The notes under the pieces: model-generated
The model's database searches: none
The model's input: only the letters and a program-made list of their open reading frames with translations
What the model was told of the DNA's origin: nothing
DNA from: a virus
IMG/VR virus record: IMGVR_UViG_3300033182_000371
Location: 1 to 64,000 of that record
Length of the DNA stretch: 64,000 nt
Direction: 5' to 3' (one strand)
Position numbers and translations under genes: made by a program
Shown: positions 1 to 64,000 of the stretch, piece after piece
How the letters are laid out: each line of letters starts with the position of its first letter
Position numbering within the stretch: the first letter of the stretch is position 1

Positions 1-855
1 CCAGATACCGACCACTGGCCAAGCAGCAAGGAAGAAGTGAAGAGAACGAGAATTGTTAAACGAAGCATACTGGAAGATCAGACGACCGAAGTATCCATGA
101 GCAGCAACGATGTTATAGGTCTCTTCTTCTTGACCGAACTTATAACCATAGTTCTGGGACTCAGACTCAGTGGTTTCACGAACCAGCGAGGAAGTAACCA
201 GAGAACCGTGCATTGCACTGAACAGAGAACCACCGAAGACACCAGCAACGCCGAGCATGTGGAAGGGGTGCATCAGAATGTTGTGTTCTGCTTGGAAGAC
301 AAGCATGTAGTTGAAAGTACCACTGATACCCAAAGGCATCGCATCAGAGAAAGAACCTTGACCGAAAGGATAGACGAGGAAGACAGCAGATGCAGCAGCA
401 ACAGGTGCAGAGTATGCAACGCAGATCCAAGGACGCATACCAAGACGGTAAGAAAGTTCCCACTCACGACCCATGTAGGCATAGATACCGATGAGGAAGT
501 GGAAGACAACGAGTTGGAAAGGACCACCGTTGTAGAGCCACTCATCGAGAGAGGCAGCTTCCCAGATGGGGTAAAAGTGCAGTCCAATAGCATTGGACGA
601 GGGAATAACAGCACCAGAAATGATGTTGTTACCATACATCAGAGAACCAGCAACGGGTTCACGGATGCCGTCGATGTCCACAGGGGGAGCACCGATAAAA
701 GCAACGATGAAACAAGTAGCAGCAGCAAGGAGGGTGGGGATCATCAGGACCCCGAACCAACCAACATACAGACGATTGTCAGTGCTGGTGACCCAGTTGC
801 AGAATTGTTCCCAAGTATTCGATTGTTGTTTTTGTGAAAGAGTTGAAGCAGACAT
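1..855 (-). CDS. psbA: Photosystem II D1 protein (3' end truncated by window edge)
   Basis: Manual translation from ATG at 855: [40 protein letters not shown]...[45 protein letters not shown]. Absent from the ORF track because there is no stop in the window. Confidence 0.99.
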
Positions 856-861
856 TGTTAT

Positions 862-972
862 GTACAAGTAAGTAGATCCATCAGGGAAATGGTGGAGGTA
901 CTTATTTCCTTACCACCCTCAGGTAAGGATATGAGAGACGGATTTGTAACCCAGCCTAGTCTCGGTCAAGCG
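862..972 (-). ncRNA. Structured psbA 5' leader, PhotoRC-II-like RNA motif
   Basis: Three stems: GAGAC/GTCTC (935-963), TCCTTACC/GGTAAGGA (907-929), CCAT/ATGG (878-892). Position upstream of cyanophage psbA fits PhotoRC-II; family assignment is from recall. Confidence 0.7.
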
Positions 973-1010
973 GCGGGGGTTCGACAGTTTACATTTCGTA
1001 ACCGTTGATG

Positions 1011-1044
1011 TATTTATCATAACAGAACTTAACAATTCTGTCAA
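1011..1044 (-). promoter_or_regulatory. psbA promoter: sigma70 TTGACA-N17-TATGAT overlapping a late-type ATAAATA
   Basis: -35 at 1039-1044, -10 at 1016-1021, ATAAATA at 1011-1017. Confidence 0.8.
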
Positions 1045-2141
1045 GAATGGGTTCCGTCAATCCAGTTACGGAAAGTGGTAGTGTACCAATGACCATAAGT
1101 GGGAGTATCGTCATTGATAAGTTCAAGTCTTGATTTAGACTTTGCATCAGTAATGAAATCGAAGAACCGCTGATCATAAGAATGAGAGCGACTCATCTCC
1201 TCCGCTGCTGACCAGAACATTGTAGCATGCCGAGACCCGTTAGCGTAATGCCAAAGGATGAAATTCTGTACCTCTTCCACATCTGTCACAAGCTCTTGCA
1301 GAATGGACCGCTTAGATCTTCCATCAAAGATCCACTGACAAACCAACGAGGTCCAGCGATAATAAGTCTCAACAGAACTTGCTTCCAATGGTTCAATGAA
1401 TAGTAGTCTATTTCCATTCAGGATAACCTTATCATTCTGGATAGGTTTCCTAGCGAGATAATTTTTGAAATGTAAAGTATCTGTCGGGGTAACACCAAAG
1501 ATCCTTTGAATGTTTACCTCTGCTTCTTCATTAGAAGTGTACTTATCGTTGTACAGATATCCATAAGAAGTAAATCCTTTATTAGGAATACCAAAGCACC
1601 ATCCATCAGGAGTGGCAATACAGCGTGTCCAATGCTGATCAGGGTCTCTGTAACTATCCTGACCTAAGACGACACTGTTGAGAGGATTCTTCAGGATGTT
1701 GTAGTAAGAAAAGTCTTTGGGAGTTCCTCTACAGTCGAAGACATAATCACAATCCAATTCATTACAATCTTCGACATGTTGTTCTATGAACTTACATACT
1801 TTCTTTTTGATCATACACTCTCTCAGTTTATCTGGAGAGTAGTGTACCGCCATGTAGTCCATAGGAAATGGATGGAAGAACTTATCCTTCTTAGTTCCCC
1901 ACCCTTCATATAAGATGCCAGATTTAAATGTAGCGTCAATCTCATTATTGTACCAATCAACACCAAGAATCTCATGGATGAGACCCACAAAGTTTACAAG
2001 AGATCCCTGTCCTACTTTCTCAATAGGAATCTTAGGATCATAGTAGACTTCAATCTCTACATTCTGCCCGTATGTTTCTTTAAGCAAAAATAGGGTAACG
2101 ACTAATCCGCCGTTACCCCCACCAACAACACCGATCTTCAT
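1041..2141 (-). CDS. Flavin-dependent (tryptophan) halogenase-like protein
   Basis: GxGxxG-type VVGGGNGG; DATFKSGI with the PrnA-type catalytic Lys; GWCFGIP (variant of WxWxIP); FIEPLEAS. Confidence 0.8.
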   Translation of the reverse strand: MKIGVVGGGNGGLVVTLFLLKETYGQNVEIEVYYDPKIPIEKVGQGSLVNFVGLIHEILGVDWYNNEIDATFKSGILYEGWGTKKDKFFHPFPMDYMAVHYSPDKLRECMIKKKVCKFIEQHVEDCNELDCDYVFDCRGTPKDFSYYNILKNPLNSVVLGQDSYRDPDQHWTRCIATPDGWCFGIPNKGFTSYGYLYNDKYTSNEEAEVNIQRIFGVTPTDTLHFKNYLARKPIQNDKVILNGNRLLFIEPLEASSVETYYRWTSLVCQWIFDGRSKRSILQELVTDVEEVQNFILWHYANGSRHATMFWSAAEEMSRSHSYDQRFFDFITDAKSKSRLELINDDTPTYGHWYTTTFRNWIDGTHS

Positions 2142-2302
2142 TGAGAATACTCATTCAACATATCTAAGAATCTATTGAGCATGTCATGAGCACCATCATG
2201 CCAGTCTCCAGACTTATCATGCTGCGTACCATCATACAATTCATTCTTTATCTTATAAACTCTTGCGAGCACATCGGGTTTGTTCATTCTTCCTCTAGGC
2301 AT
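2138..2302 (-). CDS. Hypothetical protein (54 aa)
   Basis: Manual translation MPRGRMNKPDVLARVYKIKNELYDG...EYSQ; stop overlaps the halogenase ATG (ATGA). Confidence 0.7.
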   Translation of the reverse strand: MPRGRMNKPDVLARVYKIKNELYDGTQHDKSGDWHDGAHDMLNRFLDMLNEYSQ

Positions 2303-2304
2303 GA

Positions 2305-2532
2305 TTATGGGAGCGGAATAGCAGGACCAGTTACCTTAGGCATTTCTGGCAGTGCCTCATCAATCTTTCCAGGTAATGCTTCTGTTACTGCTGCAGTGGC
2401 GGACTTGATAATTTCTTCTTTGGAACTCTCAATGAAAGCGTCTTTATTAAGAAGAAGATATCCACCACCTGCAATCAAAGCAACAGAAGTCAATCCAGAA
2501 AGCAGAGCAATAACATTAATTAGTTTTTGCAT
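2305..2532 (-). CDS. Hypothetical membrane-anchored protein
   Basis: Likely start MQKLINVIALLSG; N-terminal hydrophobic helix. Confidence 0.7.
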   Translation of the reverse strand: MQKLINVIALLSGLTSVALIAGGGYLLLNKDAFIESSKEEIIKSATAAVTEALPGKIDEALPEMPKVTGPAIPLP

Positions 2533-2574
2533 CGTGCTATTAAAAAGGGACACCCTATATAGGTGTCCCAAATA

Positions 2575-3123
2575 TCATTCCTCTTCTTCGTCTTGGATTC
2601 CAAGATGTTCTTTGATACGCTTGTAGACATTCAAAGGAGTTGATTCTTCGTAAGGATCTCCCACAAGGTTGTGGCACATACCTTCTTCATCAAGCATCAG
2701 TTCGATCTCACCATCAACAACATATGCTGCATAACGCCAAGAACGATTGCCAAATCCAACATTAGTCTTCTTGACAAGCATACCAATGCCATCAGCAAGT
2801 TCAGCGTTCCCATCGGGAATCATCTCAACTTTCGTAATATCAAGAGACTTTGCCCATGCTTCCATTACATAATCGTCATTGACACTAGTGCAATAGATGG
2901 CATCAATCCCAAGATCTTTGACAAACTTGTCATAAAGATCTTCGTAGGCAGGAAGCATTTCATTCGTACAAGTAGGAGTGAATGCTCCAGGAAGACCGAA
3001 CAGAATTACTTTCTTTCCAGCAAAGTAATCTGCAGTATCAACGATTTGATACTTCTCCATTTCACCATTCTCATCAGGGACAGGAGATCCCTGAAGGTGG
3101 AATCTTGCATGGGGAATTCTCAT
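2575..3123 (-). CDS. Peroxiredoxin (Prx5/type II, redoxin family)
   Basis: LPGAFTPTC peroxidatic motif, SVND, IPDGN, RSWRY. Start set at MRIPH because the upstream extension overlaps an hli gene. Confidence 0.92.
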   Translation of the reverse strand: MRIPHARFHLQGSPVPDENGEMEKYQIVDTADYFAGKKVILFGLPGAFTPTCTNEMLPAYEDLYDKFVKDLGIDAIYCTSVNDDYVMEAWAKSLDITKVEMIPDGNAELADGIGMLVKKTNVGFGNRSWRYAAYVVDGEIELMLDEEGMCHNLVGDPYEESTPLNVYKRIKEHLGIQDEEEE

Positions 3124-3124
3124 A

Positions 3125-3244
3125 TCACCAAATGCCAGGAATGAGTTGACCAGTGGTGATGTAAGCACCAACGCCAGCAACAAAACCAATCATTGCCAGA
3201 CGAGCATTGAGGATCTCTGCCTCAGGAGTAAAAAGTTTTTTCAT
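3125..3244 (-). CDS. hli: High-light inducible protein (39 aa)
   Basis: Manual translation MKKLFTPEAEILNARLAMIGFVAGVGAYITTGQLIPGIW with AExxNxRxAMxG and TGQxxPG motifs. Confidence 0.95.
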   Translation of the reverse strand: MKKLFTPEAEILNARLAMIGFVAGVGAYITTGQLIPGIW

Positions 3245-3249
3245 GGTAG

Positions 3250-3378
3250 TTATCCGTAAAATTTGCGAATAAGATGGGGAGTGCCGAAGACTTCTTTAAA
3301 AGAAAGTGTCTTTAATTTTTCTTTTTGTTCTGGGGATAGAGAACCCCAGCGAAGACGAGCAAGAATATTCTTAAACAT
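3250..3378 (-). CDS. Small hypothetical protein (42 aa)
   Basis: Manual translation MFKNILARLRWGSLSPEQKEKLKTLSFKEVFGTPHLIRKFYG; fills the gap. Confidence 0.55.
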   Translation of the reverse strand: MFKNILARLRWGSLSPEQKEKLKTLSFKEVFGTPHLIRKFYG

Positions 3379-3616
3379 TATATGGGTGTTTCTGTTTCAA
3401 ATTAGGATCAGGAATACTGTCTACTTTTTCTCTGACGGGTTTAATGACAAGGAACTTATCATTCTTAAGAGTACCAGCAATCTGAACTTGAAGTTGATCT
3501 TCATGTGACCATGCACCAGCATCAACTAACTTTTCTAAAGCGATTGCTAGTTGTCCAAGCATGTCCGCAGTAACATTATTGACTGGGACAGAAGCAGATT
3601 GAGAAAATGACTTCAT
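3371..3616 (-). CDS. Hypothetical cyanophage protein
   Basis: ORF track; tightly packed with neighbours. Confidence 0.7.
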   Translation of the reverse strand: MKSFSQSASVPVNNVTADMLGQLAIALEKLVDAGAWSHEDQLQVQIAGTLKNDKFLVIKPVREKVDSIPDPNLKQKHPYNV

Positions 3617-3735
3617 TAGTTAGGAAAGTAAATCATTGAGAGTGTAAAGATAACAAAGATCATAACTGTGAAAATCATTAAACCTACGCCTGCCCAGGGA
3701 ACCCAGTCGGGCATAGGTTCATTATTGTGTTTCAC
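3616..3735 (-). CDS. Small single-pass membrane protein
   Basis: Manual translation (GTG)[38 protein letters not shown]; overlaps the petF stop and the next start. Confidence 0.55.
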
Positions 3736-4025
3736 AAATTCTCTTCTTGTTCAGTCAGGATCACACAATCGCTGGTGGGATATGCGACACAGGTAAGCAC
3801 CCAACCTTCAGCGATTTGGTCATCGTCAAGGAAAGATTGCTCTTCGTTGTCTACGGTGCCAGAGATGAGTTTCCCTGCACAAGCCGAGCAAGCACCTGCT
3901 TTACACGACGAAGGGAGATCAACGCCTGCTTCTTCTGCTGCTTCAAGAATGTACTGATCATCGGGACATTCAATTTTGGTCTCGGTCCCATCAGGAGATT
4001 GGAGAGTGACGCTGTAGATAGTCAT
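3732..4025 (-). CDS. petF: Plant-type [2Fe-2S] ferredoxin
   Basis: [13 protein letters not shown]...VLTCVAYP; start set at MTIYSV. Confidence 0.97.
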
Positions 4026-4111
4026 TAATAGGTTTCGCAAAGTTTTTCTACGGACGCTGCCAACAAAACAAAGAAGGCAACGCTAGTCATTGTAAACAAA
4101 ATTGAAGTCAT
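4025..4111 (-). CDS. Small hydrophobic protein (28 aa)
   Basis: Manual translation [28 protein letters not shown]; TAATG overlap with petF. Confidence 0.55.
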
Positions 4112-4125
4112 TGTCAAACCCTCTG

Positions 4126-4329
4126 TCAGAAAATGCCAAAAAAGAGTTTGCCAGTTGCGGCATAAGAAATGGCACCAAAGATGATACCCATCATTGCCCA
4201 GCGACCGTTGTACATCTCAGTCATTTCCATGGGGGTACGCAGTCCCTTACGGTGATACTCTTGGTACACCATCTCGGGCTCCTTTGCCCACATGTTTTGT
4301 TGTCCAAGTTCGTTAGTAGTTACGGTCAT
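4126..4329 (-). CDS. hli: High-light inducible protein (long form)
   Basis: EMYNGRWAMMG chlorophyll-binding motif, TGKLFFGIF end, MTVTTNE-type N-terminus. Confidence 0.95.
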   Translation of the reverse strand: MTVTTNELGQQNMWAKEPEMVYQEYHRKGLRTPMEMTEMYNGRWAMMGIIFGAISYAATGKLFFGIF

Positions 4330-4354
4330 GATCTTTGTTAAGAAGTGTTACACA

Positions 4355-4390
4355 ATTATATAGGAAAAAGAAAGGGGTGTCAAGCACCCC
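4355..4390 (-). promoter_or_regulatory. Consensus sigma70 promoter with -35 inside a terminator hairpin
   Basis: TTGACA (4378-4383)-N17-TATAAT (4355-4360); hairpin GGGGTG/CACCCC followed by a T-rich tract. Confidence 0.85.
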
Positions 4391-4419
4391 TCTGTTATTG
4401 TATCCTGACAGACTAAGTA

Positions 4420-4608
4420 TTAATACTCAGTCTTATAGTCTGGATTTTTTCTCAGAAAATTTTTTACATAACCGTGTACATCCATCTCAATTTGGTGATG
4501 GGCATGAAGATGAATCAATTCAATAACAGAAAGACTTCCAATCAACACCAACAAGAGGTGACATATAGGGCTGCTGATACAGCAAGTCAGATTCTTTTTT
4601 ATGTTCAT
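4420..4608 (-). CDS. Hypothetical membrane protein
   Basis: ORF track; central hydrophobic stretch. Confidence 0.55.
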   Translation of the reverse strand: MNIKKNLTCCISSPICHLLLVLIGSLSVIELIHLHAHHQIEMDVHGYVKNFLRKNPDYKTEY

Positions 4609-4632
4609 AAAAAAAGGGGACCGAAGTCCCCC
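4609..4632 (-). terminator. Intrinsic terminator
   Basis: GGGGAC-TTCG-GTCCCC followed by a T run. Confidence 0.9.
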
Positions 4633-4653
4633 ACATTATAACACGGTTAGAGA

Positions 4654-5034
4654 TCAGAAGGAGTACTTCAGACCGATCTTACCGCCGACATTCAGGTCGG
4701 AAGTAGAGAACTTGGTGTCAGCAGTCAGAGCAGACAGTTCACCATAGACACCAACGGAGCTGGACAGAGCAGCACCCAGACCAACCTTACCACTGTAACG
4801 GGTCTCGGTTCCTACAGCATCGGTAGAAACGAATGCGGGACCACCTTGGATGTACCAGGAAGCATCACCGTCACCGATGGCACCTTCGTAACCCAGATGA
4901 GCTTCGGTGGTAGCACCAGTGTAGTCGTTGCCAGTCCAACCAGCATTAGCTTCTACATTCACATAGGGACCTGCCATAGCAGCGCCAGCGAACAGGGGAG
5001 CAGCAGCAGCAGCTGCGAGAACAGATTTAAACAT
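4654..5034 (-). CDS. Small outer-membrane beta-barrel-like protein
   Basis: Signal peptide ending AMA|G, alternating beta-strand pattern, C-terminal GLKYSF beta-signal with terminal Phe. Confidence 0.75.
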   Translation of the reverse strand: MFKSVLAAAAAAPLFAGAAMAGPYVNVEANAGWTGNDYTGATTEAHLGYEGAIGDGDASWYIQGGPAFVSTDAVGTETRYSGKVGLGAALSSSVGVYGELSALTADTKFSTSDLNVGGKIGLKYSF

Positions 5035-5158
5035 TTGTGTTTCCTCGAAAAATTTACTTGCGGAGTGATTACCCGCAGATGGAGGATCGGGTTGTCCCGA
5101 TCGCTTTAAAAATTATAGCACAGAACGGAGCGCGAGTAGTTGAGGCGGTCATTCCATG

Positions 5159-5178
5159 AACTGTCACATGTGACAGTT
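5159..5178. repeat. Perfect 20-bp palindrome AACTGTCACATGTGACAGTT
   Basis: Read directly; next to late promoter TATAAATA at 5183-5190. Confidence 0.85.
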
Positions 5179-5194
5179 GTAATATTTATACATA

Positions 5195-5995
5195 TTACTT
5201 CCCTTCAAAACCAGGGGGTAACCGACCAAGGTAAGGATTGAGATCAAAGAATTGATTCCAATCTTCAACCATGTTAGCATCGTTACGCCAAAAGTTCCAA
5301 AGAGCATCATGACAATTACGATGGAATACATCGATATGCATGTCATGAATATCTGAACCTAGAGCAATCTTATACATTAAGATTGGCATTGCATAGGTCA
5401 GACCGCTGTTGTAGAGAAGATCATCAGCAACAGCGCGTGGTTTAATTCTACCATCTAGTTTGTACTTCCCATTCTTAGTATAAAGATCGAGAAGTTTATG
5501 AGCATACCTGCGATTAATGACATAGGCAGCAGTTGAAAAGTCATTCACGAAGCGATAGTGCATCTGCATGACAGGCATCGCAGGATTGATGATTGCGATC
5601 TGGAGAACATCCCATGCTGCAGGAGCATGACGAAAGAAATCTTTCCAGGTAAAGGGCCAATGCTTGACCACTTCTAGATCACAATCATCTTCCATCATAA
5701 TAGCATATTCATCAGTGGAAGTTTCCAACCAATGACGAATTGCTTTAAGGTGAGAGGTTACACAACCAATCTCACCCGATGACATATTGTCTGGATACTT
5801 GCCAGCAATAATGTCACTTAGGTCGTCATCACGACCATCATAGGCAGAGATTCTTGTATGCTTTTCAATTTCCCAATATGAAAATTGATCTTCCATAAAC
5901 TGACGACGATCTTCTTTATCGTTCAAGTTCAACCAATAGATGTGAGGAAGGTCTTTTAGTTTGCTCGCTGATTTATTTTTGTCCATGCTTTGCAA
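5195..5995 (-). CDS. Glycosyltransferase family 25
   Basis: IYWLNL..DRR, RISAYDG, GEIGCVTSH, MMEDD; true start probably MDKNK. Confidence 0.9.
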   Translation of the reverse strand: MQSMDKNKSASKLKDLPHIYWLNLNDKEDRRQFMEDQFSYWEIEKHTRISAYDGRDDDLSDIIAGKYPDNMSSGEIGCVTSHLKAIRHWLETSTDEYAIMMEDDCDLEVVKHWPFTWKDFFRHAPAAWDVLQIAIINPAMPVMQMHYRFVNDFSTAAYVINRRYAHKLLDLYTKNGKYKLDGRIKPRAVADDLLYNSGLTYAMPILMYKIALGSDIHDMHIDVFHRNCHDALWNFWRNDANMVEDWNQFFDLNPYLGRLPPGFEGK

Positions 5996-6926
5996 TCACT
6001 TCATTCACATTGGGCAGGTAGTGGTTCTGTAGGACATTGGTCCAGTCGAACTCTTTAGCATACTCCAGGATCTCTTCCCGATGGGAAACTGAATACTCCC
6101 TGTTTTTGATTATAGCATACTCAACATATTCAACATCGTCAATCTTAGACTCTGGAATGACTGTAATAAATTCACGATCAAGATCCAGGTTTGCAATTGC
6201 AAACTCACTGACTACCACACCAAGACCAGCAGCAAATGCTTCCATGATGACCAGAGAGTGTGCTTCACCATCAGACAGAAGCACAAGGTTACCATAGTCT
6301 GTTAGATAATCATGAAGATACTCCTTCTTCCATTCACCGAGATAGTTTTTGTTAGCGTTGAATCGCTTATCGACAATGTTACCAGCAAAGAACAAACTGT
6401 CGATGGACTGAAACTTATGCTGACGCTTACGGTAGTCTACCTTTGCGAGGTAGATACTACGGTCAGGAAACTCTGGTTCATCTGTAGTACGGAAGAGATC
6501 CAGGTTAACACCATTAGGAACGATCTTCAATTTCTCTTCGGGGATATCTCCAAAGAACTGATATGCTTTTTTGATACCCTCAGACAGGCAAAAAACATTC
6601 GGTTTAGTCTGTTGGAAGTGACCGAAGATCTGCCCATACCCATTCATCTTGTCTGGGCGCTCGATGTAGGCAAAGTGGGTGGTACACGCACAAGGATATT
6701 GAATATAAGGATAGAGGACAACCCAGTCATCGTAATGAATGTGGACAAAATCAGGGCGATACGCATTGATTCTTTTGATGATCTCTCTTGGATCTCCGAC
6801 ATTGATGATGTCAACTTCATGACCAAGTTTCTCCAGTGTGAGTTTATAATCCCAGATCAAACTCTCTACTGCCCCCCAACCAACTGGGGGGATTAGAGTG
6901 TTTGGACCGACGATAGAGAATCTCAT
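5973..6926 (-). CDS. GT-B fold glycosyltransferase (GT4-like)
   Basis: PPVGWGAVE, VPNGV, EAHSLVIMEAFAAG (EX7E). Confidence 0.85.
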   Translation of the reverse strand: MRFSIVGPNTLIPPVGWGAVESLIWDYKLTLEKLGHEVDIINVGDPREIIKRINAYRPDFVHIHYDDWVVLYPYIQYPCACTTHFAYIERPDKMNGYGQIFGHFQQTKPNVFCLSEGIKKAYQFFGDIPEEKLKIVPNGVNLDLFRTTDEPEFPDRSIYLAKVDYRKRQHKFQSIDSLFFAGNIVDKRFNANKNYLGEWKKEYLHDYLTDYGNLVLLSDGEAHSLVIMEAFAAGLGVVVSEFAIANLDLDREFITVIPESKIDDVEYVEYAIIKNREYSVSHREEILEYAKEFDWTNVLQNHYLPNVNEVIAKHGQK

Positions 6927-7885
6927 AGTAACGATTGCAACTTCGGAATGTATTCATAAGCAAGAATGTTTTCAAGACCGAATTCGTTAATGCCGTATTC
7001 TCTGATCTCTTTCCTGTATTGCTTAGAAACTTTTTTATTGTTCTCGATTACTTCAAGAACATGTTCAAGGTTATTTATTTTGCTCTCGGGAATGACATCA
7101 ATCCAAGGTTTAGATGTGTCAAGCTCTGGAGTGATTGCTTCTGAGCAAACAATGCCCAGACCACAGATCAATCCTTCCTTAATCACAAGAGGTGTGGTGT
7201 TCTCAACCTCACTCAACAATGCCATGTTGGAATAGCATGTGATGTATTCGTTGAGTTTCTCTCTGATAACCTCTCCCTTATAGTTCTTATTGTTCTTACT
7301 AAACTTACCACCAAACTCCATGCGACCCATGAAGTCAACAGTATCAATATCTTCAAGGAGATACTGACGCTTACGGTCTACAATCTGAGAGAAGCATAGA
7401 GTCCTATCAAAACTAGCAAACTCATCGAACTTATATGGATAAGGACGAACACCAAGTTTACTCATCCAGACACGATTAGGATTAGCACCAAGACCAATCC
7501 AAGTGTCCATATCTTTTTGAGAGGAGCAGAAGATGTGATGCTTTCTATTAGCAGCGATCTTCTGAGCAGTAGGTCCATAGTTATCCCTACCCCACATGTG
7601 TGGAGTATTAACATATGGATAGTGACTGGAGACGATCAGAGCTCCGCATAGAGGAGCCAAGTCATCAATGATGTCATGGAAAACATCATAATGAAGGTGA
7701 ACAATGTCATACTTTCCGTAAGCAACTTCAAATTTGATTAGTTCTCTATCAGGTGTGTTGATAATTTCAACACGATGACCGAGTTCTCTAAGGATCACAG
7801 TGTAATCCCAGATCAACATCTCTACAGCACCCCACCCTTCTGGTGGAATCTGCATGATGCCAGGACCAATCAGGGCAATTTTCAT
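6923..7885 (-). CDS. GT-B fold glycosyltransferase (GT4-like), paralog of 5973-6926
   Basis: PPEGWGAVE, ENTTPLVIKEGL. Confidence 0.85.
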   Translation of the reverse strand: MKIALIGPGIMQIPPEGWGAVEMLIWDYTVILRELGHRVEIINTPDRELIKFEVAYGKYDIVHLHYDVFHDIIDDLAPLCGALIVSSHYPYVNTPHMWGRDNYGPTAQKIAANRKHHIFCSSQKDMDTWIGLGANPNRVWMSKLGVRPYPYKFDEFASFDRTLCFSQIVDRKRQYLLEDIDTVDFMGRMEFGGKFSKNNKNYKGEVIREKLNEYITCYSNMALLSEVENTTPLVIKEGLICGLGIVCSEAITPELDTSKPWIDVIPESKINNLEHVLEVIENNKKVSKQYRKEIREYGINEFGLENILAYEYIPKLQSLL

Positions 7886-8721
7886 CTATAGTCCTCCCAG
7901 TACATAGTTTTTTTAATTTCGTTAATAAAACCAGGGCTATGTTGTGCAAGTGATGCCACATTCTCACATGCACTGTGGAAAGCGAATACCTTTTCGTATT
8001 CATCTTCCTGGGGATTCTTACCATACCACACACCCTCAACAAGTTTAAGGTCCTGTTGATCTGCTGCAGCACAGTGATTAAATGCACCGTTGGTAAATTT
8101 GTATCCACCAACTTCATTCATAGCAAGACAGAGAACGAGTTCATCCGTCACGCCATTGTGCAATCCACGGTCACCAAAGATATCATTAAAGATCTCCATG
8201 TACCGTTCGAAGAGTTTATCATGCTTACCCTTCTGGAATAGGAATGCTCCAGAAGCAGCATAGTCATAAGTGCCAAGATCTTGAGGGAGATACTTAGTAA
8301 GTCCAGTACGATCCACTTCGACATTACGAAGGTAGTCTGCAAGAGTAGGCACCCACCAGTGACGAGCGATGAGGAAATCATCCTCTGCTTCTTCAATCAA
8401 CTGATCAACACGATCATTAACAACGACACAATCAGTATCAAGATAGATGCAGTAGTCAGTCTCTACATGCTTGAATACATTGTAACGCTCTGCCCAGATG
8501 TGAGGTTGGAACCAGTTACGATCATCCTCATTACGAATGGCATCGGCATTTGCTTTGACGATCTTAACCTTTGGATCATCAATATCGAGACGATCATCCA
8601 TATCAAGGATAACAATCTCGTGATCCTGTTCAATCCTTTCAAGAGACTCACAAGCTCTCATGAGATTGGTGTAATACTTATCATCACCACCAACAATAAA
8701 ACCAAAACTAAGTTTTGTCAT
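7882..8721 (-). CDS. Putative GT-A fold glycosyltransferase
   Basis: CIYLDTD DxD motif; operon context. Confidence 0.65.
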   Translation of the reverse strand: MTKLSFGFIVGGDDKYYTNLMRACESLERIEQDHEIVILDMDDRLDIDDPKVKIVKANADAIRNEDDRNWFQPHIWAERYNVFKHVETDYCIYLDTDCVVVNDRVDQLIEEAEDDFLIARHWWVPTLADYLRNVEVDRTGLTKYLPQDLGTYDYAASGAFLFQKGKHDKLFERYMEIFNDIFGDRGLHNGVTDELVLCLAMNEVGGYKFTNGAFNHCAAADQQDLKLVEGVWYGKNPQEDEYEKVFAFHSACENVASLAQHSPGFINEIKKTMYWEDYR

Positions 8722-9650
8722 AGCAGTCTAAGGAGTCCATTAATACGATTGACATAGGTATGATGCTCTTTGGTATATTGCATCTGCCTGAGAATCAAGT
8801 CCTTGTCATCTCTATGACGCAAACCTGCTTCAAATAATTCTTCAATATTCTCTCTACAAATGACTTCGGGTCCAGCAAACTCTGCAAGTTTAGGAGAGTT
8901 TGTTAAACCAAGGTTACCATAACTCATCGTCTTAAATACACGACAAGTTTTAGTTCCCCATCTCTTATGAGTATCATTTCTAAGATCTGGAGAGAGGAAA
9001 GACTTTTGCATTAGTTGACGCATTACTTCGCCGTCTAGTGGATTAGTCCAAGGATTAGACCATCCAGTCTTCACTCCCATTTTAGCACACAAAGTTCCAA
9101 ACTCTTGAATCAAATGTGCGTTCTTAAATCTACCTTCACGAGAAATGCTTCCAATGAAATACCAGATATTCTCCCGTTGAATATTCACCCAGTCTTCATC
9201 AAACTCTTCAGGAAGAAGATCTGTTGCCCAAGCAAGGTATGCAATCTCATACCCTTTCTCTCTTGAAGAGATACGATCAACACATACTCCAGTATCTAGT
9301 TCTTCGAAGTCAAACAAGTTATGATGGAACTCATAGTTATCGTTCTCCATACTATCTTGGTGATAGCGAACATCAATCAGTTTCTTACAATTACCAAGAT
9401 ACTTTTCTGGTTTTACACATACATGTACATAGTATACGCAACTTGCCAGCACGGGAATATTCTTATCAGCATATCCCTCAGTAAAGAACACAGAGTCTTC
9501 ATAATCAAAGTCAGCATGACTGGGATACTCCTCATCATGGAACCAGTGAACTTGATGTCCTGCCCGCTCTAATGCTTTCTTGAATCCCTCATGCACATAG
9601 GAATATGTGTCAGTGTGTAGAGGGTATCCCCAAAGAATACATTTCATCAA
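8718..9650 (-). CDS. Putative glycosyltransferase (GT-B-like C-terminus)
   Basis: RVFKTMSYG...HHTYVNRI C-terminal pattern; operon context. Confidence 0.6.
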   Translation of the reverse strand: MMKCILWGYPLHTDTYSYVHEGFKKALERAGHQVHWFHDEEYPSHADFDYEDSVFFTEGYADKNIPVLASCVYYVHVCVKPEKYLGNCKKLIDVRYHQDSMENDNYEFHHNLFDFEELDTGVCVDRISSREKGYEIAYLAWATDLLPEEFDEDWVNIQRENIWYFIGSISREGRFKNAHLIQEFGTLCAKMGVKTGWSNPWTNPLDGEVMRQLMQKSFLSPDLRNDTHKRWGTKTCRVFKTMSYGNLGLTNSPKLAEFAGPEVICRENIEELFEAGLRHRDDKDLILRQMQYTKEHHTYVNRINGLLRLL

Positions 9651-10348
9651 ACTCTCCCCAACATATAATCTTCTGCCTTCTTAGTTTCACCAGTCACGCA
9701 CTTCATAGCATCGATAGTGTGAGAAGGAACAAGATCAGGATGAGCCCACCAATCTTCAAAAGGATGCTCTTCATCGACAGAGATGTTATCGGCAATCAAC
9801 ACATAACCGAACGACTCAAGATACTCGCGGGAAGCATCACGGACTTCAGGACCATCGTTATAACAGTCATGCTCAAAGGTAATGGTAGCAAACTTAAATT
9901 TATTAAGGTCGATCTTTTTCAATGCTTCAAAAGTAACTGTAGAAGGTTCACAATCTACCTGAAGATAATCAAAGGTAGGACCAAGACCAACCTCTTCAAA
10001 GAGAGCATCAAAGTCGGCAGTCGTAGCATCACCTACGGCAACCTTTGCACGACGATGTTTGTTGTACAGTTCTGCCTCATGCTCTTTAATTTCAAACCCA
10101 ATACCATCCCACTCGAAGCGGGACTCAAGCAGAGCAGTATTGTTAGAGATCACAGGATGACCAGATCCAATCTCAACAAAAGTTCCTTTGGGTTTACCAT
10201 CGTTCATGCACAGAACAAACATGTCCTGATAGCATTGTGAAAAGTTCTGGTGACTTACCAGTTCATATCCAGAAAATTTGTAACGGAGTTCACCTGCTTT
10301 CTCAGCAGTGTAAAAGGTTGGCATTTGCCAGGCATTAGGGTCGCTCAT
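9647..10348 (-). CDS. FkbM-like SAM-dependent methyltransferase
   Basis: FSQxxQD, GTFVEIGSG, SNNT, DYLQVDCE, ITFEH. Confidence 0.8.
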   Translation of the reverse strand: MSDPNAWQMPTFYTAEKAGELRYKFSGYELVSHQNFSQCYQDMFVLCMNDGKPKGTFVEIGSGHPVISNNTALLESRFEWDGIGFEIKEHEAELYNKHRRAKVAVGDATTADFDALFEEVGLGPTFDYLQVDCEPSTVTFEALKKIDLNKFKFATITFEHDCYNDGPEVRDASREYLESFGYVLIADNISVDEEHPFEDWWAHPDLVPSHTIDAMKCVTGETKKAEDYMLGRV

Positions 10349-11040
10349 ACTTGGTAAGATGAATTATCTTTGGCTAGGTGGATAATTTTTTGTTGATAGG
10401 GATAGTTAGGAAAGCATTCTGGAAATGCATAATCAGGAGGCAGTGCATTGACATTCTCTTGATTGTCAATAAAGAATTTATTAAGGTGACTTTCATCATG
10501 CCATATGGCAATTATATCATTCTTATAGTCTTTGTCAACTCTATCTTTTAAGAGTTTCATCATTGGAATAACAGACTTGATCTTCCCTCCCCATAGACAT
10601 CCCTGATAATAAGATACAGGATCTCCAGTCACACATGCTTCAGATTCAAGACGCCGCTCAAAGGTCCCAGTTCCAGTATTGTAATGGCATGGGTGATGGA
10701 CAGCGATGAAATCTTTCTGATCATCAAAGAACTCTTCAGGAGTGATTACCTGATTAACTCTCATGTCAGCATCAAGGAATACTAACCAGTCATGCTGTTC
10801 CAATTCTTCTTGCGCTAACAAGATAGTGTGGAACCTTTCCAAAGTGATAGCAGGCCATCCCTTGTGAGGAATTTGCATGACCGTTATATTGGAGGGAAGA
10901 TCTCCATCCAATTCACCATCAGTGAATACGAAATATTGTTTGTCTAGACCAGGAAAAAGTTTTTCTTCACAGGTCTCGTAGTAATTGGGAAAGAAGTCAA
11001 GATACTTGTTAGTACCAATAAAGATAACAGCAACACTCAT
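10345..11040 (-). CDS. Glycosyltransferase family 6 (ABO / alpha-1,3-Gal(NAc)T-like)
   Basis: FIGTNKY, FVFTD, FLDADM, YYQGCLWGG, WHDESHLNKF. Confidence 0.92.
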   Translation of the reverse strand: MSVAVIFIGTNKYLDFFPNYYETCEEKLFPGLDKQYFVFTDGELDGDLPSNITVMQIPHKGWPAITLERFHTILLAQEELEQHDWLVFLDADMRVNQVITPEEFFDDQKDFIAVHHPCHYNTGTGTFERRLESEACVTGDPVSYYQGCLWGGKIKSVIPMMKLLKDRVDKDYKNDIIAIWHDESHLNKFFIDNQENVNALPPDYAFPECFPNYPYQQKIIHLAKDNSSYQV

Positions 11041-11846
11041 ACAACTTCCCAACCTTCACAATACAAATCTTTAGTATTATTAGTTTGATCCAAAGGAGGA
11101 CCAAACCACTTAGATGGTGCAATTACTCTCTTGTTCTCATTAGTAGAAAGCCATGCTCCCCACCAACTGAATGAACTATTGGCAATAATAAAATCACTGC
11201 AGAGAGACATCAAACAAAGATCAAGATATTGATCCCTGTTCTCGGAAACTAAGAACCTGTCATTATCAAACAGATCCTCTTGAAGGCACCACTCTGGATC
11301 ATCAGAAAAAATAATCACCTCACGATCAGAGTCGAACCGTGCCAACGCTTCCCTATAGTAATTTATATCACAAATAGGATGGTGAGAATACTGAGCGTAG
11401 TCAGTGCGACGAACATGCAATGCGATAGGGTTAGTTACCTCCTTACGCATTTTTTTACATGGTTCTAGATACTCGTCCTTGAATGTAAAGTCTGCAAGAA
11501 TATCTTTTCTGATATGCTTGAAGTATTTTTCTGATTGGAAAAAACCAAATAAACTTACAAAGTCAGGGCAGTTGTTGAAAAGATTCTCATCAAATTCAAA
11601 ACTTTCTTCCCTAACAATAGGACGGTCCTGATCGATATACTGAACTTGAAGTGCATTAAGGTCATGCAATTCAAAAGGAACGAACAGTTGATGCTCGTTC
11701 CATTCATCTGCTTTATTCTTATAGTTTGATGGGGGGACACAGTAATTAAATCCCCTATTAGCAGCGATACCTTTGACAGCGGCATACTGAAACATTTGAT
11801 TGGCAAGACGCTCTTTCATCTTGCCGACATAATTAATACCAATCAT
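11037..11846 (-). CDS. Glycosyltransferase family 11 (alpha-1,2-fucosyltransferase-like)
   Basis: LANQMFQYA, GFFQSEKYF, HVRRTDY, FSDD, NSSFSWWGAWL. Confidence 0.93.
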   Translation of the reverse strand: MIGINYVGKMKERLANQMFQYAAVKGIAANRGFNYCVPPSNYKNKADEWNEHQLFVPFELHDLNALQVQYIDQDRPIVREESFEFDENLFNNCPDFVSLFGFFQSEKYFKHIRKDILADFTFKDEYLEPCKKMRKEVTNPIALHVRRTDYAQYSHHPICDINYYREALARFDSDREVIIFSDDPEWCLQEDLFDNDRFLVSENRDQYLDLCLMSLCSDFIIANSSFSWWGAWLSTNENKRVIAPSKWFGPPLDQTNNTKDLYCEGWEVV

Positions 11847-12796
11847 CTTGTCTGTAAGTCAGTGTTTGCAATATACCATTCATAGGTCTTACGAAGACCG
11901 TCCATTAATTTATACTTCGGTTTCCAACCTTTATCCAGAAGTTTGGAGTAGTCCAAAGGACGCTTAGGTGTACCATCTGGTTTAGAAGTATCCCACTTAA
12001 TCTCACCAGGATAACCAGTAATGCTAGCGATCATCTCTGCCAGTTCTTTGATAGAAACATCTTCACCCGATCCAACATTCAATAACTCTGCAGACTCATA
12101 GTTCTCCATAGCGAAGATACATGCATCAGCAAGGTCATCACAGTGGAGGAACTCACGGCGAGGAGTGCCTGTACCCCAACAGGTAACAGGATCATCACCT
12201 TGCTGCCAGTTGTTGAACTTCTGGAGCATAGCGGGGATCACATGCCCGTTCATGGGGTGGAAGTTATCGTTAGGACCATACAGGTTAGCAGGCATCAGAG
12301 AGACGCCTTTGAACCCATACTGCTTGTAGTAAGACTTCAGCATGTAGATGCCATGGATCTTAGCGAGAGCATACGCATCGTTGGTAGACTCTAGTTCTCC
12401 AGACATCAGACACTCTTCCTTCACAGGAGTCGGTGCAAACTTAGGGTAGATGCATACGCTTCCAAGGAAGAGAAACTTCTGCACACCATACTCATAGGCG
12501 TAATGAATGAGGTTGGTTTGGATCTGAGTATTCTGGTAGATAAACTCCGCCGAGTAGGTATCATTGGCGTGGATGCCACCAACACGAGCAGCAGCATCGA
12601 ACACATAGTCAATACCTTGAGACCTAAAGAACTTTTTAACTGCAACCTGATCCATGAGATCAAGTTCCTGCCGAGTTCTAGTGATGATGTTCTCGTAACC
12701 TTCTTGCTGAAGACGGCGAACAATGGCAGATCCAACTAAACCACGATGACCAGCGACAAAAATTCTTGCGTGTTTCTGCATTGTTCTCAGTTTCAT
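11843..12796 (-). CDS. fcl: GDP-L-fucose synthase (epimerase/reductase)
   Basis: GHRGLVGS, AARVGGI, SVCIYPK, YALAK, NLYGPNDNF, HVIP, WGTGTPRREF. Confidence 0.95.
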   Translation of the reverse strand: MKLRTMQKHARIFVAGHRGLVGSAIVRRLQQEGYENIITRTRQELDLMDQVAVKKFFRSQGIDYVFDAAARVGGIHANDTYSAEFIYQNTQIQTNLIHYAYEYGVQKFLFLGSVCIYPKFAPTPVKEECLMSGELESTNDAYALAKIHGIYMLKSYYKQYGFKGVSLMPANLYGPNDNFHPMNGHVIPAMLQKFNNWQQGDDPVTCWGTGTPRREFLHCDDLADACIFAMENYESAELLNVGSGEDVSIKELAEMIASITGYPGEIKWDTSKPDGTPKRPLDYSKLLDKGWKPKYKLMDGLRKTYEWYIANTDLQTR

Positions 12797-14043
12797 TGAA
12801 TAATTACAACTTCAGGTTCAGGTAGAGGGAACAGGAAACGCTTTCCTTTGAACTTAGGGTTCTTCAGGAAGAAGTCCCTGAAGTGCCAAGGAAGTACGAT
12901 GTGAAGATCAAACTCACGCATCATGACATCCTCTTCATCAACGATAGGAATCCATGTGCCAGGAGTAAATGATCCTTCCTTATCGGGATTGACATCACCA
13001 ACCATCTGAACATCCTCAGGACCAATTTCCCAGGTCTGAAGAGTCACATTACCTTTGGTGCTGGCACCGAGAGCACAGATCTTTGCTCCATTGTTCTTGT
13101 AGAACTCAATAATCTTCCAGAACTGTTCCTTACATCCATTGATACGATCACTGAACTCTTCCCATGGTTGAACAGTATCGAGACCCATATCAATCTCTTG
13201 AGCAAGAACCCCAGTCAGTTTGACCGTACACTCTTTACGCTCACTATTAGTTGTGGGAGTAACAACAACAGAAATACTACCACCATTAACATCATTAAAC
13301 TCAAAGTCAACGATCTTGAATCCAGACTTATCCATGATGTATTTGAGTTGCCTCATACCATAGTAAGACAGATGCTCATGGCACACTGTATCAAACGAAT
13401 TGACACGCAGCATCGTAGGCATGTAGCTCTGCTCAAGCACCCAAATACCCTGAGGATCAAGACACTCATGTACCTGACGAGCAAACTCACAGGGATCTTC
13501 CAGGTCATAGAACATCGAGAACGATGTAATAATCTTTGCTTTCTGCTTACCAAAACGATCACGGAAAGCATCGGCAGAGAAGAAGTCTGCAATGAAATTC
13601 ACATGATCAGGAATGTATTCTTTGAACTTCTTAGAAGTAGGATCAATGCTCATGAGTTGCAGGTCATGAGGGAAGCATCCAAGGAAGGTTCCATCATTAC
13701 CAGCAATATCAACAACGATATCACCAGACTCAAGGTCGGTGTCTGCCATGATCTTGAGTGCCTTCTCTTTGAGGTGGCGAACCATGCTACCGTTCAGACC
13801 AGAACGATACCCATACTCATCACCGTACATAGTAGGCAGATCAAAGGTATGCTCAAGTTGAACATGACCACATCCACCTTTCTTTTCGTCACACTTGACG
13901 AGAGTCAGAGGACCTTTATACATGTCCTCATCAATTTCTTTGGGAAAAATGCCAGAGAGATATTGATCACCAAGATCCAAGACTGTAATCAGGTGTTCAT
14001 TACCACATACTCTACACTTTTCAATTTTGTAAAACTTACTCAT
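12793..14043 (-). CDS. NDP-sugar C-methyltransferase (Zn-binding N-terminus)
   Basis: CRVC...C..GCGHVQL zinc domain, [35 protein letters not shown]. Confidence 0.88.
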
Positions 14044-15032
14044 TGTCCGTTAATGCACATGTCTTCTACGAGTTCTTGGAAACTAATTTCTGGTTCCCAT
14101 CCTAGCACAGTTTTTGCCTTTGTGGCATCCCCAAGTAGTTGCTCTACTTCAGTCGGGCGGTAATATTTAGGGTTAACGCGAATGATCTCTTTATTCATAT
14201 TCTTACAGAATCCAACCTCGTCTAATCCCTCACCACGCCACTCAATATTGAATCCAAAGTAAGACGCTGCCTCATTGACAAATTGTCTGACACTACGCAT
14301 TTCACCAGTAGCAAGCACAAAATCATCAGGAGTCTCGTGCTGGGTAATCATCCACATGCCACGAACATAGTCCTTAGCATGACCCCAGTCACGCTGAGCA
14401 TCCAGGTTTCCCAACTCTAAGACATCTTGGAATCCACTTGAGATGTTTGCGAGTCCTCTCGTGATCTTACGGGTAACGAAGGTTTCACCTCTCCGTGGGG
14501 ACTCATGATTGAAAAGTATACCGTTGCTAGCATGGATACCATACGCTTCACGATAGTTCCTAACGATCCAATACGCATACATTTTTGCTACACCATATGG
14601 TGAGCGAGGATAGAATGGTGTTGTTTCTTTTTGTGGAACTTCTTGCACCAATCCATACAGTTCGCTAGTAGATGCTTGATAGAACTTGCAAGGGTGATCC
14701 AACAAACGAATTGCCTCCAGGAGACGCAAGGTTCCTAGAGCATCTACTTCTCCTGTGTACTCAGGCATATCAAAGGACACCTTAACATGACTCATTGCTG
14801 CCAGGTTATATACCTCAGTTGGTTTGATCTTTTGAATCAAACTGATGAGATTACCAGCATCAGTCATGTCTCCATAATGTTTATGGATTCTATTATAGAT
14901 GTGATCAATACGATGTGTATTAATAAGAGAAGAACGGCGTACAATGCCATGAACTTCATATCCTTTTTCAAGGAGAAATTCGGCAAGGTACGAACCGTCC
15001 TGTCCTGTTATTCCTGTAATTAATGCTCTCAT
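14040..15032 (-). CDS. gmd: GDP-mannose 4,6-dehydratase
   Basis: [48 protein letters not shown]. Confidence 0.98.
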
Positions 15033-15221
15033 TTAAACGATTTTAATATGATCTTCAGCCATCAAATCTGCTGAAGACTTGTCTGCAATACTACGAAGAC
15101 CCAGGTAATGACGCCACAATTCTGACAGCGTATTGGTCTCTTCGTCGTTATTTAGTGCAGCGATCAAAGCATCTTTGACTGCATCAGCAGCGTTTTGATA
15201 GTCAGTGTAAGTCATAATCAA
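15033..15221 (-). CDS. Hypothetical protein
   Basis: ORF track; abuts gmd. Confidence 0.6.
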   Translation of the reverse strand: MIMTYTDYQNAADAVKDALIAALNNDEETNTLSELWRHYLGLRSIADKSSADLMAEDHIKIV

Positions 15222-15454
15222 TCGTATTTGCGATAGGCACCCACTTCTGGGTCAGGATCTAACCATTTGGTGTACTCTTTGTCTTCGATAGCAAGATGAA
15301 GTTGCATCTCGTTGTCGCAAAGATACATGTCATTGTAACGCTTTGTCCATTCGTGCCACTTCTGAATACGGCAATCAGGTTTACCGTTGATTTCTAGAGT
15401 GCCACAGGTTACATAGCGGTAAGGATACCGCTCAAGAATCACATTCGGTTTCAT
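15218..15454 (-). CDS. Hypothetical cyanophage protein
   Basis: ORF track; likely start MKPNVILERYPYRY. Confidence 0.7.
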   Translation of the reverse strand: MKPNVILERYPYRYVTCGTLEINGKPDCRIQKWHEWTKRYNDMYLCDNEMQLHLAIEDKEYTKWLDPDPEVGAYRKYD

Positions 15455-15668
15455 TGATGACACCTTCTTCAAGAAGATCAGCATAGAGACAGTCTAGCAG
15501 AATCTCATAATCATCGCAAGGGTCATTCATGAACTGAACGCCTTTCTCTTCGTAGTATTTGGTCACTTTACGAAAGACCTTTGGATATTGGTGGTCAAGA
15601 GCAACTTGACCCTCGACAGTGCCACGAAGAATGTTGATGTGCTTTTTGAATTTAGTGGTGACAGACAT
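15432..15668 (-). CDS. Hypothetical cyanophage protein
   Basis: ORF track; likely start MSVTTKFKK. Confidence 0.65.
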   Translation of the reverse strand: MSVTTKFKKHINILRGTVEGQVALDHQYPKVFRKVTKYYEEKGVQFMNDPCDDYEILLDCLYADLLEEGVINETECDS

Positions 15669-15885
15669 CGTTTTGATTGTGTACCTTGTTATTATACTGC
15701 ACCTGATCTGTTTTGGGAAGTTCAGGTGGACGGTCGTTCCAGTGTCTGATGGCATTGGCAACGATCGCAACATTAGTTATGAGATAAGATACAAAAATAA
15801 GGGTGCGGATAACCGCAACCTTATCAGATTCTTTATCACACCCTGTTGCTTTTTCTCCTAGAGCTTTACACCAGAGTCTCCACAT
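15652..15885 (-). CDS. Hypothetical membrane protein
   Basis: MWRLWCKALGEKA; one transmembrane helix. Confidence 0.65.
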   Translation of the reverse strand: MWRLWCKALGEKATGCDKESDKVAVIRTLIFVSYLITNVAIVANAIRHWNDRPPELPKTDQVQYNNKVHNQNDVCHH

Positions 15886-16108
15886 TGTTTTGCTTAGAAC
15901 ATGCCAACGAGTTACGAGGAACCTTGGACTTGAATTCGTCTTTAAGATTATACTGTAGTTCGTAGTTCTCAGTCAAGACATAATAACCAGTAAGATCCTT
16001 ACCGTTATCAATCCACCCGTAAGAGATAACCCGTTCATTTACATCACGAAGATCAATCTTTTTATCGGTGTTGAGGTAGTGATTAAAACGCTGGTGAAGA
16101 TTGATCAT
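15866..16108 (-). CDS. Hypothetical protein
   Basis: ORF track; overlapping start/stop packing. Confidence 0.65.
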   Translation of the reverse strand: MINLHQRFNHYLNTDKKIDLRDVNERVISYGWIDNGKDLTGYYVLTENYELQYNLKDEFKSKVPRNSLACSKQNNVETLV

Positions 16109-16353
16109 CGTGTTTCGAAATTGAGTTTACGAACTTTGCGTTTGCGTCTGTTCTCTTGGTATTCTAAGTCACCCTTTGACAGAACGCTAGTAGTCTTTAG
16201 ATTGTTTTCTGAATTGATCAGAACAACTTTGTTGAGATCGACTGCAGTGACCTTATCGTCAACCACTGTCGTCATGTTCTCGCACCCGCAGCACTGAGTC
16301 TTGCTGGAGCTGATCAATTCTGTGTTGCAAACTTTGCATCTGACTGACAACAT
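16105..16353 (-). CDS. Small Zn-ribbon protein
   Basis: CKVC...CCGC. Confidence 0.7.
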   Translation of the reverse strand: MLSVRCKVCNTELISSSKTQCCGCENMTTVVDDKVTAVDLNKVVLINSENNLKTTSVLSKGDLEYQENRRKRKVRKLNFETR

Positions 16354-16453
16354 GGTGTAACATTCCTTTAATTTGATCTAGTTCTTCGTGAATATCTTGA
16401 TGATGAAACCTAAGAGGTTTTTGAATTAACTCTTTCATTTTTTTCTTTTTCAT
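16259..16453 (-). CDS. Hypothetical protein
   Basis: ORF track; ATGA overlap upstream but long overlap with the downstream gene. Confidence 0.45.
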   Translation of the reverse strand: MKKKKMKELIQKPLRFHHQDIHEELDQIKGMLHHVVSQMQSLQHRIDQLQQDSVLRVREHDDSG

Positions 16454-17097
16454 AGGAAAATTACTTCAGTAAATCGAGTAGTGTCTTTGAAGAAGTTATC
16501 GACTATAGTCTGACCATGAAACCACTGTCCAGGAAAAACAACTCCACAATTAAATCGATCCAGTATGCACAGTTCTTCTTCGAACTGTTTTGAATTCTTC
16601 CAAGGTTTAGTATGCTCAGTGTCAGTTTTCCCAATAAAGAAATTTGCCTTTGTGCTTTGTGCTTTGTATAAAGATGTTCCCGCTTTTAAATGATGAGTTT
16701 TATTCAAGAATGTAATGAAGTTTACTTTACCATCAGTATGAGGGTGCCAATGATTACCTAGTCCAGGAAAATCATCTATCAATCTGAATTGATTGAAGAC
16801 ATTAAATGTTCCCTCTTCCTTCAATTCATATAAAGTATATAGTTTACTAATAAGAAATTTTCTATTAAGATCCCATCTATTATCCAGGAATAGTTGACCG
16901 TCCATAAAGTCAACACCATTCAAATTGTTACCATGTTTATTGGAAACAATTGCATTTACAGATGTAAGATACTCATAAACTCTATCTGGATGTTTGTAGA
17001 TGTTGTCTATGAATACTATCTTCGAATCTCTCCAAGGAATAATATCAATATTCCACAACGAATTATATTCGAAGTCAGATGGTCTAAAAAATTTCAT
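16450..17097 (-). CDS. 2OG-Fe(II) oxygenase-like protein (DUF6445-like)
   Basis: IDNIYKHPD, PHTD, GTSLY, FN..VF...FH..R. Confidence 0.7.
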   Translation of the reverse strand: MKFFRPSDFEYNSLWNIDIIPWRDSKIVFIDNIYKHPDRVYEYLTSVNAIVSNKHGNNLNGVDFMDGQLFLDNRWDLNRKFLISKLYTLYELKEEGTFNVFNQFRLIDDFPGLGNHWHPHTDGKVNFITFLNKTHHLKAGTSLYKAQSTKANFFIGKTDTEHTKPWKNSKQFEEELCILDRFNCGVVFPGQWFHGQTIVDNFFKDTTRFTEVIFL

Positions 17098-17168
17098 GGG
17101 AAATACTGGATTCGAACCAGTGACTTATTGCTTGTAAGGCAACCACTCTACCGCTGAGTTAATCTCCC
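17097..17168 (-). tRNA. tRNA-Val(UAC)
   Basis: GGGAGAT...GTTGC-CTTACAA-GCAAT...GGTTCGAATCC...ATTTCCCA. Confidence 0.95.
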
Positions 17169-17245
17169 TGGCGACTCAAGTAGGATTCGAACCTACGACC
17201 GACTGCTTAGAAGGCAGTTGCTCTATCCAGCTGAGCTATTGAGTC
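17169..17245 (-). tRNA. tRNA-Arg(UCU), CCA encoded
   Basis: GACTCAA...ACTGC-CTTCTAA-GCAGT...GGTTCGAATCC...TTGAGTCGCCA. Confidence 0.95.
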
Positions 17246-17843
17246 CTGAGAACATGAAAGTATAATTAACTCTCCGATGATCAGATCCTTTCTTCATAGA
17301 AACCTTGTTGGTTTCATGGAAGTATTTAGAGTTGAATATGAGAAGACGATTACACGCATATGGAATAATCGTTTTCTCACTTCTAGTGTACTCTAGATAT
17401 TTTCTGATCAACTTGACATCGGTATTATACTCGCGCCAGGTCCATGTCGGAGGAGGTTTGATGTCATAAAGAATCAAACCATTTTTCTCTGGATCATTAA
17501 CAGAAGAGTTTGGTGTGACCCAGAGATTCACATTATAGCATGCTGGATCAGCATGAGGGGTAACGCCGTTGGCGTTGTTGTCGTAAACGAATGCCCAACC
17601 TCTGTCAAAGTGACCGAGGAATGGGAACCTCGTTTCCAACCCTGTAATTATAGCAGATAGAAGGGGGTGACGCAAGTGGTCTGGAGAAAAGTTGAGTGAG
17701 TAATAGTCCTCGTAGATGTCGTCTGGATCATCTGCATTGAGAGCATACTCACGCAAGTCATCAATAACATCTGGTAGAAATAAATTATCTACCACATGAT
17801 ATCTTTCCTCTTCAATTATCTTCTTTACGGTACTTGAACGCAT
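17223..17843 (-). CDS. 2OG-Fe(II) oxygenase-like protein
   Basis: PHAD...NRLLIFNSKYFH...RVNYTF; start uncertain. Confidence 0.75.
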   Translation of the reverse strand: MRSSTVKKIIEEERYHVVDNLFLPDVIDDLREYALNADDPDDIYEDYYSLNFSPDHLRHPLLSAIITGLETRFPFLGHFDRGWAFVYDNNANGVTPHADPACYNVNLWVTPNSSVNDPEKNGLILYDIKPPPTWTWREYNTDVKLIRKYLEYTRSEKTIIPYACNRLLIFNSKYFHETNKVSMKKGSDHRRVNYTFMFSGLNSSAG

Positions 17844-18342
17844 AGGTAAAACGATGTTCAGAGTTTAGGGGAGTTGCCCTGTGCAAAATTCTAGATGTAA
17901 ACTTCACTAGTGTATTAGGTATTGGTGGAATGGCAATTATTTTTTCATCCAGATAAAATTCCGTAGTACCTCCATCGTTTAACCCATTATAATTGGAGTT
18001 CGCATAGAAGATGAATGTTAATTGATCTTCATCATCTTCACAGTCTTGATGGAAGTTAGCAACCTCATTAGGGGCAAAACAATTAATGTATGCTCTATAA
18101 AGTCTATATCCACCTATGTCTGCAAACTTTTGGCAGATTAAATTGTGGAAGATGTCTACAATTTCTTGATGTTCTTCATCTTCTGGACATAACTCAGAAA
18201 CCATTCCTGTTGGTTTATGACTTGAGTCATCCCTTTCGCCATAAGTGAAGGCAGCATTTTGAGCAAACTCAGAGACAAACCTAAAATCTTCATTAGATAA
18301 AGATTTTTCTACTGCTAGGATGCTTGGTCTTTCTTGTGTCAT
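17812..18342 (-). CDS. 2OG-Fe(II) oxygenase
   Basis: FHQD, GGTTEF, LHRA, RFT. Confidence 0.85.
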   Translation of the reverse strand: MTQERPSILAVEKSLSNEDFRFVSEFAQNAAFTYGERDDSSHKPTGMVSELCPEDEEHQEIVDIFHNLICQKFADIGGYRLYRAYINCFAPNEVANFHQDCEDDEDQLTFIFYANSNYNGLNDGGTTEFYLDEKIIAIPPIPNTLVKFTSRILHRATPLNSEHRFTYAFKYRKEDN

Positions 18343-18350
18343 TTTAAATA

Positions 18351-18422
18351 AGCGGGGTATCGGAATCGAACCGACGACATCTAACTTGGAAGGATAGCGT
18401 TCTACCGCTGAACTAACCCCGC
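18351..18422 (-). tRNA. tRNA-Gly(UCC)
   Basis: GCGGGGT...CTTCCAA loop...GGTTCGATTCC...ACCCCGCT. Confidence 0.93.
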
Positions 18423-18432
18423 GATAGATACA

Positions 18433-19002
18433 TTATAACACATCTTCTAACTTTTTGACGCGCCAGACCACAGTATATCTATACACATAGGGATGGCGTG
18501 GTCCTAGACCTCTGTGAGGAATCTCAGACGGAAAAATAAGAACTCTGCCAGGAACATACTCATGCTCCTCAATGACATTATCGTTGTCATCTACGATTTG
18601 AAACTGTCCACCCCACTCTTTAGTATCCCATTTAGTATTAACCATGTACATGATAGTATGATCTCCAGGATCTCCATCAACATGGGATGTGCCATCACAA
18701 AAAGAATGCTGCAGATTGAAATCGATTCTATTAAGAAACAGTCTCTCTTCAATGCTATTCTCAATATGATCTAGCATATCAAAGAAGCACTCAGTTTTAG
18801 GAACCCAGTTAACTATTTTATTAATCGATTGTCTCTCAAAGAGATTCTCTCCAAATAGTTTATGAGTTCCATGCTGCCCTGCAGGATAACCTGTTCCGTT
18901 TGCCTCATTAATAGCAGTTACAGGAAGATGAAGCATAGTCTTTTCGACTCGCATCATATAATCATAATCAAAAAGATTATCAAAAATTTGAGCAATCATC
19001 AA
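18433..19002 (-). CDS. 2OG-Fe(II) oxygenase
   Basis: HVD, WGGQF, PGRVLIFPSEIPH, RYTV. Confidence 0.85.
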   Translation of the reverse strand: MMIAQIFDNLFDYDYMMRVEKTMLHLPVTAINEANGTGYPAGQHGTHKLFGENLFERQSINKIVNWVPKTECFFDMLDHIENSIEERLFLNRIDFNLQHSFCDGTSHVDGDPGDHTIMYMVNTKWDTKEWGGQFQIVDDNDNVIEEHEYVPGRVLIFPSEIPHRGLGPRHPYVYRYTVVWRVKKLEDVL

Positions 19003-19328
19003 TCACGCTGTCTCCAGTCATCAGGTTTATCTCTTTGAAACCAATCAACAATTTCATCTGCTGACTGGAATCCCGTTCTGTGGTTGGATGGGTCGGGGTC
19101 ACCTAAACCCATCCTATTCATAAAATCATCCATGCTCCCTTCTTGAATATCACCAGAAGCTTGGCGTCGTGCTTTGTTTAACCAGTCTCTTGCCGTTGTA
19201 TATGACTTGGCAAGTTTCTCTGCCCAGATCATATCTTCAAGATTCACCTCTTCGTTGTTCGATATCTTTTTGCAGATATCTTCAAGACGAAGACGATACT
19301 GTGTTGACAGCATACCACATATGTCCAA
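18999..19328 (-). CDS. Hypothetical cyanophage protein
   Basis: MLSTQYRLRLE...DDWRQRD; ATGA overlap. Confidence 0.75.
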   Translation of the reverse strand: MDICGMLSTQYRLRLEDICKKISNNEEVNLEDMIWAEKLAKSYTTARDWLNKARRQASGDIQEGSMDDFMNRMGLGDPDPSNHRTGFQSADEIVDWFQRDKPDDWRQRD

Positions 19329-19345
19329 TCTTTCTAGTATTTAGA

Positions 19346-19432
19346 CGGAGAGTTAGGGATTTGAACCCTAGATGAAGTTACCCCCATACAGCATTTCCAG
19401 TGCTGCTCCTTAAACCACTCGGACAACTCTCC
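19346..19432 (-). tRNA. tRNA-Ser(GGA)
   Basis: GGAGAGT...CAGCA-CTGGAAA-TGCTG, long variable arm, GGTTCAAATCC...ACTCTCCG. Confidence 0.92.
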
Positions 19433-19485
19433 AAGGTGGGTCGGATATGATGATCCCGACCCATATGATAGACAACGCCTATCAA

Positions 19486-19557
19486 AGCCCCCGACAAGAT
19501 TTGAACTTGCGACATCGGCTTTACAAAAGCCGCGCTCTACCACTGAGCTACAAGGGC
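19486..19557 (-). tRNA. tRNA-Thr(UGU)
   Basis: GCCCTTG...CGGCT-TTTGTAA-AGCCG...GTTCAAATC...CGGGGGCT. Confidence 0.93.
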
Positions 19558-19566
19558 GTGTGATAT

Positions 19567-20208
19567 TTATTTCACCACAGCGATGACAGGTTTGTAAAGC
19601 CAACCTGTCTTGCAGTAATTGCAGTGCTCAGGAACTTCAACCTCATAAGGTTTGAAACTCATGTCAAACTTTGTTTCAAGTTCCATATTACTTAACATAA
19701 CATAGAACCGATCAACATGTCCCTGCATTGGAGCACCTTGGGTAGAACAATAGAAAGAGAACTTTGCTTTCTCGTTCGAATGTTCACTGATACATGTTAC
19801 CATAAAATGAATGATATCGCAACCAGCGTATTGAAGAATCTCTGGTGTCATCCACTTCTCTTCAATGTAAGGATCATAAAAGAAGCAATCGTACTTTCCA
19901 AGATGATCCCTACAAGGCCATCCTTGATTGAGCACTGTAATGTTTTTATAATCCTTTGCCCATTCCAATGCTCTCGCATATGCAACAGGGTCTGGTTCTA
20001 GAACAGTATATGATTTGATGTCATGTTTCTGAAACTGGGTCGCAGAGTATCCCATACCAAAACCAACCTCTAGGATATCTCCGTAAGGTTCTAAGGCATC
20101 GACACATTCTTCCATATACTTCTTCTCCCATTCCATCATATATTGATGGTCTTCGGAAGTTCCGTAAAGAATATCTTCGTCGTTTATGTCTTTTGTGTAT
20201 TTTGCCAT
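19567..20208 (-). CDS. Class I SAM methyltransferase, GAMT/Rmt2-like
   Basis: MMEWEKKYM, ILEVGFGMGYSA, YDCFFYDPY. Confidence 0.8.
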   Translation of the reverse strand: MAKYTKDINDEDILYGTSEDHQYMMEWEKKYMEECVDALEPYGDILEVGFGMGYSATQFQKHDIKSYTVLEPDPVAYARALEWAKDYKNITVLNQGWPCRDHLGKYDCFFYDPYIEEKWMTPEILQYAGCDIIHFMVTCISEHSNEKAKFSFYCSTQGAPMQGHVDRFYVMLSNMELETKFDMSFKPYEVEVPEHCNYCKTGWLYKPVIAVVK

Positions 20209-20630
20209 GGGAAATAATCTTTTTTCATATACCTCCCAAGAATATTACTATTGTAATACTTTGGAGTTCCATCTTCTAAGGATTCAGTCAAAACATTATG
20301 AAGGAATAATTGCTTAGTCTCTTCGAAATTAACAAATCCTTTCGTCTTATGTAGGCTTAAAATTTCTCTCTTGAAATTAGAGTTCCCAAGCTCCTTTCTT
20401 TCTGCGCTAAGTTCATCAGAACTGCCATAGTATTTCTTCCAGTCACTTTCACTTCTAACTCTCCTAGTTTTGCCTCTAGGCTTTCGTAGCGACCAGAAGT
20501 ACTTTCTGCCAATGTAAATCCGACCAGAAATGAGATTAGTGATACGGTAGACAAACCCGTAGTAATCACCAATATCCTCACTACTGAACGGAGTACCTTC
20601 GTAAGTCCATGGGTTTTCATAATCAACCAT
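20184..20630 (-). CDS. GIY-YIG nuclease (T4 endonuclease II-like)
   Basis: GFVY-x9-IYIGRK, YYGSS, conserved E and YN. Confidence 0.8.
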   Translation of the reverse strand: MVDYENPWTYEGTPFSSEDIGDYYGFVYRITNLISGRIYIGRKYFWSLRKPRGKTRRVRSESDWKKYYGSSDELSAERKELGNSNFKREILSLHKTKGFVNFEETKQLFLHNVLTESLEDGTPKYYNSNILGRYMKKDYFPWQNTQKT

Positions 20631-20681
20631 GCTCTAAAGTCTTTAAGATTATTTAGAGCTCATCCGAAAACCGACAAACCA

Positions 20682-20717
20682 ATTCTACTCATAAAAAAGG
20701 AGGGTGTCAAGCCCTCC
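20682..20717 (-). promoter_or_regulatory. Sigma70 promoter embedded in a terminator
   Basis: TTGACA (20705-20710)-N17-TAGAAT (20682-20687); hairpin GGAGGG/CCCTCC plus T6. Confidence 0.8.
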
Positions 20718-20725
20718 CAGTATTA

Positions 20726-22459
20726 TCAGACTCCTTTATATCCTGGTGCCTTAATTTCTTTTGGTTTCCCATCAGGACCAGTTACATACTTGACCCCAGA
20801 CTTACCAGTCTTCGGAGACTCCCAAGGATTCAAGGTTCCCTTAACTGGAGGGAATGCCTCGCCCAGGACCTCCTCTACGATGCTTTCGATCTGTTCAGCG
20901 GTCAGTTGCTCCATGATCGCCTCAGCGTGCTCTACGCTGTCCATGAGACCATTCTCATCAAGATATGTTAGAATGACATCATAGAGATTAAAATCATCCT
21001 TCATCCAACGGGGAACAGTATCGTCCTTCTGGGCTGCCATTTCCTTGCGAGCCTTCTCATTGTTCTCCTGACGCTTCTTCATATTTGTTTCCAAATACGA
21101 ATCATCCTTCTTGTCTTTCTTGTATTGAGGATGATCGTCTACACTATGTCCACGCTTTTTCTCAAGACGCTTCTTACGCTCTTCAGTGCCCTTCTCGGCA
21201 TCAACATCACGGACACCTTCCTTAACACAGTTAGGAACTTGACGACCGTCCTTAGTCTTAGTACCCTTTGCCTTGTAACCATCCCAGCACTTGCTAGCAC
21301 CGACATTCTTCCGTGCCTGCTTCAAGGATTCGATGACAGATTTAGTTTCTTCAACCATCTCACCCTCAACTTCATGAGAATTCATCAGAGGATTCTTAGT
21401 ATTGTAAGTCATCTTAGACTTAGGAGGATTGGCACTCATCAGGGGGTTAGGTGTCATGCCAGATCTTCTGCCATAGTTAGCACCAAACTTTGCCTTGAAC
21501 TTAGTTTGTCCAAGAGTCTCTGCCTGTCTAGTAGCAGCAGATGCTGCTTTAAAGTCTCCTGCAGCACTAGCTGACTTTGCCTTTGCCTGCAGTGCCTTGT
21601 AGTCAGCGTTGGGATCGGGTTTGGGTGCAGGTTTGGGTGTAGAGGGTTGAGAAGAGTATGCAGACCCCGTAGAGGTCGATCCAGTTCTTGCTACCTGTGC
21701 GTTCTGCTTTGCTACTTCCTGTTTGGCAACATTAGCAGCGGCAGAACGCACACCAGTTTGTGCGGGTGGTGGAGTGGATGCTGCTTTTGTTTCTGCTTTC
21801 TGTTGAGCAAGTTTCTGTTGCTTCTGTGCAGCAGTGATAGCAGTAGAGGTAGTGCTACCACCTTCACCATACTTATTGGTTCCAAAGAATTTCTCAGCAT
21901 CAGCAGCTGGGACCTGTGGTCTAGGAGGAACATACGGTTGAGCAACTCTTGGTCTTGGACCAACACCTTGTTCTGGACCTGGCGATTTTTTGTTCCTGTT
22001 GCGCCAGTTATTCATAGTGCCTCTAATAAGATCTAGAGGGAAAAATCCTGTTGCTTGCTGTTCAAAAACAATCGCTCTTGCCTGCTTTTTCTCAGCAGTC
22101 TCAAGATTCTCATGGATGCGAGGATTGACTGCCTTCATGGCAGAAATAAACTCAGGTCCAACAACATCCATCGGGAGTGCTTCGATGATGTTATCCAGAA
22201 GTCTGGCACTCTCATATCCTTCGCCAATCAGAACCTCAGCAATGGCGCGATACTGCTCAGCATAGACAGGGTTCATTGCATGCAGTCTCTTCAGGTAGAA
22301 GGACTCGCATGTGCATTTATCTACTTTCTTCTTATCTACTTTCTTTCCTTGAGGATTGTCGTCTTTTCTGTTCCAATCTTTTACTTCTTCCTCAGATTTC
22401 TTGCCTTCGGCAATCTGAGCATAGGATTCAGAAAGTTTATCTAAGTGAGAGCGATTCAT
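20726..22459 (-). CDS. Large modular low-complexity protein, probable late/internal head protein
   Basis: 577-aa ORF preceded by TATAAATA (22486-22493); shares the CWDGY...VPNCVKE module with 29485-30624. Confidence 0.75.
   Translation of the reverse strand: MNRSHLDKLSESYAQIAEGKKSEEEVKDWNRKDDNPQGKKVDKKKVDKCTCESFYLKRLHAMNPVYAEQYRAIAEVLIGEGYESARLLDNIIEALPMDVVGPEFISAMKAVNPRIHENLETAEKKQARAIVFEQQATGFFPLDLIRGTMNNWRNRNKKSPGPEQGVGPRPRVAQPYVPPRPQVPAADAEKFFGTNKYGEGGSTTSTAITAAQKQQKLAQQKAETKAASTPPPAQTGVRSAAANVAKQEVAKQNAQVARTGSTSTGSAYSSQPSTPKPAPKPDPNADYKALQAKAKSASAAGDFKAASAATRQAETLGQTKFKAKFGANYGRRSGMTPNPLMSANPPKSKMTYNTKNPLMNSHEVEGEMVEETKSVIESLKQARKNVGASKCWDGYKAKGTKTKDGRQVPNCVKEGVRDVDAEKGTEERKKRLEKKRGHSVDDHPQYKKDKKDDSYLETNMKKRQENNEKARKEMAAQKDDTVPRWMKDDFNLYDVILTYLDENGLMDSVEHAEAIMEQLTAEQIESIVEEVLGEAFPPVKGTLNPWESPKTGKSGVKYVTGPDGKPKEIKAPGYKGV
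21218..21325 (-). repeat. Copy 1 of a 108-nt coding module (LKQARKNVGAxKCWDGY...VPNCVKE)
   Basis: Aligns without gaps to 30148-30255; 29 nt identical (21297-21325 = 30227-30255). Confidence 0.9.
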
Positions 22460-22499
22460 CTTTGGTACTCAGACTCCAATAAAGATATTTATATCTACA

Positions 22500-22540
22500 C
22501 AAAAAGAAGACTTCCCTGATATTTGCCAGGGAAGTCTTCT
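22500..22540 (-). terminator. Intrinsic terminator with 14-bp stem
   Basis: AGAAGACTTCCCTG/CAGGGAAGTCTTCT followed by Ts. Confidence 0.85.
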
Positions 22541-22576
22541 GCGCCGACGATATTCAATTTTATTTATCAGGAAGTA

Positions 22577-22660
22577 TTAGGGGAGAACGGCGGCGATCGT
22601 TCCCCCAAAGAAAAGAGTCATTACTGTTCCTAATGTTAAGGTGGCGGTTGTGAAATTCAT
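22577..22660 (-). CDS. Hydrophobic micropeptide (27 aa)
   Basis: MNFTTATLTLGTVMTLFFGGTIAAVLP; GGAGG SD; TATAAT at 22680-22685. Confidence 0.65.
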   Translation of the reverse strand: MNFTTATLTLGTVMTLFFGGTIAAVLP

Positions 22661-22694
22661 CGTCCCTCCATAGGTCTATATTATATAGCAATTA

Positions 22695-22711
22695 TGTATC
22701 ATAATGATACA
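22695..22711. promoter_or_regulatory. Palindromic operator-like site TGTATCAT-A-ATGATACA
   Basis: Perfect 8-bp inverted repeat 9 nt upstream of the micropeptide -10 box. Confidence 0.65.
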
Positions 22712-22756
22712 AAAGTCTGTCACAACCGCTACTAAATCCGAAGCAATTGTTAAAGA

Positions 22757-22933
22757 TTACAGATAATCCTTACGCTTGTACTTGTTCTTCAACGCTTGTA
22801 GCATCCATGCTTGAGCAAGACTCTTTGGACCATGCATGATTACATTAGATTCCTTCTCACCGATTGTGGGATCAGCAAGAGCAAGTTTTTTCCATTCTGG
22901 CAGTTCAGAGTTTTCCACCGACTTTACCATCAT
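22757..22933 (-). CDS. Hypothetical protein (58 aa)
   Basis: Manual translation MMVKSVENSELPEWKKLALADP...GPKSLAQAWMLQALKNKYKRKDYL. Confidence 0.6.
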   Translation of the reverse strand: MMVKSVENSELPEWKKLALADPTIGEKESNVIMHGPKSLAQAWMLQALKNKYKRKDYL

Positions 22934-23123
22934 TCATTACCCTACTAGACGCTTCATCCCACCCCTCCTGTCTACCTTTGAGATAAAAACGAGTCATTCT
23001 AATACACAGTTTTTCAGACAAAGCAGTTACTAATTCTTCACCATCTTTTGATGCACTGTGCCACATTTTATATTTTGTTTCGTAGACACGAAATGCATCA
23101 TCATGCCATTCATATTCACTCAT
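22905..23123 (-). CDS. Hypothetical protein
   Basis: ORF track; likely start MSEYEWHDDAFRV. Confidence 0.7.
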   Translation of the reverse strand: MSEYEWHDDAFRVYETKYKMWHSASKDGEELVTALSEKLCIRMTRFYLKGRQEGWDEASSRVMNDGKVGGKL

Positions 23124-23331
23124 AATTTTTTTTGTTAAATCCAAAGGGTTGGTTCTCAAGTTCTTTTTGAACCCTAAGTTTCTGTGCAAGCTTGCAGACA
23201 GTTTCCATTACTTTGAGTGTGTCCTCAATGGTTGATTCCACTGGCATTTGATTACGGACAATATCAAACAATGGAAAGAATTGTTCTGCTGCTTCAGTAA
23301 CTTCTTCAGTCGTTAATGGTTTTGTATTCAC
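23116..23331 (-). CDS. Hypothetical protein
   Basis: ORF track; GTGA overlap with nrdB. Confidence 0.65.
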   Translation of the reverse strand: MNTKPLTTEEVTEAAEQFFPLFDIVRNQMPVESTIEDTLKVMETVCKLAQKLRVQKELENQPFGFNKKNYE

Positions 23332-24509
23332 AATTGGAATCCTGCAAAGGTATCTTTTTCGACATCCTGTTTGATGCCACCGACAATATAGGACTCGACT
23401 TCGGTCTCTTGGGGAGCAACCTGAAGACCTTTGGACGAGATCCAGTGTTGTGTCCAGGGGAGGGGGTTATTTTTGGCAGAGATATCATAAAGAGGTTTCA
23501 GCCCAATGGCTTTCATACGACGATTAGCAATCCATTCGACATACTGGCACAGAAGTTTTTCATTCAGACCAATCATGGATCCATCTTTGAACAAATATTC
23601 TGCCCACTGCTTCTCCTGATTTACAGCATGCTGGAAGGTTTGAATCAACCAGGATTCCTCTTCCTTAGCAATCCTTTGCATGTCTGGGTCATCACCTTCA
23701 CGCCATTTGTTGATGATGTTTTGAGTAATGACAAGGTGCTGATTTTCGTCTCTTGCGATGAGAGAGATAATTTTAGCGGATCCTTCCATAAGCTTGAGTT
23801 CACCAAACGCAAACGAGCAAGCGAACGAGACATAAAACCTGATGCCTTCGAGAATGTTGACATTAGCTACAGCACGAAAAAGTTTTCTCTTAAGTTCATA
23901 GCGATTTTCTTTAAAGGTTCCAGCACCTTCTTGTGCATACTTCCAGTCATCACTGACACCATACTGCTGAGCAGCATTAATGAAGTCGTCATATGCCTGA
24001 GTGATAGCAGCAGCTCTCTCCAGAATCCTCTCGTCGTCGATGATGGTATCAAATACTTCAGAGGGATCACTGTATACATTTTTGATGATGTATGTGTATG
24101 AGCGACTATGGATCATCTCCATGAATTGCCATACATTCATACATGCCTCCAGTTCAGGGAGGGAACAGTATGGCGAGAATGCCATACCAGGACCACGACC
24201 CTGAATAGAGTCTAGCATAACCTGATACTTTAGGTTGCTAGTGAAAATATGTTTTTGTTCTGGACGAAGTGTCTGATAATCAGCACGATCTTTTTGAAGA
24301 GAGACTTCCTCGGGTCTCCAGAAGTAACCCAATTGTTGTTGAGTCAGTTTGTCAAAGATTGGATACTTATAGGAATCGTATCTCTGAATGCTAAGGGGAG
24401 AACCAAAAAACATTGGTTGCTTTTTGGGGTCTGATGCGGTTGTATTGAAGACAGTCATTCCTTGAATAACTGGGTCTTGTTCTTTGATCCTAAATTGCAC
24501 AGGCGTCAC
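23328..24509 (-). CDS. nrdB: Ribonucleotide reductase class Ia beta subunit
   Basis: FWRPEEV, LDSIQGR, EMIHSRSY (radical Tyr), LEGIRFY, RDENQH, VAPQETE. Confidence 0.98.
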   Translation of the reverse strand: MTPVQFRIKEQDPVIQGMTVFNTTASDPKKQPMFFGSPLSIQRYDSYKYPIFDKLTQQQLGYFWRPEEVSLQKDRADYQTLRPEQKHIFTSNLKYQVMLDSIQGRGPGMAFSPYCSLPELEACMNVWQFMEMIHSRSYTYIIKNVYSDPSEVFDTIIDDERILERAAAITQAYDDFINAAQQYGVSDDWKYAQEGAGTFKENRYELKRKLFRAVANVNILEGIRFYVSFACSFAFGELKLMEGSAKIISLIARDENQHLVITQNIINKWREGDDPDMQRIAKEEESWLIQTFQHAVNQEKQWAEYLFKDGSMIGLNEKLLCQYVEWIANRRMKAIGLKPLYDISAKNNPLPWTQHWISSKGLQVAPQETEVESYIVGGIKQDVEKDTFAGFQL

Positions 24510-26784
24510 ACTCCTCTTGCTTGCTTAAATTTTCGAGTAAGTTTTCTAGTACTGATTCAGTTTTAGTCTCTTCTAATTCATCCGTTTTATTGTCGTAGGT
24601 GTTCTGATAGTAGGATGTTTTCCACCCGTACTTATATGTAGTCAGAAGATCATTTGCCATGACAGAAACGGGTACTTCATTGTCGCTGTAGTTCTCTGGG
24701 TTGTAACTCCAGTTACCAGAGATAGCCTGGTCGAAGAACTTTTGCATTACGGCGACGATCTTGATATAGCCTTCATTAGACGCCATATCCCAGAGAAGGG
24801 TGTAGTGAGACTTGAGACTATTATACTGCGGAACGATCTGCTTGAGCGGACCCTTCTTCGATTTCTTAGTGGACAAGAATCCACGAGGAGGTTCGATTCC
24901 GTTGGTTGCATTTGACACAACGGAACTGCTCTCCGATGGCATCTGTGCGGACAGTGTTGAGTTCCGTAATCCGTATGCAACGATAGACTCTCTAAGACCT
25001 TCCCAATCATAGTTTAACTTATGCGGTACAATTCCGTCAACATCCTTCTTGTATGTATCAATCGGAAGAATACCTGAAGAATATTTGGTACGGTTGAAGT
25101 AACCACAAGGACCAATCTCTTTTGCAAGTTGATTGGATGCCTTCAGCAGATAGTACTGGAACGCCTCTGTAAGGTCGTGTACGAGTTGATGTGCTTCTTG
25201 ATCATCATAACCCACCTTATGCTTAGCAAGATAGTGTGCAAGACCAATATAACCCACACCCAGGGAACGACGATTCTTGGTGCCTACCTCTGCTGCTTTG
25301 ACAGGATATCCTTGGAAGTCGATGAGAGCATCCAGACCACGCACAGAGAGGTCACAGAGTTCCTCTAACTCATCAAGGTTACGAAGTTTGCCTACATTGA
25401 TTGCAGACAGAATACAGAGAGCAATTTCACCCTCTCCATCAATATGCTGAAGTGGTTTAGTCGGTAAAGTAATCTCTTGACAGAGATTGCTCATCTCTAC
25501 CTTATCCAAGAAGGAAGAGTGGGAATTGCAGTGGTCGATATTCATGATATACAAACGACCAGTCTCTGCCCTCTCCTTGAGAATGCTCAGGAAAAGTTCT
25601 TGTGCTGAAACAGACTGTCTTGGAACAGACTTATCTGATTCATAACCCACATAAAGCTCGTCAAATCTATCAGTACCAAAAGCATCATACAGACCAGGAA
25701 CATCGTGCGGACTGAAGAGTGAGATGTCTTGGTTCTTGATGAAACGCTCATAGAAGAGTTTGGTGATTTGGATGCTATAGTCTAAGCGACGAACACGATT
25801 ATCCTCAGTTCCCTTATTATTTTTTAGGACAATGATGTCTTGGATTTCTTTGTGCCAGATTGGGAAGTGGACAGTTGCTGATCCACCTCTGATGCCATTT
25901 TGAGTGCAGCATCTGACAGTTGCTTCAAACTTTTTGAGGAAAGGGATAACACCTGTGTGTTGAACTTCTCCGCCTCTGATCTTACTGTTGATGCCACGGA
26001 TCCTACCCGCGTTGATGCCGATACCCGCCCTTTGTGCAACATATCTGCCGATAGCCATATCAGAACTAAAGATGCTATCGAGGGAGTCATCAACATCAAC
26101 AAGAACACAGCTAGCAAATTGTCGAAGTGGAGTTCTAACCCCTCCCATGATAGGTGTGGGAATGTTGATTTTGTGCTTTGAGATTGCGTCGTAGTACCTC
26201 TTGACATAATCGAGACGGGTTTCCTTAGGATACTCAGCAAAGATCGTAGCAGCGATCATCAAGTACATGAACTGGGGAGTCTCATAGACATCTCCAGTGC
26301 TACGATCCTGAACGAGATATTTATCTGCTACCTGGCGAAGACCAGCATAGGTGAACAGGAAGTCACGCTCATGGTCAAGATATCCATTCAGTTTTTCCCA
26401 CTCTTCTGCAGAATATTTTACCGCAATTTCTGCATCATAAACTCCTCTTTTTATGGATTGCTCCACATGCTGCTGCAAGGTGGGGCACTCATGCATACGA
26501 CCCCACAGTTGTTTCCTGAGGGCAAACAGGAGCAGTCTGGCAGCAACGAATTGATAGTTCGGATTCTCAAGGTCAATCAGATCGCTAGCACTACGAATCA
26601 GGATCTCCTGAATTTCAGCAGTGGTAACACCATCATAAAACTGAATACCAGAATTAATTTCAATCTGAGAAGCAGAGACGCCAGCAAGATCTTTACATGC
26701 TTCGTCTACCATCTTATGCATCTTATTGAGATCAAGTGATTCAAGTTCACCAGATCTTTTACGAACTTTAGTCCCGTTGGTCAT
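24490..26784 (-). CDS. nrdA: Ribonucleotide reductase class Ia alpha subunit
   Basis: ATP cone, QFASCVL, SNLCQEI, ALCILS, TSYY, C-terminal CDAC. Confidence 0.98.
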   Translation of the reverse strand: MTNGTKVRKRSGELESLDLNKMHKMVDEACKDLAGVSASQIEINSGIQFYDGVTTAEIQEILIRSASDLIDLENPNYQFVAARLLLFALRKQLWGRMHECPTLQQHVEQSIKRGVYDAEIAVKYSAEEWEKLNGYLDHERDFLFTYAGLRQVADKYLVQDRSTGDVYETPQFMYLMIAATIFAEYPKETRLDYVKRYYDAISKHKINIPTPIMGGVRTPLRQFASCVLVDVDDSLDSIFSSDMAIGRYVAQRAGIGINAGRIRGINSKIRGGEVQHTGVIPFLKKFEATVRCCTQNGIRGGSATVHFPIWHKEIQDIIVLKNNKGTEDNRVRRLDYSIQITKLFYERFIKNQDISLFSPHDVPGLYDAFGTDRFDELYVGYESDKSVPRQSVSAQELFLSILKERAETGRLYIMNIDHCNSHSSFLDKVEMSNLCQEITLPTKPLQHIDGEGEIALCILSAINVGKLRNLDELEELCDLSVRGLDALIDFQGYPVKAAEVGTKNRRSLGVGYIGLAHYLAKHKVGYDDQEAHQLVHDLTEAFQYYLLKASNQLAKEIGPCGYFNRTKYSSGILPIDTYKKDVDGIVPHKLNYDWEGLRESIVAYGLRNSTLSAQMPSESSSVVSNATNGIEPPRGFLSTKKSKKGPLKQIVPQYNSLKSHYTLLWDMASNEGYIKIVAVMQKFFDQAISGNWSYNPENYSDNEVPVSVMANDLLTTYKYGWKTSYYQNTYDNKTDELEETKTESVLENLLENLSKQEECDACAI

Positions 26785-27749
26785 ACCTTTTTCCACTCTG
26801 TAAACTTAACTTTTGCTTCTAATCCTGAGTATGTATTTGATTTTAACATGCCGTTAACATCATGTCCAGCAAGGACCATATCATTGATGTCTTTTTCTAC
26901 AATTCCACTTGGCCAGATGACGACTCTTTCGCCTCTTGATATGCAGTTGTCAATGCGATCGACAATCTCTCTATTGCGGGGCTCATTATCATAAACATAA
27001 ATGAGATCATTTCCCTCAAGACAACGAAGATCACCGTCAGCGCCACACAAAGCCACGCTATTGTCGATAAAAGTGCTGTCCAGGGGTCCTTCGACCACAT
27101 AGACAGGTAGTCCTGAATCGATTGTGTCGTATCCATAAATTTTTGGTGCATGATCATCAAGCATCACGGTAATATATTTAACACGGTTAGGACCTATAGC
27201 CCTTCCCTGAAAACCAATTAGGTTTTGATTATAAAACAAAGGAATGATTATCCTAGATTCTTCGTGAGAAGTGCTCGTGAATACCTCTTGAAAAGTATTG
27301 GCAAATGACTTGAACTTCTCAGCAAAGTAAAACTTGGACGGGTCAATCTTCCGTCCTTCCAGATACTTTTTTGCGGTTTCTACCTCACTGCACAGAGGAA
27401 GATCCAACTTTGCAATGAACTTAGGTTTTTCAAAAACAAACTCTGGTTCTTCAATAACAAAGTTCTTACCAGTATGTCCCTCTTTAAACTTCTCGATAGA
27501 ATACTTTTTATGCAGAGTAGTATCTAACTTCTTCAAGAAGTTGTTAAGGGACATCGAAGCACCACAATTGTGGCACTTGAAGTTTGTATTATTTTTGACT
27601 GTATAGATGTACCCACGCGCTTTGTTCTTGTAACGCTGGGAGTCTCCACAGATAGGGCAACGAAAATTATAAAGATCTGCCTTTACTCTTTTAAACTTCT
27701 GGAGTCTAGCAGAGACAAGACCGATATACTTGGAATCAATTAAGTCCAT
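26781..27749 (-). CDS. gp61: DNA primase (T4 gp61)
   Basis: CPICGDS...CHNC zinc finger, VEGPLDS, YDNEPRN, KDIND. Confidence 0.97.
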   Translation of the reverse strand: MDLIDSKYIGLVSARLQKFKRVKADLYNFRCPICGDSQRYKNKARGYIYTVKNNTNFKCHNCGASMSLNNFLKKLDTTLHKKYSIEKFKEGHTGKNFVIEEPEFVFEKPKFIAKLDLPLCSEVETAKKYLEGRKIDPSKFYFAEKFKSFANTFQEVFTSTSHEESRIIIPLFYNQNLIGFQGRAIGPNRVKYITVMLDDHAPKIYGYDTIDSGLPVYVVEGPLDSTFIDNSVALCGADGDLRCLEGNDLIYVYDNEPRNREIVDRIDNCISRGERVVIWPSGIVEKDINDMVLAGHDVNGMLKSNTYSGLEAKVKFTEWKKV

Positions 27750-28161
27750 TCACCAGACTAGTGCCTGGGACTATTGTACTCGTTATCGGTGCAGGTGTCA
27801 ATAATCTGATGATAGGAGGAGCCACTTGTAGCACCGTCACAACTGTAGCGATGACAGCCATAGCACCAACAACAAACCTCCCATTCCTATCAACTTTCTT
27901 CTCAAGTTCACCTATCTTTTCATCGATGTTCTTGAACATACGATCATCATACTTCTGATGATCCTTAATCATTTGGATGATTGCTTGATTCGCCTTGTCG
28001 CCTTCATCGAGTCTATTCTCGTGGCGCTCTAGAATAATGGCAGTTTTATTCGTATTATCTTGAATAGAAGATACTGCACGCTCTAACTTGTCCAGCATTT
28101 CCTTGGACAAGTCTTCGTAGATGCTTAACTTTGACTCAAGAACCCCTAGTTTTCCTAACAT
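27736..28161 (-). CDS. Coiled-coil protein with C-terminal transmembrane helix
   Basis: ORF track; heptad pattern and FVVGAMAVIATVVTVL. Confidence 0.7.
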   Translation of the reverse strand: MLGKLGVLESKLSIYEDLSKEMLDKLERAVSSIQDNTNKTAIILERHENRLDEGDKANQAIIQMIKDHQKYDDRMFKNIDEKIGELEKKVDRNGRFVVGAMAVIATVVTVLQVAPPIIRLLTPAPITSTIVPGTSLVNGLN

Positions 28162-28324
28162 GGTCTAACCAGCGTTTGCGTGAACCTTTACCAAGGTAAA
28201 TGTTTCTTCCAGCAACGGGTCCTTTGGGGTCAGATGTATCAGAAAAACCGCCAGATGCTCCTGGAGCATTGGCGACCATCATCTCTTTCAAGATGTCATA
28301 CACTTTTTGTAAGCGTCGATCCAT
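28136..28324 (-). CDS. Hypothetical protein
   Basis: ORF track; likely start MDRRLQ. Confidence 0.6.
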   Translation of the reverse strand: MDRRLQKVYDILKEMMVANAPGASGGFSDTSDPKGPVAGRNIYLGKGSRKRWLDHVRKTRGS

Positions 28325-28695
28325 CAGACTGCTCGTAACTGTTCTAAACAATACTCGTCATCGATAATATTATTTAGTTCCGTGCGTGGATAATCAGGAA
28401 CTCTGCCAAGATATGTCAAGAAACTTTTAGTACAAGACCAAAGATCTCTGTCTAATTTAAAAAACAACAAAGGAACTCCAGCGTCCCCAAACACATTAAA
28501 AAGGACTATGAAGTGATTAAGAATCAAGTGGGTCCTTAACTCCCCACTGTTCTTATACCTCTTCAGTAGCCTTTTAATATACTTAATTCTTTTTAGATCA
28601 TCATAAAAATCCTCTTCGGTCACCGCTTGAGGATTCTCATAGTTCTTAATGGCAAATAAGAGATAATTGCTATCGTTCAATTCATGAAATTTCAT
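28324..28695 (-). CDS. Conserved T4-like hypothetical protein
   Basis: LFAIKNYENP...DLKRIKYIKRLL...LILNH. Confidence 0.8.
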   Translation of the reverse strand: MKFHELNDSNYLLFAIKNYENPQAVTEEDFYDDLKRIKYIKRLLKRYKNSGELRTHLILNHFIVLFNVFGDAGVPLLFFKLDRDLWSCTKSFLTYLGRVPDYPRTELNNIIDDEYCLEQLRAV

Positions 28696-28705
28696 TCACT
28701 TATTA

Positions 28706-29206
28706 TCACTCGTCAGTAGGATAAGCGATTCCATAATCGCCAGTTTGAATACCAGACATGGCAACAAGAACTTCGCTCTTGACTCTCAGGTTGCCGTGCA
28801 TATCCATGTATGTCATAACACCGACATATCCATGGTGAGCAACAGCATAAGAACCAGAGGTGTCCGTGGAAATACCATAAACCAGAGAGTCTGCTTCGCT
28901 TCTCTCTTCCTGGTAAACGCTATCCTTGACGGTGTACATCGGCAGTTCGCTGATGTAATAAGAGGTAGCGGCGATGCTGGATGCGCTCAGACCCGCATCA
29001 GAATCGATGGTCAGAACTCTATCGCTGGTAATGCCAGTGATAACAGCATCGCCATAGTATGTACCTACGCCGCCACGAGATCCTACTCGGATGACTTGAC
29101 CGACGCTGTAGTCGGTAAAGGTGGTGCCAGTACCAGTTACAGTCAGATTAGCAACGGTAACTGTACCCGCAGTTTCAATGTTGTCGTTAATGCCCCAAAG
29201 AGCCAT
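28706..29206 (-). CDS. Probable virion structural protein
   Basis: MALWG start, T/G/V-rich beta protein, RVKSEVLVAM; late promoter TATAAATA at 29240-29247. Confidence 0.7.
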   Translation of the reverse strand: MALWGINDNIETAGTVTVANLTVTGTGTTFTDYSVGQVIRVGSRGGVGTYYGDAVITGITSDRVLTIDSDAGLSASSIAATSYYISELPMYTVKDSVYQEERSEADSLVYGISTDTSGSYAVAHHGYVGVMTYMDMHGNLRVKSEVLVAMSGIQTGDYGIAYPTDE

Positions 29207-29249
29207 GTCCTTACGCCCAAACTACAGTTTTCGTACAATTATTTATAAG

Positions 29250-29453
29250 TCAAGCATCCTCGCGGTTTCTGATTGCAGCAGAAACTGCTTCCAGAAGCTT
29301 GTCATCCATATCGGTTTTGGTCAGTTTAACTGCCTTACCGAGAATGACCAGACAGATTTCGATAAGTTTTTCGCCAAGTTCCTCGTTCTCGGGAATCTTA
29401 GCAACAGCATCGGAGATAATTTTCGATGCTAAGGGAAGTAAAAATCCTAACAT
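29250..29453 (-). CDS. Hypothetical protein
   Basis: ORF track. Confidence 0.7.
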   Translation of the reverse strand: MLGFLLPLASKIISDAVAKIPENEELGEKLIEICLVILGKAVKLTKTDMDDKLLEAVSAAIRNREDA

Positions 29454-29484
29454 GATTTGAAAGGCAACGCCTTTCTATATAGGC

Positions 29485-30624
29485 TCAATCTCTCGCAGAG
29501 TCGTATTTAGATCTTGCCTGAGATTCCTTCTTTTCTTTAGAAGTCAGTCCATACTTAGAAATACGCTTGTTAGTCTTCTTGATTCTCTCTTGACTCAGTT
29601 CACCTTCGGTCTGTTTACGACCTCTTTCACTTTTCTCTTCACGAGAACCAGGGTGCTCCTTACGGAACTTGCTGGTGATACCTTCATACTTTCCCTCTTT
29701 CTCGTATCCAGCAACCTTCTTGCCCTTCTCTTCGATATCTGGTCTGCGAGTTCCCTCTGCAATGGCAGCGATCTCTTCTTTTACAGATTTCTTCTCAGGA
29801 AGTTTAGTATGCTTAGTGGAGGCAAAATCCTTCACATCCTTCTTGTTCATGCTGGCAGCAACTTTGGCAACCTCAGGCGACGCTGCTCTCTCACCTTTCT
29901 GAGCAGCTCTGACCATACCCATGAAACGCTGCTGCTTTCTAGAGACTGCCTTTTCATTGACCTGTTCAACTTCTTCGGACACTCCTCTTGCCCTATTCAT
30001 CGCATCATTAAATTTCTTATTTCTATCAGAGACCATTCCCTTGACTTTCTTGATGGCTTCCTGACCAATCTTAGTGCCAGCGATAGCAGTTCCTGCCATC
30101 AAACCAAGTTTAATAGCAGTAGCTGCTGCTTCATCAACTTGCTCTTCTTCCTTTACACAGTTAGGAACTTCTTTGCCACCCTTCTTCTTAGTTCCCTTAG
30201 CAACATATCCATCCCAACACTTACCCGCACCGACATTCTTCCGTGCCTGCTTCAACCCTTCTTGAATATCAGGATTGATTTTGATTACATTCTTTACGGG
30301 TTTCTCTTCAATAGTTAACTCTTTTTCGTCAGAGTTCGTCGCCTTCTCGGCGGGATAAAGCTTTTTTTCGGTTAAGTCTCCAACCTTTTGACGCAGAGTC
30401 GCTTCTACTTCTTCCTTCTTAACACGCTTTGCTTTATCAGCAGCAATAGCAGCACCAACTGCCTTACGACGATTTCTCAGATAAGAATCGGACTTATCAG
30501 AGTCACCATCATTATCAATATCAGCGTCTTCCTTACCAACAGGATCCAACTTTTCGGTAATAAAAACATTTGCCATGCTGTTAAGCATGATCTGCTCGGC
30601 GCTATCTTCAATAAAGTTTTTCAT
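29485..30624 (-). CDS. Modular late protein (DxDxDG, CWDGY-VPNC and DUF3008-like modules)
   Basis: TATAAATA at 30657-30664; modules DADIDNDGD, CWDGY...VPNC, KAVSRKQQRFMG...KDFASTKH. Confidence 0.75.
   Translation of the reverse strand: MKNFIEDSAEQIMLNSMANVFITEKLDPVGKEDADIDNDGDSDKSDSYLRNRRKAVGAAIAADKAKRVKKEEVEATLRQKVGDLTEKKLYPAEKATNSDEKELTIEEKPVKNVIKINPDIQEGLKQARKNVGAGKCWDGYVAKGTKKKGGKEVPNCVKEEEQVDEAAATAIKLGLMAGTAIAGTKIGQEAIKKVKGMVSDRNKKFNDAMNRARGVSEEVEQVNEKAVSRKQQRFMGMVRAAQKGERAASPEVAKVAASMNKKDVKDFASTKHTKLPEKKSVKEEIAAIAEGTRRPDIEEKGKKVAGYEKEGKYEGITSKFRKEHPGSREEKSERGRKQTEGELSQERIKKTNKRISKYGLTSKEKKESQARSKYDSARD
30148..30255 (-). repeat. Copy 2 of the 108-nt coding module
   Basis: Aligns to 21218-21325. 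Confidence 0.9.
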
Positions 30625-30648
30625 CGAACCTAAAAGCTCTGCTGTCTG

Positions 30649-31848
30649 CTATCTTTTATTTATAAACGACTTGACTTTTTCAAGTGGAGTAAGGGATTGT
30701 ACATACTCTCGGTAGGAATCTGTACCTATTTCTCTCTTCGAAGCAGGAACTCCAGAAGGAATGCGAGAGACATACTCAGTCAAGTCTCTAATCCAAGACT
30801 TGAACATAATACCCTCATTTGTAACTGCAATTACATGGTTAGCACCACGGCGAATGATTCTACCAACTAATCCAGTGTTAAGAGATTCTACAAGAGAACC
30901 CATTCCAAAGATATTACCATAAAGATAATTCTCTCTGAGTGTTTTTGAATCATACTTAGGAGCAATTTGCCACAGTTCAATACCCTCGGTAGTCGCTGCA
31001 GTTGCCATAGATCTTTGAACTGTATTGAACAGTTCTCTAGCAACTACACCCTTTGCTGCTTTTGGCAATCCTTTCCTGAAAGATTCATAATCTCCATCTG
31101 CTGCTAGTGCTCGTAATTTCGAAGCAGACATGCCCTCGACCCCTTCAGCATCGGGGTCCCGTTCTCCAGCAGAGATGACATTAATCGCATCAAAATTATA
31201 GAGTTGTCCGTTGTATTTGTTTGCGAGGTTCTCAAACTCCTTTTGTCTGTCAGCACCAACCACGATGTTGATGCCACTATATCCTTCGACATCGGCTTGT
31301 TTTAACGCATCAAAAATAGTACGAATTGCGGGATCATATACAATTGCATTTGCATGATCAGGGAACATCTTCTTCATGAAGAGAACCTTGGTCTCAGAAT
31401 CAAGAGGATTCTTTTGAGGATCTACAGAATGAGAAGGATAAACAATATACTCCTCACCATCAGCAGTCTTTTTAATTGTATCTAAAAGTTTTTCGTGACC
31501 AGATGTGGGAGGATTGAATCTACCAAATCCAATGGTAAGAGTCCCTCTAGTTTTTTCTACTTCTTCAACTTCTCCTTCTTCAGGTTGCATTCCACCTTTT
31601 CCAGGAGCAGGTGGTGGTGGTTGGTCAGGAAGTGTTCCTCTGGCAGCAGGTCCAGGTCTTGTGGGATCACTCTCTTGTGCGGGTTTTCTGCCACTGGTGA
31701 ATACCAATTCACCTTCGACTGTTCTTCCTACAATTCTACCCTGAGGATCTAACCACGATCCATGACCGTCACCCTTCAAACCAAGCTTCTTCGCTTGCTT
31801 TGCAGCGTTAGTCTGTGCCTCGTTCAAAAACTGGAAGAAACTCTTCAT
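30649..31848 (-). CDS. Cytidylyltransferase-like (HIGH-fold) nucleotidyltransferase
   Basis: FGRFNPPTSGH, KNPL, VVGADR, MSASKLR; late promoter at 31889-31896. Confidence 0.88.
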   Translation of the reverse strand: MKSFFQFLNEAQTNAAKQAKKLGLKGDGHGSWLDPQGRIVGRTVEGELVFTSGRKPAQESDPTRPGPAARGTLPDQPPPPAPGKGGMQPEEGEVEEVEKTRGTLTIGFGRFNPPTSGHEKLLDTIKKTADGEEYIVYPSHSVDPQKNPLDSETKVLFMKKMFPDHANAIVYDPAIRTIFDALKQADVEGYSGINIVVGADRQKEFENLANKYNGQLYNFDAINVISAGERDPDAEGVEGMSASKLRALAADGDYESFRKGLPKAAKGVVARELFNTVQRSMATAATTEGIELWQIAPKYDSKTLRENYLYGNIFGMGSLVESLNTGLVGRIIRRGANHVIAVTNEGIMFKSWIRDLTEYVSRIPSGVPASKREIGTDSYREYVQSLTPLEKVKSFINKR

Positions 31849-31850
31849 GA

Positions 31851-32459
31851 TTATTTTGCAAATACCCGCCGTGTATTCTCCGCAACTCTATTTATATTAA
31901 AGGATACAGTCATACGAAGATGTTTACTATCATTCTTCTTAACAAAGTGCTTCAAGTGGGATGGAAAGATTAGTATGTCTCCCTCTTCTACAGGGATATC
32001 GGTATGTTCCAAGATGTGAGGATTCAATCTTTCATCCATAATGTTTCCATCAAACATGAAAGAAAATATATTATCTAGAGGATTGCAAAATGTTGTTCCT
32101 TCATGCTCAAGAGGATCAAACATCACATAATGGATAGCAGAATAAAATCCAGGAAGATGAGTGTGAGGTTCTTGGTAATGAGAACGCTCATAGGTATTCA
32201 ACCAAATCTCATAGATGTGAGGTTTTTCTAAAAGTCCAATATCCTTTCTCCACTGTTGCAAAACACCAGTATAATTATCACTAATCTCTTGAGGGAATGC
32301 ACCTTCAAATTCTGTCCTGACATTACAAAACCAACCAGAAGGAGTTCCATTGATAGAAAAATCCTTATAGGAGTTATACCTATCCAGCATGTGCTGTTTT
32401 ATTTCTGTGGGGTCAAGGTGATATTTGTATATTCTTTGAGGAAACAAATCAATGTACAT
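31851..32459 (-). CDS. 2OG-Fe(II) oxygenase-like protein (TIGR02466-like)
   Basis: WLN, PHTH, EGDILIFPSHLKH, RMTVSFN. Confidence 0.85.
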   Translation of the reverse strand: MYIDLFPQRIYKYHLDPTEIKQHMLDRYNSYKDFSINGTPSGWFCNVRTEFEGAFPQEISDNYTGVLQQWRKDIGLLEKPHIYEIWLNTYERSHYQEPHTHLPGFYSAIHYVMFDPLEHEGTTFCNPLDNIFSFMFDGNIMDERLNPHILEHTDIPVEEGDILIFPSHLKHFVKKNDSKHLRMTVSFNINRVAENTRRVFAK

Positions 32460-32460
32460 A

Positions 32461-33795
32461 TTAACCAAAAATAATGTCTCTAGCGTTACCAAATTGTCCT
32501 TTGAGAAGAGATTTAAACTCTGGTGTTAAGAATGCTTGGAACTGTGGTTGGGATTTAAAGTCACCCTTATATCTTAACTCAAGATCCAGCAATTCTAACT
32601 TACCAGACTTCACTTTGAAATACAACTTAGCAGCGTTTGATGCCTGAGTTTTTGCTTTATCAATATCAATAACTTTAGGTTGCTTTCTAAGATAAGCAAG
32701 TGCCAATCCAACACTATCAATACCAATACACTGACCTGTACCTAGATTAATATTCATGCCAGTTGACTTAGATATAGTAACCTGTCCTACACCAGTTGTC
32801 AAGATAAACTCAAAGTCATTTTGAGTATACTCACTCATCGTATCAAGAAGACTTTTCTTTAAGATGAGGTTAATAAGAGTGTCAGCAAACAATTGCTCAT
32901 TCTGTTTAATGATACCAAGAAATTGACTGTACAAAGCGTTGGGTTGATTGCCAACCTTACCAAGTTTTGCATTGACAAAATCCCTCATCGCATTCGCATC
33001 AGTCTTAGAAATTTCTGATGTATTCAGGAGTGCAGGATCAGAGACCATGCTAATACTTTTAAGATTGATCAAGGGAACTGTTGTTGGTTTCCCATTCTTC
33101 ATAATACCAATTTTGGTATTCCAAAGTTTTTCTGCAGGAGCATTTCTAGGATCAGTACCATCTGGAAGTTGTGCAATACCAACTAACGGCCCATTGGTCA
33201 ATGCTTCTTTTATAACTCCAGCAAAGAAATTTTGTCTTGCTGTTTGAAGCTGTGTCTTAATCCTAGCGAACTGTGGTCCATTGAGAACCGTATCAAATGC
33301 TTTGTTGATAAGAGTGGGATCCGCCGCTGTCCCCTTCGGTTTCTTTTTTAGCGACACTCCCACATAATTTCTACCATACTGTAAAATCAAATCGGATGAG
33401 TTGTAGTCCGCCATTCCAAATGCAGCGAACTTAAATTGCTGAACCGCAGCTGGCCATTGCGTACCAGTTAGATATACCGCATTAGGAACACTGTTGGCAG
33501 AAATTCCCTTCATAGTAGAACTAGCAGCAAGATATTGTCTAACTGCTTTAACTGCAGAAATTCCTACTACTAAGTCAGAATAAAACTTATCTGTTTTAGC
33601 ACTCGTTGATAGTGTGATTGCTTTCTCAAAATCCTGCTTTACTTTACCAGCCCCAACAACTCCAGCACTCATGTACCTTTGATACATGATGTTGTAGAAG
33701 TTTTGCAGACTGGTCTCATTAGCAACCGCCGCATCCATTTCTTGATTAGTGCATAAAGCACAACCAGCAAAAAAACCTTCTGACGGTTCAGCCAT
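32461..33795 (-). CDS. Hypothetical protein, possible PD-(D/E)XK-fold nuclease
   Basis: SSDLIL...GVSLKKK motif; function inferred only weakly. Confidence 0.55.
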   Translation of the reverse strand: MAEPSEGFFAGCALCTNQEMDAAVANETSLQNFYNIMYQRYMSAGVVGAGKVKQDFEKAITLSTSAKTDKFYSDLVVGISAVKAVRQYLAASSTMKGISANSVPNAVYLTGTQWPAAVQQFKFAAFGMADYNSSDLILQYGRNYVGVSLKKKPKGTAADPTLINKAFDTVLNGPQFARIKTQLQTARQNFFAGVIKEALTNGPLVGIAQLPDGTDPRNAPAEKLWNTKIGIMKNGKPTTVPLINLKSISMVSDPALLNTSEISKTDANAMRDFVNAKLGKVGNQPNALYSQFLGIIKQNEQLFADTLINLILKKSLLDTMSEYTQNDFEFILTTGVGQVTISKSTGMNINLGTGQCIGIDSVGLALAYLRKQPKVIDIDKAKTQASNAAKLYFKVKSGKLELLDLELRYKGDFKSQPQFQAFLTPEFKSLLKGQFGNARDIIFG

Positions 33796-33796
33796 G

Positions 33797-33822
33797 AAAA
33801 AAGAGGGAGTTCTATTCCCTCT
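33797..33822 (-). terminator. Intrinsic terminator
   Basis: AGAGGGA/TCCCTCT followed by a T run. Confidence 0.65.
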
Positions 33823-34009
33823 TATTTAGATAGTCCTTTTCATTCTGATAAGGATGTTTTTCTCCAGTCCAAAGTTGATATCCTTCAACAAGATCTGGAA
33901 TTAACCACTGGTCCACCCGATAGCAATACTGCCAGTTAACAGGTTGAATACAATTCATCACGACAACTTGAAAGAATGCTGTCAGGTGGATCCAAAGAGA
34001 AAGCATCAA
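33812..34009 (-). CDS. Hypothetical protein
   Basis: ORF track; ATGA-type overlap with mazG. Confidence 0.65.
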   Translation of the reverse strand: MMLSLWIHLTAFFQVVVMNCIQPVNWQYCYRVDQWLIPDLVEGYQLWTGEKHPYQNEKDYLNKRE

Positions 34010-34659
34010 CGATCCCCTGCTTTACGATTTTCGGAATAGTAAGCATCAAAGGTTCCTTCGGGATAACGAGCAGCGAGTTTGCTGATGTTACGATCCAGAA
34101 CTGCCTCAAGAGAAATGTCCAGTGCCATACATGCCTGAGCAACATACCACATAACATCACCAAGTTCAATCTTTAGGTGATCAATGTTGTCCGAATTCCA
34201 GGGTTTGCCTTGGAAGGTGATCTTCTTAACGATCTCCATGAACTCACCACCCTCAGCAGCAATGCCAACAGCAGCAGTCAGGAGACGCTGGATGTCGCAA
34301 CCTTGTGCTTGCAGGGCAGCAACACGAGCAATGAACTGGGCATTGTCCTTAGAAGGAGCACTAGTGACCTGATCAACGAACTCAATATAATTACCATACT
34401 TTTTGGGTTGTTCGTTAGTAACTACCACTTGCATGTTTTGTACTGCTTCTTGCTGTTGTTTGGCAGGAGTTGGTTGTGCTGCAGGGACACCTTGAGGTCC
34501 AGTAGGATTGTTGGGATTGTCTTGCCACTGCTCAGTACCAGGATCTCCAGGCTCCATCTCCCAAAATTCCTTTGCACGAGGACGACGGGGAGCAACAGGT
34601 TGTTGAGGACGCTGAGGTTCGGGAAGATTATCAGCGATTGCAGAGGAATAAGTAGGCAT
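34006..34659 (-). CDS. mazG: MazG-like nucleotide pyrophosphohydrolase with P/Q-rich N-terminal extension
   Basis: AEGGEFMEIVKK, ELGDVMWY, NISKLAARY. Confidence 0.92.
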   Translation of the reverse strand: MPTYSSAIADNLPEPQRPQQPVAPRRPRAKEFWEMEPGDPGTEQWQDNPNNPTGPQGVPAAQPTPAKQQQEAVQNMQVVVTNEQPKKYGNYIEFVDQVTSAPSKDNAQFIARVAALQAQGCDIQRLLTAAVGIAAEGGEFMEIVKKITFQGKPWNSDNIDHLKIELGDVMWYVAQACMALDISLEAVLDRNISKLAARYPEGTFDAYYSENRKAGDR

Positions 34660-34664
34660 AATAA

Positions 34665-35534
34665 TTATTCAAAGTGAGTTTGCTTGGGGTGATAGTTGAA
34701 CAAAGTATCAAGTCTGAAATGCTCCCAGCTATAGGAGACAGTATCTATGTATCTCTCCTCAAAATCCAAATCTTCTGGAGATATAAAGTAGAAGATGGAG
34801 AGCATTAGTCTTTGTCTATCACTGAACCAATTAGGTTCAATGTAGGCATTGTGCAGATTCGTGGTCGGATACAACACTAGACTATTATACTCCATGGTGG
34901 CGGAAGTTTCAAATTTAAAATCCTCATAGTCTTTTATTTGAAACCAAGATCCAACATCTAGTTCTTCGTGTCTACGATAAAAATTTTCTAGAGTGTTCTT
35001 ATCGTTACGATTAAAATCTAATGAGTTTGTTTTTCCCTTCCAAGACCAAAATCCCGTAGAAACTGGATCATTACTTTTAGTGAAATTGATGTTAGCAACA
35101 AGACATGGAATTGGATCAAAAGAATCAAAGACAGGAACATCAATATGTGGATAGCAACAGAGACTACTAGTAGCATCTAGTGTCATATCTGCACTAGTAC
35201 ATTGACAGTACAAATCAAAGATGTCCATTTTAGAAACGCCAAACAAAGGTTTGACTCTTTCTTCTATCTGATTTGAAATTTGATCTTGAATAATTTCTGG
35301 AAAGTTATGTGTAAGACCAGGACGAATGATTTGAGTGTTTTTGATTTCTCTGGTTTCCCAGTAATCAAGATTCTCAAAAAACTCAGATACTAAGTCTGGG
35401 TTTTTGTAGACATCATTTGCCACAAGAACAGGAACTTTGCCATCCAACAGCAGGTATTCAAACTCTAAGTTGTTAACCTCAGAGATTTGATTCCAAATTT
35501 TATTTGCTGATCTAATCAAACTTAAATCCCTCAA
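34665..35534 (-). CDS. 2OG-Fe(II) oxygenase-like protein (DUF6445-like)
   Basis: DVYKNPD, PHID, TGFW, YNSLVLY...LH..R. Confidence 0.7.
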   Translation of the reverse strand: MRDLSLIRSANKIWNQISEVNNLEFEYLLLDGKVPVLVANDVYKNPDLVSEFFENLDYWETREIKNTQIIRPGLTHNFPEIIQDQISNQIEERVKPLFGVSKMDIFDLYCQCTSADMTLDATSSLCCYPHIDVPVFDSFDPIPCLVANINFTKSNDPVSTGFWSWKGKTNSLDFNRNDKNTLENFYRRHEELDVGSWFQIKDYEDFKFETSATMEYNSLVLYPTTNLHNAYIEPNWFSDRQRLMLSIFYFISPEDLDFEERYIDTVSYSWEHFRLDTLFNYHPKQTHFE

Positions 35535-36888
35535 ACTTGTTAGTCTTCACAAATGCTTCTGCATTCTCTTCGTTTCCACTATCATGAAGACTTCCGCCTT
35601 CAGACTGTTCACAATCATACAGTCTCATCTTTGCCCTGTCAATACCCACAACAAATCTCTTGTTTACTGTTGGATCGTTGTACCTGTTCTTCAACTGCTT
35701 CACCATAATTTGCCCGAGTCCTTCAAGATCTTCAGATGAAATAAGGGCAAACATAAGATCAGCAGTAGCAGGGAGCCCAAAGGACTCGCTAGTGTCAGTG
35801 ATGTCAACATCACTGCTACTATAACCAGAACGAGTGGTCTGGGTGGCAGATACGATAGGGACCTCTGCTTCGACAGCAAGTCCTCTAAGTTCTTCAGCAA
35901 TAGCCTTGATATAGCTATATGAATTGACACCAATCGCCCCGCGATAGCGTGAGGAAGCGCATATATTAAGGTAATCGATGAAAATAATATCAGGACGAAA
36001 AGATTTCTTGAGTGCCAGATCGTTGAGAAGAGATTTGAAATGTCCTGCATGGGCAGATGCAGTTGGGTATTCTTTAATTATAAGAGTACCTTGAGTCTTT
36101 GCAGCAACTTTTGCTACTTTTGTCTCGAACATCTGACGAGGAAGTTCCACTAGATCTCTGATGTTAACATCAAGCAGATTAGCATCAATTCTTTCTGCAA
36201 TTTTCTCTTCAGCCATTTCAAGCGTGATGTATAAGACATTCTTGCCCTGTAATAGCACCGAGCTTGCGACATGACACATAAACAAAGACTTACCAACGCC
36301 TGTGCCAGCCAGAGCAATGTTAAGTGTTTTATTAGGGAGACCGCCTTTCGTAATCTTGTTAAAGTACTCAAGGTCGAACGGGATCTTTGATTCCCGTTTG
36401 TGATAAGATTCGTAGCGTTGCTCATAGTCTTCAAGATAATCATGTCCAATGTGATTATCAAACGAGACTGCAAGTGCATCCGACAGAATGCTAGGGATTG
36501 CATCTCTAGTTTTCTTGGAATCTTTGCCGTCTGCAATTTGAATTGATTCCATTAGTGCCAAATAAATGGCACGATCACGACACCACTTTTCAGTGGCGTC
36601 AAGTAACCATTGAGTGTGAGTCTCTGCCTCACGAAGAATTTCAACCAGTTTAAGAGCGTCTTTGAACTCTTGCTCAGAAAGATCTCCCCTATTCTGAATT
36701 TCAATACTAAGGATCTCAGGAGTAAGAATCTTGTCATATTCCTGAGCAAAAGAAGTAATCTCCTCAAAGACAATTTTTTCAACACGCTCCTGAAAATATT
36801 CAGGGTCAATAAAGGGAAGGACTTTCCTTAGAAACTCTTCATCGTGAACAAGATTTCTAAGGATAGTGAGTTCAATACGATCATTCAT
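35512..36888 (-). CDS. gp41: Replicative helicase (T4 gp41)
   Basis: AGTGVGKS, TLEM, IDYLNI, SATQ, SESFGLP, KNRY. Confidence 0.98.
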   Translation of the reverse strand: MNDRIELTILRNLVHDEEFLRKVLPFIDPEYFQERVEKIVFEEITSFAQEYDKILTPEILSIEIQNRGDLSEQEFKDALKLVEILREAETHTQWLLDATEKWCRDRAIYLALMESIQIADGKDSKKTRDAIPSILSDALAVSFDNHIGHDYLEDYEQRYESYHKRESKIPFDLEYFNKITKGGLPNKTLNIALAGTGVGKSLFMCHVASSVLLQGKNVLYITLEMAEEKIAERIDANLLDVNIRDLVELPRQMFETKVAKVAAKTQGTLIIKEYPTASAHAGHFKSLLNDLALKKSFRPDIIFIDYLNICASSRYRGAIGVNSYSYIKAIAEELRGLAVEAEVPIVSATQTTRSGYSSSDVDITDTSESFGLPATADLMFALISSEDLEGLGQIMVKQLKNRYNDPTVNKRFVVGIDRAKMRLYDCEQSEGGSLHDSGNEENAEAFVKTNKFEGFKFD

Positions 36889-37892
36889 TAGGCACCATAA
36901 CTAAATTCAGATTTAGCAATCTCATCGAGTTGCTGCATTACTTCGTAAGTAAAATATTTTTCTGGCTCTTTATAGATTTGTTTGGCATAGACTTTTTTGC
37001 CATCAATCTCGTACCGTCCTGCGACATTCTTCCAAAGTCCACCGATCTCACCGAGTTCAAGAAGACCATAATAACGATCAAGACCACGCTCATCGTAGTA
37101 AAGACGAACTTCCACATCTTTGTTTTCCTTACTCAAACGAGACTTAGCAGTCTTTGCCTTGATAATGTTTCCGACGATTTCTGTTCCATCCTTCTCTTTC
37201 TTTTTGCTGAGATAGATGATTGTAGAAGCAGCATACTTGAGTCCACTACCTCCACCCATTTCTTTTGTAGGCACATAAGCTCCGATGACATCATAGGTAT
37301 GGTTGGTAACAATCATGGGAATGTTTGCTTGACCCAACTTAAGAGTAAGCATACGGAACGCACCTTTGACAAGTTGAGATTTGGTCATATCCCGAACTTG
37401 TTTATCATTGAGAGCGTCTGTGATTTCCTTCTCGGTGGATAGCATCCCAAGAGAGTCTAGCACAAACATACAAGGTTTACGCTCATCTACAGGTTTTTTT
37501 AAGTAAATGTCTACTGCCTTGAGTGCTTTACCACGAAACTCTTCAATAGTTACAACATTGACAACGACTAACCTAGATGTGTCAACACCTCTAGATTCGA
37601 GTAAGGACTTGGTGATAGCAGCTTCAGTATCAAAATAGAGACAATAAGCATTGGGGTCAGAATCAAGAAAATTCTTAACCACAGCGAGAGAAAAGAAAGT
37701 CTTTCCAGTACTAGACTCTCCAGCAATAGCAGTAATCTTATTGCTAGATACACCGCCAAATACACTACCTGAGACAAGTGAATTAAAAATGTACGAACCT
37801 GTGTCAACATATGATTCACTTTCCTCAATTTCACTAGCGAGTTTGGTGTAATCATCACCAATCTCTTTCACAATGTCTTTAAGAAAATCCAT
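36888..37892 (-). CDS. uvsX: RecA-like recombinase
   Basis: AGESSTGKT, FDTE, LDSLG, MGGGSG. Confidence 0.97.
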   Translation of the reverse strand: MDFLKDIVKEIGDDYTKLASEIEESESYVDTGSYIFNSLVSGSVFGGVSSNKITAIAGESSTGKTFFSLAVVKNFLDSDPNAYCLYFDTEAAITKSLLESRGVDTSRLVVVNVVTIEEFRGKALKAVDIYLKKPVDERKPCMFVLDSLGMLSTEKEITDALNDKQVRDMTKSQLVKGAFRMLTLKLGQANIPMIVTNHTYDVIGAYVPTKEMGGGSGLKYAASTIIYLSKKKEKDGTEIVGNIIKAKTAKSRLSKENKDVEVRLYYDERGLDRYYGLLELGEIGGLWKNVAGRYEIDGKKVYAKQIYKEPEKYFTYEVMQQLDEIAKSEFSYGA

Positions 37893-38087
37893 TCAATTCC
37901 AACGCAAAGTCTTCAGGTATTCTAGCACATTCTCACGAACATCCATAAGTTCATGGTAGCACTTTTGATTGTGGGCGCACTGACGCAATTTGCTATCTGG
38001 TTTAAGAACAGACTCAATAAAAAGATCTAGACCCCTATTCCATTTGTCCTGTTTAGATTCTCCATCGGAGTAAACATATTCGTTCAT
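37893..38087 (-). CDS. Hypothetical protein
   Basis: ORF track; likely start MNEYVY overlapping the gp43 stop. Confidence 0.7.
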   Translation of the reverse strand: MNEYVYSDGESKQDKWNRGLDLFIESVLKPDSKLRQCAHNQKCYHELMDVRENVLEYLKTLRWN

Positions 38088-40579
38088 GAGAAAAACATTT
38101 CTAGGTTTGCAGTTTTCTCTACAGACCATCCAATAGCATCTAGGATAATCTTAAGAGGTTCTAAGAATGCCTTGTCAAATTGCAAGTCATAATCAACATA
38201 CTTGGAGATATTAAGTTCTCTTGGAAAATCCTGAATGAACGAAATAACATTCTCGTGAATGATATTTGGTTTCTTCAAATAGCAGAACTTAATCTTCTCT
38301 CCATTTTGGATCAGCGAATACTTGTTGGTAAGTTTTTCTTTCTTGATGTAGTGATTGAACAGAAGTGCGCCCCGAACATGTATGGGAGTACCTTTGATAT
38401 AAATGTCAGAAGTAGATTTGTACTTCGTAACTTCACTCACAGATCTTGGAAAGGAAATTTCCTCAGGAGCAAGTTTTTTGAACTTGCTACGGCACTGATC
38501 TATGTAGTCAATCATATCATCTTCTGACCCAGACATCATGATTTTAAAAGATTCCTTAAGCATTTGACGGCAGGGTGCAGGGGTAGAGGATTTCACTGCC
38601 TCAATACCCATAACTTTAAGTTTTGGTTCTGAATATGCAACTCCTTCACTGTTGTGAACATTCAAGATGTAGCGTTTCTTTGCGGTCCAAATACCACGGT
38701 CAGCAATATTCTCCCGCTTCATGCTCATCTTCTGTTCATATGCCGAAACATAATCCGCAAGTTCCTGATAACTGGATTCGATGAATGGTTCCAGCTTTTC
38801 TTGGCAGATCTTGTCAAGTATCCCCACAATTGCTGTTTTGTCGCCAGACTTAGCACTAAAAAATTTAGTAACAAGAGGTCCAAGATTAAGATAGATTGAG
38901 TCGGTATCGCTAGCGATGACATAATCCTCGCTCTCCGTCTGCAAAAGTTTATTTAGATATTCGTTCATTTTGTTCTCGATCCAGCGAATCGAGACCTGAC
39001 CAGACAGAGTGATTGCTTCTGCGTTTGCTAGTTTGAAATACCTGAAGTATTGATTACCAATAGCACCATAAGCAGAGTTAAGAGAAATCTTTTTCGCCAT
39101 TTGAATGTTGTTACATCTGGCGATCTCCTTTTTAAGTGCATCAGTAGGCGTCTTCTCATACTCCTGCTTGGCTTTGAGCATCCGCTTTTTAAAAATGACC
39201 CGCTCACCATACATTTTCTCCATCAACTCTGGGAGAAATCCCTTCTTGTTCTTATGGTACATGGCACCGTTAGCACAAACAGCATAATCCTTGTACATCT
39301 CAAAGTTGATTTCTTCCTTCAGGATCCTTTCAACAGATGCAGTGGGATGCCGTTCGTCGATGAGGGTTTCAGGGGAGATGTTGTACTGCATAATAAGATG
39401 AGGATACAGGGAATTGAGATCAAAACTAACCACCCAATCATATACCCCAGGATTCGGTTCCTTAACATACGCCCCCGCATACTTTTCATCCTTATCAGTC
39501 TGTTCTTTAGGAGGAATGACAATTCCTTTCTTCTTCAGGTAGTTATAGATGATGGTATCCCACATCCGAACCTGATAGAAGACATCATTATAGTTAACTT
39601 TGGCATCATATGCCATAGTCAGGGCGAGCTCGATCAACTTCATCTTGTCCTCAAGACGGTCTACGAGCTCCACATCGATGATGTTATATTCAACAAACTT
39701 CTGCCAACCGTTAGTATAGAACTCTTGGAAGGTATCGAACTCAGAGTGATCGAGTTTTTTCTGACCGAGTTCTACATTAGCAATGTGGTCAAGACGATAT
39801 GATTCCTGGTTTGTATAAGTAAATTTCTTATACAAATCAAGGTAATCTAGTTGCGTGATGCCACCAATGTCATAGAAAATCTGCTTGCGACCCTTGATGA
39901 ATACTTCTTTCTGGGACACTAATCCCCAAGGAGACAGTCTCTTGGCAAGTTTCTCGCCAAGAACACGGTCAATACGCTTGGTAATAAACGGGATATCGAA
40001 CAGTTGGATGTTCCAACCAGTCACGACATCTGGAGTATTTGCCATCCACCAGTTGATGAAATCATTCAGCAGATCACGCTCATTGTTAAACTGAATGTAG
40101 CGAACATTGTCCTGTTTGATCTTGAATGGACCTTGACCCCAGGTAGTGATCTCCTTTGTGTTGTAATCTTGGATGGTAATGAGCAGGATTTCCTGGTCAG
40201 CAGACTCAACATCGGGGAATCCGTTCTCAGAACGAGTCTCAATATCGACCGTTACAAGACGAATCTTACTGATATCAAAGTCAATTTGTTCTTGAGGATA
40301 CTTATCAGAGATATACTGATAGATAAACCTCTCATTGCCATAGATCTTAAAGTTTTCTACCTCACTATACTTCTTTAAAAACTCCCGACAGTCTGAGACA
40401 AACCCAGGTTTAATGGGTTCGACATAATCACCATCGAGAGTTTTGTAGAAGGTCTCTTTCTTTGCAGGAACAAAAAGAGTGGGTTGATATTTTTCACGAA
40501 ACTGAATGTACTCACCATTTTCATAACCACGAACGAGGAATTGGTCCCCGATCATTTGTACATTAGTATAGAATTTCAT
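38084..40579 (-). CDS. gp43: Family B DNA polymerase (T4 gp43)
   Basis: DIET exonuclease motif, FDLNSLYP, KISLNSAYG, SDTDS, KKRY, C-terminal clamp-binding LEMFF. Confidence 0.99.
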   Translation of the reverse strand: MKFYTNVQMIGDQFLVRGYENGEYIQFREKYQPTLFVPAKKETFYKTLDGDYVEPIKPGFVSDCREFLKKYSEVENFKIYGNERFIYQYISDKYPQEQIDFDISKIRLVTVDIETRSENGFPDVESADQEILLITIQDYNTKEITTWGQGPFKIKQDNVRYIQFNNERDLLNDFINWWMANTPDVVTGWNIQLFDIPFITKRIDRVLGEKLAKRLSPWGLVSQKEVFIKGRKQIFYDIGGITQLDYLDLYKKFTYTNQESYRLDHIANVELGQKKLDHSEFDTFQEFYTNGWQKFVEYNIIDVELVDRLEDKMKLIELALTMAYDAKVNYNDVFYQVRMWDTIIYNYLKKKGIVIPPKEQTDKDEKYAGAYVKEPNPGVYDWVVSFDLNSLYPHLIMQYNISPETLIDERHPTASVERILKEEINFEMYKDYAVCANGAMYHKNKKGFLPELMEKMYGERVIFKKRMLKAKQEYEKTPTDALKKEIARCNNIQMAKKISLNSAYGAIGNQYFRYFKLANAEAITLSGQVSIRWIENKMNEYLNKLLQTESEDYVIASDTDSIYLNLGPLVTKFFSAKSGDKTAIVGILDKICQEKLEPFIESSYQELADYVSAYEQKMSMKRENIADRGIWTAKKRYILNVHNSEGVAYSEPKLKVMGIEAVKSSTPAPCRQMLKESFKIMMSGSEDDMIDYIDQCRSKFKKLAPEEISFPRSVSEVTKYKSTSDIYIKGTPIHVRGALLFNHYIKKEKLTNKYSLIQNGEKIKFCYLKKPNIIHENVISFIQDFPRELNISKYVDYDLQFDKAFLEPLKIILDAIGWSVEKTANLEMFFS

Positions 40580-40872
40580 TAACCAAGAAGTTCGTTGTAT
40601 GCCTGAAGGATGAAAGATTCTGGATCAACCAGAGTTAGAATCGTATCACTTTGGATTCTGCACTTTTTCTGAGAACTCAACTTCATTATAGTCCATGGTT
40701 TCAGACGATCTTTATATGGACCATCATAGTCCTCATCTTGAGGAATGAACTCATAAGGATTCGTAAGTTCGCAATCTGGTTCGCCAATATCAGCACCATA
40801 AACCTCTTCGACACCAGCGATGAGGCATTTATAGTCTTCTTTGAGGACGATAATTTTAGTTGAGGGCATCAA
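40579..40872 (-). CDS. Hypothetical protein
   Basis: ORF track. Confidence 0.75.
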   Translation of the reverse strand: MMPSTKIIVLKEDYKCLIAGVEEVYGADIGEPDCELTNPYEFIPQDEDYDGPYKDRLKPWTIMKLSSQKKCRIQSDTILTLVDPESFILQAYNELLG

Positions 40873-41167
40873 TCAACTCCTTGTACATGTTTTTAAGATC
40901 CACAACTGGTTCAAATACTGTCTGAACAGTGCTTGGATTTACAATAAACATTGTATCAGATGTAAGCGGTTGCCAAGTAGCAAGAGAAACTTGGGAGGTG
41001 TTGGGAGGTTCTCCGCTCGCATCTTCCATAAGTGTCATCGTTGGTTGCAAAATGACACGATATGGGTTGTTGAAAATGTATTGACGGGTCTTATCCTCAG
41101 GATCAATCATTTCTTTAATATCAGCAATGATTTGATCATCGCCAATCACAGCAACTCTAACCGACAT
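40856..41167 (-). CDS. Hypothetical protein
   Basis: ORF track; likely start MSVRVA after an AAGAGG SD. Confidence 0.75.
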   Translation of the reverse strand: MSVRVAVIGDDQIIADIKEMIDPEDKTRQYIFNNPYRVILQPTMTLMEDASGEPPNTSQVSLATWQPLTSDTMFIVNPSTVQTVFEPVVDLKNMYKELIDALN

Positions 41168-41189
41168 AGTACACTTTTTACCTCTTAGT

Positions 41190-41224
41190 AGTATAGCATG
41201 AAAAAGGGGGGTGATCAACCCCCC
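41190..41224 (-). promoter_or_regulatory. Terminator with embedded sigma70-like promoter
   Basis: GGGGGG/CCCCCC plus T5; TTGATC (41213-41218)-N17-TATACT (41190-41195). Confidence 0.7.
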
Positions 41225-41229
41225 GATAT

Positions 41230-41664
41230 TTAGAACCAGTCCTTACGGTGGTGGTGCTCTGGAATAATTTTTCCCAAAGTCACTGTCAATAGTCCATCCT
41301 CAAATGTCACATCCCTTACCTCCGTCTCATCAGAGAGCGTCCAAACCCTCGTAAAGGATCTCTGCGCCAATCCTTTATGCAAGTAGTCTGTAGCGGTCTC
41401 CTTGTCCTCCTTCTGCCCCTCTACGAAGAGTTTACCAGACTCCGTATAGACAAATACCTCTGCCTTCTTAAATCCTGCTAAGGCGAGCTCCAGCTTACAT
41501 TCTGTGTTGCTGATATTGATGAGGTTATATGGGGGATAATTGGAAGTTGTTTCGTGTAGTTTGAAGATACGATCAAAGTAATCATCCATTCCAATGCTAT
41601 TGCGGGTAATTTTGTCCAGCAAAGCAGGCAAATCCGCAGCATGATACCTTGTAAGGTTAGTCAT
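41230..41664 (-). CDS. hsp20: Small heat shock protein
   Basis: NYPPYN, LALAGF, YLHKGLAQRSF, DGLL (IbpA-like). Confidence 0.96.
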   Translation of the reverse strand: MTNLTRYHAADLPALLDKITRNSIGMDDYFDRIFKLHETTSNYPPYNLINISNTECKLELALAGFKKAEVFVYTESGKLFVEGQKEDKETATDYLHKGLAQRSFTRVWTLSDETEVRDVTFEDGLLTVTLGKIIPEHHHRKDWF

Positions 41665-41717
41665 TTAACTTCTCCTTTTTAAAGCGAGATTGTGTTGTGT
41701 GTACCCTTTCGGCGTAC
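41665..41717 (-). promoter_or_regulatory. ROSE-like RNA thermometer candidate in the hsp20 leader
   Basis: UCUCGCUU pairs with AAGGAGA (SD) leaving a bulged G; upstream GAAA-tetraloop hairpin at 41701-41717. Confidence 0.6.
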
Positions 41718-41741
41718 ATTACTAATTATATAAGTTTGCAT

Positions 41742-41767
41742 TAAAAAGGGGGGTCGGTTAACCCCCC
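41742..41767 (-). terminator. Intrinsic terminator downstream of regA
   Basis: GGGGGG/CCCCCC plus T5. Confidence 0.8.
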
Positions 41768-41824
41768 ATAAAGTAGCGTATATTCCGTATGTATAGAGTC
41801 GCGCACGAAAGAGCGACGAATTAT

Positions 41825-42268
41825 TTATGCGGTTTCTTCTCCTTCTACCTTAGTCTTGCGACCAATGTTATATTTTGTTTCAAGAACCCAGTTGTTCTTA
41901 TCTTTGTAAGAGAGAACTTTAATTTGGTTGAGAGGAGCAATGTCCTGAATCTTCTCAGCATCAACAACAGTAATCAATCCCCAATCAGCAAGCAGTTGAG
42001 AAATTCTGTTACGACGCTGAACATCGTTGACAGTGAGGTTTGCTTTCTTACCATCAAGAGCAAACAACTCTTTGAAATGAACGATGTAGTATCTACCTTG
42101 CTTGTGAAGAATATGGCAAGATTGATAGAGTTTCTTTTCCTTTCTAGATGCTACACCGATTCTGGTTAGTGTTTCTCGCACCTTCAGGAAATCATCAGGT
42201 TCACTCAGAGAAACTTCAATCATCTTCTCGGGCGACCAGTCAACGGTCGGTTCAACAACGACACTCAT
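41825..42268 (-). CDS. regA: Translational repressor RegA
   Basis: DDFLKVRETLTRIG, LYQSCHILHKQGRYYIVHFKE. Confidence 0.98.
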   Translation of the reverse strand: MSVVVEPTVDWSPEKMIEVSLSEPDDFLKVRETLTRIGVASRKEKKLYQSCHILHKQGRYYIVHFKELFALDGKKANLTVNDVQRRNRISQLLADWGLITVVDAEKIQDIAPLNQIKVLSYKDKNNWVLETKYNIGRKTKVEGEETA

Positions 42269-42292
42269 CTCAATATATCAAAAATGTTTTTA

Positions 42293-43123
42293 TTATTTAG
42301 CAAAACTTTTCTTGACTTCTTCTAGAGATTCTTGAAGTATCTGCTTTGCTTTACCATATCCCATTTTATTCATCCACTTTTTATCCCAGAATTCTTCTAG
42401 TTTACAGCTCTTACCAGTGAAATCTTCATAGATTCCTAAGAAAAGACTGAATAATCCCCATTGACTTGGTGGAAAATATGCTGGAGAGAGACAAACAAAG
42501 ATCGCATCGTATTGATAATCTCCATGATCATATTCTTCAGCAAACATTGTCTCCCACTTACAAGGTGTGCCAATATTTTCGCAGATGAATTGATTGTATG
42601 GTGTGCGAGTATCCTCTACTGCCTTGCCATCATTGTTTCTAATCCAAATCATGTTCTTCAACCTACCCTGAGAGTGAAGATATGATCCCCAACTACCCTC
42701 ATCTACCTTTCCATATGCTTTTGCCATGGCATATTCAGTAAGGTATCCTGCCATATGAAGATGTTCGTTATCAGCATCTTCTGGATTCACATAACATCCA
42801 GCAAGAAAATCATCATGGTGATCAATGTTAACAATCTCAATATCATTCTTGTCATGAAGATATTTAAGGATATAATCATGATCCATTCCAAACCAGACAT
42901 GGGCGTTTGGACTAGAAGAAAGCGCCCTCGTAAATGTTTCAATAAGATAATCTAAGCATTTTTCATCGATTATCTTTTCCCTTGTATTTAAAAAAGGATA
43001 CCTCAGAAAATAATAATACCATTTCGTATATGGATGCCACTCAGAGAACATCTCATTATCTTCATTTGGCCATTCATCTACAGTAGGAAATGAGTAATCT
43101 ATATCAATGCTCAAGACTTTCAT
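42293..43123 (-). CDS. Arginase/deacetylase-fold-like metalloprotein (UPF0489-like)
   Basis: LSIDIDY, DHDY, NIDHHDD, DEGSW, CLSPAYFP; family assignment from recall. Confidence 0.55.
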   Translation of the reverse strand: MKVLSIDIDYSFPTVDEWPNEDNEMFSEWHPYTKWYYYFLRYPFLNTREKIIDEKCLDYLIETFTRALSSSPNAHVWFGMDHDYILKYLHDKNDIEIVNIDHHDDFLAGCYVNPEDADNEHLHMAGYLTEYAMAKAYGKVDEGSWGSYLHSQGRLKNMIWIRNNDGKAVEDTRTPYNQFICENIGTPCKWETMFAEEYDHGDYQYDAIFVCLSPAYFPPSQWGLFSLFLGIYEDFTGKSCKLEEFWDKKWMNKMGYGKAKQILQESLEEVKKSFAK

Positions 43124-43500
43124 TTTTTAATCCCACCAGTGTCCATTTTATTATGGATAAATTTAATTTGCTCTGGAGAAAGAATCTTAAGTGCTTGCTG
43201 CGCCTTTTCGTTACTGTACCCGTAGTATTTTTTCACTACCTCAAGATCAGCAATCTTTTCTTGCTTCAACCAGGGAGAAAACCGTTTTCTTTTCCTGAGA
43301 CTATGTAGCATGAAGTGGTATTGCATATCTTTACTGAGATGCGTATTCTTGTTCATCTCATTAGCAAACAAGATTGCATCAATATGACCAGACATACAAC
43401 GATTTACGATGTAAGCAGGATACTTCTTGCATGCCTCAGGATCTTCACTGAGATCCTGTTTGTTCATGTTGATAGAGTTCAACCAGTCTTTCAGTTCCAT
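43120..43500 (-). CDS. gp62: Clamp loader small subunit (T4 gp62)
   Basis: WLNSIN, YIVNRC, ANEMN, YYGYSNEKA. Confidence 0.95.
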   Translation of the reverse strand: MELKDWLNSINMNKQDLSEDPEACKKYPAYIVNRCMSGHIDAILFANEMNKNTHLSKDMQYHFMLHSLRKRKRFSPWLKQEKIADLEVVKKYYGYSNEKAQQALKILSPEQIKFIHNKMDTGGIKK

Positions 43501-45191
43501 AGCAGGTAGTTGCCAATAACGAGATAATCAATGTCCATTTTCTTGAATGATGCGATAGCATCCTCTGGAGTTTCAACAATTGGTTCGCCACTGAGATTGA
43601 AAGAGGTGTTCATCAAAACAGGAACCTCAAGTTTACGAAGCAACTGGCACAATCTAGGATTCAATTCATCATTCACAGTCTGAATACGACAGGTATTGTC
43701 CCTGTGAGAAATAGCGGGGAGTTTCTTGGTGATAGATGTCTGAGAGTACAACATATATGGAGTAGTCATACCCTCGTCGAAATATTCATCAACATACTCC
43801 TCTAACATTATACCAGCAAACGGACGCCAATACTCCCTTTTCTTAACTCTATCATTCATAATGCTTTTATTCTCTGCTTTCTTAGGACTCATCAGCAGAG
43901 ATCTGGATCCTAATGCTCTAGGACCATGCTCAGAGCGACCTTGGAACCACCCCACAATCTTATCCCGATCCAATTCATGAGCGATAACCTCACACAGTTC
44001 ATCAAAGTCTTCGTAATATTCACAATTAGTTTCTTCAGGAACAAAATCATCATAAGACTTGCCAAGCAAAGCAATGTTTGCTGGCATCTCAATAGTTTGA
44101 TTCATTTTATATGAACCCCATGCAGCTGCTCCAAAGTGAATTCCAGAGTCGTTGGTGTATGGAGGGATGTGTAGGTTTCTAAACAGAGGTTTGAGTAAAG
44201 TATTCGTAGTAATGTTTAAGAAACATCCACCAGCGAAGCAGTGATCTTCCTCAAGATATCCTTCGTCCTGTGCTTTTCTGACGAAATAAACTAATGCTCT
44301 CTCAAACCAATGCTGAACATAGAATGCTTTATCTTCTGGAGAACCCTTTAGATAGTTCCATATGATTTCATAATCATAAAAATGAACTTCTGGCAATCCA
44401 AACTCCCAGCGATCAATATCAAACATTGACTTAGGAAACTCGGAAGAAAAACAAACAGGAGCTTCTTGTCCTAGATCATCACCATAAGCAGAGAGACCCA
44501 TGATCTTACCCTCTTTAGGAGTAACATCAAAGTTCTGAGCAAACTGAATATTTTTGAATACATCCTCAGGAAGATCGGATTCCTGACGCATCAGTTCTCT
44601 ATGCTTTTCATCATAGATGTACTTTGACATATTGCAGTAATACTCTCCGAAAGAGTTCATACCAAGATCTCCAGTCCCTCTGAAGAACCTGAACATCCTT
44701 TTCTTCTTATCAAAATATCCAATGCTATTATTTTCGCCACCGCGAAGCATTCCACTAGCAAAGTCCCACAGTCCACTACCAAGACCATCGATAGTCATAA
44801 AACTACCGCAGTTAAATGGAGCAGTAAAGACCGCAGATGCTGCATGACAAAGGTGGTGGGACAACATCCACACTTCTGCGTTAGGGAAAGACTCCCTGAG
44901 CATTCTCTTGGCAGTATGGTCTACTAGTTGCTCGTTACTTATTTCTGGAAAAGATGGAACATAACAAACAATATCAATATCTTCTGGCGTATACTCACCC
45001 AACACATATTCAATAGATTTGCGTGGGTAATTACCTTCATCCTTAATACGAGTTAGTCTCTCCTCATTGATGGATCTTACATGCTTACCATCGACGAAGA
45101 GAGTTGCTCCAGCATCATGAATGTATGTGTTGGGTTTATTAAAATCATTCGCGTCCCAATCTAGGGCACCATATACACCAATTACTTTCAT
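43491..45191 (-). CDS. O-carbamoyltransferase (NodU/CmcH family)
   Basis: HDAGA, EERLTRIK, HHLCHA, DGLG, EGKIMGLSAYG, AGGCFLN, GPRALGSRS, RPFA, NTSFN, EPIVE. Confidence 0.95.
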   Translation of the reverse strand: MKVIGVYGALDWDANDFNKPNTYIHDAGATLFVDGKHVRSINEERLTRIKDEGNYPRKSIEYVLGEYTPEDIDIVCYVPSFPEISNEQLVDHTAKRMLRESFPNAEVWMLSHHLCHAASAVFTAPFNCGSFMTIDGLGSGLWDFASGMLRGGENNSIGYFDKKKRMFRFFRGTGDLGMNSFGEYYCNMSKYIYDEKHRELMRQESDLPEDVFKNIQFAQNFDVTPKEGKIMGLSAYGDDLGQEAPVCFSSEFPKSMFDIDRWEFGLPEVHFYDYEIIWNYLKGSPEDKAFYVQHWFERALVYFVRKAQDEGYLEEDHCFAGGCFLNITTNTLLKPLFRNLHIPPYTNDSGIHFGAAAWGSYKMNQTIEMPANIALLGKSYDDFVPEETNCEYYEDFDELCEVIAHELDRDKIVGWFQGRSEHGPRALGSRSLLMSPKKAENKSIMNDRVKKREYWRPFAGIMLEEYVDEYFDEGMTTPYMLYSQTSITKKLPAISHRDNTCRIQTVNDELNPRLCQLLRKLEVPVLMNTSFNLSGEPIVETPEDAIASFKKMDIDYLVIGNYLLWN

Positions 45192-45192
45192 G

Positions 45193-46044
45193 TTAATAGT
45201 TTACTAGAACTAATTCTTTACGCTCTTGCTGTTCCCGCATATACTGTCCAACCGAACGCATCGTGTAGGTGAGATCAAACTCAGATGCTTTCCAGTTAGT
45301 GAACCGATCTTTAACGAGTTGACTAGAGTTGTAACTTACAAGAGTATCTAGTTTACATTCGTCACAGTCTTTTGCAAACTTGTCGTGATCAAATCCTTTG
45401 TGCATCGATCCTTTACGACCATAAAGATTGTCCTTGATGTCATATGGAGGATCAAGATAAACAAAAATATTTTGGTCCACTTTGCCAAAGGTCAGATCTG
45501 GAGAATCGTCCAGCAGATAATCATAAGAGTAGTTTGTGATAGTCCAGTTCTTAATTAGTTCTGAGTAGAGTGGCAGTTTGTCGATTCCCCTGAAGGAGAA
45601 ATTAGAGTCACTTGCTTGCTTGGAAAAGGAGCTGGATTCAGTAAGACCTGAGAAAGAACACTTATTAGCAATATAGAAGGAAATAGCACGGTGGAAATTT
45701 TCAGAGTCCTCCAAAGGTCTAGCAAGATATTCTTTGGCGTCAAGGAATAGCGATCTTGCACTTCCATGATCAATATGACGATGCTTAAGTTGATTCAATT
45801 CATTACGCATCTCTACACCAAACATCTGGAGTTGCTGCCAGAAGTTCACCAGAGGTTCGTAGAGATCATTTACCCATACGGAGGTGTTAGGATACCTCTT
45901 CGTCCATTCCAGGGCGAAGGAACCGCCACCTAGGAACGGTTCCCTGAACTCATCATACTCCTTGTCAGGTATATACGAAAAAAGTTTCTGGACAGCACGG
46001 GACTTACCGCCAGGATAACGAAGAGGAGTTTTCAAAGATTTCAT
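45193..46044 (-). CDS. dam: DNA adenine methyltransferase (Dam/D12 class)
   Basis: RYPGGK, EPFLGGGS, YLDPPY. Confidence 0.93.
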   Translation of the reverse strand: MKSLKTPLRYPGGKSRAVQKLFSYIPDKEYDEFREPFLGGGSFALEWTKRYPNTSVWVNDLYEPLVNFWQQLQMFGVEMRNELNQLKHRHIDHGSARSLFLDAKEYLARPLEDSENFHRAISFYIANKCSFSGLTESSSFSKQASDSNFSFRGIDKLPLYSELIKNWTITNYSYDYLLDDSPDLTFGKVDQNIFVYLDPPYDIKDNLYGRKGSMHKGFDHDKFAKDCDECKLDTLVSYNSSQLVKDRFTNWKASEFDLTYTMRSVGQYMREQQERKELVLVNY

Positions 46045-46682
46045 TCAAAGAAGTCCATTACGGTTTTCTGACTCTGCGGGAAAAAGAAATCAGGGTTTTC
46101 TTGTATAATTTTAACATCATACTTGGCAGAAAGCAATACTGATGCATAGTTAATCTCAGAGACTTTCCTCTGAGTAAATGACCTATCAAATGCAGCACTC
46201 TTTGCCTGCAAAAAATGCCCATTCTCATCCAAGGGAACTTGATCAGAATCGATCTTAAAGATCAGTTCTCTGAGTGGTGTCCACAAAACATGATAGAAAA
46301 CATCAATGTCATTGGGGCCATAAAACTTTCTCCCAGTATTCACATTTGATTTCTTTGAACCAGCAGACTGGAATCTAAAATCAAAAGTTGGACGACGAAT
46401 TTCAAACCCCCTTTTCTTACTTGCAGCAACATCAAGTTTCATCTTGAAGACTACTTTCTTGACTTGTGCTCGTTTAATAGTTCCGTTGTCCTCTACCCAG
46501 AAATCATTTCCTTGATCAATTGCTGGTTCTGCAAAATTGATTTTATTCCTGAGTAAGTAACTAGCGATGATACTCTCTGCACTTTTTCCTGAAAAGATCG
46601 TGTCAGAGTTTTTCCAGTCCATTCCTGTGACAAGTTCTTCCTCCAAAAGAGGAGGCATCAGTTGAGAGATAATTCTAGACAT
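46041..46682 (-). CDS. PD-(D/E)XK endonuclease-like protein
   Basis: GKSAESII...P..D..NDF...RAQVK...DIDVF, resembling I-Ssp6803I-type nucleases. Confidence 0.6.
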   Translation of the reverse strand: MSRIISQLMPPLLEEELVTGMDWKNSDTIFSGKSAESIIASYLLRNKINFAEPAIDQGNDFWVEDNGTIKRAQVKKVVFKMKLDVAASKKRGFEIRRPTFDFRFQSAGSKKSNVNTGRKFYGPNDIDVFYHVLWTPLRELIFKIDSDQVPLDENGHFLQAKSAAFDRSFTQRKVSEINYASVLLSAKYDVKIIQENPDFFFPQSQKTVMDFFE

Positions 46683-46683
46683 C

Positions 46684-46884
46684 TCAATTCCCCTCAATGA
46701 ATTTCTTCATCGCGGTTGCGAGTTCAAAAATTTCTTGTTCTGTTGGGTAGGTCGGATACTCTCCAGCATCCACTCCTTGTTCTGTCAACCTGTCCCAACG
46801 ACTTTCGGCTGCGTGATATCGATTTACTAGACGCGATTCTGCGTTCTGGAAAAGATCCCAGCGCAATTCATATGGGTTAGCCAT
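46684..46884 (-). CDS. Hypothetical protein
   Basis: MANPYELR; AGGAG SD; late promoter TATAAATA at 46939-46946. Confidence 0.75.
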   Translation of the reverse strand: MANPYELRWDLFQNAESRLVNRYHAAESRWDRLTEQGVDAGEYPTYPTEQEIFELATAMKKFIEGN

Positions 46885-46971
46885 AACACTCTCCTATTCT
46901 GTGTGTGTCTGTTGGTCCACTGTATGTGAACTCGTGGTTATTTATAAGGTTTTATTGATGATCCCTCTTCA

Positions 46972-47451
46972 TCACACACCTTGTTGCTTTTTTACATGAT
47001 GAGAATTTTGCCTTGGTGTTACCCACCTCAAATTATCTACATGATTATTTGTGGGGTCATCATCAATATGATCAACATATGCCGTATCTCGAACCCACTG
47101 ACGCCATTCTTCGGGCACATCATTCCAAGTATCTTTTAAAGATGCAGGAGGATGTTGATCGATGGGTCTCCAAGTTTCCATTACTGCTCTGTGAACAGTA
47201 AGTGAAAATGATTGCGTATGTTTATTTTTTTGATGATATTGATAATCATCAAATAAATTATCTGGGATAGTAAGACTAAGAAATTGAGACTCTAATCTAT
47301 CACTTCTTTTAGAAATAATATTTCTTACCTTCATCAATTTGTTTGTCTTCAAGTTAGCAACTCTACCATCCTCAGAAACATAATAATTTGGAATAACAGT
47401 GCCATTTTTAACCAATGGCTTAAATTCTTGATTGCCAAATATATTAATCAT
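46972..47451 (-). CDS. Free-standing HNH endonuclease
   Basis: YYVSEDGRV, TVHRAV, VDHIDDDPTNNHVDNLRW. Confidence 0.9.
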   Translation of the reverse strand: MINIFGNQEFKPLVKNGTVIPNYYVSEDGRVANLKTNKLMKVRNIISKRSDRLESQFLSLTIPDNLFDDYQYHQKNKHTQSFSLTVHRAVMETWRPIDQHPPASLKDTWNDVPEEWRQWVRDTAYVDHIDDDPTNNHVDNLRWVTPRQNSHHVKKQQGV

Positions 47452-48392
47452 TTAAAGTTACACTCTACCATAATTTCAGTCAACGCCGCGAGGAGGTTGA
47501 TCTCCTGGTCGGCAACAAATGCGATCTGATACTGATACTTAGCAATAATGAGCACGGCAGCAGCAATAGAAGGGCCTTCAAGGGTGCTGTAAAGAGCATC
47601 GTAAACACGCCGCAGAAGTACACCAGGATCATTATCCAGGTTAGAAACGACCCACTTACGGACAGACTGAAAGTCCTTTTGCTTAAGTTTTTGAATGAGA
47701 TCATTTACTTTTACATCTCCAAAGGAAGCGAGAATAGCAGAGTCAATCTTACCCCCGACCGAGTAACGCTGGCACTCATTGAGCACACGACGCCAATCAG
47801 GGAAGTGCTTATTGACAAGTTCTACCAAGACCTTGTTATCATATTCAACACCTTCTGCAACCAAGATTTCTTGGAGACGCTTGAAGAAGGATGCTGCGAT
47901 TGCAGGTTTTTGGGTTCCGTTGATAGAAAACTCAACGACTGCACAACGGGAGTGAAGGGGTTCAATGATTTTGTTTTTGTAGTTGCAAGTGAAGATGAAT
48001 CTACAGTTGCCATAAAACGCCTCAATATTAGCCCGTAGGAGGAGCTGTACATCGTGGGTGGTGTTGTCAGCCTCGTCGATAATGATGACCTTGTGAGGTG
48101 CATCTGAAGAAAGTGAGACGGTCGAAGCAAAGTTCTTTGCTTGATTCCGTACAGTATCGAGAAATCTCCCTTCATCGGATCCATTGATAATAATGTAGTC
48201 ACAGTTGAGTTGCTCACACAAAGCACGAGCAATGGTGGTCTTGCCACAACCAGCAGGACCCGCAAGAAGCAGGTTAGGAATCTCTCCCTGTGCTAGGAAA
48301 TCATTGAATGTTTTCTTAGTTGATTCGGGAAGGATGCACTCATCAATAGTTTTGGGGCGATACTTTTCGACCCAGAGAAAATCACTACGCAT
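47448..48392 (-). CDS. gp44: Clamp loader large subunit (T4 gp44)
   Basis: WVEKYRP, GPAGCGKTT, IDEAD, SRC; start set at MRSDF. Confidence 0.97.
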   Translation of the reverse strand: MRSDFLWVEKYRPKTIDECILPESTKKTFNDFLAQGEIPNLLLAGPAGCGKTTIARALCEQLNCDYIIINGSDEGRFLDTVRNQAKNFASTVSLSSDAPHKVIIIDEADNTTHDVQLLLRANIEAFYGNCRFIFTCNYKNKIIEPLHSRCAVVEFSINGTQKPAIAASFFKRLQEILVAEGVEYDNKVLVELVNKHFPDWRRVLNECQRYSVGGKIDSAILASFGDVKVNDLIQKLKQKDFQSVRKWVVSNLDNDPGVLLRRVYDALYSTLEGPSIAAAVLIIAKYQYQIAFVADQEINLLAALTEIMVECNFK

Positions 48393-48579
48393 TATCAAGA
48401 ACCTCAATGTGGGACAAAAACGATGGAGGCATATTCCACCATAATACCTGGGTATCTTCCCAGTTATCAAAGATTATAAAGTCACCATCAGCTTTGACTA
48501 CTTTATAACGATGACGGAGATAAGGATCCTTGGATGTCTCAGTAAAATACCGAGAGTCATTCTTATCAATTAGTTTCAT
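48385..48579 (-). CDS. Hypothetical protein
   Basis: ORF track. Confidence 0.65.
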   Translation of the reverse strand: MKLIDKNDSRYFTETSKDPYLRHRYKVVKADGDFIIFDNWEDTQVLWWNMPPSFLSHIEVLDNA

Positions 48580-49124
48580 ATCAAATTGAATGAAATAATC
48601 ACACGCTCCTCTTCGCTGTCATGCGGTGGTGCCATGTGCATTAGGTTCGATGGGAAAATTACCATGTCCCCTTCACTACAAGGAAAAGAAGAACACTGGT
48701 GAGTTCCTGTCTCGTCATTGAATGGCGAGAAGAAGAGAGTGCTCGGGTGTTCTGCATTCATTTTAGCATACAAAACACACGAATACCCCATACATCCATG
48801 ATCATGTGGAGTATGATAATCTCTTGCACTATACTTTTGGCACCACATATTTGCAATGCCTTTGAACTTATACTCAGCAATTTTATGAAATTCTGAGAGA
48901 TATGGTTCTACAATTTTAATAACAGCATCTTGATACTCTGGTGTTTTGAACTCAAAGTAGTCAGTGTACTTGATATGCTTTTCTGCATTGTTTGTTTCGG
49001 GGATCATACCTAAGATATGATCCCGTTCTTTTGCCCACTCTTTTACATTGAAGTGAAAGACTGAAACTGTGAATAAGTCAACCTTCGTAAGTTGAGTCGG
49101 GTTCAAGTGCGATGTAGTAGTCAA
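48576..49124 (-). CDS. 2OG-Fe(II) oxygenase-like protein (TIGR02466-like)
   Basis: PHDH, EGDMVIFPSNLMH, RVIISFN; start uncertain. Confidence 0.8.
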   Translation of the reverse strand: MTTTSHLNPTQLTKVDLFTVSVFHFNVKEWAKERDHILGMIPETNNAEKHIKYTDYFEFKTPEYQDAVIKIVEPYLSEFHKIAEYKFKGIANMWCQKYSARDYHTPHDHGCMGYSCVLYAKMNAEHPSTLFFSPFNDETGTHQCSSFPCSEGDMVIFPSNLMHMAPPHDSEEERVIISFNLI

Positions 49125-49749
49125 GGTTGTAACTGTGATTGGTGAACTTGGAAAGCAATTTCTTAGAGATTACAACATCATAAGAACCAGGAATCAATTT
49201 AATGTTCTCGATCTTGAAGTTGAATTCAAAGGTCTTGTCAGTTTTACCAACGGTCAGGGCAAACTCATTAGAGTTATCGTTCTTCTTATCACGAACCATC
49301 AGGGTGATGGTTTCGCCGTCACCAACAGCAGCAAGGTCAGGCAACTGGTAGACAGAGGATGCCTTCAGCAGTTTCTGCAGTTGAGCACTTTCAAGTTGGA
49401 AGCAAACATCTTGAGAAGGAAGAGTGATTGCTTTCTCGGGAGGAGTGATAATGACCTCAGGATCAGCAAAGGCAAACTTGACCTTAGTAGTCTTACCCTC
49501 ACGGATGATCATGTAAGAGTCATGCTTGAGGTCGATGTCAGGATCGTTCATCAGACCCACACCGTTCAGGAACTGAGGTAGGTCATAGATACCAAAGTCC
49601 TTTTCAAAGTTCTCGTCGATATCTGCTTCTGCGAGAATGTTCTTCATCACCGAGATAGTGCGAAGTTTAGATCCTTTCTTCACCAGAATAGACTGGTTAA
49701 TAGAAGAAAAGTTTTCGAGAAGGTCAATAGTTTTTTCAGAAAGTTTCAT
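49078..49749 (-). CDS. gp45: Sliding clamp (T4 gp45)
   Basis: MKLSEKT..LENFSSIN, FGIYDL, YYIALE. Confidence 0.97.
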   Translation of the reverse strand: MKLSEKTIDLLENFSSINQSILVKKGSKLRTISVMKNILAEADIDENFEKDFGIYDLPQFLNGVGLMNDPDIDLKHDSYMIIREGKTTKVKFAFADPEVIITPPEKAITLPSQDVCFQLESAQLQKLLKASSVYQLPDLAAVGDGETITLMVRDKKNDNSNEFALTVGKTDKTFEFNFKIENIKLIPGSYDVVISKKLLSKFTNHSYNLDYYIALEPDSTYEG

Positions 49750-50182
49750 ATCCACGCTCAGTAGTCTCCTTGTCTAGTCCAGCGAAGTGATAAAGAAGAA
49801 CAGCATAGTGAATGATCTTCTTGATGTCCATTTTAGCAGATCCCTTCTTATCGTAGCGGGATGCATACTTTAAAATATTGCTACGGCAGAAAGCAGCAGC
49901 ATCTCCACAGGAGTCAATCAGATCAAGAGTCTGAGTGCCGCTGCCAGAGTTATAGTGAGCACGATAGGTCTCACTAATATAATCCTTCACTTCTTGAAGG
50001 ATTTTGTCTTCATTGTATTTGTACACAGAGTTGTTAGGGGTTGTAATCTTAAGTTCAACAGCTGTTGCGTAATCAGGACTGTTAGAAGCAGGAGTCCATT
50101 CGTAACCGCCATTGGCAGCAATAAATGCCTGTTCGTCTTCAGGACCGTACATTTCGTCGTATAAAAAAGACCATGCTGTCAT
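49736..50182 (-). CDS. DUF3310-like phage protein
   Basis: HY...DLI...FCRSNILKYASRYDKKG...DIKKIIHY. Confidence 0.75.
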   Translation of the reverse strand: MTAWSFLYDEMYGPEDEQAFIAANGGYEWTPASNSPDYATAVELKITTPNNSVYKYNEDKILQEVKDYISETYRAHYNSGSGTQTLDLIDSCGDAAAFCRSNILKYASRYDKKGSAKMDIKKIIHYAVLLYHFAGLDKETTERGYETF

Positions 50183-50194
50183 TGTAGCATCTCC

Positions 50195-50797
50195 TCAATG
50201 AAATTGCAAATCAAAAATATTGAAACTCATTGTAATTCGAGTTACATCACTTGTAAAGGGATACACGCAATGCTTTAGATCTGCAGGGAAGACGAATATC
50301 TGTCCCGTCTTTGGAGTAATTTTGTACGATCCGTTCGACATAAAACTCTTAGGACCATAAACAAATTCCAACATTCCAGGAGAAGGACAATTTGTTTTGT
50401 CTTCCCAGAAGACATGTTCTTTTTCTATTTCTTCTGGAATGTCAATGAATATTACTGCACTGAGAACTCCATCATGAACATGTATTGGATTAAACTCATG
50501 CTTCTTTTGATAGTTAATCCAAGGACCATTTCCAAGATCATATGAAATCGAATCGGGTGGTTCTCTGTCACCATATCTTTTGAAGTTACTATCAACATAT
50601 TCTTTTATATGAGGATAGATGTAATCAACAAAAGTATTTGGTTGCAGTACAGCAGTTCTTTGATTTACTATGTTTCCTGCCAGATCGGATATGTGACTTG
50701 CATCTACAGAATTCTGAGCACCTTCTTTAAGGAAGGAAAGAAACTCCTCAGATATATCTGCGACATATAGTGAAGGACCAAAAGGATTAATCAGCAT
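50195..50797 (-). CDS. 2OG-Fe(II) oxygenase-like protein (TIGR02466-like)
   Basis: WINYQ, NPIHVH, FPADLKH, RITMSFN. Confidence 0.85.
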   Translation of the reverse strand: MLINPFGPSLYVADISEEFLSFLKEGAQNSVDASHISDLAGNIVNQRTAVLQPNTFVDYIYPHIKEYVDSNFKRYGDREPPDSISYDLGNGPWINYQKKHEFNPIHVHDGVLSAVIFIDIPEEIEKEHVFWEDKTNCPSPGMLEFVYGPKSFMSNGSYKITPKTGQIFVFPADLKHCVYPFTSDVTRITMSFNIFDLQFH

Positions 50798-51909
50798 CAG
50801 GAAAGGTCTCCCACAGAACTTTCTTGTACTCCTTCCACAGGTTTTGCGAAATCGACATCTGCATCAACTTTATCGTAAAGGTCAAGGAAAGCACTCTTGG
50901 TCTCATCGTCAAAACGATTCAAGCAAACTTCAATTGCTTTTTGCTTGTCATTCCAGATGGAGAATGCACGAACAATGTGAACAAGACGACGAGTAGAGAT
51001 GATTTCATCAACGCCACCATCGTAGAAAGTCTTACGAATGATGTCTGCCCAGTCAGTCAGACGCTTACAGAAATCACGATCTTCCATACCAAGATCCAGA
51101 GAAATACCTTCAAGGATTTTCTGTTCGGTCTTAGGAGTCGGATACTCCTGCTCAAAGGTCACAGGGAAACGCTCTAGGAATGCTTCGTTCAGAACATTAG
51201 TGCCAATGAAACGACCGTCATCAGAACCCTTACCTTTGGTATTGGCAGTAGCAATGACATTGAAACCAGCAGCAGGAGTCACTTGCTTACCGATTTTCTT
51301 CAAGAAGACACCCTTACCTTCCAGAATAGATTGCAGGCACAGGATCTTGTTGGAAGCAAGGTCGATTTCGTCTAGAAGCAGCACAGCTCCGCGTGAAAGA
51401 GCCTCCACGACGGGTCCATTATGCCAGACAGTTTCGCCATTAACAAGACGAAACCCACCAATAAGATCATCCTCGTCAGTCTCAATGGTGATGTTCACAC
51501 GAATGAGCTCCCTATTTAGTTGAGCACATGCCTGCTCTACGCTAAAGGTCTTACCGTTACCAGAGAGACCAGTGATAAAAGCAGGGTAAAAGATACCAGA
51601 CTGAATAATCTTTTTAATATCTGCAAAGTTACCAAACTTGACGAAGGTATCATCTTTTTGAGGTACGAGATTTTGTTGTTCCTGAGCAGGAACAATTGCA
51701 GCAGGTGACTGGTAGGTTTGCTCCATTTGTTCCCGAACGGTAAGGTCCCAAACACCACGCTTAACTTTGAATTGCTCAAGTTTCTTGGTGGCGGTGGGAT
51801 AAGAAATACCTTGGGCAGCACAATACCCACGGACATCAGCAGCAGTGATGTGGTCTCCGAAGGAATCACGGAGAGAGTTGATCAGGTGTTCAGAAGTCAA
51901 GCGAGACAT
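50797..51909 (-). CDS. cobS: MoxR/CobS-like AAA+ ATPase
   Basis: GLSGNGKT, LLDEID, ATANTKG, EAFLERF, STRRL. Confidence 0.92.
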   Translation of the reverse strand: MSRLTSEHLINSLRDSFGDHITAADVRGYCAAQGISYPTATKKLEQFKVKRGVWDLTVREQMEQTYQSPAAIVPAQEQQNLVPQKDDTFVKFGNFADIKKIIQSGIFYPAFITGLSGNGKTFSVEQACAQLNRELIRVNITIETDEDDLIGGFRLVNGETVWHNGPVVEALSRGAVLLLDEIDLASNKILCLQSILEGKGVFLKKIGKQVTPAAGFNVIATANTKGKGSDDGRFIGTNVLNEAFLERFPVTFEQEYPTPKTEQKILEGISLDLGMEDRDFCKRLTDWADIIRKTFYDGGVDEIISTRRLVHIVRAFSIWNDKQKAIEVCLNRFDDETKSAFLDLYDKVDADVDFAKPVEGVQESSVGDLS

Positions 51910-51979
51910 TAGATTTCCTTTGGTATGTATACATTATAGCGTGGGGGTGGTGGTTCACCGACCCCCTGTGGACAGTTTG

Positions 51980-54100
51980 TCAGGCGACCAACGCAATGAA
52001 CTCGTTCAACACACGCTTGTTCATTTTCTTATTCGCTAGAGACTTCCTAAAAGCACTCTTAATTTGAGACTTAGATGCATCATCAGATACTTCAAATTCA
52101 GAACTTTGAGAAAGAACTTGATTGCCAAGAACAATGTAAGAATTATATCCATAATCCTTAATGGTGAAGGATTTTTCTTTCTTCCATTGAGTACGAGCTT
52201 TCTCTTGATCCAAGTACTCAGGAATATAAGAGTAGATCATAGAGTTGTAACTACATCCAGGTCCAATGATACGGAACCCAACAAAGTTAACTTCGGAAAA
52301 TGTTGACTTAAGATCATCAAGGAGTGCTTTGGTGAAAAGGTGATAGATCATTGACAGACGAGTAATTTCTCCAGTCTTGTGATTACGCAAGAAAGTTTGA
52401 TCAGTACACCGACGATTACGAATCTGTGCTTCTCCTTCCCAGTTACGCTGAAGCATTACAGTACGAGAAAGTGGAGATGCTTCACCATCAGTCAAAATAA
52501 CACAATTAACCTTTTCAAGACCATGCATTTTCTTGAAACTAGGAATAATTTTATGAAGAGTTAGCAGTGCTTCATTCAAAGGAGTGCCAGAAAGATACAT
52601 CCGAGGAGGACAAACCCCAGAATAATCAGTGAATGAATGTGCAATATTCCAAATGTTCTTCATTTGCTGTTCAGCAACAGCATTACTCACCTTACTAGTG
52701 AGAATATTCATCATAGAAAAAGAATCTCCAATATGAAATTTGTCTTCCTCAAGAGGAAGAGTGGGAAATTCCTTTGCCCTGTAATTCCACTCATTAGTGA
52801 AAGCAAATACATCATATGGAATACCAACCTTCCTACAGAACCAGATCAAGTTATACAGTTGCTTGAGAGTAGAGACAAGAACATCCGCCATAGATCCAGA
52901 CCAGTCAAGCACAAATACCAGACCATGATTCTTGCCGTCAGGAATGACGGTTACTTTTTTGAAGAGGTCTTCATTGTACTTGTAGGTATGAAGTTTGGAA
53001 CAGTCAAGAACACCAGTGCGAGAAGTAGTAGCACGAGCATATGCAGCAGCAGACTTCTTACATTCAAATTCTTTCACAAGATAGTTGACTTCTTTTGCAG
53101 ATTCTTTTTTGAACTTGACATAGTTGTCATGATGAATCCCAGCAAGACGCTCAATAAATTCCAGAGACCGTCCCCTCCACTCATCCCAAACAGATTCAAT
53201 ATACTCATGAATCTCTTTGGTGGGAATAATAATATGCTCCATATCCATGCTAGGAATAGAAACATATGAAATGAAGTTGTCACTAGTATCAGCAAGTTCA
53301 CGCAACTTATCTGCTAGTGAGTCAACAGTTTTAGTTTCATTCTCATTGACAGCAGTGTTGTTTTCTTCTGAAAGGTTACCGTCCTCTTCAGACTCAGATT
53401 CTTCTGACTTGTCCTCTCCTTCACCACTGTCCTCAGAATCGCCAGCAGGAGTCTCCTGCTGCTGAGGCATTGATTGCATACCCTCTCCACCATCAGAACC
53501 CGTTGCAGACGATTGTGGTGGGGTGACAGGTTCGGTTTCAGACGAAGTAAACTCATCAGCATACTCACTAATCATACGAGCAGCATCTAGAGCATCATCA
53601 AAGGACTCTGCATTGGCAACTGCATTAATGATTTGCATTTCCCTGTCGTTCTTAACAGGGACTTTGATGTAATTACCAATCTTGAACCAGAGATTTACGC
53701 GATCAGCGAAAGAGAACTTGTTAAGATCTTCTCCCTCCAGTTCAAAGAAATCTTGATCTTGGAGATTGGAGTACCCACGATAGAAAGTTTTGCTCAGACC
53801 AGCATAACGACGCTTGATCAATTTCTCAATGCGAGCATCCTCAGTGATGTTCACAAAGTTTTGAGGAACATTCTTCCACTTCTCTTCTTTATCCCAAGGA
53901 CGAGGGTCAGTGAACAATGCATGACCAACCTCATGTGCAACGAGGAGATCATACACATCCTCAGAGGAGATCTTCCAAACAGGGAGAGTCAGGACACGAC
54001 GAACGACATCAAACTGAGCGGTCTCTACATTGCGGTGCTCGATGATCAGGTTCTCAGTAGCGAGCAGTTTAGCAAGTTTGCCTTTGACTTCGTGCAGCAT
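51980..54100 (-). CDS. Metallopeptidase-vWA (CobT-like) protein
   Basis: HEVGH, acidic linker, MIDAS LDWSGSM, GTPL, LTDGE. Confidence 0.85.
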   Translation of the reverse strand: MLHEVKGKLAKLLATENLIIEHRNVETAQFDVVRRVLTLPVWKISSEDVYDLLVAHEVGHALFTDPRPWDKEEKWKNVPQNFVNITEDARIEKLIKRRYAGLSKTFYRGYSNLQDQDFFELEGEDLNKFSFADRVNLWFKIGNYIKVPVKNDREMQIINAVANAESFDDALDAARMISEYADEFTSSETEPVTPPQSSATGSDGGEGMQSMPQQQETPAGDSEDSGEGEDKSEESESEEDGNLSEENNTAVNENETKTVDSLADKLRELADTSDNFISYVSIPSMDMEHIIIPTKEIHEYIESVWDEWRGRSLEFIERLAGIHHDNYVKFKKESAKEVNYLVKEFECKKSAAAYARATTSRTGVLDCSKLHTYKYNEDLFKKVTVIPDGKNHGLVFVLDWSGSMADVLVSTLKQLYNLIWFCRKVGIPYDVFAFTNEWNYRAKEFPTLPLEEDKFHIGDSFSMMNILTSKVSNAVAEQQMKNIWNIAHSFTDYSGVCPPRMYLSGTPLNEALLTLHKIIPSFKKMHGLEKVNCVILTDGEASPLSRTVMLQRNWEGEAQIRNRRCTDQTFLRNHKTGEITRLSMIYHLFTKALLDDLKSTFSEVNFVGFRIIGPGCSYNSMIYSYIPEYLDQEKARTQWKKEKSFTIKDYGYNSYIVLGNQVLSQSSEFEVSDDASKSQIKSAFRKSLANKKMNKRVLNEFIALVA

Positions 54101-54269
54101 GGATCTCCTCCTGTATGCACCTATTATAAAACCCCTGGCGTTTGCCAGAGGTTTGCATGTGACACTTTTTAAAGTGTCTTAGCCTCGCCTTTGCCTGGCG
54201 AAGTGCTTGTGGTTTTAGTTTGCGCTTTTGTTCTTTCTTGGAGTGGTGTTGCCAGTTTGGAGTGTTCAT
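54069..54269 (-). CDS. Small basic hypothetical protein
   Basis: PNWQHHSKKEQKRKLKPQALRQAK; 3' end overlaps the next promoter and gene. Confidence 0.55.
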   Translation of the reverse strand: MNTPNWQHHSKKEQKRKLKPQALRQAKARLRHFKKCHMQTSGKRQGFYNRCIQEEIHAARSQRQTC

Positions 54270-54291
54270 GGCACTATGCGAGAGAATCTTT

Positions 54292-54822
54292 TTATCTTAT
54301 CATACAAGCAACCGTCACTCTCCAAAATGGAGTATCTACTTTGATCGGAAGAGCATCATGCAGTTCATTTGATCTGAACACAACAAAATCTCCAGGTTCA
54401 AAAGTATATATACGATCTTCGATTTGTAGTTCTCCGCCCCAGGAAGGATCCCATTGAGGTGATAAGAATCCAACGATGCTCCAAGTATACTTTCCCTTAG
54501 CATCACCGTCAGTATGGAACAAAGAGATGTTACCCTTTCTCTGTGCATTGAATCCTACTGCACCAAGACCACCAACGGGAAGAACAAATCCATACTCTTC
54601 CTCAATCTGGTCCCTAATCCTACTCATCAGAGATACGAAGTATCCAGCAAGGAAGGGACTGTGGATACCATTAGCATCCATGGCAACTGCCCTTGGATAA
54701 TGAGTGAGAGGATCATCACTGCCAGCATAGGCACCACCGATCTTCCAGATCGATTCTCCCATTAAGTGACCATATAACTGATCGATGTCACCTTTACTTA
54801 AAACATTTTTCGCAATGTACAT
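54292..54822 (-). CDS. 2OG-Fe(II) oxygenase
   Basis: FHTD, WGGEL, PGDFVVF...LH, RVTV. Confidence 0.87.
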   Translation of the reverse strand: MYIAKNVLSKGDIDQLYGHLMGESIWKIGGAYAGSDDPLTHYPRAVAMDANGIHSPFLAGYFVSLMSRIRDQIEEEYGFVLPVGGLGAVGFNAQRKGNISLFHTDGDAKGKYTWSIVGFLSPQWDPSWGGELQIEDRIYTFEPGDFVVFRSNELHDALPIKVDTPFWRVTVACMIR

Positions 54823-56552
54823 TATCCATTAACCAAAGATTTTTCAGACATGTAAGAGAATCCACCCTTCTTGGAGAACTCAATTACATTATTAAATTTA
54901 TCTAGCATATCTCCTTTATGAGATATGACAAAAGTGTTTGCGTCTTGAATGACATACCTGATAATCTTGGTAAACTCATCTGTACCAACAGTATCAAGTG
55001 AACTGTCAAACACTTCATCTAGGATGAGAAGATTTGTGTTTGCCGAGTTTTTGAACCTGGCAACTTCTCTCCAAGCGAAAAGAAGTGCCAGGTCAATTCT
55101 CATCTTCTCCCCCTCAGAAAACGAGGAATAGGTGAACTTGTCGTGAACAGGACTTTGAATGGTCTCGTTAAACTCTTCATCAAGATGGAAGTTAATATAA
55201 AAGTCCATCATCTGAAGATAACGGTTAACTTGCTTATTGATGAGAGGAAGATACTTTTTGATTATCTTTGCTTTTACTCCGCCGTCCTTAAGGAGCGAGT
55301 ACGCGAAATCGTTGTATTTTACTTCCTCGTTCTTTTCAGCAAGTTTCCCGTAGATTATTTGGAGATCATTCTTGAATCCTTCTAACTTCTCATGCTCAGA
55401 ATTTCTGTTTTGTAGCTGACTGGTAAGAATTTGAATTTCTGATTGTAGATCTCCGACCTGTCGCTGATACCCAGCAATCCGAACATTGTTTTGAGAAATG
55501 TCATGCGTTAGACTAGTAACCTCCGAGGACAGTTTAGTGAAAAGACGCTCTCTGTTCTCTTCCTCTTTTATCGACTCCTCCAGTTTTGTGAAACCTTCTT
55601 TGAGTTCCTTTGCCTTATTTTGAGCGTCTTTAATTTTATTTAGACGGAATTCCTCTTCAATCGACTGAGTACAAGTTGGGCATACCGTATTCTCAGTAAA
55701 GAACTGATGTTCTCTGGTAATGGTTGTAACTTTCTGTGAGATTTTGCCTCTAAGATTACCTAATTTGCGAAGTTGTTGTGTGGAATTCTTGACACCCTCC
55801 ATCTCCACAGAAAGAGATTCAATCTGTTTAGAGAGATCCTCATTTTTTTCATTAAGAAGATTACTATCAAGAGTAAGTTTTTCAATCTTAGACTTATCTT
55901 CTTCGATTCTAGTCTTGTGACGATTCTCCAGGTCCTCAATGAACCCTTCTTGCATCTTAATCTTATCCTTGATGTTTTCTTTCTTCAAGGTTAGACTCTT
56001 GATGACTTCCTTAGACTGCCGTATTTCCTCCTTGAGGATGTTATTCATGGCAGAGAAGATACGAATATCCAAAAGGTCTTCGATGACCTCTCTACGGTGC
56101 GCCTGGGCGAGCTGCATGAATGGCACGAAGTTGCTGCTACCCAGAATCACAATCTGAGTAAAAGACTTATAGTTGAGTTTGAGGATTTGTTCTTCTAGAA
56201 TCTTTTGGTTAGAGCGATCATCTGCCTCCTTATTTCTCATCTCGCCGTTCACAAGGATGTCAAACACATTAGGTTTGATACCACGACGAACAAGATAATT
56301 CTTAGGACCAACAGAGAACTCAACTTCTACTAGGCACCCCTTTTCGTTGGTGCTATTTACAAGTTGGGGTTTGTTAATTTTACGATATGGTTTGTTGAAC
56401 AGAGAGAAACACAAAGCATCGAGCATTGTGGACTTACCTGCACCATTAGTTCCAACAATCAGAGTCGTAGAAGATTTATTCAGAGAAATTTCAGTCCACT
56501 GATCGCCAGTAGAAAGAAAATTCTTCCACCTAATTTTTTCAAATGTTATCAT
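54822..56552 (-). CDS. gp46: Recombination endonuclease ATPase subunit (T4 gp46, Rad50/SbcC-like)
   Basis: GTNGAGKS, CPTC zinc hook, FSEGE, LDEVFD. Confidence 0.97.
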   Translation of the reverse strand: MITFEKIRWKNFLSTGDQWTEISLNKSSTTLIVGTNGAGKSTMLDALCFSLFNKPYRKINKPQLVNSTNEKGCLVEVEFSVGPKNYLVRRGIKPNVFDILVNGEMRNKEADDRSNQKILEEQILKLNYKSFTQIVILGSSNFVPFMQLAQAHRREVIEDLLDIRIFSAMNNILKEEIRQSKEVIKSLTLKKENIKDKIKMQEGFIEDLENRHKTRIEEDKSKIEKLTLDSNLLNEKNEDLSKQIESLSVEMEGVKNSTQQLRKLGNLRGKISQKVTTITREHQFFTENTVCPTCTQSIEEEFRLNKIKDAQNKAKELKEGFTKLEESIKEEENRERLFTKLSSEVTSLTHDISQNNVRIAGYQRQVGDLQSEIQILTSQLQNRNSEHEKLEGFKNDLQIIYGKLAEKNEEVKYNDFAYSLLKDGGVKAKIIKKYLPLINKQVNRYLQMMDFYINFHLDEEFNETIQSPVHDKFTYSSFSEGEKMRIDLALLFAWREVARFKNSANTNLLILDEVFDSSLDTVGTDEFTKIIRYVIQDANTFVISHKGDMLDKFNNVIEFSKKGGFSYMSEKSLVNG

Positions 56553-56808
56553 CTTGAGATGGCGGGATCACAATATCCTCAGGTGTAATAATAGTGTACT
56601 TGTAATTATACAGCTCGCACGCTTTTATTGCAACTTCTTCGTCAACTTCCACAGTCATCATTTCTACACCATGATCTTCTTCTAATTGCATGGCATATCT
56701 TTCAGCATCGTCCTCTTCTTCAAACATAAAGAGAACTTTATCCCCACTCTTATCCTTTACGGCATAAGCACCTTCGTCCTTTTTATCTTTTTCCGAAAGA
56801 AGAAACAT
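56539..56808 (-). CDS. DUF3110-like protein
   Basis: EGAY...VLFMFEEEDDAERYA. Confidence 0.75.
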   Translation of the reverse strand: MFLLSEKDKKDEGAYAVKDKSGDKVLFMFEEEDDAERYAMQLEEDHGVEMMTVEVDEEVAIKACELYNYKYTIITPEDIVIPPSQDDNI

Positions 56809-57860
56809 TACTCAACTTCACACGCTTTTGTGTATAAAGAACCGAACAGAGTTTTGATCTTTGATTTGTCGATCTCAACCTCTGCTTCTTCAATATATCT
56901 ATTCAAGATAGAGATCGTGTTTTCTTCTTCACTGATTTCGGTTTCTTCGCTATGCAACCACCCTTGATTGTAATCAAAGTTCTCGATTACTTTTAGTTCC
57001 TCAACACCAACGGTATAGAGTTTATCGACAAACTTCTCAAATTCTTTGGGTTTGGTTTTCTTACGAACGATTAACTTCACAATCTTTCCAGCATATTCTG
57101 CTGCATTGAACATCTGATGAGGGGTATCTTCGTAATAGATGTTATGGAACATGTGGTTGGGATTATCGACAGGAGTCAGTTCATAAGACTCAGTGTCAAA
57201 GATGTGGAATCCCCTAGGATCGTTTACATCATTCCAATACAGTTCGTAAGGATTACCAAGGTAGAAAATTTGACCGTCGTTACTACGGGTGTGATAATGT
57301 CCACTAAACACACGATCAAACTTTCTCAAATAGTCAACTTCATATCCACGATCTTGTGTGAATCCACGATAAGCAGCAAACCCATTCAGTTCAAGGTGAC
57401 CAACAGCGACCTTTGCCTTACTCTTTTTAATTGACTTCATGGTTTGCTCTTCATTCTCCTTGTTAATCCAAGCGATGAATGCAAACTTTGTACCACCAAT
57501 TACATGTTCAGCATAGTCAGTGATAGGGATGATATTATCATACTCTCGTAAAAGTAAATCAATTGTGTTAACTGAGTTGTTATTTTTGTAATAGGTTGTG
57601 TGATTACCCACAACAGTGTACACAGTGATTCCCATATCACGGAGACGATTGTAGTAATTCTCTTTAGCCCATTTGAGAGACCAGAGATCAATGCTTCTCC
57701 GATTATCGAAAGTATCGCCCATATCGATAACAGTTGTGATACCTTCTCGATTAAGCGTAGGAAAAAAAGTCCCATCGTAAAATTTTGCAAAATAGTCATG
57801 AAAGAGTTTGCTGCCCTTTCTTGCACCAAAATGCTGGTCAGTTATGATCCCGATCTTCAT
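56808..57860 (-). CDS. gp47: Recombination endonuclease subunit (T4 gp47, Mre11/SbcD-like)
   Basis: DQHFG, GDTFD, GNH, GHLE, SGHYH. Confidence 0.97.
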   Translation of the reverse strand: MKIGIITDQHFGARKGSKLFHDYFAKFYDGTFFPTLNREGITTVIDMGDTFDNRRSIDLWSLKWAKENYYNRLRDMGITVYTVVGNHTTYYKNNNSVNTIDLLLREYDNIIPITDYAEHVIGGTKFAFIAWINKENEEQTMKSIKKSKAKVAVGHLELNGFAAYRGFTQDRGYEVDYLRKFDRVFSGHYHTRSNDGQIFYLGNPYELYWNDVNDPRGFHIFDTESYELTPVDNPNHMFHNIYYEDTPHQMFNAAEYAGKIVKLIVRKKTKPKEFEKFVDKLYTVGVEELKVIENFDYNQGWLHSEETEISEEENTISILNRYIEEAEVEIDKSKIKTLFGSLYTKACEVE

Positions 57861-57933
57861 CCTTTTCTTTTCCTTTTTCTAAATCACGAAGTCTTTTGCG
57901 CCAGTATTCATTTTCCTGTTGCTGTTCGGTCAT
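57838..57933 (-). CDS. Small charged ORF (31 aa)
   Basis: MTEQQQENEYWRKRLRDLEKGKEKDEDRDHN; ATGA overlap with the gp55 stop. Confidence 0.45.
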   Translation of the reverse strand: MTEQQQENEYWRKRLRDLEKGKEKDEDRDHN

Positions 57934-58403
57934 CGACTTGTCCTGTATTGAATGTTGTCTTTGATCGTATTATAATCACTTGCTTGACCGTTTGCACCAT
58001 CCTCAACAACCATCACTTGATCATAACCAGTTCTCTCAATGATCTTGGTTTTGATTTCTAATTGCTTCTTCTCCTTTTGAATCCTACGAAGGAATGCATA
58101 ATAAATGATTTGGGTGAAATATGCAAACGGATTATTAGATTTTTCAGGATCAAAGTTATGTATATACTGAACGCAGTTCTCAATTCCGTCACCGATCATG
58201 TCCTCTCGGAACATGTAGTTCACGAAGTTCGGTTTGTATGAGAGGTGTGTTGCAATCTTTAAAAAACAATCACCCAAGTAATTACTGATCGGAGGAGGAG
58301 CAGTGCCATTTTCTTTCGCTCTCTTGCACTTGATACGATACTCCACCATTGCATCTAGCAATTCTTTGTTATTTACATAGTGCTCCGATCTTTTCTTGGG
58401 CAT
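57930..58403 (-). CDS. gp55: Late transcription sigma factor (T4 gp55)
   Basis: HYVNNKEL, NFDPEKSNNPFAYFTQI, AFLRRI. Confidence 0.97.
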   Translation of the reverse strand: MPKKRSEHYVNNKELLDAMVEYRIKCKRAKENGTAPPPISNYLGDCFLKIATHLSYKPNFVNYMFREDMIGDGIENCVQYIHNFDPEKSNNPFAYFTQIIYYAFLRRIQKEKKQLEIKTKIIERTGYDQVMVVEDGANGQASDYNTIKDNIQYRTSR

Positions 58404-58426
58404 GTTATGTGTTAATTCCTGTATAC

Positions 58427-58468
58427 ATTATAGCACAGCTTGACAAAGGTGTCACTCATAAGTAGAAT
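58427..58468. promoter_or_regulatory. Overlapping divergent sigma70 promoters upstream of gp55
   Basis: Minus strand: GTGACA (58450-58455)-N17-TATAAT (58427-58432). Plus strand: TTGACA (58440-58445)-N17-TAGAAT (58463-58468). Confidence 0.75.
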
Positions 58469-58517
58469 AACTTTGTCGAAGTTCAGAGAAACTATAGCTT
58501 AGCTTTAATCTTTAAGG

Positions 58518-58952
58518 TTATACATGAGTGGCAATGCCTGTTTTGGGATCTACTTCAAGTTTAAATAAAGATTCTAGTTTTTCTTTTGCTTTAGTAACAC
58601 TTCCAAGATATCCCATTTTTTCTGAGGGTCTTACTTTTTTTCCACCAACAGATCTTATACCAGTTACTCTTTCCTCTGCTGCATCTAAAAGATACTCGGT
58701 ATAGTAATCAATCATGTCATTGTCATTAGCAACTTCTGTCATTGTAATGACTTTATCCTTATCAATAAAGAAGAACTGATCATCTGGAACATGCATCCAA
58801 GGTTCAACTCTAATATAAGAACCTCTAGGTCCATGAACTGTTTGAATGCAAACTGGGTCTTGTAGAATTAATGTATGTTCTTCAGCTGAAGTAATTGCAA
58901 ATAACTCTTCTCCAGAGACCAACTTAATACTTGCGTAAAACTCTTCGGTCAT
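58518..58952 (-). CDS. Conserved cyanophage hypothetical protein
   Basis: FYASIKLVSGEELFA; lies directly after uvsW. Confidence 0.8.
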   Translation of the reverse strand: MTEEFYASIKLVSGEELFAITSAEEHTLILQDPVCIQTVHGPRGSYIRVEPWMHVPDDQFFFIDKDKVITMTEVANDNDMIDYYTEYLLDAAEERVTGIRSVGGKKVRPSEKMGYLGSVTKAKEKLESLFKLEVDPKTGIATHV

Positions 58953-60418
58953 TCTTTTTTCCTCAGATTGATGGTTATCATGTCATAATGAAACTTCTCT
59001 TCGTTGTAAATTTTTATGCGTTCGATGAGATGGTTCAATGTGTAATTTCTTTTTGATCTGTAGGTGCAGTCGTCTGCAATATCATATAAAGTTGCACTAA
59101 ACTTGTTTGCACCTTTTCTGAGCACTCTCCCGATTGATTGCAGATTTCTTATCCTTGATTTTGAAGGAGAGGCAAAGATTACATTGTGTAAATTTTTGAT
59201 GTTAATGCCTGTGGAAAATGTTCCGTAAGAGGCAACAATGATTGAATTTTTTTCGTTTTCGATAATGGAACGGGCTAGTTCTCTGTCCTCAACATCGACC
59301 CCTCCATGAATAAAGAAGACCTTTCGATCACTCTCAATATTTTTATTTATTAAATCGAAAAGTACCCTTCCATGATCTTCCACTCTATTAAACAAAACGA
59401 GAGTATTCCCAGGAAGATCTATAGCAAGATTTTTAATGAACTTATTCCTTTGCTCATGCTTAATCAGGTATTCAATTTCCTCTAGATAAGAATCAAATAC
59501 TCTTTCATCATGTTTCAGCAAAAGGATCTTTGCGTTGAGTTTTGCAAGGTATCCCTTGTTCATTAATTCTTCTGTGCGGATCAGTTTGTAAGAAGGTCCA
59601 AACAATCCTTCCAGCACCCATTTGTGGGTTTGGGTTCCATCAAGAGTTCCAGTAAAACCAAAACGATATTTTGCTTGATGTAACTTCGTCATGATCTGTG
59701 TCAAAGACTTTGCTTTGAACAGGTGTGCTTCATCTCCAATGACTACATTGAATCTTTCGAAGTAATTTCTCTCTAACTTATAGATAGATTGCCAAGTAGT
59801 AATAACGACAGGTGATTTTGCCTCTCGTTCACGACCAGCGTAAATCTTGTGACAGTATGACTCAGCGTCCCATCCATAATCCTCAAAGTCCTTATACATC
59901 TGCTCTACCAGAGATGTCGTTGGAACAACTAGGAGGATATTTTGTTTGCGCTCTGTATAGTACCTCACGATTGAGTAAATCATCAAAGATTTGCCAGAGG
60001 CTGTTGGGCTTATCACTAACCTTCTATTGTGTCTTAGAGCACCGTATACTCCCTCTATTTGATAGTCTCTTGGAGGATGATTGCTAATAGACTTCATGTA
60101 GTCTTTTACACCCTCACGAGAAATTAGTTCATTCTCTTCGTAAGGTGTTCCGTAGAACTTACTATCAATGAACTCATATTCATATCCATGCCTCTGACAG
60201 AAAGAGACAAGTTTATCCAAGAGACCAACATACAGTTCTCTGGTGTGAGTAGAAAACAGTCTGATCTTTCCATCCCAATATCTTTTACGATACTGGTTCA
60301 TGTACTTTGCTCCTTCAATATCAAAGGAGAAGTGATCTGCTAGTTCCTGATAGACATGAGGTTCTGATTCAATTTTCAGATAGACCTCATTCTTCTTGGA
60401 TATGACAAGTTTGCTCAT
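58949..60418 (-). CDS. uvsW: RNA-DNA/DNA helicase UvsW
   Basis: PRDYQ, PTASGKS, DEAH, TGT, QSIGRVLR. Confidence 0.97.
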   Translation of the reverse strand: MSKLVISKKNEVYLKIESEPHVYQELADHFSFDIEGAKYMNQYRKRYWDGKIRLFSTHTRELYVGLLDKLVSFCQRHGYEYEFIDSKFYGTPYEENELISREGVKDYMKSISNHPPRDYQIEGVYGALRHNRRLVISPTASGKSLMIYSIVRYYTERKQNILLVVPTTSLVEQMYKDFEDYGWDAESYCHKIYAGREREAKSPVVITTWQSIYKLERNYFERFNVVIGDEAHLFKAKSLTQIMTKLHQAKYRFGFTGTLDGTQTHKWVLEGLFGPSYKLIRTEELMNKGYLAKLNAKILLLKHDERVFDSYLEEIEYLIKHEQRNKFIKNLAIDLPGNTLVLFNRVEDHGRVLFDLINKNIESDRKVFFIHGGVDVEDRELARSIIENEKNSIIVASYGTFSTGINIKNLHNVIFASPSKSRIRNLQSIGRVLRKGANKFSATLYDIADDCTYRSKRNYTLNHLIERIKIYNEEKFHYDMITINLRKKE

Positions 60419-60420
60419 TA

Positions 60421-60846
60421 TTACCCCGCACGGAAGTTGTGCCAGTCGATGATGTTCTTAATCAAATATCCTCTGGTGCTTACCTGTTTGATGATATCTT
60501 CCAGGTATGTCAGCATGACATCGTAATATTTGATTTTTAAGGTAGCAGTTTGTACCTTCTCGTCTGCTGCCATATACCGTTGAACAGCATCCTTTTCCCT
60601 CACTTTGTAAGGAAAGGGATCGTTTACATAAACTTCTGGATTTGCTTTTCCAGTGTAATAAAGGTGACGCTCTAATTTAATTTTATTCTCTGTTGCTACT
60701 GCTCTCTCCCGCAACAGTTTTATGTTATTGTAGAGGTCAAAATACTTTGCATGCAAAGAAGGGATCTTTGCGGATTCTTCGTGTAAATTGTCTTGATCAA
60801 TCTGTGAGTCTTTCTCCCACATACTTTGTATAGTTTCAAGATTCAT
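60421..60846 (-). CDS. uvsY: Recombination mediator UvsY
   Basis: WEKDSQID, LHAKY, YYTGK, RGYLIKNIIDW; synteny. Confidence 0.93.
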   Translation of the reverse strand: MNLETIQSMWEKDSQIDQDNLHEESAKIPSLHAKYFDLYNNIKLLRERAVATENKIKLERHLYYTGKANPEVYVNDPFPYKVREKDAVQRYMAADEKVQTATLKIKYYDVMLTYLEDIIKQVSTRGYLIKNIIDWHNFRAG

Positions 60847-60849
60847 AAA

Positions 60850-61380
60850 TTAAGTTTCCACTTCAATGGTATAGAACAGATACTTGAAAGATACTGTTGC
60901 TGTAAAGTATGTATAATCGCTTTCTGTAGCAGTAAATTCGAGAGAACTTAAAGAAATAGGATATAAATCTCTGAACTTTACACGAGCACTAACATTGAAA
61001 TTGCTATTCAGAATAGCAAGAGTTCCATCACTGAACTGCTCTTTGACATCTTTCTCTCCCTGAGCATTTCTAATCAACTCTTGAAATTCAGAAACACTTT
61101 CTGGATAACCCAATCCATAGATCCAGTTGTGAATCTCTAAGTAGTTTTCCAGGTTTTCATCCACAATAAACTGGAGAGTCAGATCTTCAAACTCGATGTT
61201 GTCTCCAGGGAGATCAATTGCTTTGAGATAGTTTCCTACTTTGACATTTCCCAACTGAATACCAGGAATCTTGGCACTGTTGGAAAAGAAGTCAACCTTA
61301 GGTGTCTTTACGATATTAAATTTGAAACCAACAGGCGACAAGTAATTCTTGTTCGCTATCTGCTTTCCCAGAAAAGACAT
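60850..61380 (-). CDS. gp3: Tail tube terminator / sheath stabiliser (T4 gp3)
   Basis: NYLSPVGFKF, FIVDENLENY, PISLSSL; synteny after gp23. Confidence 0.88.
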   Translation of the reverse strand: MSFLGKQIANKNYLSPVGFKFNIVKTPKVDFFSNSAKIPGIQLGNVKVGNYLKAIDLPGDNIEFEDLTLQFIVDENLENYLEIHNWIYGLGYPESVSEFQELIRNAQGEKDVKEQFSDGTLAILNSNFNVSARVKFRDLYPISLSSLEFTATESDYTYFTATVSFKYLFYTIEVET

Positions 61381-61398
61381 TTTTATTTTTATTTAGAC

Positions 61399-61425
61399 AA
61401 AAAAAGGGGACCCTTTCGGGTCCCC
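61399..61425 (-). terminator. gp23 terminator
   Basis: GGGGACCC-GAAA-GGGTCCCC plus T7. Confidence 0.93.
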
Positions 61426-61455
61426 AACACTTCCTTCACACGGAAGTCTATTATA

Positions 61456-62895
61456 TCACATGAGGTTCTTAACAACTGTACGCTGGTAGTAGCGGTTGCT
61501 GTTAGAGGTGATACGACCGAGACCCTGGTTCGAAACATTGCCTTCAGCGAAGGGGTTGGAGACAAGACCGTAGCGGGTCTTGAAGCCAATCTTGGGCTGG
61601 AAGCTGTTCTCACCGACGGCACGAACCATCTGGAGGGGAACATAGGGGCAGTAGAAGAGACCAGCGTCATAGGGGCTGGTGCCCTTGTAACCGACAACAT
61701 AGTACTGGTTAGAAGCACTGTTGGCAGAGAAGGGATCGATGTAGACTCTGTACTTGCCGTTGATGGTTCCAGCGAAGGTGTTACCAGTGTCGTCAACTTG
61801 CAGGTTGGCGTTCAGGGCAGGGGTGTAATCGAGTACACCAGCCATGGTCAGAGCGGAGGCGACATCAGCAGAGGTCATGATGATGTTGCCCTTCCCTCTA
61901 CGAGTTCTCTGGGCGATTCTGTTAGCATCTCTTTCGATGTTAAACAGCAGACCCTTGAACTTCTCAACGCTCCAGCGACCGTTGGAGTCAACATCGAGGT
62001 CGAAGAAACCAGCGTTGGCAACATTGACCTGAGAACCAGCTTCAGCGGTCTTGTAGATGGTTCTGATGACTTCGCGGTTGATCTCAGCAAGGATCTCGCT
62101 AGACAGAATGTTAGCGAGTTCTGCTTCAGCGTTCAGACCGTGGATGGCACGCAGGTCCTGAGCCAGCTCCATGCTGTACTCAGCTTTCAGAGCACGAGAC
62201 TTGGCGGTAACGGTGACCTTCTCGATCGAGAATGCCATCTCGTTGAAGTTGGTGCCGTTGCCGTCACCCAGAGCTTCAGAGTCGCCAGTAGCCATACCCT
62301 GACCAACGCTGTACTGAGCTTGAACAGCATCAGAAGCGGTGCCTTCCAGGATACCAGGGTTGGTGCCACGCTGAGTAGCGGTAGAACCAAAACCAACAGC
62401 CAGACCATCATCGGTGGCAGCGGTGTAGTCGCCTTGGGTGGAGGTGCCACCAGCGACATTGGCGGAGAATGCAGAATCGGGCTCGTCGAAGAATGCCTCG
62501 GTGCCAGACTGGTTGGTGTAGCGGGAGCGCATTGCGAAGATCAGTCCAGTAGGACCGTTCATCGGTTGAACGCCAGCCAGTTCATAAGCAACCAGATTCG
62601 GCATAGAGCGACGAATCAGGGAGATCAGAACGGGGTCGAAACCAGCGGTAGGACCAGCAGCAGTAGAACCACCACCGAAAGCACCAGAAGCGCCAGCGGC
62701 GTTACCAGAGTTGGTGGGAGCTTCGGTCAGCATCGAGGTGCCGCTTTCGAAAGCAGCTTGCTCACGCAGGAAACGCTCTTGGTTTTCCAGGAGAACAGCG
62801 GTAGTAGCACGACGGTGAGAGTCCTTAATAGGATCTACACCCTCGGCATCGAGAAGGGGAGACCACTTCTCAATTAATTGTTGTGCGTTGTACAT
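61456..62895 (-). CDS. gp23: Major capsid protein (T4 gp23)
   Basis: KWSPLL, LLENQ, GVQPMNGPTG, SRALKAEY, EINREV, YCPYVPL, GFKTRYG. Confidence 0.99.
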   Translation of the reverse strand: MYNAQQLIEKWSPLLDAEGVDPIKDSHRRATTAVLLENQERFLREQAAFESGTSMLTEAPTNSGNAAGASGAFGGGSTAAGPTAGFDPVLISLIRRSMPNLVAYELAGVQPMNGPTGLIFAMRSRYTNQSGTEAFFDEPDSAFSANVAGGTSTQGDYTAATDDGLAVGFGSTATQRGTNPGILEGTASDAVQAQYSVGQGMATGDSEALGDGNGTNFNEMAFSIEKVTVTAKSRALKAEYSMELAQDLRAIHGLNAEAELANILSSEILAEINREVIRTIYKTAEAGSQVNVANAGFFDLDVDSNGRWSVEKFKGLLFNIERDANRIAQRTRRGKGNIIMTSADVASALTMAGVLDYTPALNANLQVDDTGNTFAGTINGKYRVYIDPFSANSASNQYYVVGYKGTSPYDAGLFYCPYVPLQMVRAVGENSFQPKIGFKTRYGLVSNPFAEGNVSNQGLGRITSNSNRYYQRTVVKNLM

Positions 62896-62929
62896 TGTTT
62901 TGGGAAATTGTGTTAAATTTGGGACTTGT

Positions 62930-63982
62930 TTACTTCATTCCAAGGGCTTTCAAATAAGATGCCATCGAAGAGGTTGCTTCGACGCCAGTCTCTGAGGTTA
63001 CGCCCTCAGACAGTGTTTCCACTTTATTAGAAGACTGCTTTTGCTCGCTGGGGAAATAAGATTCTCTCAGCGTAACCAGCTTCTCACGATAAGATTCTTC
63101 ACCCTCAAACTCAACACCTTCAGACAAAGCGTACAGTTTCTCTCTTTGTGTTACAGCAAGACCTTCGGTTACTTCACGGAAAATTCCATCAGCTGTAGTT
63201 TCACCGAGTCTCTTGTTGAGAGAGATGTTAGCTTCAATCTGTTCGTCAAGTCTGGCTTCCATTTCATCAAGTTTGGAGACCATGCTCTCCAGGACATCAT
63301 ATTTATCGTCAGGGATAGAAACATAATGATCTTCAAAAAGACTCTTCATTCCTTGCAGGAACGATTCGGTCATTTCGGTCTTCAGACCGTGCTCAACTTC
63401 GATCTTGTTCTCGGAGACCCACTCTTCGGAAACATACTCAAGGTATGCATCGACGCGCTCTACGAGTTCTGCCTTAACAGACTCAAGATGCTCGGTCAGT
63501 TGAGATTCGTACTCAGCAGCCATTGCTTCTTGAACTTCCGTTACCTTAGCGGCAACAACAGCCTCGAAGATGGTGCGAGCCTTTTCTTGGAATTCTTCGG
63601 AGAGTTCTTCGCCACCAAACAGAGCAGCAAGATCTTCTTCGATGTCAACAGCGGGAGTCTCTTCGACTTCCTGCTCAGCAACGACTTCCTGAGTCTCTTC
63701 GACTTCAGGCTCGTCGCCTTGCTTCAGAACTTCAGTGCCAATCGACTGCATAGCGTCAGCTTTGCCAGCGCCACGGTTGACAACATCTCTAACGGTTTTG
63801 ACTTTGGGTTCTGCGAGCTTAGCGGACTCGTTATCGGGCTTATAGTTCTCGGGGGTAGGACCACCGAGATCTTGTACAGCCGCAAGACCAGTTCCAGGAT
63901 CAGCCAATGTAGGCATTCCTTCGCCAGCTTTCGCACCCCTTGTTACAGGATTTTCCATTTCTTGTAATTCCTTAGCGGACAT
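62930..63982 (-). CDS. gp22: Prohead core/scaffold protein (T4 gp22)
   Basis: LSEEFQEKARTIFEA, VDAYLEYV, acidic coiled coil; directly upstream of gp23. Confidence 0.93.
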   Translation of the reverse strand: MSAKELQEMENPVTRGAKAGEGMPTLADPGTGLAAVQDLGGPTPENYKPDNESAKLAEPKVKTVRDVVNRGAGKADAMQSIGTEVLKQGDEPEVEETQEVVAEQEVEETPAVDIEEDLAALFGGEELSEEFQEKARTIFEAVVAAKVTEVQEAMAAEYESQLTEHLESVKAELVERVDAYLEYVSEEWVSENKIEVEHGLKTEMTESFLQGMKSLFEDHYVSIPDDKYDVLESMVSKLDEMEARLDEQIEANISLNKRLGETTADGIFREVTEGLAVTQREKLYALSEGVEFEGEESYREKLVTLRESYFPSEQKQSSNKVETLSEGVTSETGVEATSSMASYLKALGMK

Positions 63983-64000
63983 TAGTGAACTCTCCGAATA

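Follow-up and report, generated by a model that had tools for sequence, protein, structure and literature searches.

Late mosaic proteins of a T4-like cyanomyovirus as candidate packaged polyproteins with prohead-protease-type module junctions

Two late mosaic genes and their neighbours

Few viruses in the ocean are as abundant as cyanomyoviruses, and the window analysed here, a stretch of 64,000 nucleotides taken at its full length, comes from a T4-like member of this group. As the initial annotation had noted, two of its minus-strand open reading frames encode late mosaic proteins, P0001 (20726..22459; 577 aa) and P0002 (29485..30624; 379 aa). P0002 lies directly downstream of the gene for a cytidylyltransferase-like protein, P0003 (30649..31848), its neighbour and probable fellow cargo. 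Features located below by start..end coordinates are on the minus strand as well. Unrelated genes, among them nrdA, nrdB and primase, also lie in the span 20726-30624 and do not belong to the feature. An exact match to the late-promoter motif TATAAATA was found 34 nt upstream of the P0001 start codon (22486..22493) and 40 nt upstream of that of P0002 (30657..30664), bearing out the earlier placement of both genes behind late promoters. The same exact motif precedes the cytidylyltransferase gene (31889-31896), a 166-aa ORF (28706-29206) and the scaffold gene gp22; upstream of nrdA, nrdB and primase no exact match was found. These promoter matches suggest that P0001 and P0002 may be expressed late, like head genes.

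The head genes carry a matching protease motif. The major capsid protein gp23 (61456-62895) contains LTE/APTN (the slash marks the candidate cleavage position), with the Glu at residue 58 (LTE, residues 56-58, 62722..62730), as previously described; we take this to correspond to the T4 gp23 maturation site. The gene for the head scaffolding protein gp22 (62930..63982) has TATAAATA at -48 and is next to that for the prohead protease gp21, which lies just beyond the window (contig 64033-64683) and whose product matches the T4 gp21 structure 5JBL with E 2.8e-23.

P0001 is built of a conserved N domain behind an 18-aa leader, a long stretch of basic, low-complexity sequence, a two-Cys (CW) module and a C domain plus a basic tail. 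Conservation across homologues delimits the leader (residues 1-18, 22406..22459), which ends YAQIAE/G. The CW module (residues 378-414, 21218..21328, net charge +7) is flanked by VIE/ and VKE/. P0002 begins with a 24-aa leader (MKNF...NVFITE/K, 30553..30624), likewise delimited by homologue conservation, followed by a DxDxDG calcium-binding-like module with a basic helix (residues 25-86, 30367..30552), a CW module (residues 123-159, 30148..30258, net +7) between IQE/ and VKE/, a variable cassette, a DUF3008-like module (residues 225-277, 29794..29952) that follows VNE/ and has LPE/ at its end, and a basic C-terminus. All of the hydrophobic-x-Glu (h-x-E, here [LIVMF]-x-E, the T4 gp21-type cleavage motif) junctions first pointed out in the two proteins are present.

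The CW module is what the two proteins share. BLASTP of P0001 against P0002 gave a single significant HSP (P0001 375-414 against P0002 120-159; 31/40 identical, E 2e-13), and since every other HSP has E >3, the two are otherwise unrelated, as had been claimed. The 29 identical nucleotides reported for this module are the longest exact run; in all, 96 of 132 bases agree in an ungapped alignment. In P0002 the module is predicted to form a helix followed by a beta hairpin. It is about 80% identical across 50%-non-redundant clusters, and this one module is carried by 733 clusters at 50% identity; Pfam has no match for it, and the ESM Atlas returned viral 'hypothetical protein' clusters only. The hairpin extends to viruses of haloarchaea and of Methylophilales: it lies within the head maturation protease-scaffold protein of the haloarchaeal virus HSTV-1 and in HRTV-29 gp36, whose gene sits between the portal and capsid genes. 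Its h-x-E flanks are absent from three halovirus copies and present on the copy from the T4-like phage Melnitz.

Two further modules resemble Pfam domains. P0002 residues 226-279 align with the full DUF3008 profile (PF11450, positions 1-57) at 18.4 bits (E 0.0025), below the gathering cut-off of 24, and we consider this copy homologous because its relatives P0033 and P0030 exceed the cut-off (28.7 and 29.4 bits). The LPE/ at its C border belongs to the Pfam domain itself. The Asp ladder DIDNDGDSDKSD is present in P0002, which has no match to Dockerin (PF00404) at E up to 1; the relative P0030 scores 34.9 bits against that profile. In Pfam and PHROGs we found no internal-protein family, no homology to T4 IPI, IPII, IPIII or Alt, and no known anti-defence family matching any module; PHROGs matches were of 'unknown function' only. 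A search of PDB sequences with P0002 gave no match, and a literature search on the module motifs and DUF3008 found no relevant paper.

Conserved leaders, shuffled modules and their borders

Each of the three late neighbours, P0001, P0002 and P0003, starts with a conserved leader whose last residues are [LI]-x-E. The P0003 leader, MKSFFQFLNE/A (10 aa, 31819-31848), follows the pattern MK[SN]F..F[LI].E/A nearly without exception in homologues, and it matches the T4 sequence MKTYQEFIAE at positions 4, 7, 8 and 10, the positions of the T4 capsid-targeting sequence that have been mapped for targeting and processing (PMC9026906, PMC8442874). An Asp at P1 prevents processing in T4. In P0001 homologues, conservation ends exactly after IAE/G; the P0002 leader, which 85 of the 120 best homologues retain regardless of the sequence after it, loses conservation at FITE/. 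Set against the 10-19 aa range of T4, the leaders measure 10 (P0003), 18 (P0001) and a slightly longer 24 aa (P0002). By sequence, the P0001 and P0002 leaders look like putative capsid-targeting sequences.

Behind the leaders, modules are shuffled, as the initial annotation had proposed: 377 proteins show 66 architectures with permuted order, including both orders of the pairs C-D/D-C, W-C/C-W and U-C/C-U (D, the DxDxDG module; W, the GLWDNIHAKRKRG module), and close relatives have exchanged the cassettes that separate conserved modules. Across homologues the borders of these modules are strongly enriched in h-x-E, the outcome on which the proposal of protease-type borders had been made to depend. 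Among 132 non-redundant CW copies, an h-x-E Glu stands at -14, the N border, in 61% and at +23, the C border, in 81%, against a background of 2.8% per position; a window test at these borders gave 75% versus 11%. The motif precedes the DUF3008-like module in all 35 distinct contexts, with a variable middle residue, lies within 3-5 residues of the GLWDNIHAKRKRG module in nearly all contexts and accompanies 52% of DxDxDG contexts. Border motifs are also present in P0001 homologues, and individual sites are kept in homologues (for example, 24/24, 23/24 and 19/22). An unbiased test used local HSPs between non-orthologous proteins: HSP ends coincided with an h-x-E Glu in 12.9% of cases versus 2.8%; this enrichment, 2- to 4.6-fold, comes from few representatives because single-linkage clustering of mosaic proteins collapsed them to 36 clusters.

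Several features temper these figures. The p-values overstate independence, as homologues have common ancestry. The border motif lies inside a conserved block, so conservation alone would look the same for a cleavage site and for a structural element. At CW borders P3 is often Val or Met rather than the canonical T4 Leu or Ile, and junctions with other residues exist (KKE and GKG ahead of DxDxDG). Total h-x-E counts are 13 versus 8.4 in shuffles for P0002 (p = 0.06) and 16 versus 8.7 for P0001. On the supporting side, an AlphaFold2 model shows no overall fold (pLDDT 58.6, pTM 0.19), and 10 of 13 h-x-E sites fall in segments with pLDDT <50, which make up 35% of residues (p = 0.003). The linkers between modules are short, acidic and predicted to be disordered, and in-silico digestion at h-x-E separates basic modules from acidic spacers. 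Read as candidate sites, the junctions strongly suggest that P0001 and P0002 may be cleaved into peptides.

Relatives in virion proteomes

The initial annotation had named absence from virions as an outcome that would count against packaging. For P0002, positional or module homologues are instead present in three published proteomes, those of S-SM1, S-SZBM1 and S-CREM2. In S-SZBM1 virions, S-SZBM1_139, which carries a CW module and adjoins the cytidylyltransferase, and S-SZBM1_140 were detected by LC-MS; in S-SM1 virions, the product of the gene at 149421-150842 and the cytidylyltransferase T4-GC190 were likewise detected by LC-MS (S-SM1_190/191); and in S-CREM2 virions, ORF160, with a CW module, and ORF154 were detected by LC-MS. 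Cytidylyltransferase homologues of P0003 are found in virions as well. Regions of S-SM1_191 and S-SZBM1_139 are acidic and dense in h-x-E.

Tryptic coverage in the published proteomes is only 10-13%, and the authors of the S-CREM2 study caution that carry-over could account for non-structural proteins in CsCl preparations. The BMC Biology proteome of S-SCSM2R mentions none of these proteins. We rejected emPAI as a guide to copy number, as the tail sheath scores below the portal in the same table and the values are therefore not proportional to copy number there. The virion data do not transfer to P0001, because tblastn with its N domain gave no match in any isolated phage. Packaging in virions is supported from the relatives of P0002. 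In the cyanomyovirus literature that we searched, no internal head proteins, capsid-targeting signal or protease substrates besides gp23 are described.

Proposed packaged polyproteins and competing explanations

We favour, with a probability of roughly 0.55, the reading that P0001 and P0002 are packaged beads-on-a-string head proteins, cut by gp21 at h-x-E junctions into basic peptides with a virion-intrinsic role. The two would be members of a large late-expressed family in T4-like cyanomyoviruses. The N-terminal leader would take each protein into the prohead core, and the body would be assembled from conserved modules of small size and mostly basic charge (the two-Cys hairpin, DUF3008-like, DxDxDG, GLWDNIHAKRKRG and others) in any order and number. 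The gp21 homologue of the phage would most likely remove the leader and cut at least some junctions during head maturation. The freed basic peptides, of about 4-9 kDa and net +5 to +18, would stay with the DNA and the acidic spacers would be lost. Least certain is the role of the peptides, most likely binding of DNA or the capsid interior, with co-ejection possible; the occurrence of the CW hairpin in a haloarchaeal virus head protein points to a virion-intrinsic target of this kind.

It is also possible, if rather doubtful, that the proteins are packaged essentially whole, losing at most the leader like IPI-III, and that h-x-E is a linker or N-cap feature travelling with the modules. T4 internal proteins are indeed cut just once, beside the capsid-targeting sequence, and the placement of the border motif within a conserved block, the frequent Val or Met at P3 and an h-x-E total only modestly above shuffles all fit such a feature. 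Against this, the borders of four unrelated modules and the ends of three unrelated leaders all show one and the same pattern, in which the middle residue is free, the h-x-E sites lie in predicted disordered linkers, and free permutation with variable module copy number better fits independent products. An origin as accessory parts of the prohead core or scaffold, analogous to gp67 and gp68, chopped and mostly expelled before DNA packaging and with no role in the mature virion, seems very improbable to us. T4 gp22, gp67 and gp68 undergo cleavage at numerous L/I-x-E sites and for the most part exit the head, the acidic h-x-E-rich regions of S-SM1_191 and S-SZBM1_139 recall this behaviour, and the CW hairpin is embedded in the HSTV-1 protease-scaffold fusion; peptides of three relatives were nevertheless recovered from mature CsCl-purified virions, and strongly basic modules favour retention with DNA.

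The initial annotation had read the polyproteins as an exchangeable effector or anti-defence library, and here only part of its proposal is supported: the mosaics of shuffled modules with a gp21-type border motif are, the library is not. T-even internal proteins are a diverse, defence-countering cargo that shares only the capsid-targeting sequence (PMC3012670), architectures in the present family are very variable, with cassettes exchanged even between close relatives, and an enzyme, the cytidylyltransferase, appears to use the same route. However, there are few core modules, and they are highly conserved instead of diversifying, the two-Cys hairpin is common to a haloarchaeal-virus head protein, and no module belongs to an anti-defence family known to Pfam or PHROGs, so the library is unsupported. 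The occurrence of the CW hairpin in viruses of haloarchaea and Methylophilales further makes a host-specific defence protein an unlikely target. We therefore judge it improbable that the released peptides are injected effectors resembling the hypervariable T-even IPI.

We regard P0001 and P0002 as a variation on the theme of T4 internal proteins and the phiKZ inner body. Their likeness to T4 IPI, IPII, IPIII and Alt lies in probable late expression, a short leader with L/I-x-E at its end, a mature portion predicted to be basic, cargo that varies behind a conserved leader, and a protease of the gp21 type encoded next to gp22 and gp23. They differ in that the leaders, of 10-24 aa, fall into three classes, that the cargo is a chain of several modules with internal candidate sites for cleavage where T4 internal proteins are cut once, and that the modules are conserved where the T4 proteins are hypervariable. 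In phiKZ, 201phi2-1 and SPN3US, inner-body and ejection proteins are cut at multiple sites by a gp21-related protease recognizing S/A-x-E, and the likeness extends to many head-internal proteins, a three-residue motif ending in Glu and redundant propeptide sites (PMC9026906); there, however, P3 is a small residue rather than a hydrophobic one, the proteins are unrelated, and shuffled conserved mini-modules delimited by sites have not been described. T4 gp22, gp67 and gp68 are alike in undergoing multiple L/I-x-E cuts to small peptides inside the prohead, but their products are mostly acidic and expelled, whereas those predicted here are basic and have relatives in mature virions. In adenovirus, a capsid-internal protease frees small, very basic DNA-associated peptides from pVII and pX (mu); the virus is eukaryotic, its cysteine protease and its sequences are unrelated, and the parallel is purely mechanistic.

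A broader idea, which we offer as a long shot, is that in T4-like cyanomyoviruses and their marine relatives these polyproteins are a form of combinatorial packaging, in which the leader loads recombining mini-modules and enzymes such as the cytidylyltransferase, the protease releases them inside the head, and co-injection with the DNA lets them act in the host at the very start of infection. If the reading of P0001 and P0002 as packaged, gp21-cut head proteins is true, hundreds of mosaic protein clusters now labelled 'hypothetical' would gain a role, and the recurrent cytidylyltransferase in cyanophage virion proteomes would be explained. A leader together with h-x-E junctions would then be a simple rule predicting packaged cargo in uncultured T4-like phages, and the leader could load foreign proteins into cyanophage heads, as the T4 capsid-targeting sequence does.

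Two mosaic genes and their common module

The window derives from a T4-like cyanomyovirus, on a 74-kb contig that matched Synechococcus and Prochlorococcus myoviruses almost exclusively (megablast, tblastn) and carries nrdA, nrdB, primase, gp23, gp22, gp21, gp20, gp19, gp18 and gp17. The contig's gp21 matched the T4 prohead protease structure 5JBL (E 2.8e-23). Two minus-strand ORFs, P0001 (20726-22459, 577 aa) and P0002 (29485-30624, 379 aa), have an exact late-promoter match, TATAAATA, 34 nt and 40 nt upstream of their start codons, respectively. Exact matches also precede the gene adjoining P0002, which encodes the cytidylyltransferase-like protein P0003 (30649-31848), as well as ORF 28706-29206 and the scaffold gene gp22; none was found upstream of nrdA, nrdB or primase. 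The genes lying between the P0001 and P0002 ORFs are unrelated to the mosaic feature. ORF 28706-29206 (166 aa), between the mosaic gene and primase, matches phrog_3086, and its syntenic S-SZBM1 and P-HM2 genes are annotated ‘virion structural protein’. Directly downstream of P0001, ORF 20184-20630 (148 aa) hits phrog_447, a family labelled NAD synthetase, and has weaker matches to two homing-endonuclease PHROGs; a possible identity is a mobile-element gene of the GIY-YIG type, sitting beside the mosaic gene.

As the initial annotation had noted, these otherwise unrelated ORFs share a two-cysteine module: their sole significant BLAST match covers 40 residues that include both cysteines, with 31/40 identical (E 2e-13). 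The module DNA is identical at 96 of 132 ungapped bases, and one exact run of 29 nt (21296-21324 and 30226-30254) spans the LKQARKNVGA codons. Identity of this length exceeds what coding for the same protein needs, pointing to gene conversion within the genome or to a recombination hot spot at which modules are shuffled.

No single phage record covered more than ~40% of P0001 or P0002. Matches were piecewise, with more than 12 PHROG families each hitting a different short stretch, and coverage was again piecewise in a metagenome protein search (3213 matches for P0002, 968 for P0001). The two-Cys query (48 aa) alone retrieved 733 clusters at 50% identity, and the module sits anywhere in proteins of 98 to 814 aa, in one to three copies each. 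With simple motif anchors, 377 proteins resolved into 66 architectures, including the true order permutations C-D/D-C, W-C/C-W and U-C/C-U (C, two-Cys; D, DxDxDG; W, GLWDNIHAKRKRG module), and alignment of close relatives revealed exchange of whole cassettes between conserved modules. Modules that change order freely and vary in copy number are consistent with units acting after release. In P0002 the two-Cys and DUF3008-like modules are separated by a variable cassette, replaced in close relatives by entirely different ones; it contains a Gly/Ala-rich hydrophobic stretch, AAATAIKLGLMAGTAIAGTKIG (residues 166-190, window 30055-30129), which might act on membranes or form a glycine zipper.

Candidate cleavage sites at module borders

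All junctions quoted in the initial annotation are present, as is LTE/A in gp23 (Glu at residue 58; slashes mark candidate cuts), and the borders that it had described as prohead-protease-type are enriched in hydrophobic-x-Glu (h-x-E), the T4 gp21-type cleavage motif, across homologues. In 132 non-redundant copies anchored on the first cysteine, the conserved two-Cys block runs from –13 to +23 (37 residues), beyond which conservation collapses. The Glu of an h-x-E motif falls at –14 in 61% of copies and at –15 in a further 11%, and at the C border at +23 in 81%, against a background of 2.8% per position (four-residue window test, 75% vs 11%); positions +28 and +29 form a third peak. An [ILV]-x-E precedes the DUF3008-like module in 35/35 distinct contexts, with ten different middle residues; h-x-E lies 3 to 5 residues upstream of the GLWDNIHAKRKRG module in nearly all of 73 contexts and accompanies the DxDxDG module in 52%. 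In an unbiased test, local BLAST match ends among non-orthologous representatives peaked at 12.9% h-x-E vs 2.8%. Individual sites are retained in aligned homologues (e.g., 24/24, 23/24 and 19/22).

Border p-values are inexact because the homologues have common ancestry; even so, four modules with no relation to one another show this pattern. Against gp21 cleavage at the junctions, h-x-E lies inside the block of conservation, two-Cys borders frequently carry Val or Met at P3, and the LPE at the DUF3008 end is part of the Pfam domain. AlphaFold2 (26-sequence alignment) predicted no global fold (pLDDT 58.6, pTM 0.19) and separate small elements, including a helix and a beta hairpin closed by two cysteines; of the 13 h-x-E sites, 10 lie where pLDDT is <50, in segments making up 35% of the chain (p = 0.003). 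In silico cuts at every h-x-E yielded basic modules (net +5 to +18) and short acidic spacers (net –1 to –4). Judged from sequence, processing of the mosaic proteins is probable.

Leaders and virion proteomes of relatives

About 118/120 cytidylyltransferase homologues begin with MK[SN]F..F[LI].E followed by Ala, and P0003 has the 10-aa N-terminal leader MKSFFQFLNE/A (31819-31848). In the T4 capsid-targeting sequence MKTYQEFIAE, residues 4 and 7 were mapped as the main targeting positions and residues 8 and 10 as the processing positions (PMC8442874, PMC9026906); the cyanophage leader agrees at 4/4 mapped positions. The 24-residue P0002 leader, MKNF...NVF[IVM]xE, also found in 85 of the best 120 homologues, reads like a cytidylyltransferase-type leader with an insertion. 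The P0001 family leader (18 residues) ends in Y..IAE then Gly, with immediate divergence afterwards.

LC-MS of CsCl-purified S-SZBM1 particles found the cytidylyltransferase S-SZBM1_140 and S-SZBM1_139 (457 aa), encoded directly after it (PMC9146016 Table 1), which includes a two-Cys module. The S-SM1 virion proteome contains cytidylyltransferase T4-GC190, and the gene directly following (149421-150842), which encodes a DxDxDG module, carries a proteomic-data flag (PMC3037559 supplement); cluster numbers in that table are off by one relative to GenBank, and flag and coordinates share one row. In the S-CREM2 virion proteome, cytidylyltransferase ORF154 and ORF160 were detected (PMC10665884), the latter with a two-Cys hairpin; the authors of that study considered virion carriage of cytidylyltransferases possible and cautioned about carry-over (PMC10665884). 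For P0002-type proteins specifically, these three proteomes of relatives support the packaging that the initial annotation had proposed; tblastn with the P0001 N domain matched no isolated phage. The papers that we found make no mention of leaders, protease sites or polyproteins in cyanophages. The 87-aa hypothetical S-SZBM1_195 (S-SZBM1 locus L001:3730-3993) had the third-highest emPAI in its virion proteome, and its gene adjoins that of a 707-aa protein starting with a DUF3008 module. The cytidylyltransferase gene is split in P-HM2; there, as in Melnitz, the C-terminal part is joined to shuffled modules.

The hairpin in other viruses and the proposed cargo

Haloarchaeal tailed viruses also have the hairpin part of the two-Cys module, CW.GY...G.K....G..VPNCV. 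Halovirus HSTV-1 gene 13 (L006:2787-4208), annotated as a head maturation protease, has it between Peptidase_S78_2 and an acidic scaffold-like tail, and HRTV-29 gp36 (L007:2842-4398, 518 aa), encoded between portal and capsid genes, also holds it. Both proteins have a similar MPF..(F/Y).D(F/W)D.C start. The haloarchaeal hairpin copies lack h-x-E flanks; Melnitz, a T4-like phage of Methylophilales, has a cytidylyltransferase-fused copy with such flanks on both sides, which fits, in this small sample, h-x-E flanks going with a gp21-type protease. The haloarchaeal copies are an independent hint of a head-interior location.

The weakest step of the initial annotation was its ‘anti-defence library’: the modules form a small, highly conserved set, and one is shared with archaeal viruses, a distribution that favours DNA or the capsid interior over host-specific defences as the two-Cys partner. 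On the favoured reading, P0001- and P0002-type proteins would be cyanophage counterparts of the T4 internal proteins: capsid-targeted, packaged and gp21-processed. Unlike the T4 proteins, this cargo would be a chain of conserved mini-modules that recombine, with a candidate site at each joint, an arrangement that recalls how phiKZ-type inner-body proteins are processed at multiple sites.
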